This document shows, piece by piece, positions 1 to 64,000 of a stretch of DNA of 64,000 nt. Under the pieces are notes generated by a model. It ran no database searches. It saw nothing but the letters and a program-made list of their open reading frames with translations, and was not told the DNA's origin. This DNA is from Nitrosopumilus sp. (GTDB lineage: Archaea; Thermoproteota; Nitrososphaeria; Nitrososphaerales; Nitrosopumilaceae): contig OZ252243.1 in the NCBI GenBank assembly GCA_965249555.1, positions 1,280,001-1,344,000 of the forward strand, read 5' to 3'. Every line of letters starts with the position of its first letter. Position 1 is the first letter of the stretch. Made by a program: the position numbers and the translations under genes.

Positions 1-16
1 GAATAATCTTAGTTGT

Positions 17-628
17 TTATGCTTCAAGTAATATTGTTTCTTTGTCTGCAGTTCTAATGAGTTTTACTTTCTCAAGACCTACATGTCTTACTCTGATAAC
101 TTTCTTGAATGCTGCCATGATGTCTGAATTTATTTTACTGTAACAAGTTGCTTGGACAAACTGATCTACTGTCATTTCTGGAACTGTCTTGTTAATTACG
201 TCTCTTGTAATTAATCTGAGAGCATGTTGTCTAGATGTGTTTAACTGTTTATGGGTTAGAGCAATTACTTTTACTCTAAAGATGTATCCATCTTTTGTTT
301 TGATATCCATAATAAAATTAATTTTTGATGAACCACGTCTAACTAAACTACGCAAAAATTCTTTTGAATACTCAAATCTCTTGAAAATCGTTGATGCTTT
401 ATCGCCATCAACCTTGTCAATCTGGAAATACATTTTATATTGGTGCTGTGAAGGATCCCCTTTTAGAATATCATAAAGTGTTACTTCTAAAACTCTGCCT
501 ACTGCATTTTCATCATCTGTAATTGGAACATAAGCAATTGGGACGACATTAAATGATTCTGGTGCAGTTACTGTAACCCAGCGTTTTTCTCTCCACTTGT
601 CTTTAGTACGACCTTTTCTACGTGCCAA
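17..628 (-). CDS. rps3ae: 30S ribosomal protein S3Ae (eS1)
   Basis: N-terminal KDKWREKRW motif, RSLVRRGSSKI, length 203 aa; last gene of the conserved rps15-DHH-pcc1-serS-rps3ae string. Confidence 0.95.
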   Translation of the reverse strand: MARRKGRTKDKWREKRWVTVTAPESFNVVPIAYVPITDDENAVGRVLEVTLYDILKGDPSQHQYKMYFQIDKVDGDKASTIFKRFEYSKEFLRSLVRRGSSKINFIMDIKTKDGYIFRVKVIALTHKQLNTSRQHALRLITRDVINKTVPEMTVDQFVQATCYSKINSDIMAAFKKVIRVRHVGLEKVKLIRTADKETILLEA

Positions 629-668
629 TTATTATCGACCTTTAAATCCAAAATATAAGGGTATGTTA

Positions 669-1934
669 CTAGATCTCTTTCTGATTTCCCATGTAACTCT
701 GTAAAACTTGAGGAATTCTAATGTGTCCATCCTTTGTTTGAAAGTTCTCCATTATGGATACTAGAACTCTAGTTGTAGCAACAAGAGTGCTGTTAAGTGT
801 GTGTACGTATTGTGTATCTTCATTTGTTTTATCCCTAAATCTGGTCTTCAATCTCCTTGCTTGATAGTCTAAACAGTTTGAGCAAGAAACAATTTCTCTA
901 TAGGCATTTTGTCCTGCCATCCATGCTTCAATATCATAAGTCTTTGCTGAAACTTTTCCCATATCTCCAGTTGATAGCAGCATTACTTTGTGTGGAATCT
1001 CTAATTTCTGATAAAATTCTTCAACAAGTGTTAGCATTTTTTCATGCTCATTCCAAGAATCTTCTGGTCTAGAAAATACAAATTGTTCAATTTTGTCAAA
1101 TTGATGTACTCTGAAAATTCCTTTCTGATCTCTTCCATGTGCCCCTGCTTCTTTTCTAAAACATGGACTGACACCTGCGTATCTTATGGGCAGATCTTTT
1201 CCCTCAATGATTTCTTTTGAGTGCATTGCTGCCATAGCATGCTCGGATGTTCCAATCATGTATAGATCCTCTTCTTCAACCTTGTAGATTACATCTTCAA
1301 AATCCTTAGCAATCACTGCACCCTCCATTGATTCTCGATTAATCATGTATGGTGGTTGAATCAGAGAATATTCTTTTTTTGCAAGAAAATCTAATGCATA
1401 GTGAATTAGTGATTGGTTTAATCTTACTAGATCATTTTTTAGATAATAGAATCTGGCTCCTGCAACTTTTGCTGCTCTTTCCAAGTCTACCAAATCTAAA
1501 TTCTCAGAAATATCAATATGGTCACTTATTTTAAAATCAAAATTTGGGATACTTCCCCATTTTCTTATCTCTTTGTTAGCACTCTCATCTACCCCAATTG
1601 GAACTGATTTATCAACGAGATTTGGAATTGTCAATGCCAATTTTGAATATGTGTTTTCGATACTTTCCTGCTCTGATTCTAATTTTGCAAGTTCAACTGA
1701 GACGTTTTTCATCTCAACTAGAATTGATGATGCATCTTTACCCTCCTTCTTTTTTTGTGAAATCTCTAAAGCTACTTGATTTTTCTTTTTTCTTAATTCA
1801 TCAGTTTTAATTATAAAATCACGCCTTTTTTGATCAAATTCTATTAGTGCATCTAAATCAAAATCCACATTCCTTACTTTGAGCATGTCTCGAATAATCT
1901 GTGATTTTTCTTTGATTAATTTAGGATCTAACAT
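669..1934 (-). CDS. serS: seryl-tRNA synthetase
   Basis: MLDPKLI start, N-terminal coiled coil, GTSEH, FRKEAG..GIFRVHQF (motif 2), EIVSCSNC, HTLNST. Confidence 0.97.
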   Translation of the reverse strand: MLDPKLIKEKSQIIRDMLKVRNVDFDLDALIEFDQKRRDFIIKTDELRKKKNQVALEISQKKKEGKDASSILVEMKNVSVELAKLESEQESIENTYSKLALTIPNLVDKSVPIGVDESANKEIRKWGSIPNFDFKISDHIDISENLDLVDLERAAKVAGARFYYLKNDLVRLNQSLIHYALDFLAKKEYSLIQPPYMINRESMEGAVIAKDFEDVIYKVEEEDLYMIGTSEHAMAAMHSKEIIEGKDLPIRYAGVSPCFRKEAGAHGRDQKGIFRVHQFDKIEQFVFSRPEDSWNEHEKMLTLVEEFYQKLEIPHKVMLLSTGDMGKVSAKTYDIEAWMAGQNAYREIVSCSNCLDYQARRLKTRFRDKTNEDTQYVHTLNSTLVATTRVLVSIMENFQTKDGHIRIPQVLQSYMGNQKEI

Positions 1935-2176
1935 TATTCAATCACCTTTAGTGCAACCTGGACATGCTCTAATACTTCATCAATCGTTCCAATAAGCTGC
2001 TTCATGCTATCCTTACTTTCAAAATTAAAAACTAGTTTGTTATCAATATTTTCAACATAAAGACTCAATCCTTCTGGAAAATTTACATTATCAGGTTCTA
2101 ATGCTTTTTTGACAGTTTCTGCCTTTTCTTTTGATATGTTATTGAGAACTACCTGAACTTGACACGTTAATGACAT
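1934..2176 (-). CDS. pcc1: KEOPS complex subunit Pcc1
   Basis: 80 aa, ALEPDN motif, conserved archaeal position between the DHH gene and rps3ae. Confidence 0.75.
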   Translation of the reverse strand: MSLTCQVQVVLNNISKEKAETVKKALEPDNVNFPEGLSLYVENIDNKLVFNFESKDSMKQLIGTIDEVLEHVQVALKVIE

Positions 2177-3560
2177 TTACTTCCAAATACTTTAGAAATT
2201 CATCCAATTTGTCTTTAGTTATTTTTGCTCCTGCGGCTGCATTGTGACCTCCTCCAATACCATCAAATTTCTCAGCACCTGTTCTCATTAATTCACTAAG
2301 ATTTATGTCAGATTTGCAACTATAGGACTTTCTTGATGAAAACTTTATAGTATTTTCTTCAGCCTTGGTTCTCAAAATTACAATTTTCCCAGCATTTTTT
2401 GGAGATCCTGCAATTAATGATGAGATGGTTCCAGTCATTGTTTCTGGTACTATACCTTCACCATTCACCATAACACAAGTTTCACTTTCTGAAATTCTCC
2501 ATCTTTCATTTGATAAAATATTCATGTATTCTCTAATTTTCTTTCTATATTCTGTCAGAATGGTTTCCCCTTCTCTTAGAATCTTATTTCTATCTCCCAT
2601 GCATATTGCCATTCCAACACCTGAATGATTAATTCTTCCACATGAGTTTAGCATAGTTGAAAATTCCCTCCCATCTCGCAAGAAGCTTCGCTTGTCCTCT
2701 CTTGGAAATGTATAGGTATAACCAATTAATTCTGACATGATTTCAGTAGCATTTTTTCCAGAAGTAAATTTAGTAATTGATTCAATTACTAGTCTTTTTT
2801 CTTCTTCATTTAGTTCTGCTGGAACTCTCCATCTTCCTTCGTCCTTTAACTGAATTCCTGATGAATTTAGAAGAGAAAGACATGCATCTCTATTCCATGT
2901 TAAACCTTCGATAAATGGTTGTGAAGTAAATGCCAAAGCATCAGGAAGTGGCCTTGTTTCTCTTCCTACTAGTAATAAATCCAAATCAATATCTACCAAA
3001 CCCTGTTCTTTGGCAGTATTAGCAATCTCAAAATTCTTACCTGTAAATGACTTTCTCTCTCCTTGGTCTTGTCTGTCCCCTAGTGCAGAAACAACTGCAA
3101 TGGCAGACAAATCTGAATTTTTCTCATCAAGTGCCATTGATGCAAGATATGCCATGCCACCTGCACAAATCTCAACTCCTCCATCAATTCCATATTTCCA
3201 AGCATTGATGACGTTTTGATCATCCAACTCTTCTTCTGGAATCTGGTGATGATCTAAAACCATCCAATTATCTCCTAGGGATTCATTTAGATCCTTTGCA
3301 AAACCTCCTCCCAAATCTGTCACTATGTGAAAATCTCGAGAATCTGTTTTGAAAGACTCTGCTACTTTTTTATTAAATTCTTTTGATGTTCTAACCGTAC
3401 ATTTGGCACCTGCTCTGATTAGAGCTTTGGTAATAATACTTCCAGATGTAAGTCCATCACAATCAATATGGGTTGTGACAAAAATTGACTTTTTAGACTT
3501 TATACAATCTGTAACTTTATCTTTGAAAAATGAAAGTGACTCATCAAGTGATTTTGTCAT
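2139..3560 (-). CDS. DHH/DHHA1 phosphoesterase (RecJ-like)
   Basis: HIDCDG, TDLG, LDHH and GGGHNAAAG motifs. Confidence 0.92.
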   Translation of the reverse strand: MTKSLDESLSFFKDKVTDCIKSKKSIFVTTHIDCDGLTSGSIITKALIRAGAKCTVRTSKEFNKKVAESFKTDSRDFHIVTDLGGGFAKDLNESLGDNWMVLDHHQIPEEELDDQNVINAWKYGIDGGVEICAGGMAYLASMALDEKNSDLSAIAVVSALGDRQDQGERKSFTGKNFEIANTAKEQGLVDIDLDLLLVGRETRPLPDALAFTSQPFIEGLTWNRDACLSLLNSSGIQLKDEGRWRVPAELNEEEKRLVIESITKFTSGKNATEIMSELIGYTYTFPREDKRSFLRDGREFSTMLNSCGRINHSGVGMAICMGDRNKILREGETILTEYRKKIREYMNILSNERWRISESETCVMVNGEGIVPETMTGTISSLIAGSPKNAGKIVILRTKAEENTIKFSSRKSYSCKSDINLSELMRTGAEKFDGIGGGHNAAAGAKITKDKLDEFLKYLEVNVINVSSSGSSQ

Positions 3561-4009
3561 TACTCTAGTTGAGCAACCACGGATTTATACTTCCAGATTT
3601 TAGGAATTCTTTCTATTCTTTTGTAGTAAACAGATAATCTGTGAACTTTGGCTTCAATTAATTCCAAAGATCTAACATTTCTATTATCTCCCTTGTTTAC
3701 TTTGAGGTGCTTTTGAAGACCTACTGCTTTTTTGACAATATTTTCAAGATCTTCTGGCATCTCTGCTTTCAAATCATTTTCTTCTAGAATCTCACCAATG
3801 CTTTTTTTGGTAATTGGTTTGATTAGAGGAATTGAGTGCTGATCTCTTAATTTAATTCCAATTTGACTAGGAGTTAATCCCTCTTTTGTGTATTTTATAA
3901 CTAATTCTTCAATTTCTTTGGAACTAAGTGTTATCCAAGAAGGTACACGTAATGTTGTTGGTCTAATAGAATGTGATTTTCCATGTCTATGTGTGTGCAT
4001 TCGTCCCAT
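3560..4009 (-). CDS. rps15: 30S ribosomal protein S15 (uS15)
   Basis: MGRMHTHRHGKSHS start (ATG at 4009), PSQIGIKLRD, MPEDL, LIEAKVHRL. Confidence 0.95.
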   Translation of the reverse strand: MGRMHTHRHGKSHSIRPTTLRVPSWITLSSKEIEELVIKYTKEGLTPSQIGIKLRDQHSIPLIKPITKKSIGEILEENDLKAEMPEDLENIVKKAVGLQKHLKVNKGDNRNVRSLELIEAKVHRLSVYYKRIERIPKIWKYKSVVAQLE

Positions 4010-4134
4010 GATTCGGCTCATTTAAGAACAAAATTAAACGTTACTTATACTGATCTCGTACATTATATCAAAAATTGGAGTTCAGAATAAAAGTTAAATA
4101 TGTACTTGACTTCAAAACGAACAGGTAAATCGAT

Positions 4135-4467
4135 ATGAATACAAAAGTACTTTTCGCAGCAATGTTAGTTGCTGTATTCACCATGGGTTATTATGCAGAT
4201 AACACAGTAGCATTTGCACAATACATGGGTAACGTTGGTTCAGGTGGCGAAACTGGAACATACACACTAGAAGAAGCACTCGAACTACAACGTCGAAGAA
4301 TTGAATCTGCCGAAGCAAATCCAGGATCTGGTTCAGGAACTCCAGTTCTTAGCGCAGATGGTGTATTTGGAGCAGCAGCTATTTCAGCAGCAATCTTTGG
4401 TGGTATGGCAGGAGCCTTATTCCTTAGAGGAAGATCTGGCAAATACGCAGCAATGGGTAGAGGATAA
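4135..4467 (+). CDS. amoZ: probable ammonia monooxygenase accessory subunit AmoZ
   Basis: signal peptide (..AFA|Q), small soluble helical part, one C-terminal TM helix; position next to the amoY candidate and amoB matches the described AOA amoYZ synteny; assignment rests on architecture and synteny. Confidence 0.7.
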   Translation: MNTKVLFAAMLVAVFTMGYYADNTVAFAQYMGNVGSGGETGTYTLEEALELQRRRIESAEANPGSGSGTPVLSADGVFGAAAISAAIFGGMAGALFLRGRSGKYAAMGRG

Positions 4468-4573
4468 TCTCTCACTTTTCTCTTATTTTATTAGTCATCT
4501 TTAGTGAATACTGATCTCACACTTTGTGATTGTAAAAGAAATGTATATATCGCACAAATAGAGCCAAAATATT

Positions 4574-4843
4574 ATGATTCCTATCGTAGGTACTTTCCTA
4601 AGCATCCTGTCATCAATAACAGGACAACTAGGACCAAACTATGATCCATTATTCTATGATGTAATGATTTACATCTTCGGAACCATTATGTTCACAGTAT
4701 TCCTTCTTGGAGTTATCTCATTCTGGTTACGTGTACACGGCTGGGCTTACAAAGACAATCGTGAGAGATGGGTCGACGAGTTGGACAGACACTTTGAAAG
4801 AGAAGGTATTGGTCTGATTCCAGACAACGGCAAATACTGGTAA
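4574..4843 (+). CDS. amoY: probable ammonia monooxygenase accessory subunit AmoY
   Basis: small membrane protein within the amo cluster, own TATA (4543-4549) and T-rich terminator; assignment rests on synteny. Confidence 0.7.
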   Translation: MIPIVGTFLSILSSITGQLGPNYDPLFYDVMIYIFGTIMFTVFLLGVISFWLRVHGWAYKDNRERWVDELDRHFEREGIGLIPDNGKYW

Positions 4844-4923
4844 AATCTCTTTTCTTCTTTTCATTATTTTTAAAATCCTTTAGTTGAATATTTTCTACTT
4901 TAATTTTTTGCAAAGTCTAAAAC

Positions 4924-5448
4924 TTAATTTTCTGGTGGAAGGAAATCACTGTCTTTGGATTCATCATATGCCTTTGATGTAAACACTCCTTTGTAGTGAT
5001 ATCCATCTTGTAATGGATGGTTGATGAAATGAGGTGATTCTTTATCATTAACATACATAGTTGACTTACTCTGATCCATATCTCTCAGTGGAAAATCCCA
5101 CATCCACAAAAAGTGACCTATCTGAAATGGATATTCTTCTTCCCATTCTGCATAAATCGTTCCATCATCAGATAACGTATACATGGTTCTATGACATTCT
5201 CCATCAGTTAATCCAATGTTAGCTGGAATGTCTGCTTTCTTACCATCAACTATCAGTTCTAGTGTTGCCGTGATTTTGTATGGAGTTTCCTTATCATTAA
5301 TGCAGACTTTGAGAGGATCATTTTGGCTAAATTGACCTTGAAGCAGACTGCTTCCTGCACCTACTGACATTGCAATAATCGCAGTTATTGCTAAAAACTT
5401 GAGTGTCTTCTTACGTTTTGCAGGATCACCCATTCCAGGCCAAATCAT
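4924..5448 (-). CDS. membrane-anchored hypothetical protein in the amo cluster
   Basis: N-terminal TM helix, IPANIG motif, two Cys; lies between amoY and amoB. Confidence 0.8.
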   Translation of the reverse strand: MIWPGMGDPAKRKKTLKFLAITAIIAMSVGAGSSLLQGQFSQNDPLKVCINDKETPYKITATLELIVDGKKADIPANIGLTDGECHRTMYTLSDDGTIYAEWEEEYPFQIGHFLWMWDFPLRDMDQSKSTMYVNDKESPHFINHPLQDGYHYKGVFTSKAYDESKDSDFLPPEN

Positions 5449-5554
5449 AGTGATGACTTTAGATGGATTCCTTAAAGTCCTTTCTTTTGTTCATATCTGA
5501 TATTGATTATGACTAATTGGTATTGATTTTCTTCAACAAAACATGATTTGATAA

Positions 5555-5576
5555 ATTATGATAATCATAATGATTA
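5555..5576. promoter_or_regulatory. overlapping inverted repeats (Fur-box-like), candidate operator
   Basis: ATTATGAT-A-ATCATAAT (8-1-8, 5555-5571) overlapping TAATCAT-A-ATGATTA (7-1-7, 5562-5576). Confidence 0.35.
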
Positions 5577-5603
5577 CTTAAATGAAAAGAAAAGGTTGGT
5601 TGG

Positions 5604-6173
5604 TTAAATTACTTGCCAGGGTCGTGTTGCAAACGTGATTACATATCCAACACCAATGATAATTGATTGGTATGCGATATTGGTATATGGAATTGGTTTG
5701 ATTATTGGATCTCCTTCAACGACAACTGTTTGACCTGGACCAAGTCCTGGACCTACTTGTGCTACATTGAGTTGGGTGTGTACGTGGTAAACACCTGCTT
5801 CAAGTGCTTTTGCAGATAGTGAATATTCAAGAACCGCGTTTCCTGAAATATCAAAGACATTTCCTGGTGGGTCTCTTGCCAACATCTCCCATCTGTTTCC
5901 AGCATTAGTAGATTCTGAGAAAATGGATAACCATCCTCTAAGGTCTCTTTCTACAAGACTGACTAGAGTTCCTTGAAGTGTCAAGGTTTCGCCAGTTTGG
6001 AGTGATTGTCTGTTAAAGGTTTCATCTTCAATTCTAATGAAACGACTCTGGAGTTGTGCTTGGACACCGTGTGCATCTGCAGTTGGAAGAATGGATTCAA
6101 CCCAGTTGAAACCTAATGTTCCTAGGGCAAGTACAACAGCTAGTCCAAATACGAGAATCTTTTTTTCGACCAT
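5604..6173 (-). CDS. amoB: ammonia monooxygenase subunit B
   Basis: signal peptide then AHGVQAQLQSRF, YHVHTQLN copper-site His motif, C-terminal TM ..ATRPWQVI. Confidence 0.97.
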   Translation of the reverse strand: MVEKKILVFGLAVVLALGTLGFNWVESILPTADAHGVQAQLQSRFIRIEDETFNRQSLQTGETLTLQGTLVSLVERDLRGWLSIFSESTNAGNRWEMLARDPPGNVFDISGNAVLEYSLSAKALEAGVYHVHTQLNVAQVGPGLGPGQTVVVEGDPIIKPIPYTNIAYQSIIIGVGYVITFATRPWQVI

Positions 6174-6429
6174 ATTTATCCCTAATATTCAGAAAGATAG
6201 TGCACGTCGTTATATGTTTTACCTTCATAACGAGGATCGATATCTAACAGTATGTTAATCATTGATGATTAACAACGAAAGTGGTAAAAAAATAGTAAAA
6301 TTATTTCTATTTTAAATTATTTAAAATTAAGTATTTTCAAAATTTTCCAAAGATTTTATAAATAATTTCACAAAAATACACTGCTTCCAAAACTCTTACT
6401 TTATATTCCGAATTTACATGATTAATACC

Positions 6430-6993
6430 ATGGCACAGATGCCCGCATTAATCCCAAAAGAAGTTGAGATCCAGAGACTAAAGAAAGTCTGGCTCATCGT
6501 TATTGCTATGGGATCTACTGCAGCATCAGTCGAAGTAGATAACTTCGTTGATGGTTCTCTACATCAGACTTCTATCAGAGATAGTGCATTTACTCCAGCA
6601 CACTGGTGGTTGTATTCCCACTTCATTACATTACCACTTGGATGGGGAGCAGCAGCAATCTATGATAGAAAAATACCAATTCTCAGAGGTCCAAATAATT
6701 CAATGAACACAGGTTTGAAGATGACCATCCTTGGTTACCTTGCAACTATGTTTACAATTGGAGTCAATGAGATGTGGCATTTCTGGTTTGTAGAAGAAAT
6801 ATTTTCGGTTCCAAATCACTGGATGTTTAACATGGGTGTAGTAGTTGCATTCATGGGTGCACTTGCATACGTAGTCAGAGTATATGCTCGACTCGTAGAA
6901 CTAGGTGCAGAGACTCCAGGTGAGAATCCGTATATTGCAGAGATGTACAAGATGGCCTTAGAAGGCAAATTGTACAGCAGATCAATTCCATAG
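6430..6993 (+). CDS. amoC: ammonia monooxygenase subunit C
   Basis: MAQMPALIPKEVEIQRLKK start, DGSLHQT..RDSAFTPAH, NEMWHFWFVEE. Confidence 0.97.
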   Translation: MAQMPALIPKEVEIQRLKKVWLIVIAMGSTAASVEVDNFVDGSLHQTSIRDSAFTPAHWWLYSHFITLPLGWGAAAIYDRKIPILRGPNNSMNTGLKMTILGYLATMFTIGVNEMWHFWFVEEIFSVPNHWMFNMGVVVAFMGALAYVVRVYARLVELGAETPGENPYIAEMYKMALEGKLYSRSIP

Positions 6994-6995
6994 AC

Positions 6996-7034
6996 AAAAA
7001 GTGCAATAGCACACTTTTTTCTCTTTTATTATTT
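6996..7034 (+). terminator. amoC terminator (hairpin plus oligo-T)
   Basis: GTGC-AATA-GCAC hairpin followed by TTTTTTCTCTTTT right after the stop codon. Confidence 0.55.
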
Positions 7035-7111
7035 TGAATCTAATTTGGATCGTTTTAGAACCTGCAGCCTAAGAAAGATTTAAAAGGATTCTGCATTAGA
7101 ATAAATCCATA

Positions 7112-7474
7112 ATGACTCTTCCTAAAGGATTCGGTTCTGGCGGCGCTGGTGGAGCATCAAGTGCTGATGTAGAACAAATGATTGGACGACGTGTCGAAAA
7201 CATGACCGGTATGATTACTATTTCATTCTGGGCAGCAATATTGGCAACAGCAGCTGGAACAGCAGCAGGATATTTCTATTATCCATGGGCATATCCAACA
7301 GCAAGTGGTCACTTTGCATTTATCGTACTCGCAATCATTGAGGCAATAGGTTACATCTTCTGTGTTAAAGTCATGGAAGAAGGTTCCAACAAGAAAAGTA
7401 ATGGTATAGTTACTGCTAGTATAGGCGGTGCCGTTGTATTCGTACTCTTCGTATCACTATTCGTTGGTTGGTAA
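7112..7474 (+). CDS. amoX: ammonia monooxygenase subunit X
   Basis: 120-aa multi-TM protein between amoC and amoA (MIGRRVENMTG). Confidence 0.9.
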   Translation: MTLPKGFGSGGAGGASSADVEQMIGRRVENMTGMITISFWAAILATAAGTAAGYFYYPWAYPTASGHFAFIVLAIIEAIGYIFCVKVMEEGSNKKSNGIVTASIGGAVVFVLFVSLFVGW

Positions 7475-7585
7475 CTAGAAGGAAACCCCTTCAGTCACAT
7501 TTCTTTTTAATTTTCAATTAAAATAGATATATCGATCTGAATTATACTCAATAATTTTATATACTGACCCCTTATTCTACAGGAT

Positions 7586-8236
7586 ATGGTCTGGTTAAGA
7601 CGATGTACACACTACTTATTCATAGTAGTAGTTGCAGTTAACTCTACACTGTTAACAATTAATGCAGGAGACTACATTTTCTATACCGATTGGGCTTGGA
7701 CTTCATTTACGGTATTTTCAATATCGCAAACGTTGATGCTTGTAGTAGGTGCATGTTATTACCTAACGTTTACAGGTGTTCCAGGTACAGCGACGTACTA
7801 CGCTCTAATTATGACAGTATACACATGGATAGCAAAAGGTGCATGGTTTTCCCTTGGATATCCATATGACTTCATTGTAACTCCAGTTTGGCTACCATCA
7901 GCAATGCTGTTGGACTTGGTTTACTGGGCAACAAAGAAGAACAAGCACTCCTTGATACTGTTTGGCGGCGTACTGGTAGGAATGTCATTACCGTTGTTTA
8001 ACATGGTAAACCTGATAACAGTAGCAGACCCGCTTGAAACGGCGTTCAAATATCCGAGACCAACATTACCACCATACATGACACCGATAGAACCGCAGGT
8101 AGGAAAGTTCTATAACAGTCCAGTAGCGCTGGGTGCCGGTGCCGGTGCAGTATTGTCAGTCACGATGGCTGCGTTGGGTGTTAAACTTAACACTTGGACG
8201 TACCGATGGATGGCCGCTTGGTCAAAGTGGGACTAA
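7586..8236 (+). CDS. amoA: ammonia monooxygenase subunit A
   Basis: MVWLRRCTHYLF..INAGDYIFYTDWAW..WSKWD, 216 aa, typical archaeal AmoA. Confidence 0.99.
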   Translation: MVWLRRCTHYLFIVVVAVNSTLLTINAGDYIFYTDWAWTSFTVFSISQTLMLVVGACYYLTFTGVPGTATYYALIMTVYTWIAKGAWFSLGYPYDFIVTPVWLPSAMLLDLVYWATKKNKHSLILFGGVLVGMSLPLFNMVNLITVADPLETAFKYPRPTLPPYMTPIEPQVGKFYNSPVALGAGAGAVLSVTMAALGVKLNTWTYRWMAAWSKWD

Positions 8237-8424
8237 AAATCCAACCTTTTCATTTTATTATTTTCCCTTAGAGTATTCTAAGCTAAAATTATGATCTCAA
8301 TTTTTCCTAAATTTTAGAAATTTACAAAATTTGTATTTAAGCTATTGTGTGACTAGGAAAAAGTTAGTTCGGGATCAAATTATTTTATGTCTTTCAGTGA
8401 TAATGAATTTTGCAATAGTCATTA

Positions 8425-9285
8425 TTGAAACAGACCTATCGCCAAATTCTTGGAACTCCAAAACCATTTGTAAAATGGGCTGGAGGAAAACGTCAACTAA
8501 TTCCAATTCTTAATGAAAATTTACCTAATACATTTGGAACCTATTATGAGCCATTTCTGGGTGGTGGTGCATTACTGTTTCATATCCTAACTGAGCGAAA
8601 TGGGCAAAAATGTAACATCTCTGATCTAAACTCTGACTTGGTATTGGCCTATACTACTATTCGAGACAGAATTGATGAACTAATCAGTTCTCTAAAGAAT
8701 CATGAAAGAAACTATCAAAAAGATTCAAAGTCTTACTATTACTCTGTTCGAGATACTAACCCTAGAAGCGAAATTGAAAAGACATCGAGATTACTCTTTT
8801 TGAATAGGACTTGTTTTAATGGATTGTATCGCGTTAATAGCAAAGGAAGATTCAACGTACCTCTAGGAAAGTACACAAATCCCAATATTGTAAATGAGGA
8901 GAATCTTCGTTCTGTTAGTGATATTTTCCAATCAAGTAGAGTTTCAATAAAATGCCGTGATTTTGAGGCAGTTCTAAGAGATGCCAAAAAAGGAGATCTT
9001 GTATACTTTGATCCTCCATATCAGCCAGTTAGCCAAACTGCCAACTTTACTAGCTATACAAACAAGAATTTTACATTGGATGATCTGAGTAGACTATCAG
9101 AACTTTGTATGAAATTAGATTCAAAGGGATGTAATGTTCTTTTGTCAAATTCTGATTCTAAGCAAGTCGCAGATATGTTTGCAAAGAAACCCTGGAAAGT
9201 AAGAAAGATTCAGGCTAATCGATCAATTAACTCCAACTCTAAAAAGAGAACTGGGCACTTTGAGTTATTGATTAAAAATTATTAA
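8425..9285 (+). CDS. dam: Dam-family DNA adenine methyltransferase (D12 class)
   Basis: KWAGGK, EPFLGGG, FNGLYRVN, DPPY motifs; no adjacent endonuclease. Confidence 0.9.
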   Translation: MKQTYRQILGTPKPFVKWAGGKRQLIPILNENLPNTFGTYYEPFLGGGALLFHILTERNGQKCNISDLNSDLVLAYTTIRDRIDELISSLKNHERNYQKDSKSYYYSVRDTNPRSEIEKTSRLLFLNRTCFNGLYRVNSKGRFNVPLGKYTNPNIVNEENLRSVSDIFQSSRVSIKCRDFEAVLRDAKKGDLVYFDPPYQPVSQTANFTSYTNKNFTLDDLSRLSELCMKLDSKGCNVLLSNSDSKQVADMFAKKPWKVRKIQANRSINSNSKKRTGHFELLIKNY

Positions 9286-9286
9286 A

Positions 9287-9360
9287 AGCTTCGAACGGGA
9301 TCTGAACCCGTGACCTTTACATTACCAATGTAACGCTCTACCAGACTGAGCTACCGAAGC
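9287..9360 (-). tRNA. tRNA-Thr(GGT)
   Basis: reverse complement folds to a cloverleaf: GCTTCGG/TCGAAGC acceptor, anticodon arm TTACA-TTGGTAA-TGTAA, T-loop TTCAGAT. Confidence 0.95.
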
Positions 9361-9414
9361 ATGAATTTACCCTGTAGAAAATCCTTATAATTCTTCAGCC
9401 TTGTCTCAAACTCT

Positions 9415-10254
9415 CTAAACTGTTAAATTTGACCTTAGGCCCAGATCAAGAAACAAACTCCCATTCTCATTATAGTGTCTTTCAATCTTCCATGTCCCAT
9501 TCTTATCATACTGATTTGAAGATTTCTTTTTCCCATTCTCATGATATTGATCTTCTCTAGATAATTGTCCATTATCATGATATTCTTTATACAATTCCCT
9601 TTTTCCATTCTCTTGCCATTGTGATTCAAATCTTAATTTCCCATTTTCATAATATTCTTTTTTCCATTCCACGTTCTTATTTTCATTGTATTTTATTTCA
9701 ACTTTCAATTTTCCATTCTCATGATAGACTTTTTCCCATTTCAATTTCCCATTTTCATAGAATTCAGTTTCATCTTTTAATTCCTCATTTTCATGATATC
9801 GTTTACGCCATTTAGCATTCCCATTCTTATGGAATTCTGCTTCATCTCTCATTTTCCCATTCTCATGATAGATTTTTTCCAATTTCTTATTCTCATTTTC
9901 ATAGAATTCTATTACACATTTCAATTTCCCATTCTCATCATAACTATTACTATATTTTATATTTCCATTATCTTGGTATGTTTTTTCACCTTGTAATTTT
10001 CCATTTTTATAATACATTATTATAAATTCTATATTTCCATTCTCATGGTATTTCTTTTCATAACATAATTGTCCATTGTCATAAATCTGTTTTCTCCATG
10101 TCTTTTTTCCATTCTCACTATATCGTAATTCATAATTTAATAGTCCATTGTCATAATACTGTTTTTCCCATTCTCTACTTCCATTCCTACGAAAATGTAT
10201 TTCAGCTTTCAATTCCCCATTTTCATGATATTCTTTGTAAGGTTGTTTTCCCAT
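9415..10254 (-). CDS. MORN-variant repeat protein (YwqK antitoxin-like)
   Basis: about ten tandem ~24-aa repeats of the form Y(H/Y)ENGKL..E..Y.ENG. Confidence 0.85.
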   Translation of the reverse strand: MGKQPYKEYHENGELKAEIHFRRNGSREWEKQYYDNGLLNYELRYSENGKKTWRKQIYDNGQLCYEKKYHENGNIEFIIMYYKNGKLQGEKTYQDNGNIKYSNSYDENGKLKCVIEFYENENKKLEKIYHENGKMRDEAEFHKNGNAKWRKRYHENEELKDETEFYENGKLKWEKVYHENGKLKVEIKYNENKNVEWKKEYYENGKLRFESQWQENGKRELYKEYHDNGQLSREDQYHENGKKKSSNQYDKNGTWKIERHYNENGSLFLDLGLRSNLTV

Positions 10255-10747
10255 GATTGATCCTATTAGTTTGATAATCTAGTAATATTAGACTATTGTT
10301 AATATTTTGATTAGATGTTGATGGATTCAGTAATTTAGGCTCAAAATTAACAGTAATACTAACTCTAGTTTTAACTCTAAAATTCTAATTCCAGTTTGTT
10401 AAAGTGCTGCACATTTTAGATTTAGATTTTTGTTTGGATTTTTTCTTTGATTCAATCTCATCTAATCTTTGTTTTTTGGCTTGTTTTTCTAATCTCAATT
10501 TCTTAGTACTAATGACATTCCAAGAATTATCATAATAATGATAGTCATAATCGATGATATACTCCAACCAAAAAGTCCACTAGTCCTGTAAAATCTGGAT
10601 TGAATGGAGAGGGGGTTTATCCATACATTGAGCATTGATCCTCAATAGACCAGTTCCAAAAAACTGTTAATTTTGAATTTTCATGCCCAATTTAGATACA
10701 AAACATATTGGAAAACTGTTAAATTTCACACAGATTTTTACTCCTTT

Positions 10748-10869
10748 GGAGGAGTAATCAAGCCTGGCCAAAGTAAGCACTTTGTGCTTTTGGACATGCA
10801 GGACTTAAGATCAAATAATGGGTGATCCTGTCTTTCAGGAGTTCGCGGGTTCAAATCCCGCCTCCTCCA
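10748..10869 (+). tRNA. tRNA-Leu(TAA) with two introns (10774-10795 in the D arm at 22/23; 10810-10824 at 37/38)
   Basis: removing both BHB-bounded introns gives GGAGGAG/CTCCTCC acceptor, ATC/GAT D stem, CAGGA-CTTAAGA-TCCTG anticodon arm, long variable arm, TTCAAAT T-loop. Confidence 0.88.
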
Positions 10870-10874
10870 TTATT

Positions 10875-11261
10875 CTATTTTGGATGTTTGATTCCTCTAG
10901 CGTTTAGAACTTCGTAAACATCTGGCAGTGAAAACACAAAACCAACATGTACACAATCTTTTTCTTCACAAAGCTGGCAGAACAGTTCTCCTTTCTGAAC
11001 TGCAACTTCTGCGATTCTATCTTTGATATTATCTTTTAGTATTACACGATCATCATCTACAGAAATTTTTTCAATCTTTGGAGCATATCTTGCAAAGGTC
11101 TTGTCCTTCTGCATCATCCCCTCTAACATGTAAGTTACATAACCTGAAAAGCTGTTGACACCTTTCATTGCAAGGTTGTCTTTACTCTTTAGAAAAACAT
11201 CATGGAATTTATCATAAACAGTCTCTGAAACGGTAATTGATTTGAATCCGGCTTTTGGCAA
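10875..11261 (-). CDS. hypothetical protein with RHH-like N-terminus and C-terminal Cys/His motif
   Basis: FKSITVSETVYDK N-terminus; CxxC..CxH near the C-terminus; TTG start. Confidence 0.8.
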   Translation of the reverse strand: MPKAGFKSITVSETVYDKFHDVFLKSKDNLAMKGVNSFSGYVTYMLEGMMQKDKTFARYAPKIEKISVDDDRVILKDNIKDRIAEVAVQKGELFCQLCEEKDCVHVGFVFSLPDVYEVLNARGIKHPK

Positions 11262-11400
11262 TTTACTTTTCCTTACCGTACAATAAGGTACTCAAGTATA
11301 TAATGTTTTATTTTGAAGGTGCTGTGGAAGTTGACTGTTGATAATATGCCTGTCACCCTTCTGTGTATTGGGTTACTCTTACATGGTACCATAAACTAGT

Positions 11401-12521
11401 ATGAAAGAATACATCTCAAGAGAAGAAAGAGCACAAAAACTCCTAGAGAATACAAATACCCATATCCTTAGAATTAATGACAGACACTTTCAACTCAAAT
11501 CACTTGCAACTAATCGAATCTATGATATAATGACAAAACTGCACAAGTGGTCTTGCACCTGTGCTGATCACAAGTATAGATTTGTAGAGTGTAAACACAT
11601 CAAAGCAATCAGAATTAGTATAGAATTAAAACAAGAAGCAAGAAAGAGAAACAAGGTTACAATCAGTCCACCATCAACTAATGAGTGCAGATACTGTTAT
11701 TCTGCTAATATCAAAAAATATGGAATCCTCAAAAACAAGTATGGAAATGTTCAGAGATACATCTGTAGAGGTTGTTCTAAGACATTCACATTTAATGCAG
11801 GATTTGAAGGGATGTGTTCTAGTCCTCAAACAATAACATCTGCATTACAGCTATATTTCACAGGCGAATCTCTTAGAAGCATACAGAAATTCTTGAAAAT
11901 AATACATGGAAGGAAGTATCACACAAGACAATCCACGTTTGGGTCAAAAAATACACAAAACTCATGGAAGATTATCTTGAAAATATCATTCCTTAAGTTG
12001 GTGACACATGGCGAGCTGACGAGGTTTACGTCAAGGTCAAGGGCGATAAAAAATACCTCTTTGCCCTAATGGATGATGAGACTAGATTTTGGTTTGCTCA
12101 AGAAGTAGCAGATTCCAAGTTCAAGCATGATGCAAGAAATCTCCTCAGAAAAGGAAAAGAAGCTATGCAGACAAAACCTAGAGTCTTTGTTACAGATGGG
12201 TTGCCAGCATATCATGATGCTTTCAAAAAGGAATATGGTGCAGTAAAAAAAGGCTCACCAATTCACATCAGACACATCTCTTTGAAAGGTGACAAAAATA
12301 ATAACAAAATGGAGAGGTTAAACGGAGAGTTGCGAGACAGGGAAAAGGTGATGAGGGGAATCAAAAAGAAAAACTGTAATCTTTGATGGCTGTCAGCTTT
12401 ATCACAATTATTTCAGACCTCATATGACCCTAAAGGGAAAGACTCCTGCCGAAGCCTGTGGGATTGAGATCAAGGGAACAATAAATGGATAACAGTAATT
12501 CAGAATGCTTGTAAAAAGTGA
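11401..12521 (+). pseudogene. degraded IS6-like DDE transposase (SWIM finger, Zn ribbon, DDE)
   Basis: CTCAD..CKH SWIM, CxxC..CxxC, WRADEVYVKVKG, VTDG, MERLNG, HNYFRPH and KTPAEA spread over several frames; frameshifts near 11905, 12375 and 12478; in-frame TAA near 11994. Confidence 0.88.
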
Positions 12522-12566
12522 ATAAACACCCATTAATGAATACCTTATATCCGTAAGTGAGATATA

Positions 12567-13037
12567 ATGGAATTACGTATGAATAATGTGGATGAATTAG
12601 ACCGTGTTGTTGTCCTCATAAATGAAATGACCATTAAGGGAAATACACGTATACAAAAATATGGATTTTTGATGCATAAACTTTATTCTAAAGAATTACA
12701 TGGATTAAATTTCTACACCTATTGGAAACCTTATCTTTATGGACCATACAGTGAAGAATTAAGAAATGATTTAGAAACTTGTATAGACCAAAATTTAGTT
12801 ACAAAATTTATGAGTCCTACAACTACAGGACGTCAATTTTCAAATTATACTTTAACTACGAAAGGCAGAATGGCATTACGAAGAATTGCTGGCGATTATA
12901 ACATAATTAAAGAACTATATGAAAAGTTTACACAACTAAATAAAAAACCAATTACATCTGTTTTGAAAGAGATCTATCTTGCATATCCAGAATATACTGT
13001 GAAAAGTGAGATTAAAGAAACTATTGTGAATGATTAA
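12567..13037 (+). CDS. Panacea/SocA (DUF4065)-like antitoxin-type protein, IS passenger
   Basis: GxTRIQK..FL and PYLYGPYSEEL motifs. Confidence 0.65.
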   Translation: MELRMNNVDELDRVVVLINEMTIKGNTRIQKYGFLMHKLYSKELHGLNFYTYWKPYLYGPYSEELRNDLETCIDQNLVTKFMSPTTTGRQFSNYTLTTKGRMALRRIAGDYNIIKELYEKFTQLNKKPITSVLKEIYLAYPEYTVKSEIKETIVND

Positions 13038-13614
13038 ACTTGAATTTGTATTTTATTCTGGTTAATTGAATTACAAAATGTGTTACAGGAGAAAATGCGA
13101 CAATTCCGATAATTATAAGTAAAATAGGAAAATTATCTGCAAAAAATCCAGTTGTTGCAAATGCTCCTGTTATGAACAAAGAACCCATGCAGAATATGTC
13201 TATGAGTATTCCATTTTGATTATTACCTTTTCTACGTCTTTTTACATCCGCTAATGCAATATGAAGTGACGAAATATAATCTGCAATCCATCGCACATTA
13301 TCTTTAAGGAATAGATTTTTATCTACTAGTTTTTCTTGATTTTCTAATTCACTTTCTATATCATCTCGTATGCTTTCAATTCTTTCTTCATGTCTTTTGT
13401 CGATGTAGACAAATCGTATTGTTAGTAAAATTCCTATAAATGTGATAGCACTACCAATTATGGCAAAAATTCCTACATTCCATGATATATTTTCAGATCC
13501 ATTTTGAGTGGAATCTGTCATATTTGTCGAAATAGTAGAATCTGTAACATCTTGTGCAAAAACAGGAAAAATCAAAGAGAACCCAATTAGAAAAAACAAG
13601 GATAGTTTAAGCAA
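13021..13614 (-). CDS. membrane protein, IS passenger
   Basis: signal peptide plus about three TM helices and a coiled segment. Confidence 0.7.
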   Translation of the reverse strand: MLKLSLFFLIGFSLIFPVFAQDVTDSTISTNMTDSTQNGSENISWNVGIFAIIGSAITFIGILLTIRFVYIDKRHEERIESIRDDIESELENQEKLVDKNLFLKDNVRWIADYISSLHIALADVKRRRKGNNQNGILIDIFCMGSLFITGAFATTGFFADNFPILLIIIGIVAFSPVTHFVIQLTRIKYKFKFNHSQ

Positions 13615-13805
13615 AGTATGATTAAATCAGAATATCTTTCAGTTAAACCTTATGTGTAATCACGCCAAATGTATTTGCATTTTCTCAACAACAGAAATGT
13701 AACAAGAAATCATTCTAAATCATATCAACAGCCAAGGTGACAGCACCATTTTGAAGGCGTTAGATGAAAATTAGTCTTTATACAATACCTTAATCAAAAA
13801 GCACT

Positions 13806-14699
13806 ATGGGTCGAGGCTATTCAACTGAAGAAATTAGAAAAAAACTGATTTTGACTTTGGCTGATTCTAAGACTGGAATGTCTGGAGTTGAGATTTCTGA
13901 AAAAATGAATGTCAATCGAATTACTATGGGAAAGTATCTCAAGGTTTTTGCAGTTGAAGGATTACTCCGACAAAAAAATATTGGAAACATTACATTATGG
14001 TTTTTAGAACCAGGACAAGAATCTTACAACTTTCCTGATGATTATTTCAAAATAACTCCCAAGTATCTTAATTATTTAATCAAAGGTTCTGAAGACCAAG
14101 TTTACTCTCTAATTCGTAACTGTCTGCATTCTGGAGCAACAGTAAATCGTTTGATACTTGAAGCAATTTTACCTGCCATTAATTCTGTCAAGAATTTGTA
14201 TGATGATGGTAAGATTGGGACATCTGAGCAAAATCTTCTCAGAACCACCATTTCAAAATCTCTTCAAATCTTTAATCAACTTCAAGTTGACTTGGATCCA
14301 AAAAAGAACGTAGTTGTAATATCCTCTGATACCCAAAGCCTCTTGTTTTCTGAAGCAGCATCATCTGCATATCATTCTGATGGCTGGAATGTTTCTCACT
14401 TGGGTGACATGTCTTCTGTAATCAATGTCTTGTTTGATCTTGATTTTCAAAAATTGATTGGAAAAGTTTGGAAACAAAAACCAGGAATTTTGATAGTAGT
14501 TGTATTCTCACAAACTGATGAAGGTCTGAACTTTTTTGCAGACGCTATAAATCCAATTAAAGAAAAATATGGAAAACATATGAAATTGGTACTTTGTGGA
14601 AGTACGTCCAAAAAGACTAAAATTGATTCTGATCTATTTTCTGAAAAATTTGAGGATATTCTGCAATGGTCTCAAACAGTATCTGAAAATATGAAATAA
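13806..14699 (+). CDS. HTH regulator with degenerate B12-binding cap and Rossmann-like domain
   Basis: N-terminal wHTH (MSGVEISEKMNVNRITMGKYL); ILPAINSVKNLYDDGKIG resembles the B12-binding_2 four-helix cap; GWNVSHLG segment. Confidence 0.7.
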   Translation: MGRGYSTEEIRKKLILTLADSKTGMSGVEISEKMNVNRITMGKYLKVFAVEGLLRQKNIGNITLWFLEPGQESYNFPDDYFKITPKYLNYLIKGSEDQVYSLIRNCLHSGATVNRLILEAILPAINSVKNLYDDGKIGTSEQNLLRTTISKSLQIFNQLQVDLDPKKNVVVISSDTQSLLFSEAASSAYHSDGWNVSHLGDMSSVINVLFDLDFQKLIGKVWKQKPGILIVVVFSQTDEGLNFFADAINPIKEKYGKHMKLVLCGSTSKKTKIDSDLFSEKFEDILQWSQTVSENMK

Positions 14700-14708
14700 A
14701 TGACAAAA

Positions 14709-14783
14709 TGGGCCCGATGTGATTCGAACACATGACCTTTCGATTATCAGTCGAACGCTCCAGCCAAGCTGAGCTACGAGCCC
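14709..14783 (-). tRNA. tRNA-Ile(GAT)
   Basis: GGGCTCG/CGGGCCC acceptor, TTCGA-CTGATAA-TCGAA anticodon arm, TTCGAAT T-loop. Confidence 0.96.
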
Positions 14784-15283
14784 ACGAACAATTCTCTAGG
14801 CAAGAGTCATTTAAATTTAATTTTCTTTCCACTTGATTGAACAGCCAATTGACGGATCAAAATCCTTTTCAATTTTTTCACCTGACAATAATTTTTGCAT
14901 ATTGTTAATCATTGTTTTTTCTGTAACTGCATCATCAGGCTTCATGGCATTATCAATTCTTCCATGAAAAACTAACTGTTTTTGGCTATTAAACAAGAAT
15001 GGGTCTGGAGTACACATTGCACCATATCTCTTGGCAATCTCTTGTGTTTCATCTACCAAATAATCAAATCCAAATCCTTTCTCTTCTGCTGTTTGTTTCA
15101 TAGCATCAAAACTATCCTCAGGATAATCAGTAGAATCATTACTGTTAATTCCTATAATGGCAATCTCTTTTCCAAATTTTTCATAGAGCTCATTTAATGC
15201 ATCAACTTTTGCTTTAACATATGGACAATGATTACACATGAAAATTACTAGAATTCCTTTGAAATTACCATAATCATTTAGAG

Positions 15284-16725
15284 GTATGAATCAAGCACTT
15301 AGATGTATTTTGCCATCTCAGAAAACATGTTCAATTCCCTTATTCTCCATGTCTCAAAGCATGTGAGAAAGACTGAGATCATCCTCATGCCCTGATCACT
15401 CTTCATCTGCCCGCGAACATTCCTCTGCATCACGCACTTTCGAATGGAATTCTCTGCATCATTGTTAGTTGACGGGACATCGCCATCCATGACAAACGTA
15501 AACATGCTGTTCCTTGCAGTCTTTAGCTTCTTGCCAAACTGAACCATCTCCATATCACCTTTCAAATATCGTGCAATGATACGGTCTAGCTGTTTTAGTA
15601 AATCATCCCTGTACGTTTCCCGCCGTTTTGTATGACGATTACCTACACTCCAAACCCTGGCATGACCTAGCATATCTGAGAGTTTCTCGTATAGAATCCT
15701 TGCCTTTTTGTCCTGTGATTTTATTGCCAGATATTTGGCATCGCGCTGCAGGTGTGCAGTGCATCTCTGCTTTGTGTTATCACAAAATACTGTCCTGTAC
15801 GGAGCATATCCGTCAGACACTAGGGTTCCTTTGAATTTCTTCCAGTACTTTTTTAGAACATTGGCACCTCTGCTGTACTCCAAGGCATACTGTGCACTAG
15901 TCTTGCTTCTTGCAACCCACATCCATCCAGTATTTCCATCAATTGAAAATCCTGTCTCATCGATTCCGAGAATATTTTCAGTCACGATTTCGCTGTGGAT
16001 TGTATTGTAAAATGACTCTAACATCACACTACCGTTGCGAAGAATGGATTGTACGGTTGTATTGCTGATTTCTAATCCATATCTTTCATAGAGTGTGGTT
16101 CTGATAGCATCGTATGTCAATCTCTTTGAGAACAGTGAGACGACCTCACGTATCACTGAACCATCAAAACATCCATGTAGTGGAAGGTTTCCCGTGGTTT
16201 GAAAATTATCAGAACAGTCCATGCAGATGTATTGATTCAAAACATGCTCAGTTATACCGTAGGGTGTTGGTGGAGGAATCTCAACCATTATCCTTTTGCA
16301 GGTTTTGGTTTGATGAATATTTTCACTACCGCATTTGGGACATGCATCTGATCTGTGGTGTTTGGTGCTAGTTGGTCTGAATTTCTGTGTCTTGCCAACG
16401 TGTCCTGCTATTCCACCACGTCTTGATTTGCCTGGCTGTCTGTGTTGTCTTTTTTGCTTTCTCCATTCAAGGGAATTCTTTGATGGCGGAGAGTGTGCAT
16501 TCTCATAATATGACAGCTTTTTTTGCAGTTCCTTGTTTGATTCTATGAGATTTTCTATGATTAGCGGTAGTTGTTTTAACTTTTCTTGCAGTTGTTTTAT
16601 CTCTGCTTGTAGCTGTATGATGATTTTCTCATGACCACAACCTGACATGTTTTGTATGATGATTTAGTTGATCTTAGATCTTTTTGTGTAATGATATTGA
16701 TTTGTGCGTGAAGGTTGATACATAC
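15284..16725 (-). mobile_element. IS66-family element, single-ORF (ISBst12-type), copy 1, 1442 bp
   Basis: IR GTATG(A/T)ATCAA at both ends; 8-bp TSD ATTTAGAG at 15276-15283 and 16726-16733. Confidence 0.93.
15299..16648 (-). CDS. IS66-family transposase (TnpC-like)
   Basis: coiled coil, HSPPS, GGIAGHVG, CPKCG zinc finger, IDET, VSDGY, QRCTAHL, TNNDAENSIR. Confidence 0.93.
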   Translation of the reverse strand: MSGCGHEKIIIQLQAEIKQLQEKLKQLPLIIENLIESNKELQKKLSYYENAHSPPSKNSLEWRKQKRQHRQPGKSRRGGIAGHVGKTQKFRPTSTKHHRSDACPKCGSENIHQTKTCKRIMVEIPPPTPYGITEHVLNQYICMDCSDNFQTTGNLPLHGCFDGSVIREVVSLFSKRLTYDAIRTTLYERYGLEISNTTVQSILRNGSVMLESFYNTIHSEIVTENILGIDETGFSIDGNTGWMWVARSKTSAQYALEYSRGANVLKKYWKKFKGTLVSDGYAPYRTVFCDNTKQRCTAHLQRDAKYLAIKSQDKKARILYEKLSDMLGHARVWSVGNRHTKRRETYRDDLLKQLDRIIARYLKGDMEMVQFGKKLKTARNSMFTFVMDGDVPSTNNDAENSIRKCVMQRNVRGQMKSDQGMRMISVFLTCFETWRIRELNMFSEMAKYI

Positions 16726-16901
16726 ATTTAGAGAGTGTTTTTTGTCATCAATTCCTAATAATTCAAAATCAGGTGCAATATCCCCTGCTTTTAGCTTGAC
16801 TTGTGATTCTAAAAGTACCATGTAGAAACTATCTTGTTTTCAAATAAAATTCTTGTCAAGAAGACAACAATTAAAATCCACAGATTAACCATTCTTCGTA
16901 T

Positions 16902-16975
16902 GGGCCGGTAGTATAGCCTGGTAGTATACCCGCCTTGCACGCGGGGGGTCACGGATTCGAATTCCGTCCGGTCCA
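16902..16975 (+). tRNA. tRNA-Ala(TGC)
   Basis: GGGCCGG/CCGGTCC acceptor with G3:U70, CCCGC-CTTGCAC-GCGGG anticodon arm. Confidence 0.96.
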
Positions 16976-17052
16976 CTTTTTATCATCTCCGATCTATGCT
17001 GAATTTCAGACTGCCGGATGGATTTAAATAGGATAAGTTCCGGTTTTACTCT

Positions 17053-17154
17053 ATGACAAGCGCAGCAGATGGATGGCCAGTATTTATTCCGCTCATTGTT
17101 GGTTTAGCACCAGGTTTGATTTACTGGATAGCAATTACCGCAAAGAGAAAATAA
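17053..17154 (+). CDS. 33-aa single-TM small protein (not in ORF track)
   Basis: MTSAADGWPVFIPLIVGLAPGLIYWIAITAKRK; TTTAAATA about 24 nt upstream; T-rich terminator downstream. Confidence 0.7.
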   Translation: MTSAADGWPVFIPLIVGLAPGLIYWIAITAKRK

Positions 17155-17238
17155 AACTTACATCTTTTTAATCTCTTTTTATTATTTCATATGATAGTGT
17201 AGACTAGGTTAAACGTAGTTACCTTTCTTGTCCACTAT

Positions 17239-18351
17239 ATGATATGTTACACAAAATTAAACTACTATCTCAAAGAAATCTGTATGCAGAAACTTGTTCC
17301 AAGTGTCTTTCTGATTTTACTCCTAGTTCCATTCTCACAAGCATTCTCTCAAGAATATTCAGACAATGCTCCCACACTCTCTGTATCCCTACAAAATGAA
17401 AGTCCTTTTGTATATCAGGACTCTGAGGGATATACCGTTGTAGTTGGGGTAGTTGAAAACACCAATTCACTGACTCCTGTAACTAATGTTAGAATTCAAG
17501 TGAACTTTTTTGATGATTTTGATTCTACTCCATTAGAAGCCCTAGTTGGCTATACCACACTCCAAGTGATTCCTCCTAATGGGCAATCTCCATTTGCTAT
17601 ACGTTCTGATACCCCAAATCCTAACATCACTCAGGCATCCATATCCCTTTTGGGATTTGATTCTTCAACATCAAAGTCAAAGGAACTTACAGTATTTTCT
17701 ACTGAGGTCTTTTTAGGTTCCACATTACAATTTTCTGGAGTTTTACGAAATGGAGGAGCTCCAAGTGCTGATACTAAAGTTCACCTTGCTTTCTATGATG
17801 GTTTTGAGCCACCACGAATACTTGGCGTCTCTACTATAGAACTTGGTAATATGGAACTAAACACTGAAGTTACTTTTGATCTTGATGAGAAAATTGATTC
17901 AAGAGCTGTAGGTGTTTTGTTATTTGCAGAATCTAGTGTTTTTTATTCTGATTTTGTTGATATAGCAATTTCTCCTTCTCAAGCCCATACAAAATTAGTA
18001 ATAATTTCTGATGTTAGTGTAGAAGATACAATGGGAAACAAACTATCTGAAATTCCAGTAGATTCAATTGTTAACATAAAAAGTAAAACTTTGATACAGT
18101 TTGCAGCAGATCAAGAATCTGACGAAACTGCATATACCTATTATGTACAAATCAAAGAATCTGGAGAAATGCCTTATGTTGAGTATATTGGAGAATTTGA
18201 TGGACGATTCATTGGAACAGGATTAGAAACTCAAAGCATAGACTGGATTCCAGAAAAAAAGGGATTATTTTTCATTGAGACATTTGTTTGGGATAAAAAC
18301 AACGTTCCAATAGCAGAACGTGGTCCTTTTGTTCTAATTATTGTAACCTAG
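17239..18351 (+). CDS. secreted Ig-like (FxLYD-type) domain protein
   Basis: signal peptide (likely start 17284), VVGVVEN..VRIQVNFFD, IPPNGQSPF. Confidence 0.75.
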   Translation: MICYTKLNYYLKEICMQKLVPSVFLILLLVPFSQAFSQEYSDNAPTLSVSLQNESPFVYQDSEGYTVVVGVVENTNSLTPVTNVRIQVNFFDDFDSTPLEALVGYTTLQVIPPNGQSPFAIRSDTPNPNITQASISLLGFDSSTSKSKELTVFSTEVFLGSTLQFSGVLRNGGAPSADTKVHLAFYDGFEPPRILGVSTIELGNMELNTEVTFDLDEKIDSRAVGVLLFAESSVFYSDFVDIAISPSQAHTKLVIISDVSVEDTMGNKLSEIPVDSIVNIKSKTLIQFAADQESDETAYTYYVQIKESGEMPYVEYIGEFDGRFIGTGLETQSIDWIPEKKGLFFIETFVWDKNNVPIAERGPFVLIIVT

Positions 18352-18417
18352 ATTTAAAATCAAAACATATCTCAAAATCACACACCATTTAAATTCAAAA
18401 AGAATCTGCTGTAATGA

Positions 18418-19140
18418 GTGCTGATTAAGAGGTTTAACAAAATTTTCATTATTACTGTGATGTCATTATTTGTTGTATCTTTATCAAGTTCGCAGGCATT
18501 AGGTTACGGTGGTCCTCCTGAACAGAGCAGTGCTAACAATTACACTGTAGAGATATACTCTGAAAATGAATCATATAATCTTGGAGACACAATAACATTT
18601 TCTGGTAGTGTCAACAAATATGATGAAGATAGAAATTTACGAATTTCGATTTTTGATTCTAGTAATAACTTTATTGTAACTCAAAAAACTTCAGTCAATA
18701 CTGATGGTACATTCTTACATAGCGTAATACTAAATGAGAAATTCTCTGATGGGAAATTTATAGTCAAAGCTCAATATGGAAGTTCAAAAGCAACAGTAGA
18801 AAAAATGTCATTTGTAATAAATCCTAATGGTGCTGCATCTATGGAACAAAAATTATCTACCGATGCAGAAATCCCTGATTGGATTAAGAGTAATGCTGGA
18901 TGGTGGGCAGATGGTAAGATTGATGACAATTCATTTGTACAAGGAATTCAGTTCTTGATAAAAGAAGGATTGATGAAAATACCTGCTACTGAACAAGGTT
19001 CAGTTTCACAAGATAACCAAATCCCTGATTGGATTAAGAGTAATGCTGGATGGTGGGCAGATGGTAAGATTGATGACAATTCATTTGTACAAGGAATTCA
19101 GTTCTTGATAAAAGAAGGATTGATGAAAATATCAAATTAA
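18418..19140 (+). CDS. secreted protein with two C-terminal IPxWIKxNAGWW domains
   Basis: signal peptide; duplicated IPDWIKSNAGWWADGKIDDNSFVQGIQFLIKEG, a domain typical of Nitrosopumilaceae surface proteins. Confidence 0.85.
   Translation: MLIKRFNKIFIITVMSLFVVSLSSSQALGYGGPPEQSSANNYTVEIYSENESYNLGDTITFSGSVNKYDEDRNLRISIFDSSNNFIVTQKTSVNTDGTFLHSVILNEKFSDGKFIVKAQYGSSKATVEKMSFVINPNGAASMEQKLSTDAEIPDWIKSNAGWWADGKIDDNSFVQGIQFLIKEGLMKIPATEQGSVSQDNQIPDWIKSNAGWWADGKIDDNSFVQGIQFLIKEGLMKISN
18869..19131 (+). repeat. 113-bp exact direct repeat (18869-18981 and 19019-19131)
   Basis: identical DNA at offset 150. Confidence 0.9.
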
Positions 19141-19217
19141 CATAAAATAATTTTAATTTAGTTACAAACCTATCTCAAAACTAGAACTTTTATTTTCAAA
19201 GAAATCTATACATTTGC

Positions 19218-19691
19218 ATGTCTGAATTTTCTCTTATTGCCACTGGTGGCACATTTGACATAATTCATAGGGGTCATCTAATTTTACTTTCAAATGCATT
19301 TACTATTTCTGATAAAGTAATCATTGGATTGACTAGTGATGAACTTGCTGAAAAAAAAGGAAAACTACCAATTAACAAATATGAAAAGCGACTCGAAAAT
19401 TTAACACAAGTTATTTCCAAAGAATTTCCAAACTCTTCATTTCAAATTAGTAAACTTGACAATGATTTTGGACCTGCCGTTTTAGAGAAAAAAGTGGAAG
19501 CATTGGTAGTTAGCGATGAAAAAAGTAATCAAGGTACAGTTCTAAACCAACTTCGAGCAGAAAAGAAATTATCTCCTGTGAAAATTATAACGGTTCCAAT
19601 GTCTCTGGCAAAAGACGGTAAAAGAATATCTACCACTCGAATCAAAAATTCTGAAATTGACGCAGAGGGAAACTTGTTATCAATTGACTAA
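19218..19691 (+). CDS. coaD: phosphopantetheine adenylyltransferase (archaeal type)
   Basis: GGTFDIIHRGH, IGLTSD, FGP, RISTTRI. Confidence 0.88.
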   Translation: MSEFSLIATGGTFDIIHRGHLILLSNAFTISDKVIIGLTSDELAEKKGKLPINKYEKRLENLTQVISKEFPNSSFQISKLDNDFGPAVLEKKVEALVVSDEKSNQGTVLNQLRAEKKLSPVKIITVPMSLAKDGKRISTTRIKNSEIDAEGNLLSID

Positions 19692-19746
19692 TAGCTTGTC
19701 TAACTTTGAGTAATTGGAATAAAACAAAATTCTAGAATCAAGCCTC

Positions 19747-20076
19747 ATGGGAATCATCAATCACATGATGAAAGTAATTGATACTGATGTCTCAAATCTG
19801 AAGCAGGGATTGCAACCTCAAAATCTCTCATTTTGGTATGAGAAAATTATCAAAGAAACAATTGAAATGGCACCTCCTTGGCTTCAAGATAAAATCAAAG
19901 TTCATCAAGATCCTGTACTTACAATGAAATTTAATTTGGATATTTCAAAACGTGCAGTCAGATACTTTATGATTGCAGTTGACAATAACTTGGATGCAAT
20001 GCCATACTCTACAAAGCTCTATTTTCTCAAAGTTCAAGAGATACTGTCAGTTGAAATGGATAAATCTCTAGTTTGA
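19747..20076 (+). CDS. hypothetical protein
   Basis: 109-aa ORF with normal codon usage. Confidence 0.75.
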   Translation: MGIINHMMKVIDTDVSNLKQGLQPQNLSFWYEKIIKETIEMAPPWLQDKIKVHQDPVLTMKFNLDISKRAVRYFMIAVDNNLDAMPYSTKLYFLKVQEILSVEMDKSLV

Positions 20077-20147
20077 TGAGATTTTTTATTCTAGGCACAA
20101 AACAAAGTCAAGGTATCTATAACCAGTAAGTTTGAAATTCTCCAGAT

Positions 20148-21131
20148 ATGGAACTTTACAAAAGGTATTCTGATAGGCAAAAGTCTGGAAGAAATCCTAG
20201 ACAAGATAATGAACCATCTCGATCTTTTAGAAATTCCAGAGATGATAGAGGTTCAAGATATTCCAGAGATGATAGGAGAGAATCTACAACTGTAACTTGT
20301 GCTGATTGCGGCACTGAATGTCAAGTTCCATTTGTTCCAAGAACTGACAAACCAGTATACTGTAGTGATTGTTTCAGACAAAACAAACCACAAGATTCTG
20401 GAAATGACAGATATTCCAGGGATGATAGAGGTTCAAGATATTCCAGAGATGATAGAGGTTCAAGATATTCCAGGGATGATAGAGGTTCAAGATATTCCAG
20501 AGATGATAGGAGAGAATCTACAACTGTAACTTGTGCTGATTGCGGCACTGAATGTCAAGTTCCATTTGTTCCAAGAACTGACAAACCAGTATACTGTAGT
20601 GATTGTTTCAGACAAAACAAACCACAAGATTCTGGAAATGACAGATATTCCAGGGATGATAGAGGTTCAAGATATTCCAGGGATGATAGAGGTTCAAGAT
20701 ATTCCAGGGATGATAGAGGTTCAAGATCTTCATCTAGACGAGAATCTCGTAGAGACAATTCTAGATCTAGCAAGCCGCGAAGTGATAAATTTTTGAGAAA
20801 ACAAGAGAGTTTCTTTGCAAATGGTTCAGACAAATTTTATGAAACTATCAAAGAAAAATTATATGAAATTTTAGGTGGAAAAATCTGTTCTAATTGTGGT
20901 TTCAAGGATGAAAGAGCATTAGGAATAAGTCCAATTTCTGGAAATGTCACTTCTGATAATTCTGGCCGTGGTGGCGATTCTGCCTCATGGGGAAAATATA
21001 TTTCAGCACCAGATCTTGCTAGAGAAGAATTAAAGGTATTTTGCTTAAATTGTAATCAAATTAGAGAACCTATTTCAAAACGAACAGAAGACAGATCAAA
21101 GTCAAAAAAGAGTAAATATTTTCCTAGATAA
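20148..21131 (+). CDS. CxxC-x17-CxxC zinc-finger protein with YSRDDRGSR repeats
   Basis: two CADCG..VPF.P..DKPVYCSDC domains, low-complexity R/D/S repeats, C-terminal CxxC..CxNC. Confidence 0.88.
   Translation: MELYKRYSDRQKSGRNPRQDNEPSRSFRNSRDDRGSRYSRDDRRESTTVTCADCGTECQVPFVPRTDKPVYCSDCFRQNKPQDSGNDRYSRDDRGSRYSRDDRGSRYSRDDRGSRYSRDDRRESTTVTCADCGTECQVPFVPRTDKPVYCSDCFRQNKPQDSGNDRYSRDDRGSRYSRDDRGSRYSRDDRGSRSSSRRESRRDNSRSSKPRSDKFLRKQESFFANGSDKFYETIKEKLYEILGGKICSNCGFKDERALGISPISGNVTSDNSGRGGDSASWGKYISAPDLAREELKVFCLNCNQIREPISKRTEDRSKSKKSKYFPR
20234..20727 (+). repeat. 234-bp internal duplication with nested 27-bp tandem repeats
   Basis: near-identical blocks at offset 234; 27-bp unit TATTCCAG(A/G)GATGATAGAGGTTCAAGA. 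Confidence 0.85.
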
Positions 21132-21193
21132 TCTTTAAAATCATCTTTGAGAATTCATTAACACTTTAATAATAATAATTTTGAAATCGAATC

Positions 21194-21277
21194 ATGGATG
21201 GCGACTCTAAAGCAATGGGCATTTCTCTAGTTGCTATGGTTGTAATAGTAGCAGTATATGCTGTGTTTACTCTATAA
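21194..21277 (+). CDS. 27-aa single-TM small protein (not in ORF track)
   Basis: MDGDSKAMGISLVAMVVIVAVYAVFTL; TTTAATA about 24 nt upstream; stops 2 nt before the convergent gene. Confidence 0.55.
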   Translation: MDGDSKAMGISLVAMVVIVAVYAVFTL

Positions 21278-21279
21278 AT

Positions 21280-21561
21280 TCACTCTTTCACAATTTCTAT
21301 GCTGTGTTCTAAAATTTTAGTGGAAACTAACTTGTGTTCTTTATCAATTACTGATTGAATAAAATCCGCAAATTTCTCAACATTTGCTTTGTCTTTTAGT
21401 ACAATACTGTGAGCAGATTTATCCTTCAATGAAATCACCAATTCATTTTCAATCACATTAAGAATTGCTGTGATGTAGGTTTCTTTACCATCCTTTATGA
21501 AAATTAAACTGGCAAGTTTCTTAGCCTCATATTCGTCATCACATACGATACTAATTTTCAT
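21280..21561 (-). CDS. hypothetical protein
   Basis: 93 aa, ATGA overlap with trpS. Confidence 0.75.
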   Translation of the reverse strand: MKISIVCDDEYEAKKLASLIFIKDGKETYITAILNVIENELVISLKDKSAHSIVLKDKANVEKFADFIQSVIDKEHKLVSTKILEHSIEIVKE

Positions 21562-22670
21562 TTATTCTCAAAAAGAAATTGCTCTATCTTGTCTTTTGCC
21601 TTTTCTCTTTTTTCTTGATGAATTGCAAGAAAATCGTTAATTTTTTCAATTAAAATTGCTTTTAGTTCTCCTGTAAGTAATTTTCCAGATTTGTAATCTT
21701 CATAGATTGTCTTTAACTTGTTGTCATCTGGTTCAAAAAATATTCTGAGATATTGATATGATACATCGATATCTGGATTTCCTCCAAGCTTTCTATGTTG
21801 TTCAATATCTGGTTGTCCTCCTGAAAATGCATATTTGTTAATTTTCTTTTTTACTATATTTGGTGCATCAGTTGTGTATATTGTTCCATTCTCATCAGAT
21901 GCTGACATTTTTCCGCCAGGTCCTTCCAATCCTGGAATCATTATGTTGTGAATTAATGCAGGTTTTGGTTTTCCAATCTTTGGTGCAATGTCTCTTGTTA
22001 ATCTAAAGTGAGGATCTTGGTCTACTCCTAACGGAATTAAAACTGGTTTGTCTTCAATAAAACATGGTGCAGATTGTAATGATGTATAAAAAATCATACC
22101 AATATTCGTTTCATTTGTAAATCCAAATATTGCTTTTGTATTTGAAAAGTTAATTTTCTTTGCTACTTGGGCTGCAATTGGATAAAGCGTTTGAATATTT
22201 CTTGTGTTGATAATAATTTTTGTTTTTTCTGGTTTGAAACCTAATGCAATAAAGTCTAATGCATTCTCATATGCAAATTTTCCAGTTTCTTCTAATGTTA
22301 GATTTGGTTTTGAATAAAACTTTTCATCATCTGTTAATTGAAAATACATGTTAACATCAAACTTTTCTTGTAACCATTTTGCAAAAACCCAGGGCACTAG
22401 ATGTCCAATATGAGTATGACTAGAAGGACCTCTCCCAGTATATAGAAAGAATTTGTTACCTTTTTTATAATCATCAAGAATTCGGTTCATTTCCCTATGA
22501 GAGAAGAAAATACCCCTTCTAAGCATGAAATGGTCTTCACCAGTAATTTTCTTGATTCTATCTTGTAGTTCTGAAGAAATCTTCTCAGTACCAAATCGTT
22601 TGATCAATTTATCATAATCAATATCCCCTTCAACATGCCAAGGAGTTACAATAAAGTCATCAGCTGACAT
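21558..22670 (-). CDS. trpS: tryptophanyl-tRNA synthetase
   Basis: YTGRGPS..HIGH, DQDPHF, KMSAS. Confidence 0.97.
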   Translation of the reverse strand: MSADDFIVTPWHVEGDIDYDKLIKRFGTEKISSELQDRIKKITGEDHFMLRRGIFFSHREMNRILDDYKKGNKFFLYTGRGPSSHTHIGHLVPWVFAKWLQEKFDVNMYFQLTDDEKFYSKPNLTLEETGKFAYENALDFIALGFKPEKTKIIINTRNIQTLYPIAAQVAKKINFSNTKAIFGFTNETNIGMIFYTSLQSAPCFIEDKPVLIPLGVDQDPHFRLTRDIAPKIGKPKPALIHNIMIPGLEGPGGKMSASDENGTIYTTDAPNIVKKKINKYAFSGGQPDIEQHRKLGGNPDIDVSYQYLRIFFEPDDNKLKTIYEDYKSGKLLTGELKAILIEKINDFLAIHQEKREKAKDKIEQFLFENK

Positions 22671-22720
22671 TCAATCTGACTTAGGTTAAGGTTTAAAAAG
22701 TCTTTTTCGAACTTTTACTG

Positions 22721-24109
22721 TTGTCACAAGTTTTTCATGAAATTGAAAAAAAAATTATCATCTCTCTAAAAGATAATCCAAGACAAACTCCTGAGACCCT
22801 TGAAAAATATACAAAACTTTCACCAGATCAGATCAGACGAGGAATTGAGTGGCTTAAACTAAAAGATCTGGCAATTGTCAATGAATCTAAAACAAGCATC
22901 ATTAGTTTAGGTAAGAATGGCATTGAATCTTTTCAAAAAGGACTCCCTGAGAGACGATTACTGGATTTGCTAAAGAGTGGTCCTAAAAAATTATCTGATC
23001 TACAAAAAGAACTTGGACCTATTTTTGGACCCGCAATAGGATTGTCTAGAAAAAATAATTGGGTCGAGGCATCCTCTGATCAAATTTTGCTTAAAAATTC
23101 TCCTTCAGAACTTCCTGGTGAAAAAACTCTCAAACAAATTGGAAACAACAAATTATCTAAAGATAAAACTGATAAAAATGATTTATCAGAACTTTTGAAA
23201 AGACCTGATTTTATAATTGAAGATGTAGTTAAGACCAAAGAAATTTCTTTAACTGATTCTGCAAAATCAATAAAACTTTCAGAGTCTTCTGGGGAAATAG
23301 ATGTAGAAGCAAAAGTACCTGAAGTTTTTGCTGCAAGAACTCATCCATTAAAAGACACTATTGATGAAATTCGTGAAATATTCGTTACATTGGGTTTCTC
23401 AGAAATCAATGGAACCATGTCTCAGTCAAGCTTTTGGAATTTTGATGCTCTATTTACTCCACAAGATCATCCTGCAAGAGAATTACAGGATACCTTTTAT
23501 CTAGATGGAATTTCTGCTAAAAAAATTGCAACACCAGAACAAATTAGAAAAGTTTCTGAATCCCACAAAAAGAATTGGAGATATCATTGGGATATCAATG
23601 AAGCAAGAAAAATGGTTCTAAGAACTCATACTACTTGTGTTACAATTAAACATCTAGCTGAAACCAAGCCTGATGAAGCAAGAGTTTTTTCATTAGGACG
23701 TGTATTTAGAAATGAAAAGGTTAGCTACAAACATCTTGTAGAATTTAATCAAATTGAAGGAGTTGTTGTAGGAAAAGATGCTAATCTGAGAAATTTAATG
23801 GGAATTCAAAGAGAATTCTACAAACGAATTGGAATTACAAAAATAAAATTCTGGCCAACATTTTTCCCATATACAGAACCATCACTACAAACTATGGTGT
23901 ATAATGAAAGATTAGGAAAATGGGTTGAACTATTTGGAATGGGAATTTTCAGACCAGAAGTAACTAAACCTCTTGGAATCACTAAACCTGTTTTGGCATG
24001 GGGAGGCGGTATTGAACGAATTGCAATGCTAAAGTATGGTCTTGATGATGTGAGAGAATTTTACAATAACAACTTGAGTTGGTTAAGGAGTGCTAGAAAA
24101 TGCCAGTAG
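22721..24109 (+). CDS. pheS: phenylalanyl-tRNA synthetase alpha subunit
   Basis: WNFDALF.PQDHPAR, LRTHTT, GRVFRNE, FPYTEPS, GIERIAM. Confidence 0.97.
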   Translation: MSQVFHEIEKKIIISLKDNPRQTPETLEKYTKLSPDQIRRGIEWLKLKDLAIVNESKTSIISLGKNGIESFQKGLPERRLLDLLKSGPKKLSDLQKELGPIFGPAIGLSRKNNWVEASSDQILLKNSPSELPGEKTLKQIGNNKLSKDKTDKNDLSELLKRPDFIIEDVVKTKEISLTDSAKSIKLSESSGEIDVEAKVPEVFAARTHPLKDTIDEIREIFVTLGFSEINGTMSQSSFWNFDALFTPQDHPARELQDTFYLDGISAKKIATPEQIRKVSESHKKNWRYHWDINEARKMVLRTHTTCVTIKHLAETKPDEARVFSLGRVFRNEKVSYKHLVEFNQIEGVVVGKDANLRNLMGIQREFYKRIGITKIKFWPTFFPYTEPSLQTMVYNERLGKWVELFGMGIFRPEVTKPLGITKPVLAWGGGIERIAMLKYGLDDVREFYNNNLSWLRSARKCQ

Positions 24110-25725
24110 TTGAATTATCATATACGCGCCTTCAAAAATTAGTTGGCAAAGTTACAAAAAAGCAAATTTCTGATTCATTACCATTTCTTGGATTAGATAT
24201 TGAATCAGAAAACAAAGACCTAATCCGAATTGAATACAGCCCAAACAGACCTGATTATTCAACTGATTTTGGAATTGCACTAGGATTGCAAGGATTACTT
24301 GGAATCAAAACTGGAGCAATTAAACTGAATGTCAAAAAATCAAACAAGTATAAAATTTCTGTAAAATCTAAAGTATCAAAAATTCGTCCTTTTGTAACTG
24401 GAATTGTTGCAACAAATGGAAAAATTGATGATAGAACAATTAAACAATTTATGACAATGCAAGAAGATCTTCATTTTGGAATAGGAAGAAAGAGAAAAAA
24501 ATCATCAATAGGTATCCATGACTTGGACACAATTTCATTTCCTTTAGTTTACACAACCACAAATAGAAGTCACAAATTCATTCCATTAACCTCTAAAAAA
24601 GAACTTTTAATTTCTGAGATTCTTAAAGATACTGATGTGGGAAAAGATTATGGTTCTATACTAGGGAATTCACCCAAAGTACCTCTAATTTTAGATGCAA
24701 ATCAAAAAACAGTTTCTTTTCCTCCAATAATTAACGCAGCAATAACTACTATTACAACTAAAACAAAAAATCTCTTTGTTGAGGTAACTGGAATCAATAA
24801 AGAAGATGCTGAAGATATGCTTTCAGTTGTCGCAACTATTTTACAAAGCGCAGGTTTTACTTTAGAATCAGTTCAAATATCTGGTGCAAAAAACTCTTCA
24901 CCAAAACTTGCACAAAAGAAAATATCTGTTAACGCTTCTTTGATCAATCAAACCCTTGGTTTGAATCTTAATGCTTCAAAGATTATTTCATCATTGAAAA
25001 AATCTAGACTAGATGCATCAACTAAAGGTAAAAATATCATTTGTATAATTCCTGCATATAGATTTGATATTTTCGGATCAATGGATTTGGTAGAAGAAGT
25101 TGCTTTAGGATATGGAATCCAAAATCTTGAACCTACCTTATCCCCTTCTCAAACACTTGGCCAAAAGCACCCCATCTCAATTAGTTTGCAATCAATTTCT
25201 TCTATGATGACTGGATTGGGCTATATGGAAGCTCTAAATTCCAGCTTAACTAGCAAACGAATTCTTTATGATAATACAAAAAGAGATTCATCAAAAATTG
25301 TCTCAGTTTTAGATTCCAAAAGTCTCGAACATACTATTCTTAGAGATTCGCTATTTCCTGGATTAATTGATAGTTTGGCAAAAAATATTCATGAATCGTA
25401 TCCTCAAAAATTATTTGAGATAGGAACTATTTTTAATAAAACAAGTTCTGTAACTGAAGAAACTCATCTTTGTGCAGCAAGCTCTCATAAAGATGCAAAC
25501 TTTAGCGAAATGAAATCTGTTTTACAATCTATTATTCAATCCATATTTGGAAAAACTTGCCAAACTAAAACTACCACTCATCCAACTTTTGAAAATGGGC
25601 ATGTTGCAAACATTACTGTTGACGGAAAAGTTATCGGAATTATTGGTGAAATTGGTAAATCTACTAAAGACAACTTTAAGCTTAGAGAACCGATAGTTTC
25701 CTTTGAAATAAAACTACCTGGTTAA
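24100..25725 (+). CDS. pheT: phenylalanyl-tRNA synthetase beta subunit
   Basis: NRPD, QEDLH..GRKRKK.SIGIHD, SFPPIIN, DLVEEVA.GYG. Confidence 0.96.
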   Translation: MPVVELSYTRLQKLVGKVTKKQISDSLPFLGLDIESENKDLIRIEYSPNRPDYSTDFGIALGLQGLLGIKTGAIKLNVKKSNKYKISVKSKVSKIRPFVTGIVATNGKIDDRTIKQFMTMQEDLHFGIGRKRKKSSIGIHDLDTISFPLVYTTTNRSHKFIPLTSKKELLISEILKDTDVGKDYGSILGNSPKVPLILDANQKTVSFPPIINAAITTITTKTKNLFVEVTGINKEDAEDMLSVVATILQSAGFTLESVQISGAKNSSPKLAQKKISVNASLINQTLGLNLNASKIISSLKKSRLDASTKGKNIICIIPAYRFDIFGSMDLVEEVALGYGIQNLEPTLSPSQTLGQKHPISISLQSISSMMTGLGYMEALNSSLTSKRILYDNTKRDSSKIVSVLDSKSLEHTILRDSLFPGLIDSLAKNIHESYPQKLFEIGTIFNKTSSVTEETHLCAASSHKDANFSEMKSVLQSIIQSIFGKTCQTKTTTHPTFENGHVANITVDGKVIGIIGEIGKSTKDNFKLREPIVSFEIKLPG

Positions 25726-25750
25726 TATTTGACCAAGTAGACCATTGTAT

Positions 25751-25919
25751 GCCCTAAGAGCAACCATGCAGACGGATTGGGATGATGTCGATCGTAATGA
25801 TACCAATGATTTCTAATTCACCCAGGCATGGCACATTAAGGGCGCCCCGGTTTCAGAACCCAAGGAGGTTTTGGCTAAAATACCAATGATCTTGTGCGAG
25901 TCAGAACCGGGGAACAATC
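25751..25919 (+). ncRNA. putative double-hairpin box H/ACA guide RNA
   Basis: two GC-rich hairpins, each with an internal loop, a K-turn-like GA/AAUGA motif and an ACA one nt after the lower stem (25833-25835, 25914-25916); TTAATAT about 22 nt upstream. Confidence 0.65.
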
Positions 25920-25975
25920 TCATTTTCAAGAATTAAAAAACAATAAAACATCTATCTGTAATACAAAAAATTGAA

Positions 25976-26395
25976 ATGGTGAATTATTGGTTAGCAAAAC
26001 AAGAACCTAGTGGACCACGAGGATATAATTTTGAACAACTAAAAAAAGAAAAAACAACTGTCTGGGATGGAATTCATAATAATCTTGCATTAAAGCACAT
26101 GAGAGAGATGAAACCTAGTGATCTTGTTTTGTTTTATCATACAGGTGATGAACGACAAGCTATGGGGATAATGCAAGTAACTTCAAAACCATATCCTAAT
26201 CCAAAAGAAGACAATGAACGTTTTATTGTTGTAGATGTCAAGTACAAAAAAACATTGAAACGTCCAGTAACACTTGATGAAATGAAAAAAGAAAAAAAAT
26301 TCAAAGATTGGGAACTTATCCGAATTTCAAGATTGTCTTTAATGCCTGTCCCAAAGCAAATTTGGGATGTAATTTTAAAGATTTCTCAAAACTGA
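25976..26395 (+). CDS. EVE domain protein
   Basis: NYWLAKQEP, WDGIHN, DLVLFYHTG, RLSLMPV. Confidence 0.92.
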   Translation: MVNYWLAKQEPSGPRGYNFEQLKKEKTTVWDGIHNNLALKHMREMKPSDLVLFYHTGDERQAMGIMQVTSKPYPNPKEDNERFIVVDVKYKKTLKRPVTLDEMKKEKKFKDWELIRISRLSLMPVPKQIWDVILKISQN

Positions 26396-26513
26396 ATATA
26401 ATTGGTTTATTGAAGTCATTAGTCAATTTAGAGAAGATCCATATCTAGCACACGACAACTTCACATAATCAGTAATATAAAATAAATAAATTATAGTATT
26501 TTCATGTTAATAC

Positions 26514-26732
26514 ATGGGATCAGATCATAATAGAAAATTTACTATTCTAATCCAAAATGAAGATGAAGGTGGATATAGTGGTCAATGCTTGGAAATACCT
26601 GGAGCGATAAGTCAGGGTGAATCATTAGATGAATTAAAGAAAAATATGAAAGAAGCAATCCAGTTATCTTTAGAATATTTAGAAAATAAAGCCAAAAAAG
26701 AGAATAAACAATTAATTGAGATTTTTACATAA
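26514..26732 (+). CDS. hicB: HicB-family antitoxin
   Basis: GGYSGQCLEIPGAISQGESLDELKKNMKEAI. Confidence 0.85.
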   Translation: MGSDHNRKFTILIQNEDEGGYSGQCLEIPGAISQGESLDELKKNMKEAIQLSLEYLENKAKKENKQLIEIFT

Positions 26733-26734
26733 TT

Positions 26735-26878
26735 TTGAGTCTTAGAAATCATAATTGGCGTGATGTTTACAAGATTCTAGTAAAAAGAGGATTTTATGTA
26801 GATAGACAACGTGGTGATCACATACAAATGGTTGATCTTGATGGTAGATTTGTTACGTTGGTAACCTTTACTGTGTAA
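26735..26878 (+). pseudogene. hicA: truncated HicA toxin
   Basis: MSLRNHNWRDVYKILVKRGFYVDRQRGDHIQM..FVT then an early stop; the GxH motif is present but the C-terminal VP.H..GTL..IL helix is missing. Confidence 0.7.
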
Positions 26879-26916
26879 ATCTAATTATGATTATTTTCAA
26901 ATTAGCATATTTACCC

Positions 26917-26944
26917 ATAAACCGATTAATTAAATTCGGTTTAT
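26917..26944. promoter_or_regulatory. inverted repeat over the promoter of the Lrp/AsnC-domain gene
   Basis: ATAAACCGA-N10-TCGGTTTAT ending 28 nt before ATG 26973. Confidence 0.45.
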
Positions 26945-26972
26945 TGATATAGTCGACTTATTTAATTAATCC

Positions 26973-27212
26973 ATGGCAACAGCTTATGTTTTAATAAACT
27001 GTGAACTAGGTTCAGAAGAAGCTATTATTCAGCAACTAAAGGGCTTAGAAGGTGTTAAGGAAGTTCATGGAACTTTTGGTGCATACGATATTTTGGCCAA
27101 GATTGAATCTGATACTGTGGAAAAACTTAGAGAAACCATTACTTGGAAGATCAGAAAAATTGAGAAGATTCGCTCAACTCTTACCCTAATGGGTATTGAA
27201 GGTCAAACATAA
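26973..27212 (+). CDS. stand-alone Lrp/AsnC ligand-binding (RAM) domain protein
   Basis: AYVLINCELG, VHGTFGAYDI, STLTL. Confidence 0.88.
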   Translation: MATAYVLINCELGSEEAIIQQLKGLEGVKEVHGTFGAYDILAKIESDTVEKLRETITWKIRKIEKIRSTLTLMGIEGQT

Positions 27213-27230
27213 ACACCCTTTTTTCTTATT

Positions 27231-27797
27231 ATGATTTTACATTTTATTTTCGTTATAAAAAAAGAAGATCGTGAAAAACGACAATTTGAATTTGAATATA
27301 TTAAAAAAATGAGCCAGTTTTACAAGGTATGGATTAAAGAGAAATTTGGAAAAGATTATGAAATTCAATGCGATGAATTGATTACACAACCTAGAAGTAT
27401 TTTTCAGAGACTTGATACACACACTCTTCTACGTGATCATGAACAAAGAGGAAACGACATTTACCATTTCTATCTGACTCATTTTAGACCATTCTGGACT
27501 GATTGTACATGTGAAGGATATCATGCTGAAAATTTTGGGATGGTGTTGTGGCAACCACTTAAAGAATCAAATGATACTTTATTTCTTGCAGAAAAAAATT
27601 GTACTACTGTATCTCATGAATTACTTCATGAGTTATTGCGAATTTCTAAACACAAAAAATTCATTGAAGAGGTTCATGATATTTGGACAAAGCATTTGTT
27701 TGAACAATTAGAATTTGAACAATACGGTGAAGATTTTCAAAAAACTGACGGTAAACCTATGTTTCTAACAATGGATACTTCACAACTGAATCTGTAA
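27231..27797 (+). CDS. hypothetical protein with HExxH motif
   Basis: SHELLHE; CTC motif. Confidence 0.78.
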   Translation: MILHFIFVIKKEDREKRQFEFEYIKKMSQFYKVWIKEKFGKDYEIQCDELITQPRSIFQRLDTHTLLRDHEQRGNDIYHFYLTHFRPFWTDCTCEGYHAENFGMVLWQPLKESNDTLFLAEKNCTTVSHELLHELLRISKHKKFIEEVHDIWTKHLFEQLEFEQYGEDFQKTDGKPMFLTMDTSQLNL

Positions 27798-27811
27798 AAT
27801 AATCTTTCAAG

Positions 27812-28450
27812 TTAACACTTTGTAACAGAATAAATGTTATTTTCAAAGTTTGCTGTTTTGAAATCCAACTTATTTTCCGGATCATTAGTTCTTGCTTTAC
27901 TCAAGTTTTCAAGTTCCACTAATGCATCACCTCTAAAACCTACTGAAGAACCATAGATTGCATCTGTTAGCATTGTTCCATGCTCCCCTTTCTTAATGTC
28001 ATCTACCATTTCATAAAATCTTGCAGTCTCTTTTTTGTTAACAGGATTACCGGTTGCTTTGTTGTATGCAACTGCAATATACATCCCATTATTTTTTACT
28101 GCAACAAGAATTTTATGATTTTTACCTGTTGCACCTGGAATTGATTCGTTAACTATAACTTCACATTTATGATACATACTTGAAACATATGCAAAGAATC
28201 TATATTGTGCGTATTTTCCTGCGTCATCTTCTGCACAACCAACAAAAACTCTGTGTAGTAATTCCAAAGCCTCATCATTCATACTTTGTAATCTGTCATC
28301 AATTCTACCCCTTTCTAGAAGTTCTGATTTACATTCTTTTGCAACCATTACTAAAATGAAATCAGGTAAATTGTAATTTTTGAGAGCGGCAACAAATGCA
28401 CCTGCTTGTGACATACCAAACTTTGGAAAACCCTTATTGACCATATTCAC
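27812..28450 (-). CDS. hypothetical protein, C-terminal half resembles a degenerate Mrr-like nuclease fold
   Basis: VNESIPGATGKNHKILVAV and SSVGF segments; catalytic D and ExK not evident. Confidence 0.7.
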   Translation of the reverse strand: MNMVNKGFPKFGMSQAGAFVAALKNYNLPDFILVMVAKECKSELLERGRIDDRLQSMNDEALELLHRVFVGCAEDDAGKYAQYRFFAYVSSMYHKCEVIVNESIPGATGKNHKILVAVKNNGMYIAVAYNKATGNPVNKKETARFYEMVDDIKKGEHGTMLTDAIYGSSVGFRGDALVELENLSKARTNDPENKLDFKTANFENNIYSVTKC

Positions 28451-28597
28451 ACCTCAATTTAGAAAATTTGCAACTCCCCAATACTCAATTAGAAAGCTAC
28501 ATTTCGCTTATAATTGTTAAGAATTTACATGTCTATTTGAATGATTTTTTAAGTTTAAATTGTAAATATTAAATTTGGGACACATTCATACTATCAT

Positions 28598-30865
28598 GTG
28601 GAAATCAATACTACTCCAGAACTTGTTTCACGTGTTTATCAGAAATCAAAAGAAAATATTGAAAAATATAAAAATATAGTTGGAAAGCCACTTACACTTA
28701 CTGAGAAAATTTTATCTGGTCATCTTCATGAAATTAATAACAAAAATTTTGTTGGTGGAAAAGATTATGTTTTTCTAAATCCTGATAGAGTCGCATTACA
28801 GGATGTTACAGGACAAATGGTAATGCTTCAGTTTATGCAAGCTGGACTTAAACAAACATCTTTACCAACAACTGTGCATTGTGATCATCTCATTAGAGCT
28901 GAAGTTCAAGGTGATGTTGACATGAAAGTTTCTCTTGATGAGAATAGTGAAGTTTTCAAATTTTTACAATCTGCTTGTGCAAAATTTGGATGTGGTTTCT
29001 GGAAACCTGGTGCTGGAATTATTCACCAAGTGGTTTTTGAAAATTATGCATTTCCTGGTGGTTTGATGATTGGTACAGATTCTCATACTCCAAACGCTGG
29101 TGGTCTCGGAATGATTGCTATTGGAGTTGGTGGATTGGATGCAGCTGAAACCATGGCAGATATGCCTTGGGAATTACTCTACCCTAAACGAATTGGTGTT
29201 AAACTAACTGGGGAATTAAATGGATGGACAGCCCCTAAAGATATCATACTCAAAGTTGCTAAGGAATTAACAGTTTCCGGAGGCACTAATTCAATAATTG
29301 AATACTTTGGACCTGGAACAAAATCTATCAGTTCAACTGGTAAAGCTACAATTACTAATATGGGGGCTGAAATTGGTGCAACCTGTTCAATTTTTCCATA
29401 TGACGAAAGAATGGAAACTTATCTGAAATATACAAACAGAGGGGATATAGCTGAATTAGCAAATCAACATAAAGAATTACTTGTTGCAGATCCTGAAGTT
29501 GAAGCAAATCCAGAAAACTTTTTTGATAAAATAATTGAAATTAATCTTTCAACATTGGAACCTCATATTGTTGGGCCTCATACTCCTGATTTAGCAAGAA
29601 CAATTTCTAATCTGGCTGATGATGTAAAATCAAATGATTATGTTGATCAAATTTCTGTTGCATTAGTTGGTAGCTGTACTAATTCATCTTATGAGGATAT
29701 GTCACGAGCAGCAAGCTTAGCTGAACAGGCAAAAGCAAAAGGAATCAAAGCTAAAATCCCATTGCTAGTCACTCCTGGCTCTGAACAGATTCGAGGAACC
29801 ATAGAAAGAGATGGACAAATGAATTCACTTAAAGAAATTGGAGCAACTGTTTTAGCAAATGCTTGTGGTCCTTGCATTGGACAATGGAATAGACCTGAAT
29901 TAGAAAAAGATCAAAAAAATACTATTGTTACAACATATAACAGAAATTTTCCTGGTAGAAATGATGGTCGTAGAAGTACTTTAAACTTCATTGGCAGTCC
30001 TGAAATGATTATTGCCTTATCTTTAGGAGGAAAACTTTCTTTTAATCCACTAAAAGATGAATTAACTGCAGCTGATGGAACAAAATTCAAACTTGAACCA
30101 CCAAAACTAGCACCTGAAGTTCCTGAAGAAGGTTTTATGATACCTGAGGGAATTTTTGTTGCACCTCCTGAAACTGCTGACGATGTTGAAGTCATAATTG
30201 ATCCTAATAGTAAAAGACTACAACGCTTAGAACCTTTTCTAAAATGGAATGGAAAAGATTTTGAAGAACTCCCAATAATGGTAAAAGCCAAGGGCAAATG
30301 TACTACAGACCATATCTCACCTGCTGGTGCATGGTTGTCACTTCGAGGACATTTGGATAACCTAAGCGATAATATGCTCATGGGTGCAGTTAATGCATTT
30401 AATGATAAAGTAGGTCAAGGCAAGAATATTCTAAACAATCAACTTGAATCATTCTCAAAAATTGCAAGACAGTATAAAGAAAAACAAATGAGCTGGGTGA
30501 TTATTGGTGATAATAATTATGGCGAAGGTAGCAGTAGAGAACATGCTGCAATGTCTCCACGATATTTGGGATGTGTTGCAGTAATCACAAAAAGTTTAGC
30601 TCGAATACATGAAACAAATTTGAAAAAACAAGGAATTTTGGCACTGACATTTAACAATCTAGATGATTATGAAAAAATTCTTGAAGATGATAAAATTAGT
30701 TTAGTTGATTTGAATGATTTAGAACCCGGCAAACAAGTCAAATGTATTATTTCACATAATAATGGAAGTAAAGAAGAAATTTTGTTAAACCATTCATACA
30801 ACAAATCTCAAATTGAATGGTTCAAAGCTGGTTCTGCACTAAATGTTTTGAAAAATAATCGATAG
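28598..30865 (+). CDS. aconitate hydratase
   Basis: DRVALQD, HCDH, DSHTPN, GSCTNSS, ANACGPCIG, TTDHISPAG, GEGSSREHAA. Confidence 0.96.
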   Translation: MEINTTPELVSRVYQKSKENIEKYKNIVGKPLTLTEKILSGHLHEINNKNFVGGKDYVFLNPDRVALQDVTGQMVMLQFMQAGLKQTSLPTTVHCDHLIRAEVQGDVDMKVSLDENSEVFKFLQSACAKFGCGFWKPGAGIIHQVVFENYAFPGGLMIGTDSHTPNAGGLGMIAIGVGGLDAAETMADMPWELLYPKRIGVKLTGELNGWTAPKDIILKVAKELTVSGGTNSIIEYFGPGTKSISSTGKATITNMGAEIGATCSIFPYDERMETYLKYTNRGDIAELANQHKELLVADPEVEANPENFFDKIIEINLSTLEPHIVGPHTPDLARTISNLADDVKSNDYVDQISVALVGSCTNSSYEDMSRAASLAEQAKAKGIKAKIPLLVTPGSEQIRGTIERDGQMNSLKEIGATVLANACGPCIGQWNRPELEKDQKNTIVTTYNRNFPGRNDGRRSTLNFIGSPEMIIALSLGGKLSFNPLKDELTAADGTKFKLEPPKLAPEVPEEGFMIPEGIFVAPPETADDVEVIIDPNSKRLQRLEPFLKWNGKDFEELPIMVKAKGKCTTDHISPAGAWLSLRGHLDNLSDNMLMGAVNAFNDKVGQGKNILNNQLESFSKIARQYKEKQMSWVIIGDNNYGEGSSREHAAMSPRYLGCVAVITKSLARIHETNLKKQGILALTFNNLDDYEKILEDDKISLVDLNDLEPGKQVKCIISHNNGSKEEILLNHSYNKSQIEWFKAGSALNVLKNNR

Positions 30866-30876
30866 AATTTTTAACG

Positions 30877-31029
30877 TGGGGCCGACCGGAATTGAACCGG
30901 CGACCTACGGGTCACTACAGCTCCAAACTTACATCATCCGTGAGTCAGTTTAGCTTAGTTTACCTCTGGAGCCCTTAGCGGTGATCTATTCGTAGACACT
31001 GTCGCCCTACCAGGCTAGGCTACGACCCC
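30877..31029 (-). tRNA. tRNA-Trp(CCA) with two introns (26 nt at 28/29, 30975-31000; 53 nt at 37/38, 30913-30965)
   Basis: removing both introns gives a 74-nt cloverleaf: GGGGTCG/CGGCCCC acceptor, ACGGG-CTCCAGA-CCCGT anticodon arm, TTCAATT T-loop. Confidence 0.88.
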
Positions 31030-31119
31030 ACGAACAAGAATGAAATAGACTTGAATTTTAAGTTATTTTTAACCAAGATTTATTTGTAATTAACATGAAT
31101 TTGTAACTGTTCATCAATC

Positions 31120-31653
31120 ATGGTAAAACCAATTCATTATGCATTAGGTGCTATTCCAATAATTGTAGCACTCTTAATTTCAGTTCCATTACTTACAAAA
31201 AATGAGATTCCAACTTCTGCAGCCAATTCTTTTGATTTCATTGAAATTGAATATACAAAACATCAACTAAGGAAAATTTCGTATGGTGTTACAGAAAGAG
31301 TCGGTGCTCAAAAAACTGAAATTCTGTATATTAAAAACGATGGTACGATCAAATACTCTGTAACTGAACAAGGATATCTACAACCTGATATTCGGTCAAA
31401 ATTAGATGAAAAAAAACTTGGTAAAATTAAAGCATTGATAAAAGAAACTGGTTTCATAGCAATTCCATCAGAATCATTCTCAATTCTAGAAAACATAACT
31501 GACTATCAGAAATCAAATGTTAAAGTGACTCTTAATGGTAGAGTCAATCAAATTTATTGGCCTGAACAAAACGCCACGTCACAATTCATTCCTCCAATAA
31601 TTACTATGGTTGAATATGAATTAGATCAGATTATATCTAAAATTATTGAATAG
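31120..31653 (+). CDS. membrane-anchored hypothetical protein
   Basis: N-terminal TM helix, 177 aa. Confidence 0.75.
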   Translation: MVKPIHYALGAIPIIVALLISVPLLTKNEIPTSAANSFDFIEIEYTKHQLRKISYGVTERVGAQKTEILYIKNDGTIKYSVTEQGYLQPDIRSKLDEKKLGKIKALIKETGFIAIPSESFSILENITDYQKSNVKVTLNGRVNQIYWPEQNATSQFIPPIITMVEYELDQIISKIIE

Positions 31654-31683
31654 ATACAAATAACCTCTAGTAAAAATTAGAAC

Positions 31684-32652
31684 ATGCTCCCATTATCTGG
31701 TGACCGACATGATGCTAAAGGTATAGTTTCAGAAAAAATAAATTCTATTGATATTTTACGCGGCTCATCTACTCTTAAACGAGGTTTTGCTCATATGTTA
31801 AAGAATGGTGTTGTAATGGATGTTACAACAGTGGAGCAAGCTCAAATTGCTGAAGAAGCTGGAGCAGTTTCTGTAATGGTTTTAGATAAACTCCCATCTG
31901 ATGTTAGAAAAGCAGGAGGAGTTGCACGAACTGCAAGCATTAGAATTATTGAAGACATTATGGACTCGGTAACAATTCCAGTAATGGCAAAATGCAGAAT
32001 TGGTCATATCAATGAAGCGTTAGTTCTACAGGAAACTGATGTAGATATGATTGATGAATCTGAAGTACTAACTCCTGCTGATGAGTCTCATCACATTTGG
32101 AAATGGGATTTTACAACACCAGTTGTAAATGGTGCACGATCTTTGGCTGAAGCTTTAAGAAGAATTGAAGAAGGTGCAGCAATGATTAGAACAAAAGGTG
32201 AACCTGGAACTGGAAATGTAGCAGAAGCTATTACTCATATTAAAAAAGTTAATGATGAATTAAGAACAATTAAGGCAATTTATGATTCTGGTGATAATCA
32301 AGATTTAGTTAGAATGGCAAGAGAATTCAAAGTATCATATGACATTGTTGAACAAACTGCAAAACTTGGAAGATTACCTGTTGTAAATTTTGCCGCTGGT
32401 GGAATTGCAACTCCTGCTGATGCAGCATATCTAATGTCTCTTGGTTGTGATGGAATCTTTGTTGGTTCTGGAATTTTTAATGCAGATGATGCACAAGAAA
32501 GGGCAAGAGCTATAGTTTTGGCTACTACTTTTTGGAATGAATCTGATAAAGTCAAAGAAGCTCAAAAAATGATTGATGAAAGACAATCTATGTTAGGATT
32601 AGATGTGAATACACTAGAATTACGTATGCAGGAACGTGGTGGCTCTTCATGA
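31684..32652 (+). CDS. pdxS: pyridoxal 5'-phosphate synthase lyase subunit
   Basis: [47 protein letters not shown]. Confidence 0.97.
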
Positions 32653-33266
32653 GTCTTAATGTTGGAATCTTATCCATACAAGGTGATGTTCAAGAAAACC
32701 TCTTATCAACAAGAGCTGCTCTCAATGAATTAGGAATTGATGGAAAAGTAACTGATGTCAAAACCCCTGAAGAAATTTCTCAATTAGATGGCTTGATAAT
32801 TCCAGGTGGTGAAAGTACTACTATTGGACAACTTTCTTTGGTAAATGGTTCGTTGAAGGTCTTAAAAGAAAAAATTGAAAATGGAATGCCTGTACTTGGA
32901 ATATGTGCTGGTATGATTATGCTTTCAAAAACAGCTGATGATCGTGTTGTTGGAAAAACTGATCAACCTCTTTTAGATATTCTTGATATCAAACTAGAAA
33001 GAAACTCCTTTGGACGACAAAAAGAATCCTTTGAAGCTGATGTATCCATGGATTCAATTAATATTCCAAAATTTAATGGAGTCTTTATCAGAGCACCATC
33101 TGTTTCAGATGTTGGTTCTGATATAGAAGTTCTATCAAAATTTAATGAGCGAATAGTTGCAGTCAAAAAAGGTAATGTGATTGGTACTGCGTTTCATCCT
33201 GAACTTACTAAAGATATTTCATTACACAAGTTTTTTGTCAATCTTGTTAACACCTCAAAAACTTAG
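32649..33266 (+). CDS. pdxT: pyridoxal 5'-phosphate synthase glutaminase subunit
   Basis: QGD, PGGESTT, GICAG, RNSFGRQ, FIRAP, FHPE. Confidence 0.97.
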
Positions 33267-33324
33267 TTTGCAGTAATGAATACTGAGCAATTCCTTTTAA
33301 CTATAGTCTAGTCGACCTTGTAAA

Positions 33325-33672
33325 ATGGACAAAAAATTTGTATTATTTGGTGTTCTAGCCTCCATTTTGCTAGGTGGTTCTTTTGGAATATTCCCTATTG
33401 AAAATTCATTTGCTCAAGATCTTTCTGAAAGTGAAGAATATTCTGAAGCATATGAAAAAGAATTAGAAAAGGCTGAAGAACGAAAACTAAAAGCTGAAGA
33501 AAAACTTTAAAAATTGGAAGAAAGAAAAGTAAAACTTGAATTAGATAGAAATAGACTTGAAGAAAAATTATTAGAAAAAGCAAACAAGTATGAAGAAAAA
33601 TTAAGAGAAATTAAAGAAAGCAGACTAGTTGCACTAGTAGACAAAGCAATACTCAAACACTTTGATAATTAA
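33325..33672 (+). pseudogene. secreted coiled-coil protein remnant with an internal stop
   Basis: signal peptide and E/K-rich coil continue in frame past TAA 33508-33510 to TAA 33670-33672. Confidence 0.55.
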
Positions 33673-33780
33673 TCTCTAAGCGTACGTGTTTCTAATTTCC
33701 AACTCTTTTTCTATTTTTTCTTATATAGTAATTTTCAGTGTTTATTTTGAATATTTTACAGTTTAATAATTGTAAAGTGC

Positions 33781-35412
33781 TTGATATGCATGACGAAAAT
33801 CATTTTAGCATTATGTTTAGTTGGGGTATTTACAATCTCACAGTTTGACGATGTTTATGCTGGACCTGGACATGGAGAACCAATTATAATTAATTTAGAT
33901 GGACGACAAGTTGGGATTGATACAAAGTTATTTCCTTTAGATGTGACATTAGGGGATTTTCGTGATGTTACTTTATCAATACAAGTCTATGATGTACTTA
34001 CAAATCAATCATTTGAGGATGTGACATATTTAGTTGATATTTTGCGTGAAGGTGAATTATTGGCCAGAGGATTATACTTTGATTATGATGGAACATTAGA
34101 AGTAAAAATTCAACCTGTTGCAGATTGTAAAGAAGCTAAAAAATTCAAATGTACAAAATACTTTGGTGCACAAGAACCAATAAGTGGAGGATATTATGAT
34201 CTTGCAGGAACTCCTGTGATTAAAGGTCCAATTTTGATTGATGGTGGAATATACACACTCAAAATTGAAATTGTTGGAGCCACAGGAGTTACAACACAAC
34301 TAGTAAACCCAATAAAAATTCAAGAGCAATTTTCAGCATCCCAAGAACAGATTTTTGATATCACTACAACAAATGAAGAGTTCTCAATCATTGCAAAAAC
34401 GTACTATGAATTAATTGATAACTTTGTATTTGAAGAAGAAGAAAATTCTATTTCATTTAATATGCCATTTGACTGGAATCCATCTATCATAAATCATACA
34501 AAGTTTGTTCATCATGAAATTAGAATACCAAAATTTGTTGCTGCATATGCTGAAAATATGTCATTTCAAGGAAATGTAGATGGGGTTGATCTTTCAGAAA
34601 GAGCTGTAATATTAGATCCTTATTCGTATGAGGATTATAATGTACTTCATTTTATTGTAGGCAACTCTGATCTAAAGTTGATAAATAATAAGCTAGGATT
34701 AGAGCATTACAACAAAGAAAATATTGAATTTACATTAACACCAAAACAAACAGCAGATGTACCATCAATTTTTGTTAATATGGATACAGGTGCAAAAATT
34801 AATGTCTCAGTAATTGAAAATTCAATCAATACAGATCATTCTCTGAAATTTACTTTCTTTGATCAAAATGATAAATTGCTAAAAAATGTCAGATATGGAT
34901 ATGAAATATTGACAAATGATAATAGTATTTTTACTAATACTGGTAACAATTTAAACAAAATTGGGATTCTAGCTGTTGATGGAATTGATATACAAAATAT
35001 TAATTTTCAAGATAACCATAATTATCAAATAAAATTAGTGCTTTTTGAGCATACAATTGATTCTCAAGATCTGCCTAATTATGGTGGCAGTTCTGGTCAA
35101 GGTACAATTGTAATTGGTGACTCTGTTTTAAATTCACAAGTTTCAAATGAAATTCCATCTTGGATTAAAAATAATGCTGGATGGTGGGCAGAAGATGCAA
35201 TTGATGATGAAACATTTGTACAGGCAATTCAATATTTGATTAACGAAGAAATAATGAGTATTCCTCAAACTGAATCAGGAGAATCTGCTGGAAACGATAT
35301 CCCATCTTGGATTAAAAATAATGCTGGATGGTGGGCAGAAGATGCAATTGATGATGAAACATTTGTACAGGCAATTCAATATTTGATTACAAATGGTATT
35401 ATGCAGGTGTAA
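33781..35412 (+). CDS. secreted/surface protein with two C-terminal IPSWIKNNAGWW domains
   Basis: signal peptide, FNMPFDW..VHHEIRIPK region, duplicated C-terminal domain (88-bp identical DNA, 35155-35242 and 35302-35389). Confidence 0.85.
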   Translation: MICMTKIILALCLVGVFTISQFDDVYAGPGHGEPIIINLDGRQVGIDTKLFPLDVTLGDFRDVTLSIQVYDVLTNQSFEDVTYLVDILREGELLARGLYFDYDGTLEVKIQPVADCKEAKKFKCTKYFGAQEPISGGYYDLAGTPVIKGPILIDGGIYTLKIEIVGATGVTTQLVNPIKIQEQFSASQEQIFDITTTNEEFSIIAKTYYELIDNFVFEEEENSISFNMPFDWNPSIINHTKFVHHEIRIPKFVAAYAENMSFQGNVDGVDLSERAVILDPYSYEDYNVLHFIVGNSDLKLINNKLGLEHYNKENIEFTLTPKQTADVPSIFVNMDTGAKINVSVIENSINTDHSLKFTFFDQNDKLLKNVRYGYEILTNDNSIFTNTGNNLNKIGILAVDGIDIQNINFQDNHNYQIKLVLFEHTIDSQDLPNYGGSSGQGTIVIGDSVLNSQVSNEIPSWIKNNAGWWAEDAIDDETFVQAIQYLINEEIMSIPQTESGESAGNDIPSWIKNNAGWWAEDAIDDETFVQAIQYLITNGIMQV

Positions 35413-35418
35413 TTAGGC

Positions 35419-37737
35419 TCAATCTACTAAATTATGCATAGATTTCAAATCTTTTTTAAATTGTTCTAGGTTTGCCGGAATTTCAATTTTGATTGAATCT
35501 TTCAATGAAAGATTTTGAGCTTTTTTGTCATTCCATACTTTGGAATTAAATTCTGTAATTTCTTTTGTAATGTCACTTTGAATTTCTAAATTTTCTGATT
35601 CAACTTGCCTCTGTTTGTGAATACTTTCTTCAGAGTACAAAGAATTCCAAAGATACTCAGTGATAAATGGAGTAATTGGTGCTAATAATTTTAAAATTGT
35701 TGATAATACTTTGTGTAGTGTAAATATTGCACCATCTCTTTCTTCATCAGAAAAATTAATTCCATATGCTCTTGCTTTAACCATTTCAATATAATGTGCT
35801 GCAAATAAATTCCATGTAAATTCTCTAATTGCTATTGCAGGAATAAAGAAATTATACTCATCATAACCTTTCTTACATTCTTTTACAAGATTATCTAATT
35901 CTGATAAAATCCATTTGTCAGTTGTATTTGGATTTCCAGATTCAACCACTGAAAAACTAGACAAAAATCTAGATACATTCCACAATTTACTTAGGAATTT
36001 TTTAGTGGATTCTATTTTTTGCTCATTGCATCTAAAGTCATATCCATGATTAACCTCACTTGCACTCCAGAACCTAAAAGTATCAGCACCTAATTTTTCA
36101 ATCACTGGTAAAGGATCAATTGCATTTCCTTTACTCTTACTCATCTTCATTCCTTTTTCATCTAGTCCGTATCCCATTATCCAAGCTTCTGTCCATGGTT
36201 TCTTTCCAGTAAGTTGTTCACATCTTAGAAGTGTATAGTATAACCAAGTTCTAACAATGTCTTTTGCTTGAGGTCGTATTGAAGCAGGATATACCTTGTT
36301 GAAAAATTCTTCATCTTTTCCAAATTTGCTTACAAAAAGAGGTGATATACTAGAATCCATCCATGTGTCAAAAGTTCGTTCTTCTCCTACAAATTCAGTG
36401 GATTGACATTTTGGACATTGACTAATTGGGCAATCTTCTTCCCATGGTCTATAGTACTTTCCAGGCTCAGGAACATAGGGTTCTGAGCATTTTTTACAGT
36501 ACCAAATTGGAATTTCAGTACCATAATATCTCCGCCTTGAGATTGGCCAATCGATATTGATGGATTCAAGCCAATTCATCAAAATTTGTTTGTGCATTGC
36601 TGGATGAAATGTAATCTCTTGTCCCAAGTTTTTCATTTTTTCAACTGATTCTTTTTGTTTTAGATAGTATTCTTCCATTGGAATTATTTCAATGGGAATT
36701 TTACTTCTCTCAGATACAGGTGTTCTGTGGTTAATGTCTTCAATTTTTTCTACAAATCCTTTTGATTCCAAATCTTCTATGATTTTTGTTCTTGCTTGTT
36801 TTGGTTTTAGCCCTGCGTATTCTCCTGCAACTTCTGTCATTCTTCCATCTAGTCCAATTGCGACAATCTCTTCTAATTGCAATTCTCTAAATAATGCCAC
36901 ATCATTTTGATCACCATAACTACATACCATTACTGCCCCTGATCCAAATTCTTGTTTAGCTGAATGATGTGTTCTTAATTCAACTTCTGCATTAGTAATA
37001 GGAACAATTACTTTTTTTCCGATATATTGTGCATATCTCTCATCTTCAGGATTTACAATAATTGTTTTGCATGCACAAACTAATTCTGGTCTTGTACTTG
37101 CAATAATTATTTCCTTATCTGTATCTTTTATTTTGAATTTCATGTAAACCAATTTGGTTTGCAAATCTTCGTATATGATTTCTGCATCTGCAATAGTTGT
37201 TCCTGATACCCAATCGTAGTTGTTAGGTCTGTTTGCTAGGTATACTTGACCTTTTTTCCATAATTCAATGAATGTTGATTGTGTAAGTGATCTGTATTCT
37301 TCTGAATCGGTTCTATAGTAGTTTGTAAAGTCTCCACTTATTCCAATATTTTTCATAATGAGAATCATTTCAGCTTCTAAATCATCTAGTGCTTCTCTGC
37401 AAAGATTAAGAAATTCTCCTCTGTCTGTTTCTCTCATTCTAATTTTGTATTTTTTTTCAGTGTACAGTTCTACTGGAAGTCCATTTCTATCAATTCCTAT
37501 AGGGAAATAGACATTTTTTCCAGCCATTCTTGCTGTTCTGGCAATCATATCAATTTGAGAATAATGTGCTGCTGCTCCAATATGCCATGGTCTGCCTGAT
37601 GGATATGGTGGAGGTGTATCTATGGTAAAGTTATTTTCTTGTGGTGTAAAATCATAAATTTTATCATCTTCCCATTTTTTTAGTATATTTTTTTCTAATT
37701 CTGGGTTCCATGCTTTTTCTGATATTTTAGGTTCCAT
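35419..37737 (-). CDS. valS: valyl-tRNA synthetase
   Basis: IDTPPPY..HIG, GSGAVM, DWPISR, DTWMDSS, KMSKS. Confidence 0.95.
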   Translation of the reverse strand: MEPKISEKAWNPELEKNILKKWEDDKIYDFTPQENNFTIDTPPPYPSGRPWHIGAAAHYSQIDMIARTARMAGKNVYFPIGIDRNGLPVELYTEKKYKIRMRETDRGEFLNLCREALDDLEAEMILIMKNIGISGDFTNYYRTDSEEYRSLTQSTFIELWKKGQVYLANRPNNYDWVSGTTIADAEIIYEDLQTKLVYMKFKIKDTDKEIIIASTRPELVCACKTIIVNPEDERYAQYIGKKVIVPITNAEVELRTHHSAKQEFGSGAVMVCSYGDQNDVALFRELQLEEIVAIGLDGRMTEVAGEYAGLKPKQARTKIIEDLESKGFVEKIEDINHRTPVSERSKIPIEIIPMEEYYLKQKESVEKMKNLGQEITFHPAMHKQILMNWLESINIDWPISRRRYYGTEIPIWYCKKCSEPYVPEPGKYYRPWEEDCPISQCPKCQSTEFVGEERTFDTWMDSSISPLFVSKFGKDEEFFNKVYPASIRPQAKDIVRTWLYYTLLRCEQLTGKKPWTEAWIMGYGLDEKGMKMSKSKGNAIDPLPVIEKLGADTFRFWSASEVNHGYDFRCNEQKIESTKKFLSKLWNVSRFLSSFSVVESGNPNTTDKWILSELDNLVKECKKGYDEYNFFIPAIAIREFTWNLFAAHYIEMVKARAYGINFSDEERDGAIFTLHKVLSTILKLLAPITPFITEYLWNSLYSEESIHKQRQVESENLEIQSDITKEITEFNSKVWNDKKAQNLSLKDSIKIEIPANLEQFKKDLKSMHNLVD

Positions 37738-37744
37738 CTCTTAA

Positions 37745-38560
37745 CTATCTTGAAATGTTTGAAATAATATGAGATCCTTTATTGTAACCTTCATAGATGT
37801 AAACTCCTAATGCTTCTACATTTGATGGCATTTTAGGTGTTAATAATTTGATTATTTCACTTGAAAGATTTTCTACAGTTGCCTCACCTTCTAAAAGATA
37901 AGTAGTGTTTTTTGGAACTTGTAATTCAAACATTCCTTTAGGACCATCGAATTGAATTAGATAATGTGAATCATCTTCACTTTTTAGATATTTTCTGTTA
38001 ATGAAAAATTTATGATCAAATATGTTAACTACTTCTTTGATAATTTTTTTTGCTACGCCAAAATCTACAAGTAAATTATCTTTCATTTGTCCTACAAGCT
38101 CTACCATTACTGAAGATGTATGTCCATGTAAGATCGAGCATTTTTCAACTAATGGAAGTATATGTGCATAATCAAATGAAAATGATCCATCTTCTAAAAA
38201 TATAGAACCTGTCTGTGGTGACTTGTCATAAAATACCAAATCTTGTAATTCTTTAATTTGTGCAACATATTTTGCATGCCCTATTGCCATCACTTTGTCT
38301 TGAGGAAAATCTTCTTTGATCTGTTTGTATTTTTCAATGTCTTCATCACTATCAATTACTTCAATCAATCCTTTCTCTGTTTTAAAATCAATTGTAACCT
38401 CATTTCCGTTCTTTAATGTGAGTTTGTGATTGTATTGGTATTCTTCATCAAGAAAAGTGAGCATTTGTGCTACTGTTAGTTCGGTTCTAGTTCTAAGTAA
38501 ATTTCCCTTTTTATCGATATATCTAAAGTCTGAGTCTAGAATTGTAGGACTTGAAGCCAT
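37745..38560 (-). CDS. QueD/PTPS-family protein with an extra N-terminal domain
   Basis: C-terminal FDYAH..CSILHGH, DFG..K, FDHKF, TVENL. Confidence 0.85.
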   Translation of the reverse strand: MASSPTILDSDFRYIDKKGNLLRTRTELTVAQMLTFLDEEYQYNHKLTLKNGNEVTIDFKTEKGLIEVIDSDEDIEKYKQIKEDFPQDKVMAIGHAKYVAQIKELQDLVFYDKSPQTGSIFLEDGSFSFDYAHILPLVEKCSILHGHTSSVMVELVGQMKDNLLVDFGVAKKIIKEVVNIFDHKFFINRKYLKSEDDSHYLIQFDGPKGMFELQVPKNTTYLLEGEATVENLSSEIIKLLTPKMPSNVEALGVYIYEGYNKGSHIISNISR

Positions 38561-38630
38561 GTGAAGTCATCTAACTTTGGATATAATATAAATTCTGTAA
38601 TGACCATGCCTGAAAATTCGTCTTTTGGAA

Positions 38631-38909
38631 TTATACTAAAGAATTCAGAATTTTAGCCAGATTGACATCATTTTTTGTGATGCCTCCAGCATCATGAGTA
38701 GTTAATTCTATGGTGATTTTGTTGTATACGTTAAACCATTCTGGATGATGGTTCATTTTTTCAATTTCCATAGCTGCTCTGGTCATAAAACCAAACGCCT
38801 GATTAAAACTATCAAACTGAAATTCTTTGTGTAGTTTCTCATTTACAACACTCCAGCCAGGCAGACTCTTTAGTTCTTCATCAATGTCTGCTTGTGATAA
38901 TCTCATCAT
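38631..38909 (-). CDS. pterin-4a-carbinolamine dehydratase
   Basis: [21 protein letters not shown]. Confidence 0.92.
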
Positions 38910-38966
38910 GCTGTATTACATAAAATATCAATTGTTAGTTAAAGGGTTTGATTCATTACCGTTCTT

Positions 38967-39746
38967 ATGGAATCTGTTATGAGGGAGAATATGGAACAGA
39001 TAGAACAAGAATTACTTGAGAATATTAAAAATTCAATTTCTGAAACTGTGAAAGACAAAAAAATTGGAATTGCTTTTTCTGGAGGTGTTGATAGTACATT
39101 AATTTCAAAAATTTGCTCAGATATGGATTATGATATTACCCTGTTGACAATTGGTTTTCCTGAATCCCATGATATTTTATTTGCAAAACAAGTTAATGAA
39201 TATCTAAAATATCCTCATCATGTTCTAGAAATTGATTCAGAAACTTTTCCTACTGTTTCATTAAAAATTCAACAAACAATAAAAACTGAAAATCTATCAT
39301 GGAATGAAAATTGTATTGCATTTCATTATGTTTCTCAACTAGCAAAAAGCTTAGACCTTGATACTGTGATTACTGCAAATGGAATAGATGAACTGTTTTG
39401 TGGTTACAATGCATACAGAGAAGCATTTTCTGAAGGTGAATCTAAAATTCATGAAGTTATGATCTCTAAATTAGATAACGAATTAAAAATGATGAAAGCA
39501 GTAAATCTTGTTGCATCAGAGTTTGGTGTAACAATTATTCAGCCATTACTGTCTTCAAAATTCATAGATTATGCCAAAACAGTTCCTTTATCTGAGAAAA
39601 TTAATGATTCAGAAGATTTGTATCGTAAACATATCATAAGAAAATTAGCTAGCCAAATCAATGTTCCAGAAATTTCTTGTACGAAAAGAAAAAAAGCATT
39701 ACAATATGGCTCTAAAATTCACAAAGCATTACTAAAAACTAGATGA
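38967..39746 (+). CDS. asparagine-synthase-like ATP pyrophosphatase domain protein (no glutaminase domain)
   Basis: FSGGVDS PP-loop, GIDELFCGY, KKALQYGS. Confidence 0.85.
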   Translation: MESVMRENMEQIEQELLENIKNSISETVKDKKIGIAFSGGVDSTLISKICSDMDYDITLLTIGFPESHDILFAKQVNEYLKYPHHVLEIDSETFPTVSLKIQQTIKTENLSWNENCIAFHYVSQLAKSLDLDTVITANGIDELFCGYNAYREAFSEGESKIHEVMISKLDNELKMMKAVNLVASEFGVTIIQPLLSSKFIDYAKTVPLSEKINDSEDLYRKHIIRKLASQINVPEISCTKRKKALQYGSKIHKALLKTR

Positions 39747-41103
39747 ATTTTTTAACTGTGTTTTGAACCGATTTTTTTACATTACTAATAATCATCGGTG
39801 ATGCACCAAGATGTTTCTCTGGTGAAAATATGGATTCAATTTCTTTATTAGTTAACTTTGAAGAAAATGCCTTGTCGTTTTTGATAGCATCTATGTATTG
39901 CATTCCTTTGTCATTTGCCAAAAATGCAACTCTTTGAACATCTTTGTAGGCTACAAATCTTGGAACACCTTTTTTGATTAGTGCCTCTAAAACAAATTCT
40001 GCAAAGATTTGCCCCTTTGTGATGTAAAGATTCTCCACAATTCTCTTCTCATTTACCATCAAGTTTGAAATAATTCTAGTCATGGTTTCTAGCATTTCAT
40101 CAACTAGAATGGCTACTATTGGAATTACAAATCTCTCATTTGCTGAATTTGAAAGATCTCGTTCATGCCATAATGGAATATTTTCAAAAGCTATTCCTAC
40201 CTGACTTCGTACCATTTTAGATAATGATGATATTCTCTCACTTTTGATTGGATTTCTTTTAACTGGAACTGCACTACTACCCATTTGTCCCTTTTTGAAC
40301 TGCTCTGCAACTTCTCCAATTTCAGTTCTTTGCAAATTTCTAATCTCTACTGCAATTTTTTCCAAAGTTGCACCAATTAATGCTAATTCAAACACATATT
40401 CTGCATATCTCTCCCTTGGAACAACCTGAGTGGTTACTTCTGCTGAGTAAAGTTTCAAGCGTTTTGCAACTCTTTTTTGAACCTCGAGTGATTTTGCACC
40501 CATTAAAGAACCAGTTCCTACAACACCCAGTGTCTTACAAATTAGAATTCTTTTCTTAATCTCTTCAATTCTTTCTACATGTTTTGCCATCTCTGCTGCC
40601 CAATTTGCAAATTTCAATCCAAATGATATGATACTTGCATGTTGTCCATGAGTTCTACCAACAGCTGGAATGTTTTCATATTTTACAGCTTTTTGCGATA
40701 GAATTGTTGCCATCTTTGCAACTTTTGGTTCAATTATTTTTAATGAATCTCGCATTTGCATAGAATTACTGGTATCTACCAAATCATTACTTGTTAATCC
40801 ATAATGAATCCATGGTCTAACATCCTTGGTGCATTTTTCATTTAATGCTTCAACTAGTGCTGCAGTATCATGATCACTTTTTGCTTCAAGTTGTTTGATT
40901 CTTTTTGCAGTAATTTTTCCTGATAATGCTGCTTTGAGAATTTTTTTTCCGACTGTTTTTGGAATAACTCCAATCTCACTTTGCGAAATAGCAGCTGCAC
41001 CTTCAATCTCTAGTTGATAATTGATTTTCTTTTGTTCACCAAAAATTTCCATCATTTCTTTGGTACCATAACGACCATTGTCTATAGGTAAAATTGCCAA
41101 CAT
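39739..41103 (-). CDS. purB: adenylosuccinate lyase
   Basis: HYGLTSND, GRTHGQHA, GSSAVPVKRNP, WHERDL. Confidence 0.95.
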   Translation of the reverse strand: MLAILPIDNGRYGTKEMMEIFGEQKKINYQLEIEGAAAISQSEIGVIPKTVGKKILKAALSGKITAKRIKQLEAKSDHDTAALVEALNEKCTKDVRPWIHYGLTSNDLVDTSNSMQMRDSLKIIEPKVAKMATILSQKAVKYENIPAVGRTHGQHASIISFGLKFANWAAEMAKHVERIEEIKKRILICKTLGVVGTGSLMGAKSLEVQKRVAKRLKLYSAEVTTQVVPRERYAEYVFELALIGATLEKIAVEIRNLQRTEIGEVAEQFKKGQMGSSAVPVKRNPIKSERISSLSKMVRSQVGIAFENIPLWHERDLSNSANERFVIPIVAILVDEMLETMTRIISNLMVNEKRIVENLYITKGQIFAEFVLEALIKKGVPRFVAYKDVQRVAFLANDKGMQYIDAIKNDKAFSSKLTNKEIESIFSPEKHLGASPMIISNVKKSVQNTVKKFI

Positions 41104-41219
41104 TTTGATTTCAATTTATGAGAAAATAAATCTACTTCTTTATCCTGATTTTGTGCGTATGGTGTTATTTTGATATAATCTAGCCTCAAAAAATTGTTCC
41201 TTTTTAGATTATAGTCTGC

Positions 41220-41417
41220 TTAATAACGGGATTTTCTTACTGTAGCTATTTTCTTTTGTGATCTGGGAGTTTTTGTTTTGGCTCTGGCTTTGCTTACTTT
41301 GCCTTCTTTTTTGATACTTTTTCCACTTCTTCGTGCAGCTCTTGAAGCACTTGCTCTGATTTTTTGCTGTTTTTTCTGTTCTTCTATCTCTTTTTTAGTT
41401 AATTTTTTCCTAACCAC
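41220..41417 (-). CDS. small highly basic protein
   Basis: 65 aa, K/R-rich. Confidence 0.6.
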   Translation of the reverse strand: MVRKKLTKKEIEEQKKQQKIRASASRAARRSGKSIKKEGKVSKARAKTKTPRSQKKIATVRKSRY

Positions 41418-41485
41418 AATACAAAATCTATTTTATCATAGATAAATTAGCTCATCAATTTCAAGTCAGAGTATTATTCTAAAAA

Positions 41486-41641
41486 TTAACTTTGTTTAAT
41501 TCCTGTTTCTGATAATACCCACTCTAAAGCCTTGAAATACCCTTGTTTGAAATTTCTTTCATCAATTACCCAATCAGGATTTGCCCTTAGTTCCGCAAGC
41601 AATTGGTTTGCTTTTTGTGCGATTGTTGCTTTATCTAACAT
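41486..41641 (-). CDS. 51-aa small protein (not in ORF track)
   Basis: MLDKATIAQKANQLLAELRANPDWVIDERNFKQGYFKALEWVLSETGIKQS; AT-rich TATA-like sequence upstream. Confidence 0.55.
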   Translation of the reverse strand: MLDKATIAQKANQLLAELRANPDWVIDERNFKQGYFKALEWVLSETGIKQS

Positions 41642-41729
41642 ACTTTGGAATAAATTATAATTAATTTAAAATTCTTTACAATTCTTCTGATGATTTAAAT
41701 TGGATTGAAAGAAAATTTCATCGATATAC

Positions 41730-43178
41730 ATGTCTGCTAGTACTCCAAAAAAAATTGGAGAAAATCAATATCAAATTGATGCTGATTCCAATCTTGGAAT
41801 GAAAGTTCCTGTGAGGATTTATGCTGATGAACCATTACTTCAGAAAATGTTGTCTGATAGAACAATTATGCAGGCACGAAATGTTTCATCTATTCCTGGA
41901 ATAGTTGGTCAAAGTATTGTTTTACCTGATGGTCATGAAGGATATGGTTTTCCTGTTGGTGGTGTTGCAGCTATGGATGCAGAAGAAGGGATGATTAGTC
42001 CTGGTGGTGTTGGATATGATATTAATTGTGGAGTCCGGTTGCTTCGAACTAATTTAACTGAACAAGTAGTTCGCTCAAAACTAAAAGAACTTGTTACTGA
42101 TCTTTTTAGCTCTATTCCTTCAGGTGTTGGCTCTAAAGGTGCAGTAAGACTAAGTCATTCAGAACTTGATGAAGTATTGGTAAGAGGAGTTGACTGGGCA
42201 ATTGATCATGGGTATGGTTCAACAAATGATTCTGATGTATGTGAAGAGAATGGTAAAATTCCAAATGCTGATCCAAACAAAGTTTCAGATAAGGCAAGAA
42301 AAAGAGGAGCTCCTCAACTAGGAAGCTTAGGATCTGGAAATCATTTTCTTGAAGTACAGAAAGTTGCAGAAATTCATGATGAAGAAGCAGCAAAAAGAAT
42401 GGGAATTACAGAAGGAACTATTACAGTTTTAATTCATTGCGGTTCTAGAGGATTTGGTCATCAGGTATGTAGTGACTATCTTCGAGTTGCAGAACAGGCA
42501 ATGGAAAAATATGATATCAATTTACCAGATAGAGAACTTGCATGTGTTCCAAATACTTCTGAGGAAGGTGAGTCTTACAGAAAAGCAATGTTTGCTGCAT
42601 TAAATTTTGCATGGAGTAACAGACAAATGATAACTCATTGGACTAGAAAATCTTTTGAACGTGTATTTAATCAAACAGAATCTGATCTTGATATGAAATT
42701 AGTTTATGATGTTGCCCATAACATTGCAAAAATAGAAAAACACAAAGTTGATGGAAAAGAACGAAAAGTTGTTGTTCATAGAAAAGGTGCAACAAGAGCT
42801 TTTCCTGCAAATCGTGATGAAATACCATCAAAATATCGTGATTTGGGACAACCTGTTTTAGTTCCAGGCTCTATGGGAACTGCAAGTTGGATTTTGCTTG
42901 GTCAACCCAATTCTATGGATTTGAGTTTTGGTTCAACTGCACATGGTGCTGGAAGGACAATGTCCAGAACAAAGGCTAGAAGAAATTATAATGAAAATGA
43001 TGTCAAAAAATCTCTTAATGATAAGGGCATATTTATCAAGGCATTAACACGAGATGGAATTGTGGAAGAAACTCCTCAAGCATACAAAGATGTTGATGCT
43101 GTAGTTAATGTGTCTCATAATCTGGGAATTGCCACAAAAGTTGCAAAATTAGTGCCTATTGGTGTGATTAAGGGTTGA
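41730..43178 (+). CDS. rtcB: RNA-splicing ligase RtcB
   Basis: PDGHEGYGFP, GYDINCG, GSGNHF, HCGSRG, HRKGAT, HGAGR. Confidence 0.97.
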   Translation: MSASTPKKIGENQYQIDADSNLGMKVPVRIYADEPLLQKMLSDRTIMQARNVSSIPGIVGQSIVLPDGHEGYGFPVGGVAAMDAEEGMISPGGVGYDINCGVRLLRTNLTEQVVRSKLKELVTDLFSSIPSGVGSKGAVRLSHSELDEVLVRGVDWAIDHGYGSTNDSDVCEENGKIPNADPNKVSDKARKRGAPQLGSLGSGNHFLEVQKVAEIHDEEAAKRMGITEGTITVLIHCGSRGFGHQVCSDYLRVAEQAMEKYDINLPDRELACVPNTSEEGESYRKAMFAALNFAWSNRQMITHWTRKSFERVFNQTESDLDMKLVYDVAHNIAKIEKHKVDGKERKVVVHRKGATRAFPANRDEIPSKYRDLGQPVLVPGSMGTASWILLGQPNSMDLSFGSTAHGAGRTMSRTKARRNYNENDVKKSLNDKGIFIKALTRDGIVEETPQAYKDVDAVVNVSHNLGIATKVAKLVPIGVIKG

Positions 43179-43591
43179 GCGAAGAAGATTCTGAACTTGA
43201 AAGATTAAAGGCAAAAAGACTTGCTGAAATGCAAAAAAATATCTCTTCAAAACAAGAAATTGAAAAAACTCCAGAACTTGCTAAAGAGACACCACCTGAA
43301 AATCCACGAGATTTACTAGTTAATCAATTGGGATTTAGAGGATTAGAAGTTTTAGAAAATGCAGAATCCCAATTCCCTAATGAAACTAAAATTATTGTAG
43401 TAAAATTATCTGAGTTAATTAAAACAGGTGAAATTAATGAAGTTATTGACGGAGGAAAATTATTGACATTATTTAGATCAATTGGACTAAGTGTTAGAAT
43501 GGCAACAAAAATCAATATTGAACAAGATGGAAAATTTGTGTCTTTAAGTGACAAACTTAGTAACAAGTCATCAGATGACGGTGATGAGTAA
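43175..43591 (+). CDS. PDCD5-like DNA-binding protein
   Basis: DSELERLKAKRLAEMQ N-terminus; follows rtcB. Confidence 0.75.
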   Translation: MSEEDSELERLKAKRLAEMQKNISSKQEIEKTPELAKETPPENPRDLLVNQLGFRGLEVLENAESQFPNETKIIVVKLSELIKTGEINEVIDGGKLLTLFRSIGLSVRMATKINIEQDGKFVSLSDKLSNKSSDDGDE

Positions 43592-43896
43592 TGGATATTG
43601 TTTTAGAAGTTGGAACAAAAAATTATGTCGATGATTTATTATCAATTAAAAAAGCACTTTCACATATGGAAACTCTTGTAGAAGGACATAATGGATATGT
43701 TCTTAGTGAACCAACATCAAAGTTTGGCTGGACATTTTTCAAATTAGCATTCAAGCCTAATTTACAAACTGGTATAGAGGAAAAATTTTCTGACATGTTG
43801 GCAAAGTATCCGTCTGGTGATCAACAACAAAAATTTGCAAACTTTATGACAGATTATTTTCTTTCTAGAGGTTGTAATGTAACAATAAAGATATAA
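43591..43896 (+). CDS. hypothetical protein
   Basis: 101 aa, translationally coupled (TAATG). Confidence 0.75.
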   Translation: MDIVLEVGTKNYVDDLLSIKKALSHMETLVEGHNGYVLSEPTSKFGWTFFKLAFKPNLQTGIEEKFSDMLAKYPSGDQQQKFANFMTDYFLSRGCNVTIKI

Positions 43897-43901
43897 GCTA
43901 A

Positions 43902-44408
43902 CTAAACTCTTCTTCCTCTTTTCCCACCTTTCTTTCTAGTGGTGTCATGAGGAATGGGTGTTACATCATCAATTCGTCCAATCTTAAATCCACCTCTTGC
44001 TAATGCTCTAATAGCAGCTTGTGCACCTGGACCAGGAACTCTAGAACCAACTCCACCTACTGCACGAACTCTGATATGGAATCCATTGAATCCTTTGTTT
44101 CTTGCAGATTCAACTACTGAATTTGCCGCTTTCATTGCAGCAAATGGTGATGACTCGTATCTGTCGGCATTGACATGTATTCCGCCAGAACTGATGGCAA
44201 CAGTTTCTCCACCAGTAAGATCAGTTAGATGAATAATTGTATTATTGTAACTACTGTAAATATGAACAATTCCCCATTTTTCAGGGCCTTCTTTTTTAAC
44301 CTCGGGTTGAGATTTTGTTTCTACTTTAGCCTCAGATTTTACTTCCTCAACTGGTGCTTCAGTTTCCTCAACTGAAACTTCTTCAACTTTTGCTTCGATT
44401 TCTGACAA
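43902..44408 (-). CDS. rps11: 30S ribosomal protein S11 (uS11) with acidic N-terminal extension
   Basis: [36 protein letters not shown]. Confidence 0.96.
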
Positions 44409-44465
44409 TGTCTACTCACGTCTTAAAGGGTTTAAAAAACATTGATTTTCTAATTTTGCCTTAAT

Positions 44466-44846
44466 TTGGTCATCTGGCATAAAATTAATGATTATTCATA
44501 TACTGTGATCAACTGGATTCTTTTAGTGGTATCCATTCTTTTGTTGGCTATTGGAATTGGAATTGCAATTGCTTTACTAGGATCTATAGGTTTTCAGTTT
44601 CTAACACCGATCAATGATATAGTTTTGTATCCCTTGGAACAAAAATGTCAACTAATCGCCAATGAAGGATACAAAATTCATTCACTTTATCCAAAATCAA
44701 ATCTTGATGAACTTCCTGAAGATGATATGAAACGAATGATGTACCTTGATGAAAAATGGATGAAAGAATGTGTTTCTGTTCTTCCAGCTGATTCTATAAT
44801 TAATATTGCAAATAATGTAGATCGAAAATTTTCCTATGGTGAATAA
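44466..44846 (+). CDS. membrane-anchored hypothetical protein
   Basis: N-terminal TM helix; start codon uncertain. Confidence 0.65.
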   Translation: MVIWHKINDYSYTVINWILLVVSILLLAIGIGIAIALLGSIGFQFLTPINDIVLYPLEQKCQLIANEGYKIHSLYPKSNLDELPEDDMKRMMYLDEKWMKECVSVLPADSIINIANNVDRKFSYGE

Positions 44847-45797
44847 TTATCTAAAATGTTTCCATCCTAAATCTTTCAAACGAATGTAATTGTTGTTCTC
44901 TTGAAGAAAAACTCCTTTACCTGATGTTACATACCCGATTTCAATAATTGGTGTTTTAAGCAATTTTGCATTTTTTTTAATTATTTGTCTATGTTTGGGT
45001 GATGTTGTAAATACAATCTCATATTCTTCCCCTCCATGAAAAATTAATGTGTTTAAATCAAATTTTTGAGATTTTGCATAATATCGTAAATCTTCCATCG
45101 AAGGGATATTGCTAATGATGAATTTCTTTTTACTCTGTTTTGACATTTCATTTAAAGTAGTTGATAATCCATCACTTGAATCCATTGATGATGAAAAATA
45201 CTTTTTATTTTTTATTCCAAAGTTGAGTTTTGGTTTTGGTTTTACTACTGATTTTATAGATTTTCTAACAAAATTCTCTTTCCCCTTTTTCTTCCCAAGA
45301 AGCATATTCAATCCTGCAGAAGTATAGCCAAACGGTCCTGTCACAAATATCAGATCCTTCTTTTTTGATCCTTTTCTGTAAACTATGTTATCGGTTTTTC
45401 CAAAAATACAAACATTAAACACAATTTCTTTACCTGCATTTGTATCTCCTCCAAGAATTGAAATACCATATTCATCACATGCTTTTTTGAAACCTTTTCC
45501 AATTTCTTCAATTTTTGAGTGTGAAATGGTCTTTGGTAAATTCACAGAAATAATTCCATATTGAGGCTTGATGCCTTTTGCAGCAAAATCACTTACACAT
45601 GCAACAATACTTTTTCTTGCAGCATCTGCTAATTTCATTTTGGATGGTATGTCTGTACTTTCTACGAGAGTGTCTGTTTTAGCTACAATTTTGGTTTTAC
45701 CTAAATTAAAAATTTCAACATCTTCAGAAATAAATTTTTTATTTCCTAATTTTCTCTGAAAAATTTTGATTATTGTGGATTCATCTAACTTGGTCAT
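44847..45797 (-). CDS. thiL: thiamine-monophosphate kinase
   Basis: SDFAAKG, GGDTN, MDSSDGL, GGEEYE, GWKHF. Confidence 0.93.
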   Translation of the reverse strand: MTKLDESTIIKIFQRKLGNKKFISEDVEIFNLGKTKIVAKTDTLVESTDIPSKMKLADAARKSIVACVSDFAAKGIKPQYGIISVNLPKTISHSKIEEIGKGFKKACDEYGISILGGDTNAGKEIVFNVCIFGKTDNIVYRKGSKKKDLIFVTGPFGYTSAGLNMLLGKKKGKENFVRKSIKSVVKPKPKLNFGIKNKKYFSSSMDSSDGLSTTLNEMSKQSKKKFIISNIPSMEDLRYYAKSQKFDLNTLIFHGGEEYEIVFTTSPKHRQIIKKNAKLLKTPIIEIGYVTSGKGVFLQENNNYIRLKDLGWKHFR

Positions 45798-47079
45798 AGC
45801 TTTGTTTTACTAGTTCTAATGTATCTTTAATAATTTTTTTACATTTTTCTCCATCGTTTGATTCTGCTGAAACTCTTATGATATCTTCAGTGTTTGATTT
45901 TCTAATCAAAACCCAACTATTCTCATCAATAGTTCCTTTAATTCCATCTAATGTACCTATTTCTGAATATTCTTTTGATAATTTAGAATTTACTTCTTTC
46001 ATTACTTTGTCATGAAAATTTGAATCAACTTCAATTTTCTCTCTTCTTTGACAATAATTTCCCATGTAGTTTAAAATTTCATCAAATTTTGAACTTCCTA
46101 ACATAGATGAAATTAAACCACTGGTAAGAATTCCTTCTCTACAATAATTGAATTCTGGTAAAATGAAACCTCCACTGCTTCCTTCTCCTCCAGCTTGAGC
46201 ATTCGTTTTTAACATGAGATCTATGACATTTGCTTCTCCTACTTTAGATCTTTGAACAGTACCTCCTTTCTCAATGATGAATTTTTCAATTGATATACTT
46301 GTGTCAATACTTAAAACAAATTTTTTGTATCCTAATTCCAGAGATTTTGCAACACCCAATCCTAATGTTACATCTGGAATTTGCTTCTTTCCTTTTATAA
46401 CTACAACTAAACGATCTGCATCTAAATCAAATGCAAATCCAATTTCTTTTTTATCGGATGCTGAAATTAATTCAGATAATTCATCAGATGTAGGATCGGG
46501 GCCTCTGGAGCATCCTGAAAGTTCTTCATTTAGAACTTTTACCTTGCATCCTATTTTTTTTAATAAATCCGGTGCAAAGCCTTTTGCAGCACCTCCTCCA
46601 ATATCCACTACTACTTCTGGTTGATTTTCAATGTTTCCTATGATTTTTGCAGCATCATCAATGTATGATGATGAAATATCTTGCTCAGTCCCAATTTTTG
46701 ATTTTGAAATTTCTTGGTGTTCGATAATTTGAGGTAATTCTTCTTCGTTAATGCCTCTTCCTTCAATAATGAACTTCATTCCATTCCATCTTATTGGATT
46801 GTGTGATGAAGAAATTACCAATCCGGCGCCATACTTTCTTGCTTCTCTAAAAACTACAGGAGTTGGCACTGTTTCTAAATTGAATACATCAATTCCATTC
46901 TTCATTAATGCCGCACTGGCAGTGTCTTTCATCATAGAACCTGATGGTCTTGTGTCTTTCCCAATGACACATTTTTGCGATTTAATTAAAGATGAAAAAT
47001 TATTACAAAATTCTAATACATCTTTTAGGTTAAGATCTTCTCCAAATATGCCTCTAATTCCAGAAATTGTTTTCTTCAA
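45781..47079 (-). CDS. phosphohexomutase (PMM/PGM family)
   Basis: SGIRG, KDTR, SSHNP, FDLDADRL, GGEGS, RKSNTE. Confidence 0.92.
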   Translation of the reverse strand: MKKTISGIRGIFGEDLNLKDVLEFCNNFSSLIKSQKCVIGKDTRPSGSMMKDTASAALMKNGIDVFNLETVPTPVVFREARKYGAGLVISSSHNPIRWNGMKFIIEGRGINEEELPQIIEHQEISKSKIGTEQDISSSYIDDAAKIIGNIENQPEVVVDIGGGAAKGFAPDLLKKIGCKVKVLNEELSGCSRGPDPTSDELSELISASDKKEIGFAFDLDADRLVVVIKGKKQIPDVTLGLGVAKSLELGYKKFVLSIDTSISIEKFIIEKGGTVQRSKVGEANVIDLMLKTNAQAGGEGSSGGFILPEFNYCREGILTSGLISSMLGSSKFDEILNYMGNYCQRREKIEVDSNFHDKVMKEVNSKLSKEYSEIGTLDGIKGTIDENSWVLIRKSNTEDIIRVSAESNDGEKCKKIIKDTLELVKQSYDQVR

Positions 47080-47132
47080 TTAATCCAACTCGGAAAGACT
47101 TTTTATTAACTCTGATGGATTTATCCAAACGT

Positions 47133-47206
47133 GCCTTGGTAGCTCAGCCTGGTAGAGCGAACGCCTCGTAAGCGTTAGGTCGCGGGTTCGTATCCCGTCC
47201 GAGGCT
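47133..47206 (+). tRNA. tRNA-Thr(CGT)
   Basis: GCCTTGG/CCGAGGC acceptor, AACGC-CTCGTAA-GCGTT anticodon arm. Confidence 0.95.
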
Positions 47207-47249
47207 TTTCTTGTAAATTTTTAAAATTATCTAGGAAATTATTAAGGGA

Positions 47250-47327
47250 TTATTCAACGAATGTTTCAATATCTGTTTCTAATTCTTTTCCTAACCCTTT
47301 CCACCACTGTTTAGTTTGTTCTGTCAT
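47250..47327 (-). CDS. 25-aa peptide (not in ORF track)
   Basis: MTEQTKQWWKGLGKELETDIETFVE; upstream GAGGGG SD-like sequence and a TATAAA box. Confidence 0.4.
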   Translation of the reverse strand: MTEQTKQWWKGLGKELETDIETFVE

Positions 47328-47416
47328 ATGCCCCTCATACTTTACGTAAAATTATCCTTTATAGATCTGTCGATTGATCCATGTTTGACTGTTTCATAGC
47401 ACATTCTAAAATATCT

Positions 47417-47602
47417 CTAACTTTCTTTCTCTTCTCGCTTTCTCTTCATTTTTCTATAAATTATTATCAAAAGAGCACCACCTGCACAGCCCCAAAATAA
47501 CTCTGATGTCCCATTTCTTATGGTTGGCTCAAACACACCAACAAAACCTAATGTCATTACTGCTACAAGAACTAATCCCAACATTTCAAGCATTTTTACC
47601 AT
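47417..47602 (-). CDS. small two-TM membrane protein
   Basis: two hydrophobic helices plus a basic tail; likely start ATG 47602. Confidence 0.65.
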   Translation of the reverse strand: MVKMLEMLGLVLVAVMTLGFVGVFEPTIRNGTSELFWGCAGGALLIIIYRKMKRKREEKES

Positions 47603-47664
47603 AATTTTTCTGTTATCCCCTTGTAAAATCAAAAAGATATATGGTTTTGTAAACCACACAATTT

Positions 47665-47871
47665 ATGGACAAGTATCTTATGGTGCTCCTAATGTTTATG
47701 ATTGTAACTATAGGTATAGCATTTGTAGATCCTGCTACTGGAGAATTTCGATTAATTCTCCCATTATTTTATGGCGGAATTGCAGGTTTCGCAATTATTG
47801 TTATTTACAGCTCCTATACAGAAAGAAAAGAACGTCAAAAAGCAAATGCAAAAAGAAGATCTAGAAAATAG
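47665..47871 (+). CDS. small two-TM membrane protein
   Basis: two hydrophobic helices plus a basic tail. Confidence 0.72.
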   Translation: MDKYLMVLLMFMIVTIGIAFVDPATGEFRLILPLFYGGIAGFAIIVIYSSYTERKERQKANAKRRSRK

Positions 47872-47874
47872 ATT

Positions 47875-48156
47875 TTAAAGTTCTAATCCAAATGATTCTG
47901 CAATACCTGCAAATTTTACATAAGAGTCCAAGTATTGTCTACCTTTTCCAGTAATTACAAAAGTATTCCTACCATCAAACTCAATTCTATTAATTAGGCC
48001 AGCACCTGTCAAGTTCTCTAAGAATTTAGATAATCTTGAATGTGATAAGTTAGCCTTTGTTAGAAGAGATGTTGTTTTGATGCCTTCTTGTCCTGATTGC
48101 TCAGTAACAGTCAATAAATCTGCAACAATCTGCATACTGGTTCTATAGGAAGCCAT
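47875..48156 (-). CDS. winged-helix DNA-binding protein (HTH_45-like)
   Basis: RTSMQIVADLL, ANLSHSRL..L..L, FVITGKG. Confidence 0.85.
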   Translation of the reverse strand: MASYRTSMQIVADLLTVTEQSGQEGIKTTSLLTKANLSHSRLSKFLENLTGAGLINRIEFDGRNTFVITGKGRQYLDSYVKFAGIAESFGLEL

Positions 48157-48239
48157 ACGTGCTTTTGTATAAAACTAAGATATAAGGGTATTACCATTCA
48201 TTCAGATCAGATAAATATGCTCTGACATGATTTTTTTTT

Positions 48240-48830
48240 ATGTCTTCTCAATCATCTATTCCATGGTTTGATGACTTTGAGGGCGTTGCTTACAGATACT
48301 ATGACCTTAGAATGAATGTAATTCCTTTAGTTACTGACAGAAAACAATCAGCTTCTCTTTGGCATGATACTATTCATTGGTGGGTAAACCCCTCAATCAA
48401 AATCCGATTTGTAGAAACTGGTGATAAATACTGGTTTATTCTTGGTTCTGATTCTCAAAAACCAGACACTAATCTGTCTTTTTTTAAGGTATTGCAAAAA
48501 TCTGAAAATTATGAGAGATTTAAGAAAGGTCATGGGGGAGAGGCATATCTTCGATTGGGTGTATATGCAAAAAAATCACTTGGTGATGTAAAAAAGAATG
48601 CTTTGTGCAATTGTAGCCATGAAGCAAGAGATCATGATGAAGGTGATAACGATGTATGTCTGTACAACAATTGTGATTGCAAAAAATTTTCTAGTTTTCA
48701 AGTAAACTTGCTGAAAAGAAAAAAAACAATTACTGATATTGCATTTTTAGAAGAAAAAGATGTAAAAGATGATCCTCTTGCATGGAATTGTCTTAATGTA
48801 AATAAATATTCAAAATCAGAACAAAATTAA
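48240..48830 (+). CDS. hypothetical protein with Cys/His zinc-binding insert
   Basis: CNCSH..H..C....CDC motif. Confidence 0.8.
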   Translation: MSSQSSIPWFDDFEGVAYRYYDLRMNVIPLVTDRKQSASLWHDTIHWWVNPSIKIRFVETGDKYWFILGSDSQKPDTNLSFFKVLQKSENYERFKKGHGGEAYLRLGVYAKKSLGDVKKNALCNCSHEARDHDEGDNDVCLYNNCDCKKFSSFQVNLLKRKKTITDIAFLEEKDVKDDPLAWNCLNVNKYSKSEQN

Positions 48831-48994
48831 TCTAAATGCTTGTTTACTCTGACATGTTCTCCAGGATAGTGCTCACCAAGTTTTTTTGAATAGCATTTTC
48901 CACATATTGGACCCTCTATTCCCCATTCATCCATAGACTTGTAATGAAGTTCAGTTTTTTCACTACAAATTGCACATTTGTCTTTTGTTCCCAA
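48827..48994 (-). CDS. 55-aa C4 zinc-finger microprotein (not in ORF track)
   Basis: TTG start; CAIC..W.IEGPICGKC..HYPGEH; TATA-like sequence upstream. Confidence 0.7.
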   Translation of the reverse strand: MGTKDKCAICSEKTELHYKSMDEWGIEGPICGKCYSKKLGEHYPGEHVRVNKHLD

Positions 48995-49089
48995 AGCATT
49001 TTTCCTCTTTTTAATCTATATAAAAAACATTCTGGAATAAATTGTACTTGAAAAATTATGTTAAATATCACTTATTTGGATTAAATTTA

Positions 49090-49150
49090 GGTAGGTTGTC
49101 TGACCAATGTAAACCTCCTGCAAGACTTTTACTTGGTTGGACTACTACCT
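49090..49150 (+). ncRNA. putative ~61-nt hairpin small RNA
   Basis: about 20-bp stem with two G.U pairs, 14-nt loop, TTAAATA 22 nt upstream, TTT immediately after. Confidence 0.5.
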
Positions 49151-49157
49151 TTAAAAT

Positions 49158-50909
49158 TTAAAATAAACTGTTTGCTAGTTTTTTTAATGCTAGAATATCG
49201 TCTTCTTCATGTCTAATTTTTTTATCAATTACACGAAGCATTGTGTTATTCCAAACATGTTGTGAGAAGAAATTATGTTTTGTATTGGCTAACTCAATTT
49301 CATCATCTACTACAGTATCTTCCAGAAATTTAGTCACAATTACATCTGTTAACTTTAGAATTTTGGAATTAAGTTTGAAACTACGAAAAATAGGCTCTAG
49401 TTTTCTTACATCTACCTTGAAGTCATCTTTTGATTCAAGAATTTTTTTATGTAATATTCTAAAGTAGACTGCTACAAAAAATAATGTTGCATATCTTTTT
49501 GTTTTGTGACCTCCTTGTTTTCCATAATTTAATGATTTTTTTGCATATTCTTTGACAAGATAGGGATATAGCAAAATTCTGTAATCATCTTTCAAATTAT
49601 CATTGAATATGTCATCATATTTTCTTCCTCTTGGAAGAAACTGTGCTGGTGAACTGTACGCTTCAGTTGGTCTTTGTTCAATTCCTGCAACTAGCGATTG
49701 AATCGCATCTTTGGCAACAATGACTTTCTTGTGGTTATCTGGAAGATAGTTGTTGTATATTTCATCTCCTTCATATTCACACTGTTTTGATTTTGATTTT
49801 GTATCAAAGGAACCTGCTTGAATTTCATAAAAGTATCCACAATTTTTTAATTGTGATTTAATTGATTTGTGAAAATCCATCAGTGAAACTAGATCTTTTC
49901 CTCTAACTGAATTTTGAGAATTTCTGTACTTTGTAATATTATTTTGTTCTTGTTCATCATCTGCCTTGATTATTGTAACTGTCATGGAACCTTCCATATT
50001 TTTTGTTCGCTTTGAATGATCAAGAATAGAATTCGATGTTTGTGCACCATTGACAATTTGTGGAGCATGTAATTCAATCAAATTATCTCCCAACTCTACA
50101 AAGTCATTAACTACAATAGTAATTCCGTTATTATAATAGAAAAATTTGCCCGGATTATTTTGTAATGTTTCACGTAAACCTTTGTTGACTGTAGTCTTGA
50201 ATTGCATCCATTGTCTAATATTTGATTCAAAAACATAATCTTTGTTCTTACTTACAAATTCTGTAATTTCTCGTAACTTTAAAATTCCTAGAATGGTGTT
50301 TTCATGTTTTAGCATTCTTTCCAGTTTAATTGAGGATTTTTTACCTGCTGCAGGTTTTTTAATTCTATCCCATAATTTTTGAATTATTTTCTCACCATCT
50401 ATAATTTCGACAAATTCGTCATCATATTCTACTTTCTGATCTGTAACATAACAACATTTTACCTTGAGATTTTTTTCTTTAATTTTTGTAACAAGCTGAG
50501 CTAGTTCAGGTCTCATTTTTGTAACATCTTTTACAAGTAGTCGTTTAACATCTTCTTTGAATTTGGCAATTGCTTCTAGTGAATGTGATGTACCATATTT
50601 TGACTGGAACAATCTAATTGTATTATCTGAAAAATCTACTGGAAGATATGCATCAATTCCAAGATCGTTTGCTCCATCAACAATTGCATCTGCTGCATCA
50701 TCTTCTGTGGCCTCAAAAACTCGAGTTAACACCCATTGAAGAAAATTATATCCTTTCTCGACATCACTTTTAGCATTTTCAGCATATTCTTGTATACTTC
50801 CCTGAACATTTTCTGCAAATCCTTCTAAAGGAAGACTGGAGTTTTTTTGTACTAGTAGTGTATGTGAACCTGGTATGTATTCTAATAAACCATTTCCATT
50901 TTGAGACAT
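49158..50909 (-). CDS. AIPR family protein (abortive infection phage resistance)
   Basis: DGANDLGIDA..FQSKY, FESNIR, FFYYNNGIT, QIVNGAQT, RNSQN. Confidence 0.9.
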   Translation of the reverse strand: MSQNGNGLLEYIPGSHTLLVQKNSSLPLEGFAENVQGSIQEYAENAKSDVEKGYNFLQWVLTRVFEATEDDAADAIVDGANDLGIDAYLPVDFSDNTIRLFQSKYGTSHSLEAIAKFKEDVKRLLVKDVTKMRPELAQLVTKIKEKNLKVKCCYVTDQKVEYDDEFVEIIDGEKIIQKLWDRIKKPAAGKKSSIKLERMLKHENTILGILKLREITEFVSKNKDYVFESNIRQWMQFKTTVNKGLRETLQNNPGKFFYYNNGITIVVNDFVELGDNLIELHAPQIVNGAQTSNSILDHSKRTKNMEGSMTVTIIKADDEQEQNNITKYRNSQNSVRGKDLVSLMDFHKSIKSQLKNCGYFYEIQAGSFDTKSKSKQCEYEGDEIYNNYLPDNHKKVIVAKDAIQSLVAGIEQRPTEAYSSPAQFLPRGRKYDDIFNDNLKDDYRILLYPYLVKEYAKKSLNYGKQGGHKTKRYATLFFVAVYFRILHKKILESKDDFKVDVRKLEPIFRSFKLNSKILKLTDVIVTKFLEDTVVDDEIELANTKHNFFSQHVWNNTMLRVIDKKIRHEEDDILALKKLANSLF

Positions 50910-52009
50910 TTTATTTTTCTAATATGTTATATATTTAGAGAACTTGGTAATTATGTAATTACTATCGTTTATAACAAACTTTACAATAACTACCTAGTTT
51001 ACTATATTCAATGAGTAAATTCAAGATAGTATTCAAAGATGGAGATTCCCATAGTCAAGACCTACCCTAAATTACCATGAAAAAATAATTAAAATAATAA
51101 TCATTCCTGTTTTAGTATTCTTACCTTTTATTATTCCAATTATTATTCACTATGGCCCACTTTGTCATTGGGGTGGAATATATTATAGTAATTTAGATAC
51201 ACTTGGAATATATTTTGGTAATGCATATACACATGGTAGTGTGTATCCTAGTCAAGCGATATTTTATTGTAGCTGGAATATAGAACATTTTATAGCAGAT
51301 TATGAACGTCTTGGGCAGTTTCAGATTTATGGATCTATACTTTTTGCAATTATTATTTTAATTGTTATTGGTTTTCAAAAAATAAAGAAAACAAGGAAAT
51401 ATTCAATGGATAAATGTAACTGATCCAAGATTACCATATGATAAAAATTGTAGTATTTTTATTTGCTTTTACCATATTAGGATTTACAGGTATAGAAGCA
51501 TCAGCTTATTTGTTTGATGATTATATTTTAATGGAGAAAAATAACAACCAGTTGATCTATGTAAATGAAAAATCAGTTGATAAATTAACTGATAGAGGAT
51601 TTGCAAAAAAAACAGCTGACTTTGCTAAAGAATGCAATACAAGATTTATTGAAGACACAAGAGAAGATTCGACACTGAAAATTGGTTCAGATTATCATAT
51701 AACTTCAGATTGTACCATTTCAAAAAATAATAATACATTATGTGTTTTTATAATAAATTCAACTGATACTTGCATACATGAATTCGCAAAGCCAACAAAT
51801 TTGAAAGATTGTAGAATGATTTACAAGATGAATTCTGTTTATTATATGCAAGGTAATTTCCCTCATCCTGATTATCCTGATAATATAAACAATCTATTTC
51901 CATATTTTCATATTTTTTCTAACTATTTTTGTGATATGATACCCGATTATGTAAATTCTGGAAATTATTTTGATGAATGGGATATTATCTTTTCAGACAC
52001 TAAAATTTT

Positions 52010-53451
52010 GTATGTATCAACCTTCACGCACAAATCAATATCATTACACAAAAAGATCTAAGATCAACTAAATCATCATACAAAACATGTCAGGTTGTGG
52101 TCATGAGAAAATCATCATACAGCTACAAGCAGAGATAAAACAACTGCAAGAAAAGTTAAAACAACTACCGCTAATCATAGAAAATCTCATAGAATCAAAC
52201 AAGGAACTGCAAAAAAAGCTGTCATATTATGAGAATGCACACTCTCCGCCATCAAAGAATTCCCTTGAATGGAGAAAGCAAAAAAGACAACACAGACAGC
52301 CAGGCAAATCAAGACGTGGTGGAATAGCAGGACACGTTGGCAAGACACAGAAATTCAGACCAACTAGCACCAAACACCACAGATCAGATGCATGTCCCAA
52401 ATGCGGTAGTGAAAATATTCATCAAACCAAAACCTGCAAAAGGATAATGGTTGAGATTCCTCCACCAACACCCTACGGTATAACTGAGCATGTTTTGAAT
52501 CAATACATCTGCATGGACTGTTCTGATAATTTTCAAACCACGGGAAACCTTCCACTACATGGATGTTTTGATGGTTCAGTGATACGTGAGGTCGTCTCAC
52601 TGTTCTCAAAGAGATTGACATACGATGCTATCAGAACCACACTCTATGAAAGATATGGATTAGAAATCAGCAATACAACCGTACAATCCATTCTTCGCAA
52701 CGGTAGTGTGATGTTAGAGTCATTTTACAATACAATCCACAGCGAAATCGTGACTGAAAATATTCTCGGAATCGATGAGACAGGATTTTCAATTGATGGA
52801 AATACTGGATGGATGTGGGTTGCAAGAAGCAAGACTAGTGCACAGTATGCCTTGGAGTACAGCAGAGGTGCCAATGTTCTAAAAAAGTACTGGAAGAAAT
52901 TCAAAGGAACCCTAGTGTCTGACGGATATGCTCCGTACAGGACAGTATTTTGTGATAACACAAAGCAGAGATGCACTGCACACCTGCAGCGCGATGCCAA
53001 ATATCTGGCAATAAAATCACAGGACAAAAAGGCAAGGATTCTATACGAGAAACTCTCAGATATGCTAGGTCATGCCAGGGTTTGGAGTGTAGGTAATCGT
53101 CATACAAAACGGCGGGAAACGTACAGGGATGATTTACTAAAACAGCTAGACCGTATCATTGCACGATATTTGAAAGGTGATATGGAGATGGTTCAGTTTG
53201 GCAAGAAGCTAAAGACTGCAAGGAACAGCATGTTTACGTTTGTCATGGATGGCGATGTCCCGTCAACTAACAATGATGCAGAGAATTCCATTCGAAAGTG
53301 CGTGATGCAGAGGAATGTTCGCGGGCAGATGAAGAGTGATCAGGGCATGAGGATGATCTCAGTCTTTCTCACATGCTTTGAGACATGGAGAATAAGGGAA
53401 TTGAACATGTTTTCTGAGATGGCAAAATACATCTAAGTGCTTGATTCATAC
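52010..53451 (+). mobile_element. IS66-family element, copy 2, 1442 bp
   Basis: same IRs and length as copy 1; 8-bp TSD AAAATTTT at 52002-52009 and 53452-53459. Confidence 0.93.
52087..53436 (+). CDS. IS66-family transposase
   Basis: protein identical to 15299-16648. Confidence 0.93.
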   Translation: MSGCGHEKIIIQLQAEIKQLQEKLKQLPLIIENLIESNKELQKKLSYYENAHSPPSKNSLEWRKQKRQHRQPGKSRRGGIAGHVGKTQKFRPTSTKHHRSDACPKCGSENIHQTKTCKRIMVEIPPPTPYGITEHVLNQYICMDCSDNFQTTGNLPLHGCFDGSVIREVVSLFSKRLTYDAIRTTLYERYGLEISNTTVQSILRNGSVMLESFYNTIHSEIVTENILGIDETGFSIDGNTGWMWVARSKTSAQYALEYSRGANVLKKYWKKFKGTLVSDGYAPYRTVFCDNTKQRCTAHLQRDAKYLAIKSQDKKARILYEKLSDMLGHARVWSVGNRHTKRRETYRDDLLKQLDRIIARYLKGDMEMVQFGKKLKTARNSMFTFVMDGDVPSTNNDAENSIRKCVMQRNVRGQMKSDQGMRMISVFLTCFETWRIRELNMFSEMAKYI

Positions 53452-53924
53452 AAAATTTTTAACTTTTATGATGGAAATCCAAACACTATATTTATACGTG
53501 GTATAGGGATTAATGAGACAAATCCTCCACAACTTTATGGGGTTGTGTATTTTGCTTCAGATGATTATGATTATAAATTTAGTTATTATACTCAGCACAA
53601 ATATTTTTCCACTTCATTCATTTCTGAACAAAAAAAACAATATGATGAATTTAATATTCGTCAACTTGTTTATGATTTCATTAACAACTGCCAACCAATC
53701 ATAAAAAACAATTTTAACTATTGTCAAGAATATTTGGTTAGTGGTGGTTGTCGTGTTATTTCAGAATTACCTAAATATTGTATGGATGAGTACATATTCT
53801 ATAAAAGTGTAAATGATGAGGAATGCCTTGCTCTGTTTTCCTCTTTAGAAACTTTAGATTCTGATCACACTTGGAGTCTAGAAGAGTTTAGAAAATCAAA
53901 ATGTAGATTGTAATAAATGTTAAA

Positions 53925-54164
53925 TTGAAAATATTTTTTTTTATGAAAAAGAAAGATATATTATCTAATCATATGTTACTAACTAATGTAATGTTAAAAA
54001 AATTATATGGTCTTTTTTTAGGACTTTCAGTATTAGGACTAGTACTTGTTGTAACTGGAATGATTATCGATGATCTTACCTTTTGGCTAATAGCTGATAT
54101 AATGTTTATTAGTATATTTGCATCAAGTTCTATAGTATTTGCATATTCTATGCGTAAACAGTAG
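53925..54164 (+). CDS. small two-TM membrane protein
   Basis: two hydrophobic helices; true start probably downstream of 53925. Confidence 0.55.
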   Translation: MKIFFFMKKKDILSNHMLLTNVMLKKLYGLFLGLSVLGLVLVVTGMIIDDLTFWLIADIMFISIFASSSIVFAYSMRKQ

Positions 54165-54174
54165 AGTTTAAAAA

Positions 54175-54639
54175 TTGAAAAACGTATACCTTGCCAGTCA
54201 TTTAGGATTCATAGAACTTGGTGGAGATAACCTGGTTAAATTTCACAAAGTTTTAGAGAAATTTCATATCTTAGATCCATGGGCTAATCAATATGAAGAA
54301 GAGTTTGATAAATTAGAATCAATCACAGATCTAAAACAGTATAAAATTGAAGCAAAGAAAGTCAATCAAATGATTGGACAAAAAAATGAAGACATGATAA
54401 ATAAATCAGACCTTATGGTTGCAATTCTTGATGGTGTAGATGTGGATAGTGGAGTGGCAGTAGAAATTGGCTATGCATTTTCTAAAATGCCAATCATTGG
54501 GTATAGAAGTGATATTAGAGAGAGTGGCAGCAATATTGCACAAATTGTAAATCTCCAAGTAGAGCATTTTATAGAAAAATCAGGTGGAACCATTGTAAAA
54601 AGTTTATCAGAACTAGAAGAGATTATTAAAAAATATTAA
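54175..54639 (+). CDS. nucleoside 2-deoxyribosyltransferase family protein
   Basis: VYLAS, LDG..VDSGVAVEIGYA, NL motif. Confidence 0.85.
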   Translation: MKNVYLASHLGFIELGGDNLVKFHKVLEKFHILDPWANQYEEEFDKLESITDLKQYKIEAKKVNQMIGQKNEDMINKSDLMVAILDGVDVDSGVAVEIGYAFSKMPIIGYRSDIRESGSNIAQIVNLQVEHFIEKSGGTIVKSLSELEEIIKKY

Positions 54640-54903
54640 TAAACCAATTATAGAATAATGTCTAATATAATAGCGTCAATATCGCCTCCCATTAGGACAA
54701 GAGATCAAGTTCATATCTAACACATCAAACAAAACAGACACCAAAACTGATCTGTTTTCATCCTATAATGGTTCAATTCAAACTATTTCAACCCCTCATA
54801 GACAATCGAACAGATTTTTCTATATGATAAACACTGATGATTCATCCGTAAAAATAATGATTTTATGAGTAATAAATACAAAAAAACATTTTGTATCTAG
54901 TTT

Positions 54904-55425
54904 TCATTTTCTAATTCTCAATTTTGCTTTTTTTAATGCAATAATTCCTGGTATTATGAAAATTGTTCCAGTACCAATCTGTATCAAACCTCCAATTGAT
55001 CTAATCCAATCAGTTTCTTGCTCAAGATGTTCAAGAGTTAATAGTGATTGAAGACCACTTTCTACCCAAGAAAAACCAAAAAATAACAAAACTCCTGCTG
55101 CAATAATGAACATGTATTTTCTAGGGGGAATTTTTTTTACCCTCAAAATTATATTTGGTACAAGAAATACTAGTGAGATAATCCCTAACATGATTGGTCC
55201 TGAAACAAATATTGAATTATATTTCGAGTATCCATAAAAATCATGTGCGTAACTAGGAGATAAATCTGGATCAAGGTCAATTCCTCCTCCATGTCTCTGG
55301 AATTCTGGTGATTCTGATACTAAATTTATTGAATATATGAAAACAACAAAAGAAATTAGAGTCAAAAAAATAGAAACTGTAATTAAGATTAAAAGATTAA
55401 TTTTCATTTTCTTCAAATAAAACAC
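54904..55425 (-). CDS. four-TM membrane protein
   Basis: four hydrophobic segments. Confidence 0.7.
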   Translation of the reverse strand: MFYLKKMKINLLILITVSIFLTLISFVVFIYSINLVSESPEFQRHGGGIDLDPDLSPSYAHDFYGYSKYNSIFVSGPIMLGIISLVFLVPNIILRVKKIPPRKYMFIIAAGVLLFFGFSWVESGLQSLLTLEHLEQETDWIRSIGGLIQIGTGTIFIIPGIIALKKAKLRIRK

Positions 55426-55636
55426 TCATAAAGATTTTGATTCTCCTAAATTGTGGAATAGGATCCATTTTAGAGAATATTCCCGTCATCTACCAAAAGG
55501 CTAGTAATCATAATACTTGGTAAATCGGACAGATATTATGTATTACCTTCTAATCATATATCGAAAATACCACCAAGATGTTTTGTTTGTAATACATGCG
55601 AACTTGTATTCTTGATAGATAACATCAAGGTAGTTC

Positions 55637-55888
55637 TTGCCCTCTCCTTTTTTATGTTTTAGATTAATTTTAGGATTTATTGGCATTATAATATTTGTTG
55701 TAGGTACAATATTTCTTACAAAAGAACTATTTTTGGATGTGTTTTTGTTCGGTTTAGGTTCTTTTGCTCCTGATATGCCAGGACATCCATCTAATACATT
55801 TATTTTCTTAATGTTTTTTATTTTAAATTTTATTGTTTTATCTTTAATTTCATACAAAATATATTCCAAAAAAATCAAAAAACCTTGA
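55637..55888 (+). CDS. small membrane protein or fragment
   Basis: hydrophobic helices; weak TTG start. Confidence 0.4.
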   Translation: MPSPFLCFRLILGFIGIIIFVVGTIFLTKELFLDVFLFGLGSFAPDMPGHPSNTFIFLMFFILNFIVLSLISYKIYSKKIKKP

Positions 55889-56180
55889 TGGGATACAATT
55901 GTCTACCTATAATTTTTTTCCTTAAAAATATAATACAAAAATATCCAAAACATAAGGATAGAGGAACTGGGTAGAGTGAGTGGAATGTTGCAGATGAGGA
56001 TGATAACTATGTAGAGTCTGAAGAACAAAATACAGAACGGGATAAATAGAAAAAGATTAGTAAAGGGGATTTTTAATTACACTAGTATATGAGTTTTACA
56101 AGTATGATTATATCAAGACTAGTTAGTATGGGATTAATTAGCTCATTTGTGTTGGAACGCTAGTTCCAATGTTGGGTTGA

Positions 56181-56327
56181 CTATTTTTTCAAATTTTTTC
56201 TTAGGATATCATTTACAACCTTTGAGAAACTATACGATAAATTTTCATTTTTAATAATTCCAGCTTGAATAATACGTAGTCTTCGTTCATTATCATCATC
56301 AATCATAATTGTAACTCTTCTAACCAT
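56181..56327 (-). CDS. 48-aa ribbon-helix-helix-type DNA-binding protein (not in ORF track)
   Basis: MVRRVTIMIDDDNERRLRIIQA..SYSFSKVVNDILRK; TTTATATA upstream. Confidence 0.7.
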   Translation of the reverse strand: MVRRVTIMIDDDNERRLRIIQAGIIKNENLSYSFSKVVNDILRKNLKK

Positions 56328-56693
56328 ACTAAGAAATTAGTATTGTATTATATAAATAATTTAACCCTACTAGGTGTGAAATCTTAAACTAAACCATGTG
56401 GTATGATACCCTATGAAAGATACCATCAAAATAGTCATGCCTGATGTATAGTTATAGGGCAAAACAAAACATGACCAGGCAGCTCAAAGCCCGATTATCA
56501 TTTTTAAAAAACACTTTACAAGAAACGAGAAAGGACTAAAGATTGGATCATACGCCAGATACGGGCTTTCCCGGATTCCCAAACACTGGCCCCGAGAACT
56601 CAGGAACTGAAAGTCAAAAAAGACATCCCAAATCTGCACCGTACCAATTACAAAAAGATATAAAAACGGACAAATCTGCAAAGTGGTTTAAAC

Positions 56694-56870
56694 ATGGGAA
56701 TCATACATGATAAATACCGAAAAAAAGTTGATACCGCATATGAGATTTTAGGCATTGCAGCTGATGTGGCTCAGCTTGGGCGTGCATTATTACGCAATGA
56801 GATAAAAGGCAAAAAGCAAAACATTACCACTATTATCAAAAAACTAGAAAAGATCAAAAATAGCCTCTAG
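56694..56870 (+). CDS. 58-aa hypothetical protein (not in ORF track)
   Basis: MGIIHDKYRKKVDTAYEILGIAADVAQLGRALLRNEIKG..; TATAAA upstream. Confidence 0.4.
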   Translation: MGIIHDKYRKKVDTAYEILGIAADVAQLGRALLRNEIKGKKQNITTIIKKLEKIKNSL

Positions 56871-57005
56871 TTATTATTTCACGCTCAAAATGATTTCTGA
56901 TCGGTCTGTGTTTTTAGGCACAAAACAGCAAATATGTATACACTTTATAAGTAAAACTCTGAAATCTTAGTAACCTTTATAATCTCACTTTTTTTTTACA
57001 AAAAT

Positions 57006-59132
57006 ATGAATAAAGTACTATTCACTGCATTGATTGCAGTAATTGCAATCTCAATGTCATTTGCAAGTGCAGAGGCTCAAGATGCTCCACCTGCCGCACC
57101 CACACTTGAATCAGGAGCAATCACTGAAACAAGCATTGAGATTGAATGGAGTGAAGTGACTGGTGCCTTGGTCTATTCGTTATATAGAAATGGTGAAATC
57201 ATAGCAAGTACCGGTGATACATCATACACTGACAATGGCTTGGATCCTTACACATCTTACACTTATCATGCCTTCTCATCTACCGCTTTACAGCAAAGTG
57301 GCAAATCTGTCAGCCTGACTGTAACTACATCTCCAATCCAAACAGGCTCTTTTAGTGTAACAGTAGATGGTGATGAGGCAACCGTATCATTTACACCACT
57401 AACAGATGGTGATTTCACAATTGGATACGGTGATCTAACAGATACTGTCACCATTGCATCTGGTGATGTAGGTTTAGAATCATCTACTACGGTACAAGTC
57501 GGCTATAATTATGATGGTACAGTCACCCTCTCACTTGATGGTGATGAATTTGGCAGCATACCCATACGCACCGAACCTGCACCTCCTGAACTTAGAGCAG
57601 GAACAATCACTAACACAACTATTGAGATTTTATGGGATGCAGTGGATGGTGCCACAGAATACACTGTGTATAGAGATAATGTCTACCAAGGAAGTCGTGC
57701 TATGCCATTATACCTTGATAATACCATCGCTCCTGGAACTTACACTTATCGTATCGAATCACACAATGATGTTTCCCAGACAAGTGACTCATCTACTTTG
57801 ACTCTATCTACAGCAACCTTTGATGCTCCCCCTGAAACTGATAACACCGATAGTGTAACTCCACCTACTGATAACACCGATAGTGTAACTCCACCTACTG
57901 ATAACACCGATAGTGTAACTCCACCTACTGATGACAACGATAGTGTAACTCCACCTACTGATGACAACGATAGTGTAACTCCACCTACTGATGACAACGA
58001 TAGTGTAACTCCACCTACTGATGACAACGATAGTGTAACTCCACCTACTGATGACAACGATAGTGTAACTCCACCTACTGATGACAACGATAGTGTAACT
58101 CCACCTACTGATGACAACGATAGTGGAGCTGGTGGCATCGCTAGTGTAACTCCTGGAACTGAAACACCAAAGAAAAGTGGTGGCGATTCTAATGAATGGA
58201 AAACAAAGCCAACCTTTGGTAAACATTGGAATAATCAAGCAGTACAACTAGTTGACAACGGCTTTGTCTTTAATGGCATACCATTAACCATTACAGATAA
58301 CTGGCACACTGACTTTGATCTGACTAGCAGCATTATAGGTGAGGACAATACAGTCCACATCAAAGGCTATGCAACAAATGGCCTAAAGTCAGTATCTCTA
58401 TCCCTTGGAGTTCCAGAAATTGGTCTAAAAACAGATGCAGAGTCCCACATTATAGTAAATGTAAATAGAAACTATGCAAGTCCTGCAGGCTATGACATTG
58501 CAGATATAGTCCATGAGCAAAAAGAGGGACTGGTAAATGAGGAGATGACTAGAGTATCCATTGACAAAGTCAAATGTAACATATCAGATACTACAGAGAG
58601 GTGCTTTGATGTTACCATATCATTTGTAATAATGGCACCATTATCCCATGAAGTATTGGCAATTAATGCAGTTGACAAACAACGTTATTCTACTACCACA
58701 TATATCAACGAAGGTGTAGAGTTTGTGGGAGAGTCATTGCTTGCAGCAGCAACTCATGAATTAAAACAAAAGCATGGTAACCAGAATCCATTTGAGACTG
58801 TATCACTAACACAGCAAGACAGACGTTACCAGGTCTGGGAGGACCAATATGGATACATATGGTCACAAAATGACTATGGCACCTGGTTGCAGATTACAAG
58901 ACCTGATATACAACAAAGAGATGATTTGCCAACAAGTGTAATGACTAGAATTCATTCAAACTTTGCAAGCCTGGTAATTGATGAGCAGGATAGGGCAACC
59001 CTGATCTTTGATAGTAAGGCAATTCAGGGAATTCTGGATGAATCATTCTCATATGATATGCCATTAAGGCTGGACAGAGTATCAGATCTCACATTACTGG
59101 AATCACTATCCATACAAGAGATGCTAGCCTAG
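57006..59132 (+). CDS. secreted fibronectin type III domain surface protein with acidic Pro/Thr repeat linker
   Basis: signal peptide, two FN3-like domains (IEIEW..YSLYRNG..YTDNGL.P.TSYTY), TD(NT/DN)DSVTPP repeats. Confidence 0.88.
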   Translation: MNKVLFTALIAVIAISMSFASAEAQDAPPAAPTLESGAITETSIEIEWSEVTGALVYSLYRNGEIIASTGDTSYTDNGLDPYTSYTYHAFSSTALQQSGKSVSLTVTTSPIQTGSFSVTVDGDEATVSFTPLTDGDFTIGYGDLTDTVTIASGDVGLESSTTVQVGYNYDGTVTLSLDGDEFGSIPIRTEPAPPELRAGTITNTTIEILWDAVDGATEYTVYRDNVYQGSRAMPLYLDNTIAPGTYTYRIESHNDVSQTSDSSTLTLSTATFDAPPETDNTDSVTPPTDNTDSVTPPTDNTDSVTPPTDDNDSVTPPTDDNDSVTPPTDDNDSVTPPTDDNDSVTPPTDDNDSVTPPTDDNDSVTPPTDDNDSGAGGIASVTPGTETPKKSGGDSNEWKTKPTFGKHWNNQAVQLVDNGFVFNGIPLTITDNWHTDFDLTSSIIGEDNTVHIKGYATNGLKSVSLSLGVPEIGLKTDAESHIIVNVNRNYASPAGYDIADIVHEQKEGLVNEEMTRVSIDKVKCNISDTTERCFDVTISFVIMAPLSHEVLAINAVDKQRYSTTTYINEGVEFVGESLLAAATHELKQKHGNQNPFETVSLTQQDRRYQVWEDQYGYIWSQNDYGTWLQITRPDIQQRDDLPTSVMTRIHSNFASLVIDEQDRATLIFDSKAIQGILDESFSYDMPLRLDRVSDLTLLESLSIQEMLA
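57837..58124 (+). repeat. 30-bp tandem repeat, nine full units plus one partial
   Basis: three units ACTGATAACACCGATAGTGTAACTCCACCT then six units ACTGATGACAACGATAGTGTAACTCCACCT. Confidence 0.95.
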
Positions 59133-59288
59133 GAAATGCTGGATTAATTAAAGTAGAAAAATAATACATTAAATTATTAAACTCGTTGTAAAGTCTGTAT
59201 TCTGGTATGGCTACAAGATAGTTCCCATATTCAAAGTTCTAACATTCTTCTTGTAAGATTAATATGGTATTATATATTCTACAAAACA

Positions 59289-59507
59289 ATGGCAAACTAT
59301 GATTCTATAAAGTCCAGTGTTGAAAAAAACGGTGAATTAATGATCCGTTTGGATAATGGTGATAAAATCGAACTCCATAAACACAATGTCACCTTTGATG
59401 ACTCTACAAAAGAGATAATTGTAGATGCAGGAACAGAAAAAATTTGGATTCCTGCTGACAAGGTAGCATATTACTGGCTACACAAAGAAGGATTCAAAAA
59501 AGAATAA
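59289..59507 (+). CDS. small beta-rich hypothetical protein
   Basis: 72 aa, ELHKHN motif, own TATA and T-rich terminator. Confidence 0.75.
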   Translation: MANYDSIKSSVEKNGELMIRLDNGDKIELHKHNVTFDDSTKEIIVDAGTEKIWIPADKVAYYWLHKEGFKKE

Positions 59508-60003
59508 CTCTTTTATTTTTATCAACTGACATTCAAAACAACCTATAGCTGATTCTGATGATCCAATAGATGATATTTTATCCTCTGATGGTATAGGACC
59601 AGTTGGTGTTACTGATGAGTTAAATCAAGCTCATTCAGATATTATAATATCAACTATACAATCAGATACATATGTAGATGAAGCAAAATAATTTTGTAAT
59701 GTTTATTAAAAAATGAATACTAATAATGTTAGGTTTCAGTTAAGATAAGCACTACTGTGCTAATCTCTCTTTTAATTTCTCTAAAGCAAGAAATAGTGAA
59801 AGATCTGATTACGTTTGAGTTAATATTGGCTCTGAATAATAATTAGATATTACACCTTTTTTTATTTTTTTGAAGGGTACTGTTGGGTTATGGAGACCTC
59901 ATTATATATTTCACGGTTCAATGATGGATAAAGAACAAAAAATGTCACAACTGAAATTACAAATGCTAAAGGTATATCCAACATTGATTTAGGATTTGAA
60001 TAA

Positions 60004-60426
60004 ATGGAATCTTTGCATAAAGTAACTCTAAAGTGTACTCTAAGATGTTTGCTTGGTTGTAACATTGGTGAAGTAATAGGCATGATAATTGGTTCGTTAC
60101 TAAGTTTAGATTTTATTTCAACTATAATTCTAGCAGTGGGACTGGCATTTATCACAGGTTATATTTTTACAATTGTGCCTCTGCTAAAAAAAATGTCTAT
60201 ATGACAAGCAGTAAAGGTTTCAATATTGGGAGATACTGCAAGCATTACAGCAATGGAAACTGCTGAAAATTCCATAGTATTTGTAATTCCTGGATTTATG
60301 GTGGCATCTTTGTTTGATTCTATCTTCTGGATTGGACTAGCAATAATGTTGCCATTTGGATTCCTAGCATCATATCCAGTTATGTATTGGGTAATGAAAT
60401 GAGATATGGGATGTAAACGAAAGTAA
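60004..60426 (+). pseudogene. DUF4396-like membrane protein with in-frame TGA stops
   Basis: TLRCLLGCNIGE..G, then in frame after TGA 60202: DTASITAME..N..PG..FW..GF..SYP; second TGA at 60400. Confidence 0.78.
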
Positions 60427-60618
60427 TTATTAATTATAATTAAATAACCATATTTTCATACCTATTCATGGATATAGAAAAAAATTTAGATTCAATTCTA
60501 GACAAATTACCTAAATAATAATAACTAGTTTCTATAAACCTAAAAATATCTCACATGATATTTACATAAAAATAGCAAAAGAATTATAAATTTGGCAATA
60601 TTGGATAATAATTAAATT

Positions 60619-60804
60619 ATGTCAAAAAACAGGAAAACAGAAACTAAAAATCAACATGAAGAAAAATTAGATGAAATATTATTAATGTTTATAGATGATG
60701 AAATGGATTATGATATTTCTCACAATGAAATTATTCAGATTATAATAAATCACACACAAAATGCAATTAATAAAGTACAAGAAATTAGAAAGGAAATGGA
60801 TTAG
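60619..60804 (+). CDS. hypothetical protein
   Basis: 61 aa, TATAAA about 25 nt upstream. Confidence 0.5.
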   Translation: MSKNRKTETKNQHEEKLDEILLMFIDDEMDYDISHNEIIQIIINHTQNAINKVQEIRKEMD

Positions 60805-60857
60805 CTTCCCAATTATTGATGTGTGAATTAGGAATCTGATTAAGGAAAAATTACATG

Positions 60858-62839
60858 TCACGGTTTAAGTTTGAAAATAATTGTTGACTCTATCCCAATA
60901 AGACCAATTATGGGTATTATAACATATTGAATTTCGAAATTAGGAATCGAATTTAATCCTAGATAAAACACAATATCCACAACAATAGAACCAATTATTG
61001 CAAGAATCACATATTTGAAACTAGATTTTATCTTAATGGATTCTCCTTCAGTTTTTGTTTTATCATCAGAAAGTTTTTGTATCATCTGATTTAATTCATC
61101 AATAGTAGTTTGCATTTTACCCATTTCTTTTTTATGTTCACTAGACGTATCATCTATTTTTTTATCAAAGTCTTCTTGAATTAATTCAAGCCCTTTTTTC
61201 ATCATTGGTTCGAATTTTGCTAAGGATATTTCTTCACCTTTATCAAGGGATTCTCGCATTTCTAATAGGTGTTCTTTTATGAAATCATTTCCAATAATTA
61301 TTTCTAAATGCTTTTGATCAATACCCTCTGTATTCCAAAAAATGGATAGTAGATTAGATAAATCTTCTAATGGTATTTTATGTGATTTAAAATTACTACT
61401 TAATAATTTTGTAAATGCAATGCTTCTGTTATTGATAGTAGTTTCTGGAGCTACAAATGGTGAGATCATCTGAAGCCAAATTTCGGGAGTAACACTTGCA
61501 TAAATAAAATCTTGACCATATCTGCCACGTTCAGCTCTTGGAAGACCATAATCAGTAGTCAATAACCATGTTTTATGTCCAGTAACATCAGGTTTATTAT
61601 CACGTAATTTATGAACTCGTAAAATATTGTAAGCATCATGATTGACTAGTTCAGAATTTTTATATATACCGAAATTTAAAATCTGTGTTTTTAGTCGTAA
61701 TGCATCTTCATCTTCTAAATCAATATCTTTGTCAAGTTCTTCTAAAATTATGTTATACTTACTATCCATCAGACTTTTAAATTCCTGATAACGTTTGTAA
61801 AATGTCTCCATAGTTAATTTAGGATTTTTTAATAGTTCATGAGAATATGTGCTTAAAAACTGACTCGTCTTTTGTGCATTTTTATAAGTAGATGTAAATT
61901 TAGGATTGACCCGAAAATTGTTATATTTTCTTTTTGAGTTCTCTATAGAACTTTCAAATTCTATAGCAGTTTTTTCAGTTATTAGAATTTGAGCTCCTAA
62001 ATTCTGTGTTTCTGCAATGATAGTTTCAATTGTATTGTGTGATGTACTATCTTCAAAAATCAAATCCATGAATGTGTTAGTATCTAAATAGATGTATTTT
62101 TTTGCCCATGCATCTTTTTGAAAACTTTGTAAATCAGGATCAAGATTTAAAATTTTAAAATAAACATAACTCTGGGCTCTTGAAAATAAATATATTGAAA
62201 CCTTTTCATCAGGGTTTCCAAAGTATTCATTAAAAAATTTATCAAGATCATCTCTAAGATCTTCAGATATTATACTCAGAAGTGTATTTTGATAAATTTC
62301 TTGAAAACCCTTTTGTTTTTTTAATTCAGTAAGTTTATGCATTCCTTCTGTTAAAATTCGAGCTGACGTAGTACCATATCTTGCAAAAGTAGTTCCTAAA
62401 AGAATAGATAATTTTTCTAAAATCAATTCACATTGCTGTGTTGAAATCGAAGGAATTTTTTCATGTAGCGACTTTAAAATATCATCTTTTATCTGGTTTT
62501 CAAGATCACGTGTTTCTTTTAGACTTTTTTTAATTTCATTACGCTTAACTTGTGAAATATCAAGTTTCTGATTTATTATAGAAAGTACACCAGCCTCAGT
62601 CAGATTATCAATTGCATTTTTTAAATGTAAATCTGGAATTTTAGTAATGTTATAATCTGTTTCTAAATGATTTTTCAAGTCATCATAACTGTGTTTTCAT
62701 TATCACCATGTTCAAAAATTGTCGTGGACACCATATGTTCATAAAGTTCTGTTCGAATATCCGTAGTTTTTCTACTTAGAACAAACTGTTGTAATTCCAG
62801 TAATCGTTGTTTGTTAATTACTTCATTGTTCAAATCCAA
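60858..62839 (-). pseudogene. PIN-domain protein with coiled coil and two C-terminal TM helices, probably frameshifted near the 5' end
   Basis: IYLDTN, E, HDA and LLTTD PIN-like motifs in 60858-62678; a short upstream ORF (TTG 62839) ends overlapping 62678 in another frame. Confidence 0.62.
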
Positions 62840-62930
62840 TGCTATTGTTCTAGAACAACATTATAAAAGAATATGAAGATATAAGATTAAAGAAAAAAAG
62901 TGAGGTCAAGATTGCAATTCATGTAATACC

Positions 62931-63782
62931 CTAGATGGCAATCTCACATATTTCAATCCATCCAGATTTCTTTGTTTTAAAAATTGTATTTTTCCCAGTC
63001 CTTTGTTTTTCCATGTCTTGAAGTGAAAAAGTGTTTAAAATAGTGCCATTTATTTTATCCATATAAAATTGGATTGTATCAGTATCGTATCTCATTACAG
63101 GTACATCACATTGCTCTTTTATGATATCAAAAATTCTATCTGCTATGTATACTCGATTTTTAGCGATGTGTTTTTGTTTTACTAGATATTCAAGTATTAT
63201 GAAATTATGTCTAGTTTGTGTCTTAAATAAACTAACCAAATCAAATAGATTTTTTTCATCAAGATAATATGATATTCCCTCAAAAATTAAAATTGTTGGC
63301 TCTAATTTTTTCCAACCTTGTTTTAAAAGTGAGTTAAATACACTAGCTGGGTTTTGTAGATTAATATCTAAACAATGTATGTGGTTGGATAATTTGCTAT
63401 CTGTTTTTCTTATGAGCTTGTTTTTTAGTAGCATGTTTGATTTGTCTATTTCATAAATTTGCAGATTTTTTATCTTTGATGATAATTCAATGGATAATAC
63501 ATCCATTCCAGAGCCAAAAATAACAATTTGCGAAACTTTGCTTTTTCTAATAATTTCAAGTGTCATATTAATAATACATTTTTTTCTATTCTTTATGACC
63601 GTATCATAAGTTGGCCATATTTTTTTGCAACTAGTAAATAGTTTATTGCCTGGTGTTAAGTCCAATAACTTTAGATATTTTTGAGAGTTCTTTGTTGTAT
63701 GAATTGTATTTTTTGCAAATAATAATACTAGAGCTGATGTCTCAGATAGATTATTCAAAGTTGATTTTAATATCATCACCAA
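62931..63782 (-). CDS. class I SAM-dependent methyltransferase (LCM/DUF142-like)
   Basis: SETSAL, QIVIFGSGMD, YEID, IFEGISYYL. Confidence 0.85.
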   Translation of the reverse strand: MVMILKSTLNNLSETSALVLLFAKNTIHTTKNSQKYLKLLDLTPGNKLFTSCKKIWPTYDTVIKNRKKCIINMTLEIIRKSKVSQIVIFGSGMDVLSIELSSKIKNLQIYEIDKSNMLLKNKLIRKTDSKLSNHIHCLDINLQNPASVFNSLLKQGWKKLEPTILIFEGISYYLDEKNLFDLVSLFKTQTRHNFIILEYLVKQKHIAKNRVYIADRIFDIIKEQCDVPVMRYDTDTIQFYMDKINGTILNTFSLQDMEKQRTGKNTIFKTKKSGWIEICEIAI

Positions 63783-64000
63783 AAATAATTACCCATATCA
63801 TAAATTTCTATGCTAAAAAATATGTTCATTTTTTACTAAATACATATATAGAATAATTTTATCATATATTCATATTGATATCACGAAAATCAACAATTTT
63901 AATTGTTTTGGGTATAATATCTGCAACCGTACTAGTACAAATTATTACATCTGATTCTTCACAAATAGAATCCCAGCTAGTTGATGAAATTAAAATTGGC

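Follow-up and report, generated by a model that had tools for sequence, protein, structure and literature searches.

The closest described counterpart of the RNA treated in this work is sR-h45 of H. volcanii, a two-hairpin RNA that has a K-turn and an ANA box in either hairpin. Its 5′ hairpin (SL1) is aimed at the run of uridines between helices 90 and 93 of 23S rRNA with a spacing of 15 and guides Psi2605, the counterpart of the known pseudouridine site E. coli 2586; its pairing is canonical, two A's sitting opposite the initial pair of U's while 'UA' stays unpaired. The 3′ hairpin (SL2), with a longer spacing of 17/19, gives the loop pseudouridines 1915 and 1917 of helix 69 from an unpaired UNUN, and the two hairpins are joined by a linker of 56 nt. 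For Pyrococcus numbering, we take P. abyssi 2678 to be the equivalent of E. coli 2586, by an offset of 92 derived from published RluE, RluB and RluC sites together with E. coli positions.

A similar pair of sites is addressed by Pf7/Pab40 of Pyrococcus and Afu-4 of Archaeoglobus, RNAs with three hairpins whose neighbouring motifs 2 and 3 are directed to the equivalent of P. abyssi 2678 and to a loop pseudouridine of helix 69 (P. abyssi 2016); motif 2 of the P. abyssi RNA has itself drifted to a different site (PMC2377435). Pseudouridine is recorded at the E. coli 2586 equivalent of H. marismortui, H. halobium, fly and mouse, a position on which motif 2 of Pf7 and Afu4 is predicted to act (PMC2377435). 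The usual dimensions of such RNAs are an ACA spacing of 15 ± 1 and a G.A at 9–10, with 17–19 tolerated (PMC7075261). In the stem of helix 69, the positions equivalent to E. coli 1921 and 1923 are known as yeast Psi2264 and Psi2266, with the guides snR3 and snR84, respectively, and their human counterparts (PMC2794176); archaeal pseudouridines at these two positions are absent from the literature examined. Our literature search found no pseudouridine guide RNA described for ammonia-oxidising archaea, which are among the most abundant microbes of the ocean, and no paper on H/ACA RNAs of Nitrosopumilus.

We describe here a structured RNA element of ~166 nt (25751–25916, + strand) in a 64,000-nt stretch of a Nitrosopumilus sp. 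genome, referred to below as the window. We consider it probable, at roughly 0.7, that this element is a two-hairpin archaeal box H/ACA guide sRNA with its own promoter and an end after the second ACA, in which hairpin 1 would direct modification of U2586 (less likely U2585) and hairpin 2 most likely that of U1923 and/or U1921 in helix 69. It is a known kind of RNA that had apparently not yet been described for ammonia-oxidising archaea.

Architecture of the element

An earlier note on this DNA, made from the letters and their open reading frames, had placed an H/ACA-like double hairpin in a GC-rich island, and the stems, K-turn motifs and ACA boxes that it proposed could all be read back from the sequence. 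The G+C content of the element is indeed 0.46–0.50, as against ~0.3 in the flanks. The parts of the locus are as follows.

25722–25728, + strand: TATA-like putative promoter box TTAATAT, overlapping the pheT stop codon
25751–25916, + strand: whole sRNA, with outer stem, hairpin 1 with ACA and hairpin 2 with ACA; covariance model R1 aligns 1–166
25751–25755, + strand: outer stem P0, 5′ strand GCCCT, pairing with 25839–43; 5/5 pairs change on both sides in the family, with other sequences in other families
25764–25769, + strand: hairpin 1 lower stem, 5′ strand CCATGC; covariation, for example CCATGC/GCATGG versus GGCACGC/GCGTGCT
25770–25775, + strand: hairpin 1 pocket, 5′ strand AGACGG, in which GACGG is complementary to 23S CCGUC (E. 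coli 2590–2594)
25776–25782, + strand: hairpin 1 upper stem, 5′ strand ATTGGGA, 7 bp with 25811–17; U-A to C-G covariation
25783–25810, + strand: hairpin 1 K-turn and apical stem-loop, with U-GA at 25783–85 and AAU-GA-U at 25805–10; the tandem GA motifs are invariant
25811–25817, + strand: hairpin 1 upper stem, 3′ strand TTCTAAT; covariation in the genus alignment
25818–25825, + strand: hairpin 1 pocket, 3′ strand TCACCCAG (RNA: UCACCCAG), in which ACCCAG is complementary to 23S CUGGGU (E. coli 2579–2584)
25826–25831, + strand: hairpin 1 lower stem, 3′ strand GCATGG; covariation
25833–25835, + strand: internal ACA box of hairpin 1, unpaired in the junction closed by P0; ANA after the pocket in 25/26 family representatives
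25839–25843, + strand: outer stem P0, 3′ strand AGGGC; from the genus and family alignments
25845–25852, + strand: hairpin 2 lower stem, 5′ strand CCCCGGTT, 8 bp with 25905–12; pairs 1–6 hardly vary, and in other genera pairs 7 and 8 show covariation or are disrupted
25853–25858, + strand: hairpin 2 pocket, 5′ strand UCAGAA, purine-rich; homologues end in A-R-A-R
25859–25864, + strand: hairpin 2 upper stem, 5′ strand, here corrected to 6 bp with 25891–96; G.U, A-U, G-C and U-A exchanges
25865–25890, + strand: hairpin 2 K-turn and apical loop, with GA at 25865–66, C-stem GGU/ACC, bulge AAU at 25885–87, GA at 25888–89 and U at 25890; GA, GG/CC and AUGA conserved
25891–25896, + strand: hairpin 2 upper stem, 3′ strand, from the genus alignment
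25897–25904, + strand: hairpin 2 pocket, 3′ strand CGAGUCAG, in which GAGUCAG(A) can pair with (U)CUGACUC of helix 69 (E. coli 1915–1922)
25905–25912, + strand: hairpin 2 lower stem, 3′ strand AACCGGGG, from the genus alignment
25914–25916, + strand: terminal ACA box; 3′ ANA in 26/26 family representatives, conservation stops here, transcript end
25923–25926, + strand: T-run TTTT, a possible archaeal terminator; T-runs follow the ACA in most relatives

The two hairpins share one layout, namely a lower stem, an internal loop of 6 + 8 nt, an upper stem and a K-turn, with the ACA 1 nt beyond the lower stem in each case, and ATACCAATGAT recurs at the equivalent place in both (25800–10 and 25880–90), as had been noticed before. 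In hairpin 1, the distance from the ACA to the pocket top is 15 nt, in agreement with the earlier count (25818–32); it is 13 nt to the last paired base, or 14 nt if U2585 stacks opposite C25819, and the distal G.A occupies the 10th position from the pocket. In hairpin 2, the corresponding distance to the pocket top is 17 nt (16 for U1923, 14 for U1921), with the distal G.A at position 8–9. K-loop forms, shorter than the K-turn of hairpin 1, are present in other genera. The previous reading of hairpin 2 stands for its stems, GA motifs and ACA, but not for an upper stem of 4 bp: homologues show 6 bp (25859–64 with 25891–96), with one C.U mismatch in this strain, and this makes the pocket 6 + 8 nt, equal in size to that of hairpin 1.

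The extra GCCCT/AGGGC stem around the first ACA, which had been pointed out as atypical, proved to be a real, covarying helix. In the literature examined, no H/ACA RNA is described in which a helix encloses the first ACA, and this is one of two unusual traits of the sRNA, the other being a free target loop of 4–5 nt.

A search of Rfam 15, one of the checks proposed in the earlier note, retrieved from the whole window only four tRNAs at the gathering thresholds, with no H/ACA family among them; at E ≤ 10, there were three chance-level matches to unrelated families and again none to H/ACA, and at the element no class of any kind was matched beyond chance level. The folding energy of the single sequence is unremarkable on either strand (z of −1.3 and −1.2).

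Conservation and covariation

Sequence conservation stops sharply at both ends of the element, the 3′ limit falling exactly at the ACA. In the genus alignment (30 sequences), 95.4% of cells pair, compared with 25–49% when the partners are slid, and 10 pairs vary on both sides, compared with 0–4 in the slid controls. In the family alignment, which was fitted to the covariance model, 87.3% pair, and 34 of the 43 pairs vary on both sides (7–13 when slid), with 0/500 shuffles as good. Matches by blastn were obtained in 32/36 other genomes of the genus. With model R1, a single copy is found in 143/150 family genomes, a tally that takes in the unpublished G137, G152 and G153, and in 26 of the 27 genera; no second copy was found in this organism's own genome with that model at E ≤ 10. 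Beyond the family, the model has matches in f4 (7/7), f6 (2/2), f9 (10/10), f14 (5/7), f15 (9/21) and f12 (4/9), and in other families the two hairpins lie apart or hairpin 2 occurs alone.

Boxes and pockets were counted in 26 family and 20 order representatives. GACGG of the hairpin 1 pocket is present in 25/26 and 13/20 of them, respectively, and ACCCAG in 24/26 and 13/20, while GUCAG of the hairpin 2 pocket is found in 26/26 and 18/20. Across the Nitrosopumilaceae, where the earlier note had wished its reading to be checked, the ACA, K-turn and pocket are conserved, and covariation is strong in both the genus and the family alignments. Two genome-wide descriptor scans for more H/ACA hairpins recovered hairpin 1 and missed hairpin 2, and a G+C-island listing of the genome, with 303 entries, was too noisy for finding H/ACA RNAs.

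Putative promoter and transcript

A GGTTTTTAG-type box stands at a constant distance, ~−30 to −24 counted from the G that opens GCCC, in 26 of the 30 genus loci. In this strain TTAATAT ends 22 nt before G25751, the spacing that had been claimed. Contigs assembled from two marine metatranscriptome runs of one study, which represent environmental relatives and not this strain, are confined to 25760–25919, with word depths up to ~19,000. In contigs of two RNA runs, untemplated A-runs, absent from the genome, follow 25917; a few such A-tailed contigs from one study define the strand and the ends of the transcript. What builds up in these environmental relatives is a small RNA whose 3′ end lies directly behind the ACA. 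Nothing was found for the element in RNA runs X9 and X11.

Predicted targets in 23S rRNA

The archaeal 23S consensus that the earlier note had given is present exactly in the organism's own 23S rRNA, where CUGGGU-UUAGA-CCGUC occupies 2680–2695 (E. coli 2579–2594). Hairpin 1 forms 6 + 5 bp with this stretch, leaving five target bases unpaired (four in one lineage) and two to three guide bases unpaired at the pocket top, a free loop that departs from the canonical 'UN'. A first target scan, with strict geometry, pairing forced from the pocket top and a 4-bp upper stem of hairpin 2, gave nothing convincing and was replaced by a liberal scan that allows offsets. When both pockets were paired in this way with the organism's own rRNAs, as had been advised, the peptidyl-transferase site was the top match for pocket 1, equalled by 21/200 shuffled rRNAs, and helix 69 was matched by hairpin 2 at chance level (reached by 119/200 shuffles).

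The hairpin 1 homologue in G243 carries AACCCAG, and the 23S rRNA of the same genome has an identical target sequence; pairing there includes U2585, so that the first U to stay free is U2586, and this makes U2586 the better candidate of the two. Hairpin 1 is predicted to direct pseudouridine formation at U2586 (own U2687) in the peptidyl-transferase centre, less likely at U2585. From the earlier proposal of pseudouridine at U2585/U2586 with a 5-nt loop, the complementarity to the own 23S rRNA is retained; U2585 has become the less likely of the two.

The organism's helix 69 holds UCUGACUC, then U. The invariant strand of hairpin 2 is complementary to own 23S 2020–2027 (E. coli 1915–1922), the 3′ strand of helix 69, and the suggested pairing of GAGTCAGA with this helix therefore holds literally, though not as a significant match. 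The duplex would have 7–8 bp on one side and, on the other, 2 bp in the model for U1923 or 3–4 bp in that for U1921. Homologue positions opposite U1915 and U1921 vary, mostly between A and G. Within the rRNAs, UCUGACU is found only in helix 69. As the invariant strand pairs with 1915–1922 itself, the uridines predicted are 1921/1923, and hairpin 2 most likely addresses the 3′ strand of helix 69 with pseudouridine at U1923 and/or U1921, bearing in mind the chance-level match. An alternative register exists because ACUC is repeated in helix 69: GAGU could pair with E. coli 1913–1916 (4 bp), bringing U1917 to the pocket and leaving the invariant CAGA unexplained.

Several other sites for hairpin 2 were considered and rejected. 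At own LSU 2283–2295 (GACUC-U-UUUUG) the invariant CAG(A) stays unpaired, and at own LSU 856 (UCUGAC) the pairing has no continuation; pairing of the 5′ pocket strand with UCUGA of helix 69 was rejected since relatives do not preserve it. When the genome was searched for sequences fully complementary to one or the other 3′ pocket strand, only scattered sites in unannotated sequence were returned, together with helix 69 at one mismatch. Among 56 tRNAs there was no better site, the matches to CUGAC and CUGGGU lying mainly in acceptor stems or the D region. Guide–target covariation was sought in G041, where the sequence 5′ of CUUAAGG is not helix 69-like.

Partner proteins and proposed mechanism

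The genome encodes Cbf5 (374 bits), Nop10 (83 bits) and L7Ae (90.8 bits), all above the cut-off, together with a weak match to Gar1 (28.8 bits against a cut-off of 29.3). With these genes, the covariation, the conserved ANA boxes, the K-turn and K-loop motifs, the putative promoter and the transcript end after the ACA, the two-hairpin H/ACA architecture that had been proposed from the letters is borne out.

We suggest that a promoter of its own drives the sRNA, whose transcript stops directly behind the second ACA, that L7Ae would bind the K-turn of each hairpin, and that Cbf5–Nop10–Gar1 would sit on the lower stem and ACA of each. Precursor 23S rRNA may then pair with both strands of an internal loop, so as to place one uridine in the active site of Cbf5. 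Hairpin 1 would bind 23S 2579–2584 through its 3′ pocket strand and 2590–2594 through its 5′ pocket strand, with four to five target bases unpaired in the complex instead of the usual two and pseudouridine formed at U2586, less likely U2585. Hairpin 2 would direct the modification of U1923 and/or U1921, which correspond to Psi2266 and Psi2264 of yeast.

Alternative explanations

The element could be a genuine H/ACA sRNA for which one or both targets are wrong, with hairpin 2, and possibly hairpin 1, acting on a different uridine of rRNA, tRNA or some other RNA, or it could be an orphan or chaperone-type H/ACA RNA. We consider this unlikely, while noting that the match of hairpin 2 is at chance (119/200) and that of hairpin 1 modest (21/200), that helix 69 is poorly matched by the 5′ pocket strand of hairpin 2, and that the register with GAGU on 1913–1916 and U1917 at the pocket is a competitor within the same helix. 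S. islandicus sR435 hits eight sites through duplexes of 8–11 bp with bulges and mismatches (PMC11077068). Yet both strands of pocket 1 are conserved in many families and both fit a single 16-nt stretch of 23S rRNA at a known pseudouridine site, and one lineage lengthens the pairing there; for hairpin 2, the sole UCUGACU of the rRNAs lies in helix 69, and the tRNAs offer no better site.

The two remaining explanations concern the class of the element. That it is a K-turn RNA of another kind with incidental ACA triplets, for example a regulatory RNA bound by L7Ae or a degenerate RNA of C/D type, appears very improbable. The missing Rfam match, the C box-like AUGAUGU of hairpin 1 and the position of the first ACA within a closed junction could be read in that way; however, no CUGA that could serve as a D box lies close to its ends, an ANA stands 1–2 nt past both lower stems in 25–26 of 26 representatives, the two hairpins have an identical layout at canonical distances, and the transcript ends at the ACA. 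Still less credit can be given to a cis-acting element, in which case the sequence would serve pheT as 3′ UTR or terminator, or the EVE-domain gene as leader, instead of being an RNA in its own right. The position between these two genes at nearly all loci (29/30, and 28/30 for EVE) would suit such an element, whereas the promoter-like box at a fixed distance, RNA contigs that reach into neither gene, the separation of the hairpins or the occurrence of hairpin 2 alone in other families, and the sharp end of conservation on both sides all speak for an independent gene.

Comparison with known guide RNAs

Read as a two-hairpin H/ACA guide and compared by described features and targets, the Nitrosopumilus RNA resembles sR-h45 in being built of two hairpins that both carry a K-turn and an ANA box, in its partner proteins, in a 5′ hairpin aimed at the same U run between helices 90 and 93 with a spacing of 15, and in a 3′ hairpin that would address helix 69 at a greater distance (17 nt to the pocket top). 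It differs in the 4–5 bases left free at hairpin 1, where SL1 is canonical, in a linker of 1–2 nt with a helix enclosing hairpin 1 and its ACA, and in the way in which helix 69 is used: U2586 is shared with the 5′ hairpin of sR-h45 as a prediction, whereas hairpin 2 would pair with 1915–1922 and be directed to the stem uridines 1921/1923, not to 1915 and 1917 in an unpaired UNUN. With motifs 2 and 3 of Pf7/Pab40 and Afu-4 (PMC2377435), it would share the target pair and its order, and it differs from them in the number of hairpins and in the helix 69 nucleotide. Yeast snR84 and snR3 and their human counterparts address the very nucleotides predicted for hairpin 2 (E. coli 1923 and 1921), but as snoRNAs of eukaryotes they have H and ACA boxes and lack a K-turn, and the likeness considered here is that of the target (PMC2794176).

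It is tempting to speculate, although we consider this reading rather unlikely, that the RNA is the ammonia-oxidising archaeal version of an ancient two-site guide (U2586 and helix 69) of haloarchaea, Thermococcales and Archaeoglobus, that its hairpin 2 has been retargeted to stem uridines of helix 69 that are otherwise known as pseudouridine only in eukaryotes (yeast Psi2264/2266), and that P0 with the 4–5-nt loop is a new geometry of a Cbf5 guide. That archaeal phyla far from one another all couple a peptidyl-transferase centre guide to one for helix 69 is a hint that the RNA is old. The predictions give testable pseudouridine positions at two functional centres of the ribosome, and the enclosed ACA and long free target loop widen the rules by which targets of orphan H/ACA RNAs may be predicted. 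Since almost all genomes of the family yield the gene when searched with the covariance model, its annotation is possible at once.

A conserved two-hairpin element between pheT and an EVE-domain gene

The evidence supports the view that the element at 25751-25916 (+ strand) is a new archaeal H/ACA guide RNA, made up of a 5' hairpin (hairpin 1) and a 3' hairpin (hairpin 2). Direct reading of 25500-26200 found every feature listed in the earlier note in its place, within an island whose G+C content is 0.46-0.50, compared with about 0.3 in the surrounding region. The flanking genes are as follows.

24100-25725, + strand: pheT, an ORF of 541 aa with phenylalanyl-tRNA synthetase beta-chain domains
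25976-26395, + strand: an ORF of 139 aa with an EVE domain (PUA-like fold, Pfam PF01878)

The minimum-free-energy fold of the element gives the stems proposed, and its folding stability is ordinary on both strands (z of -1.30 and -1.22); one sequence by itself is therefore little proof. The comparison with Rfam that the earlier note had asked for produced no family that fits the RNA: the island is without a relevant match even at E <= 10, and the matches in the window are four tRNAs only (9287-9360, 14709-14783, 16902-16975 and 47133-47206).

Among 60 related genomes, blastn found the element in 32 of the 36 others of the genus and in none of the 24 from other families, always as a block covering window positions 25753-25916 and ending at the second ACA. 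On an alignment of 30 genus sequences the structure comprises 43 pairs in seven helices, namely the outer stem and the lower, upper and apical stems of each hairpin. Standard pairs fill 95.4% of the cells, as against 25-49% when the 3' partners are slid by 1-3 columns, and two-sided changes occur at 10 pairs, as against 0-4; none of 500 shuffles did as well. When this alignment was turned into a covariance model (R1) and run on 150 sampled genomes of the family, 143 of them, from 26 of 27 genera, each had exactly one copy; the tally takes in the unpublished genomes G137, G152 and G153, from which no sequence was used and on which the claim does not depend. Twenty-six family representatives were then aligned to R1 (20 from 20 different genomes, 19 of these being among the lower-scoring matches, plus six high-scoring ones); pairing was retained in 87.3% of the cells (30-49% when slid) and two-sided changes were seen at 34 of the 43 pairs (7-13 when slid, 0 of 500 shuffles reaching the value), figures that carry a bias towards the structure because the alignment was fitted to R1. 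Covariation across relatives, the test proposed from the single sequence, is strong.

The outer stem, GCCCU (25751-25755) with AGGGC (25839-25843), had been called atypical. It is a real helix, since all five of its pairs change on both sides and other families replace it by quite different complementary sequences of up to 9 bp; the enclosure of the first ACA remains odd. Hairpin 2 had been read correctly in its features, and its upper stem is now corrected from the homologues to six pairs (25859-25864 with 25891-25896), so that both pockets (the internal loops) measure 6 + 8 nt.

Each hairpin has a lower stem, the pocket, an upper stem with tandem G.A K-turn motifs, and an ACA 1 nt past the lower stem. 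The K-turn of hairpin 2 is a textbook one (GA, a GGU/ACC stem, an AAU bulge and GA), and K-loops replace K-turns in several genera. A 3' ANA is present in all 26 family representatives and an ANA after hairpin 1 in 25. Counted from the pocket, the distal G.A pair is 10th in hairpin 1 and 8th-9th in hairpin 2, and the ACA lies 15 and 17 nt, respectively, from the pocket top; PMC7075261 gives as norms positions 9-10 and 15 ± 1 nt, with 17-19 nt tolerated if an ACA is present. The genome encodes Cbf5 (374 bits, cut-off 238), Nop10 (83 bits, cut-off 27) and two L7Ae-family proteins (90.8 and 48 bits, cut-off 22), and a Gar1-like ORF scores 28.8 bits, just below its cut-off of 29.3. With these partners encoded and the stems, pockets, K-turns and ANA boxes conserved, the double-hairpin H/ACA architecture proposed in the earlier note is upheld.

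Of 30 genus loci, 29 have the EVE gene about 45-60 nt 3' of the RNA, as have 28 of another 30 loci from the family-wide search, a set that includes some genus genomes and the organism's own; pheT is upstream in 29 of 30 loci of each set. AGAGCA, in the segment that links the outer stem to hairpin 1 (25756-25763, AAGAGCAA), is invariant in the genus and retained in most of the family, and is absent from other families; neither a partner nor a role was found for it.

Distribution in the order

R1 was also run on 120 genomes sampled from the order, where all 22 of the organism's own family gave a match. Elsewhere it matched every genome of families f4 (7/7), f6 (2/2) and f9 (10/10), a part of f14 (5/7), f12 (4/9), f15 (9/21), f7 (2/7) and f19 (1/5), and none of the 22 of f10. 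An A+T-rich spacer parts the hairpins in some lineages, by about 100 nt in one f9 genus, and in others, including f15, R1 matches hairpin 2 only, with no adjoining hairpin 1. Fusion of the two hairpins is thus not seen throughout the order.

Predicted targets in 23S rRNA

The 23S sequence given in the earlier note is exact in the organism's own 23S, where CUGGGU-UUAGA-CCGUC occupies positions 2680-2695, equivalent to E. coli 2579-2594 by alignment with an E. coli rrl gene. The 3' pocket strand of hairpin 1, ACCCAG, is complementary to E. coli 2579-2584 and the 5' strand, GACGG, to 2590-2594, and the site is the best in both rRNAs in a scan with offsets and free loops of 1-6 nt. An equally good best match was seen in 21 of 200 shuffled rRNA pairs, so the complementarity by itself is only suggestive. 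Of the family representatives, 25 of 26 retain GACGG and 24 of 26 retain ACCCAG; among those of the order, each motif is retained in 13 of 20. Homologues carry C, A or U opposite U2585; in the homologue from genome G243, whose 23S target is identical, this base is A, and pairing extends through U2585, with U2586 the first free uridine.

We take position 2678 of P. abyssi to be E. coli 2586, by an offset of 92 derived from E. coli positions and the statement on the RluE, RluB and RluC sites in PMC2377435. The equivalent of P. abyssi 2678 is described as pseudouridine in H. marismortui, H. halobium, Drosophila and mouse, and as the expected target of motif 2 of Pf7 and Afu4 (PMC2377435). A guide for E. 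coli 2586 is already known. In H. volcanii, the 5' hairpin of sR-h45 makes Psi2605, which is the third uridine of the same U-run, located between helices 90 and 93 (PMC7075261). The kept pocket strands, the G243 pairing and this guided site strengthen the match, and U2586 (own 2687) is favoured as the predicted target, with U2585, in the family the first unpaired U, as the alternative. Of the earlier prediction of U2585/U2586, the complementarity stands and the choice is narrowed in favour of U2586. The geometry would be unusual: at the pocket top, 4-5 bases of the target and two of the guide would have no partner; for published guides, more than two free bases (PMC7075261) and bulged duplexes of 8-11 bp (PMC11077068) are reported. 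We consider a hairpin 1 target in the peptidyl-transferase centre credible.

All 26 family representatives and 18 of the 20 from the order keep GUCAG(A), the core of the 3' pocket strand of hairpin 2. In the organism's own RNA, GAGUCAGA is the complement of UCUGACUC, which lies at own 2020-2027 (E. coli 1915-1922) on the 3' side of the loop and stem of helix 69 and is followed by U1923. UCUGACU occurs nowhere else in the two rRNAs, and opposite U1915 and U1921 homologues mostly have A or G, compatible with U pairing. A target at U1923 would give a spacing of 16, and one at U1921 a spacing of 14. The 5' strand, which ends A-R-A-R, would form 2 bp (UU, 1925-1926) in the U1923 model and 3-4 bp (CUCU, 1922-1925) in the U1921 model. 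The equivalents of U1921 and U1923 in yeast are exactly Psi2264 and Psi2266, guided by snR3 and snR84 and conserved in human (PMC2794176). A weaker register aimed at U1917 is also present, since ACUC occurs twice in helix 69. Shuffles did as well in 119 of 200 cases, so that statistically the hairpin 2 match alone is worthless. The earlier guess at helix 69 thus finds its complementarity in the organism's own 23S, at a level no better than chance, and we regard the helix 69 stem as a plausible but unproven target, somewhat short of an even chance.

In G041, a genome of another family (locus L107, C5:164740-164880, minus strand), the 23S just 5' of CUUAAGGUAGCC is not helix 69-like, which suggests an insertion or intron there.

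Comparison with known guides

The closest known RNA is sR-h45, with two K-turn hairpins of which the first is directed to E. coli 2586 and the second to helix 69; Pf7/Pab40 and Afu-4 have the same two targets on neighbouring motifs. Unlike these, the element would leave a free target loop of 4-5 nt at hairpin 1 and point hairpin 2 to the stem of helix 69 rather than its loop, and it has a very short linker and an outer helix that encloses hairpin 1 together with its ACA. The enclosed first ACA and the long free target loop are two architectural oddities worth testing. In the main texts of open-access papers, we found nothing connecting H/ACA RNAs to ammonia-oxidising archaea.

Transcription

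Of 30 genus loci, 26 share a conserved box of the GGTTTTTAG type, placed about 24-30 nt 5' of the G that begins GCCC; the organism's own strain has GGTTAATAT at this position, overlapping the pheT stop codon. We infer that it is a TATA/BRE-type promoter. When public runs were searched, metatranscriptomes proved to contain parts of the stretch. Contigs of two marine runs from a single study, X2 and X3, span only 25760-25919, the flanking genes being uncovered, with summed word depths of up to about 7,800 and 19,000; these are assembled contigs of environmental relatives, and two other RNA runs yielded none. Untemplated A-runs directly behind 25917 in three contigs indicate a + strand RNA whose 3' end is at the ACA.

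In both runs, the summed contig depth is about 5-10 times greater over hairpin 2 (25840-25903) than over hairpin 1 (25760-25839). Environmental relatives may conserve hairpin 2 better, or the two hairpins may accumulate separately; contig depths cannot choose between these readings. A few contigs are fold-back chimeras at the lower stem of hairpin 1 (25764 and 25789-25912), in which a minus-strand copy of the region 3' of this stem is joined to a plus-strand copy of the region 3' of its 5' strand; they are most likely reverse-transcription artefacts. Most relatives share TTTTCAAAAACCATTAAAC 3' of the ACA (25920-25960). When reverse-complemented, this sequence is similar to the promoter-like box 5' of the RNA (CAATGGTTTTTAG); it may serve as promoter for the EVE gene or may be a box of like kind facing the opposite way.
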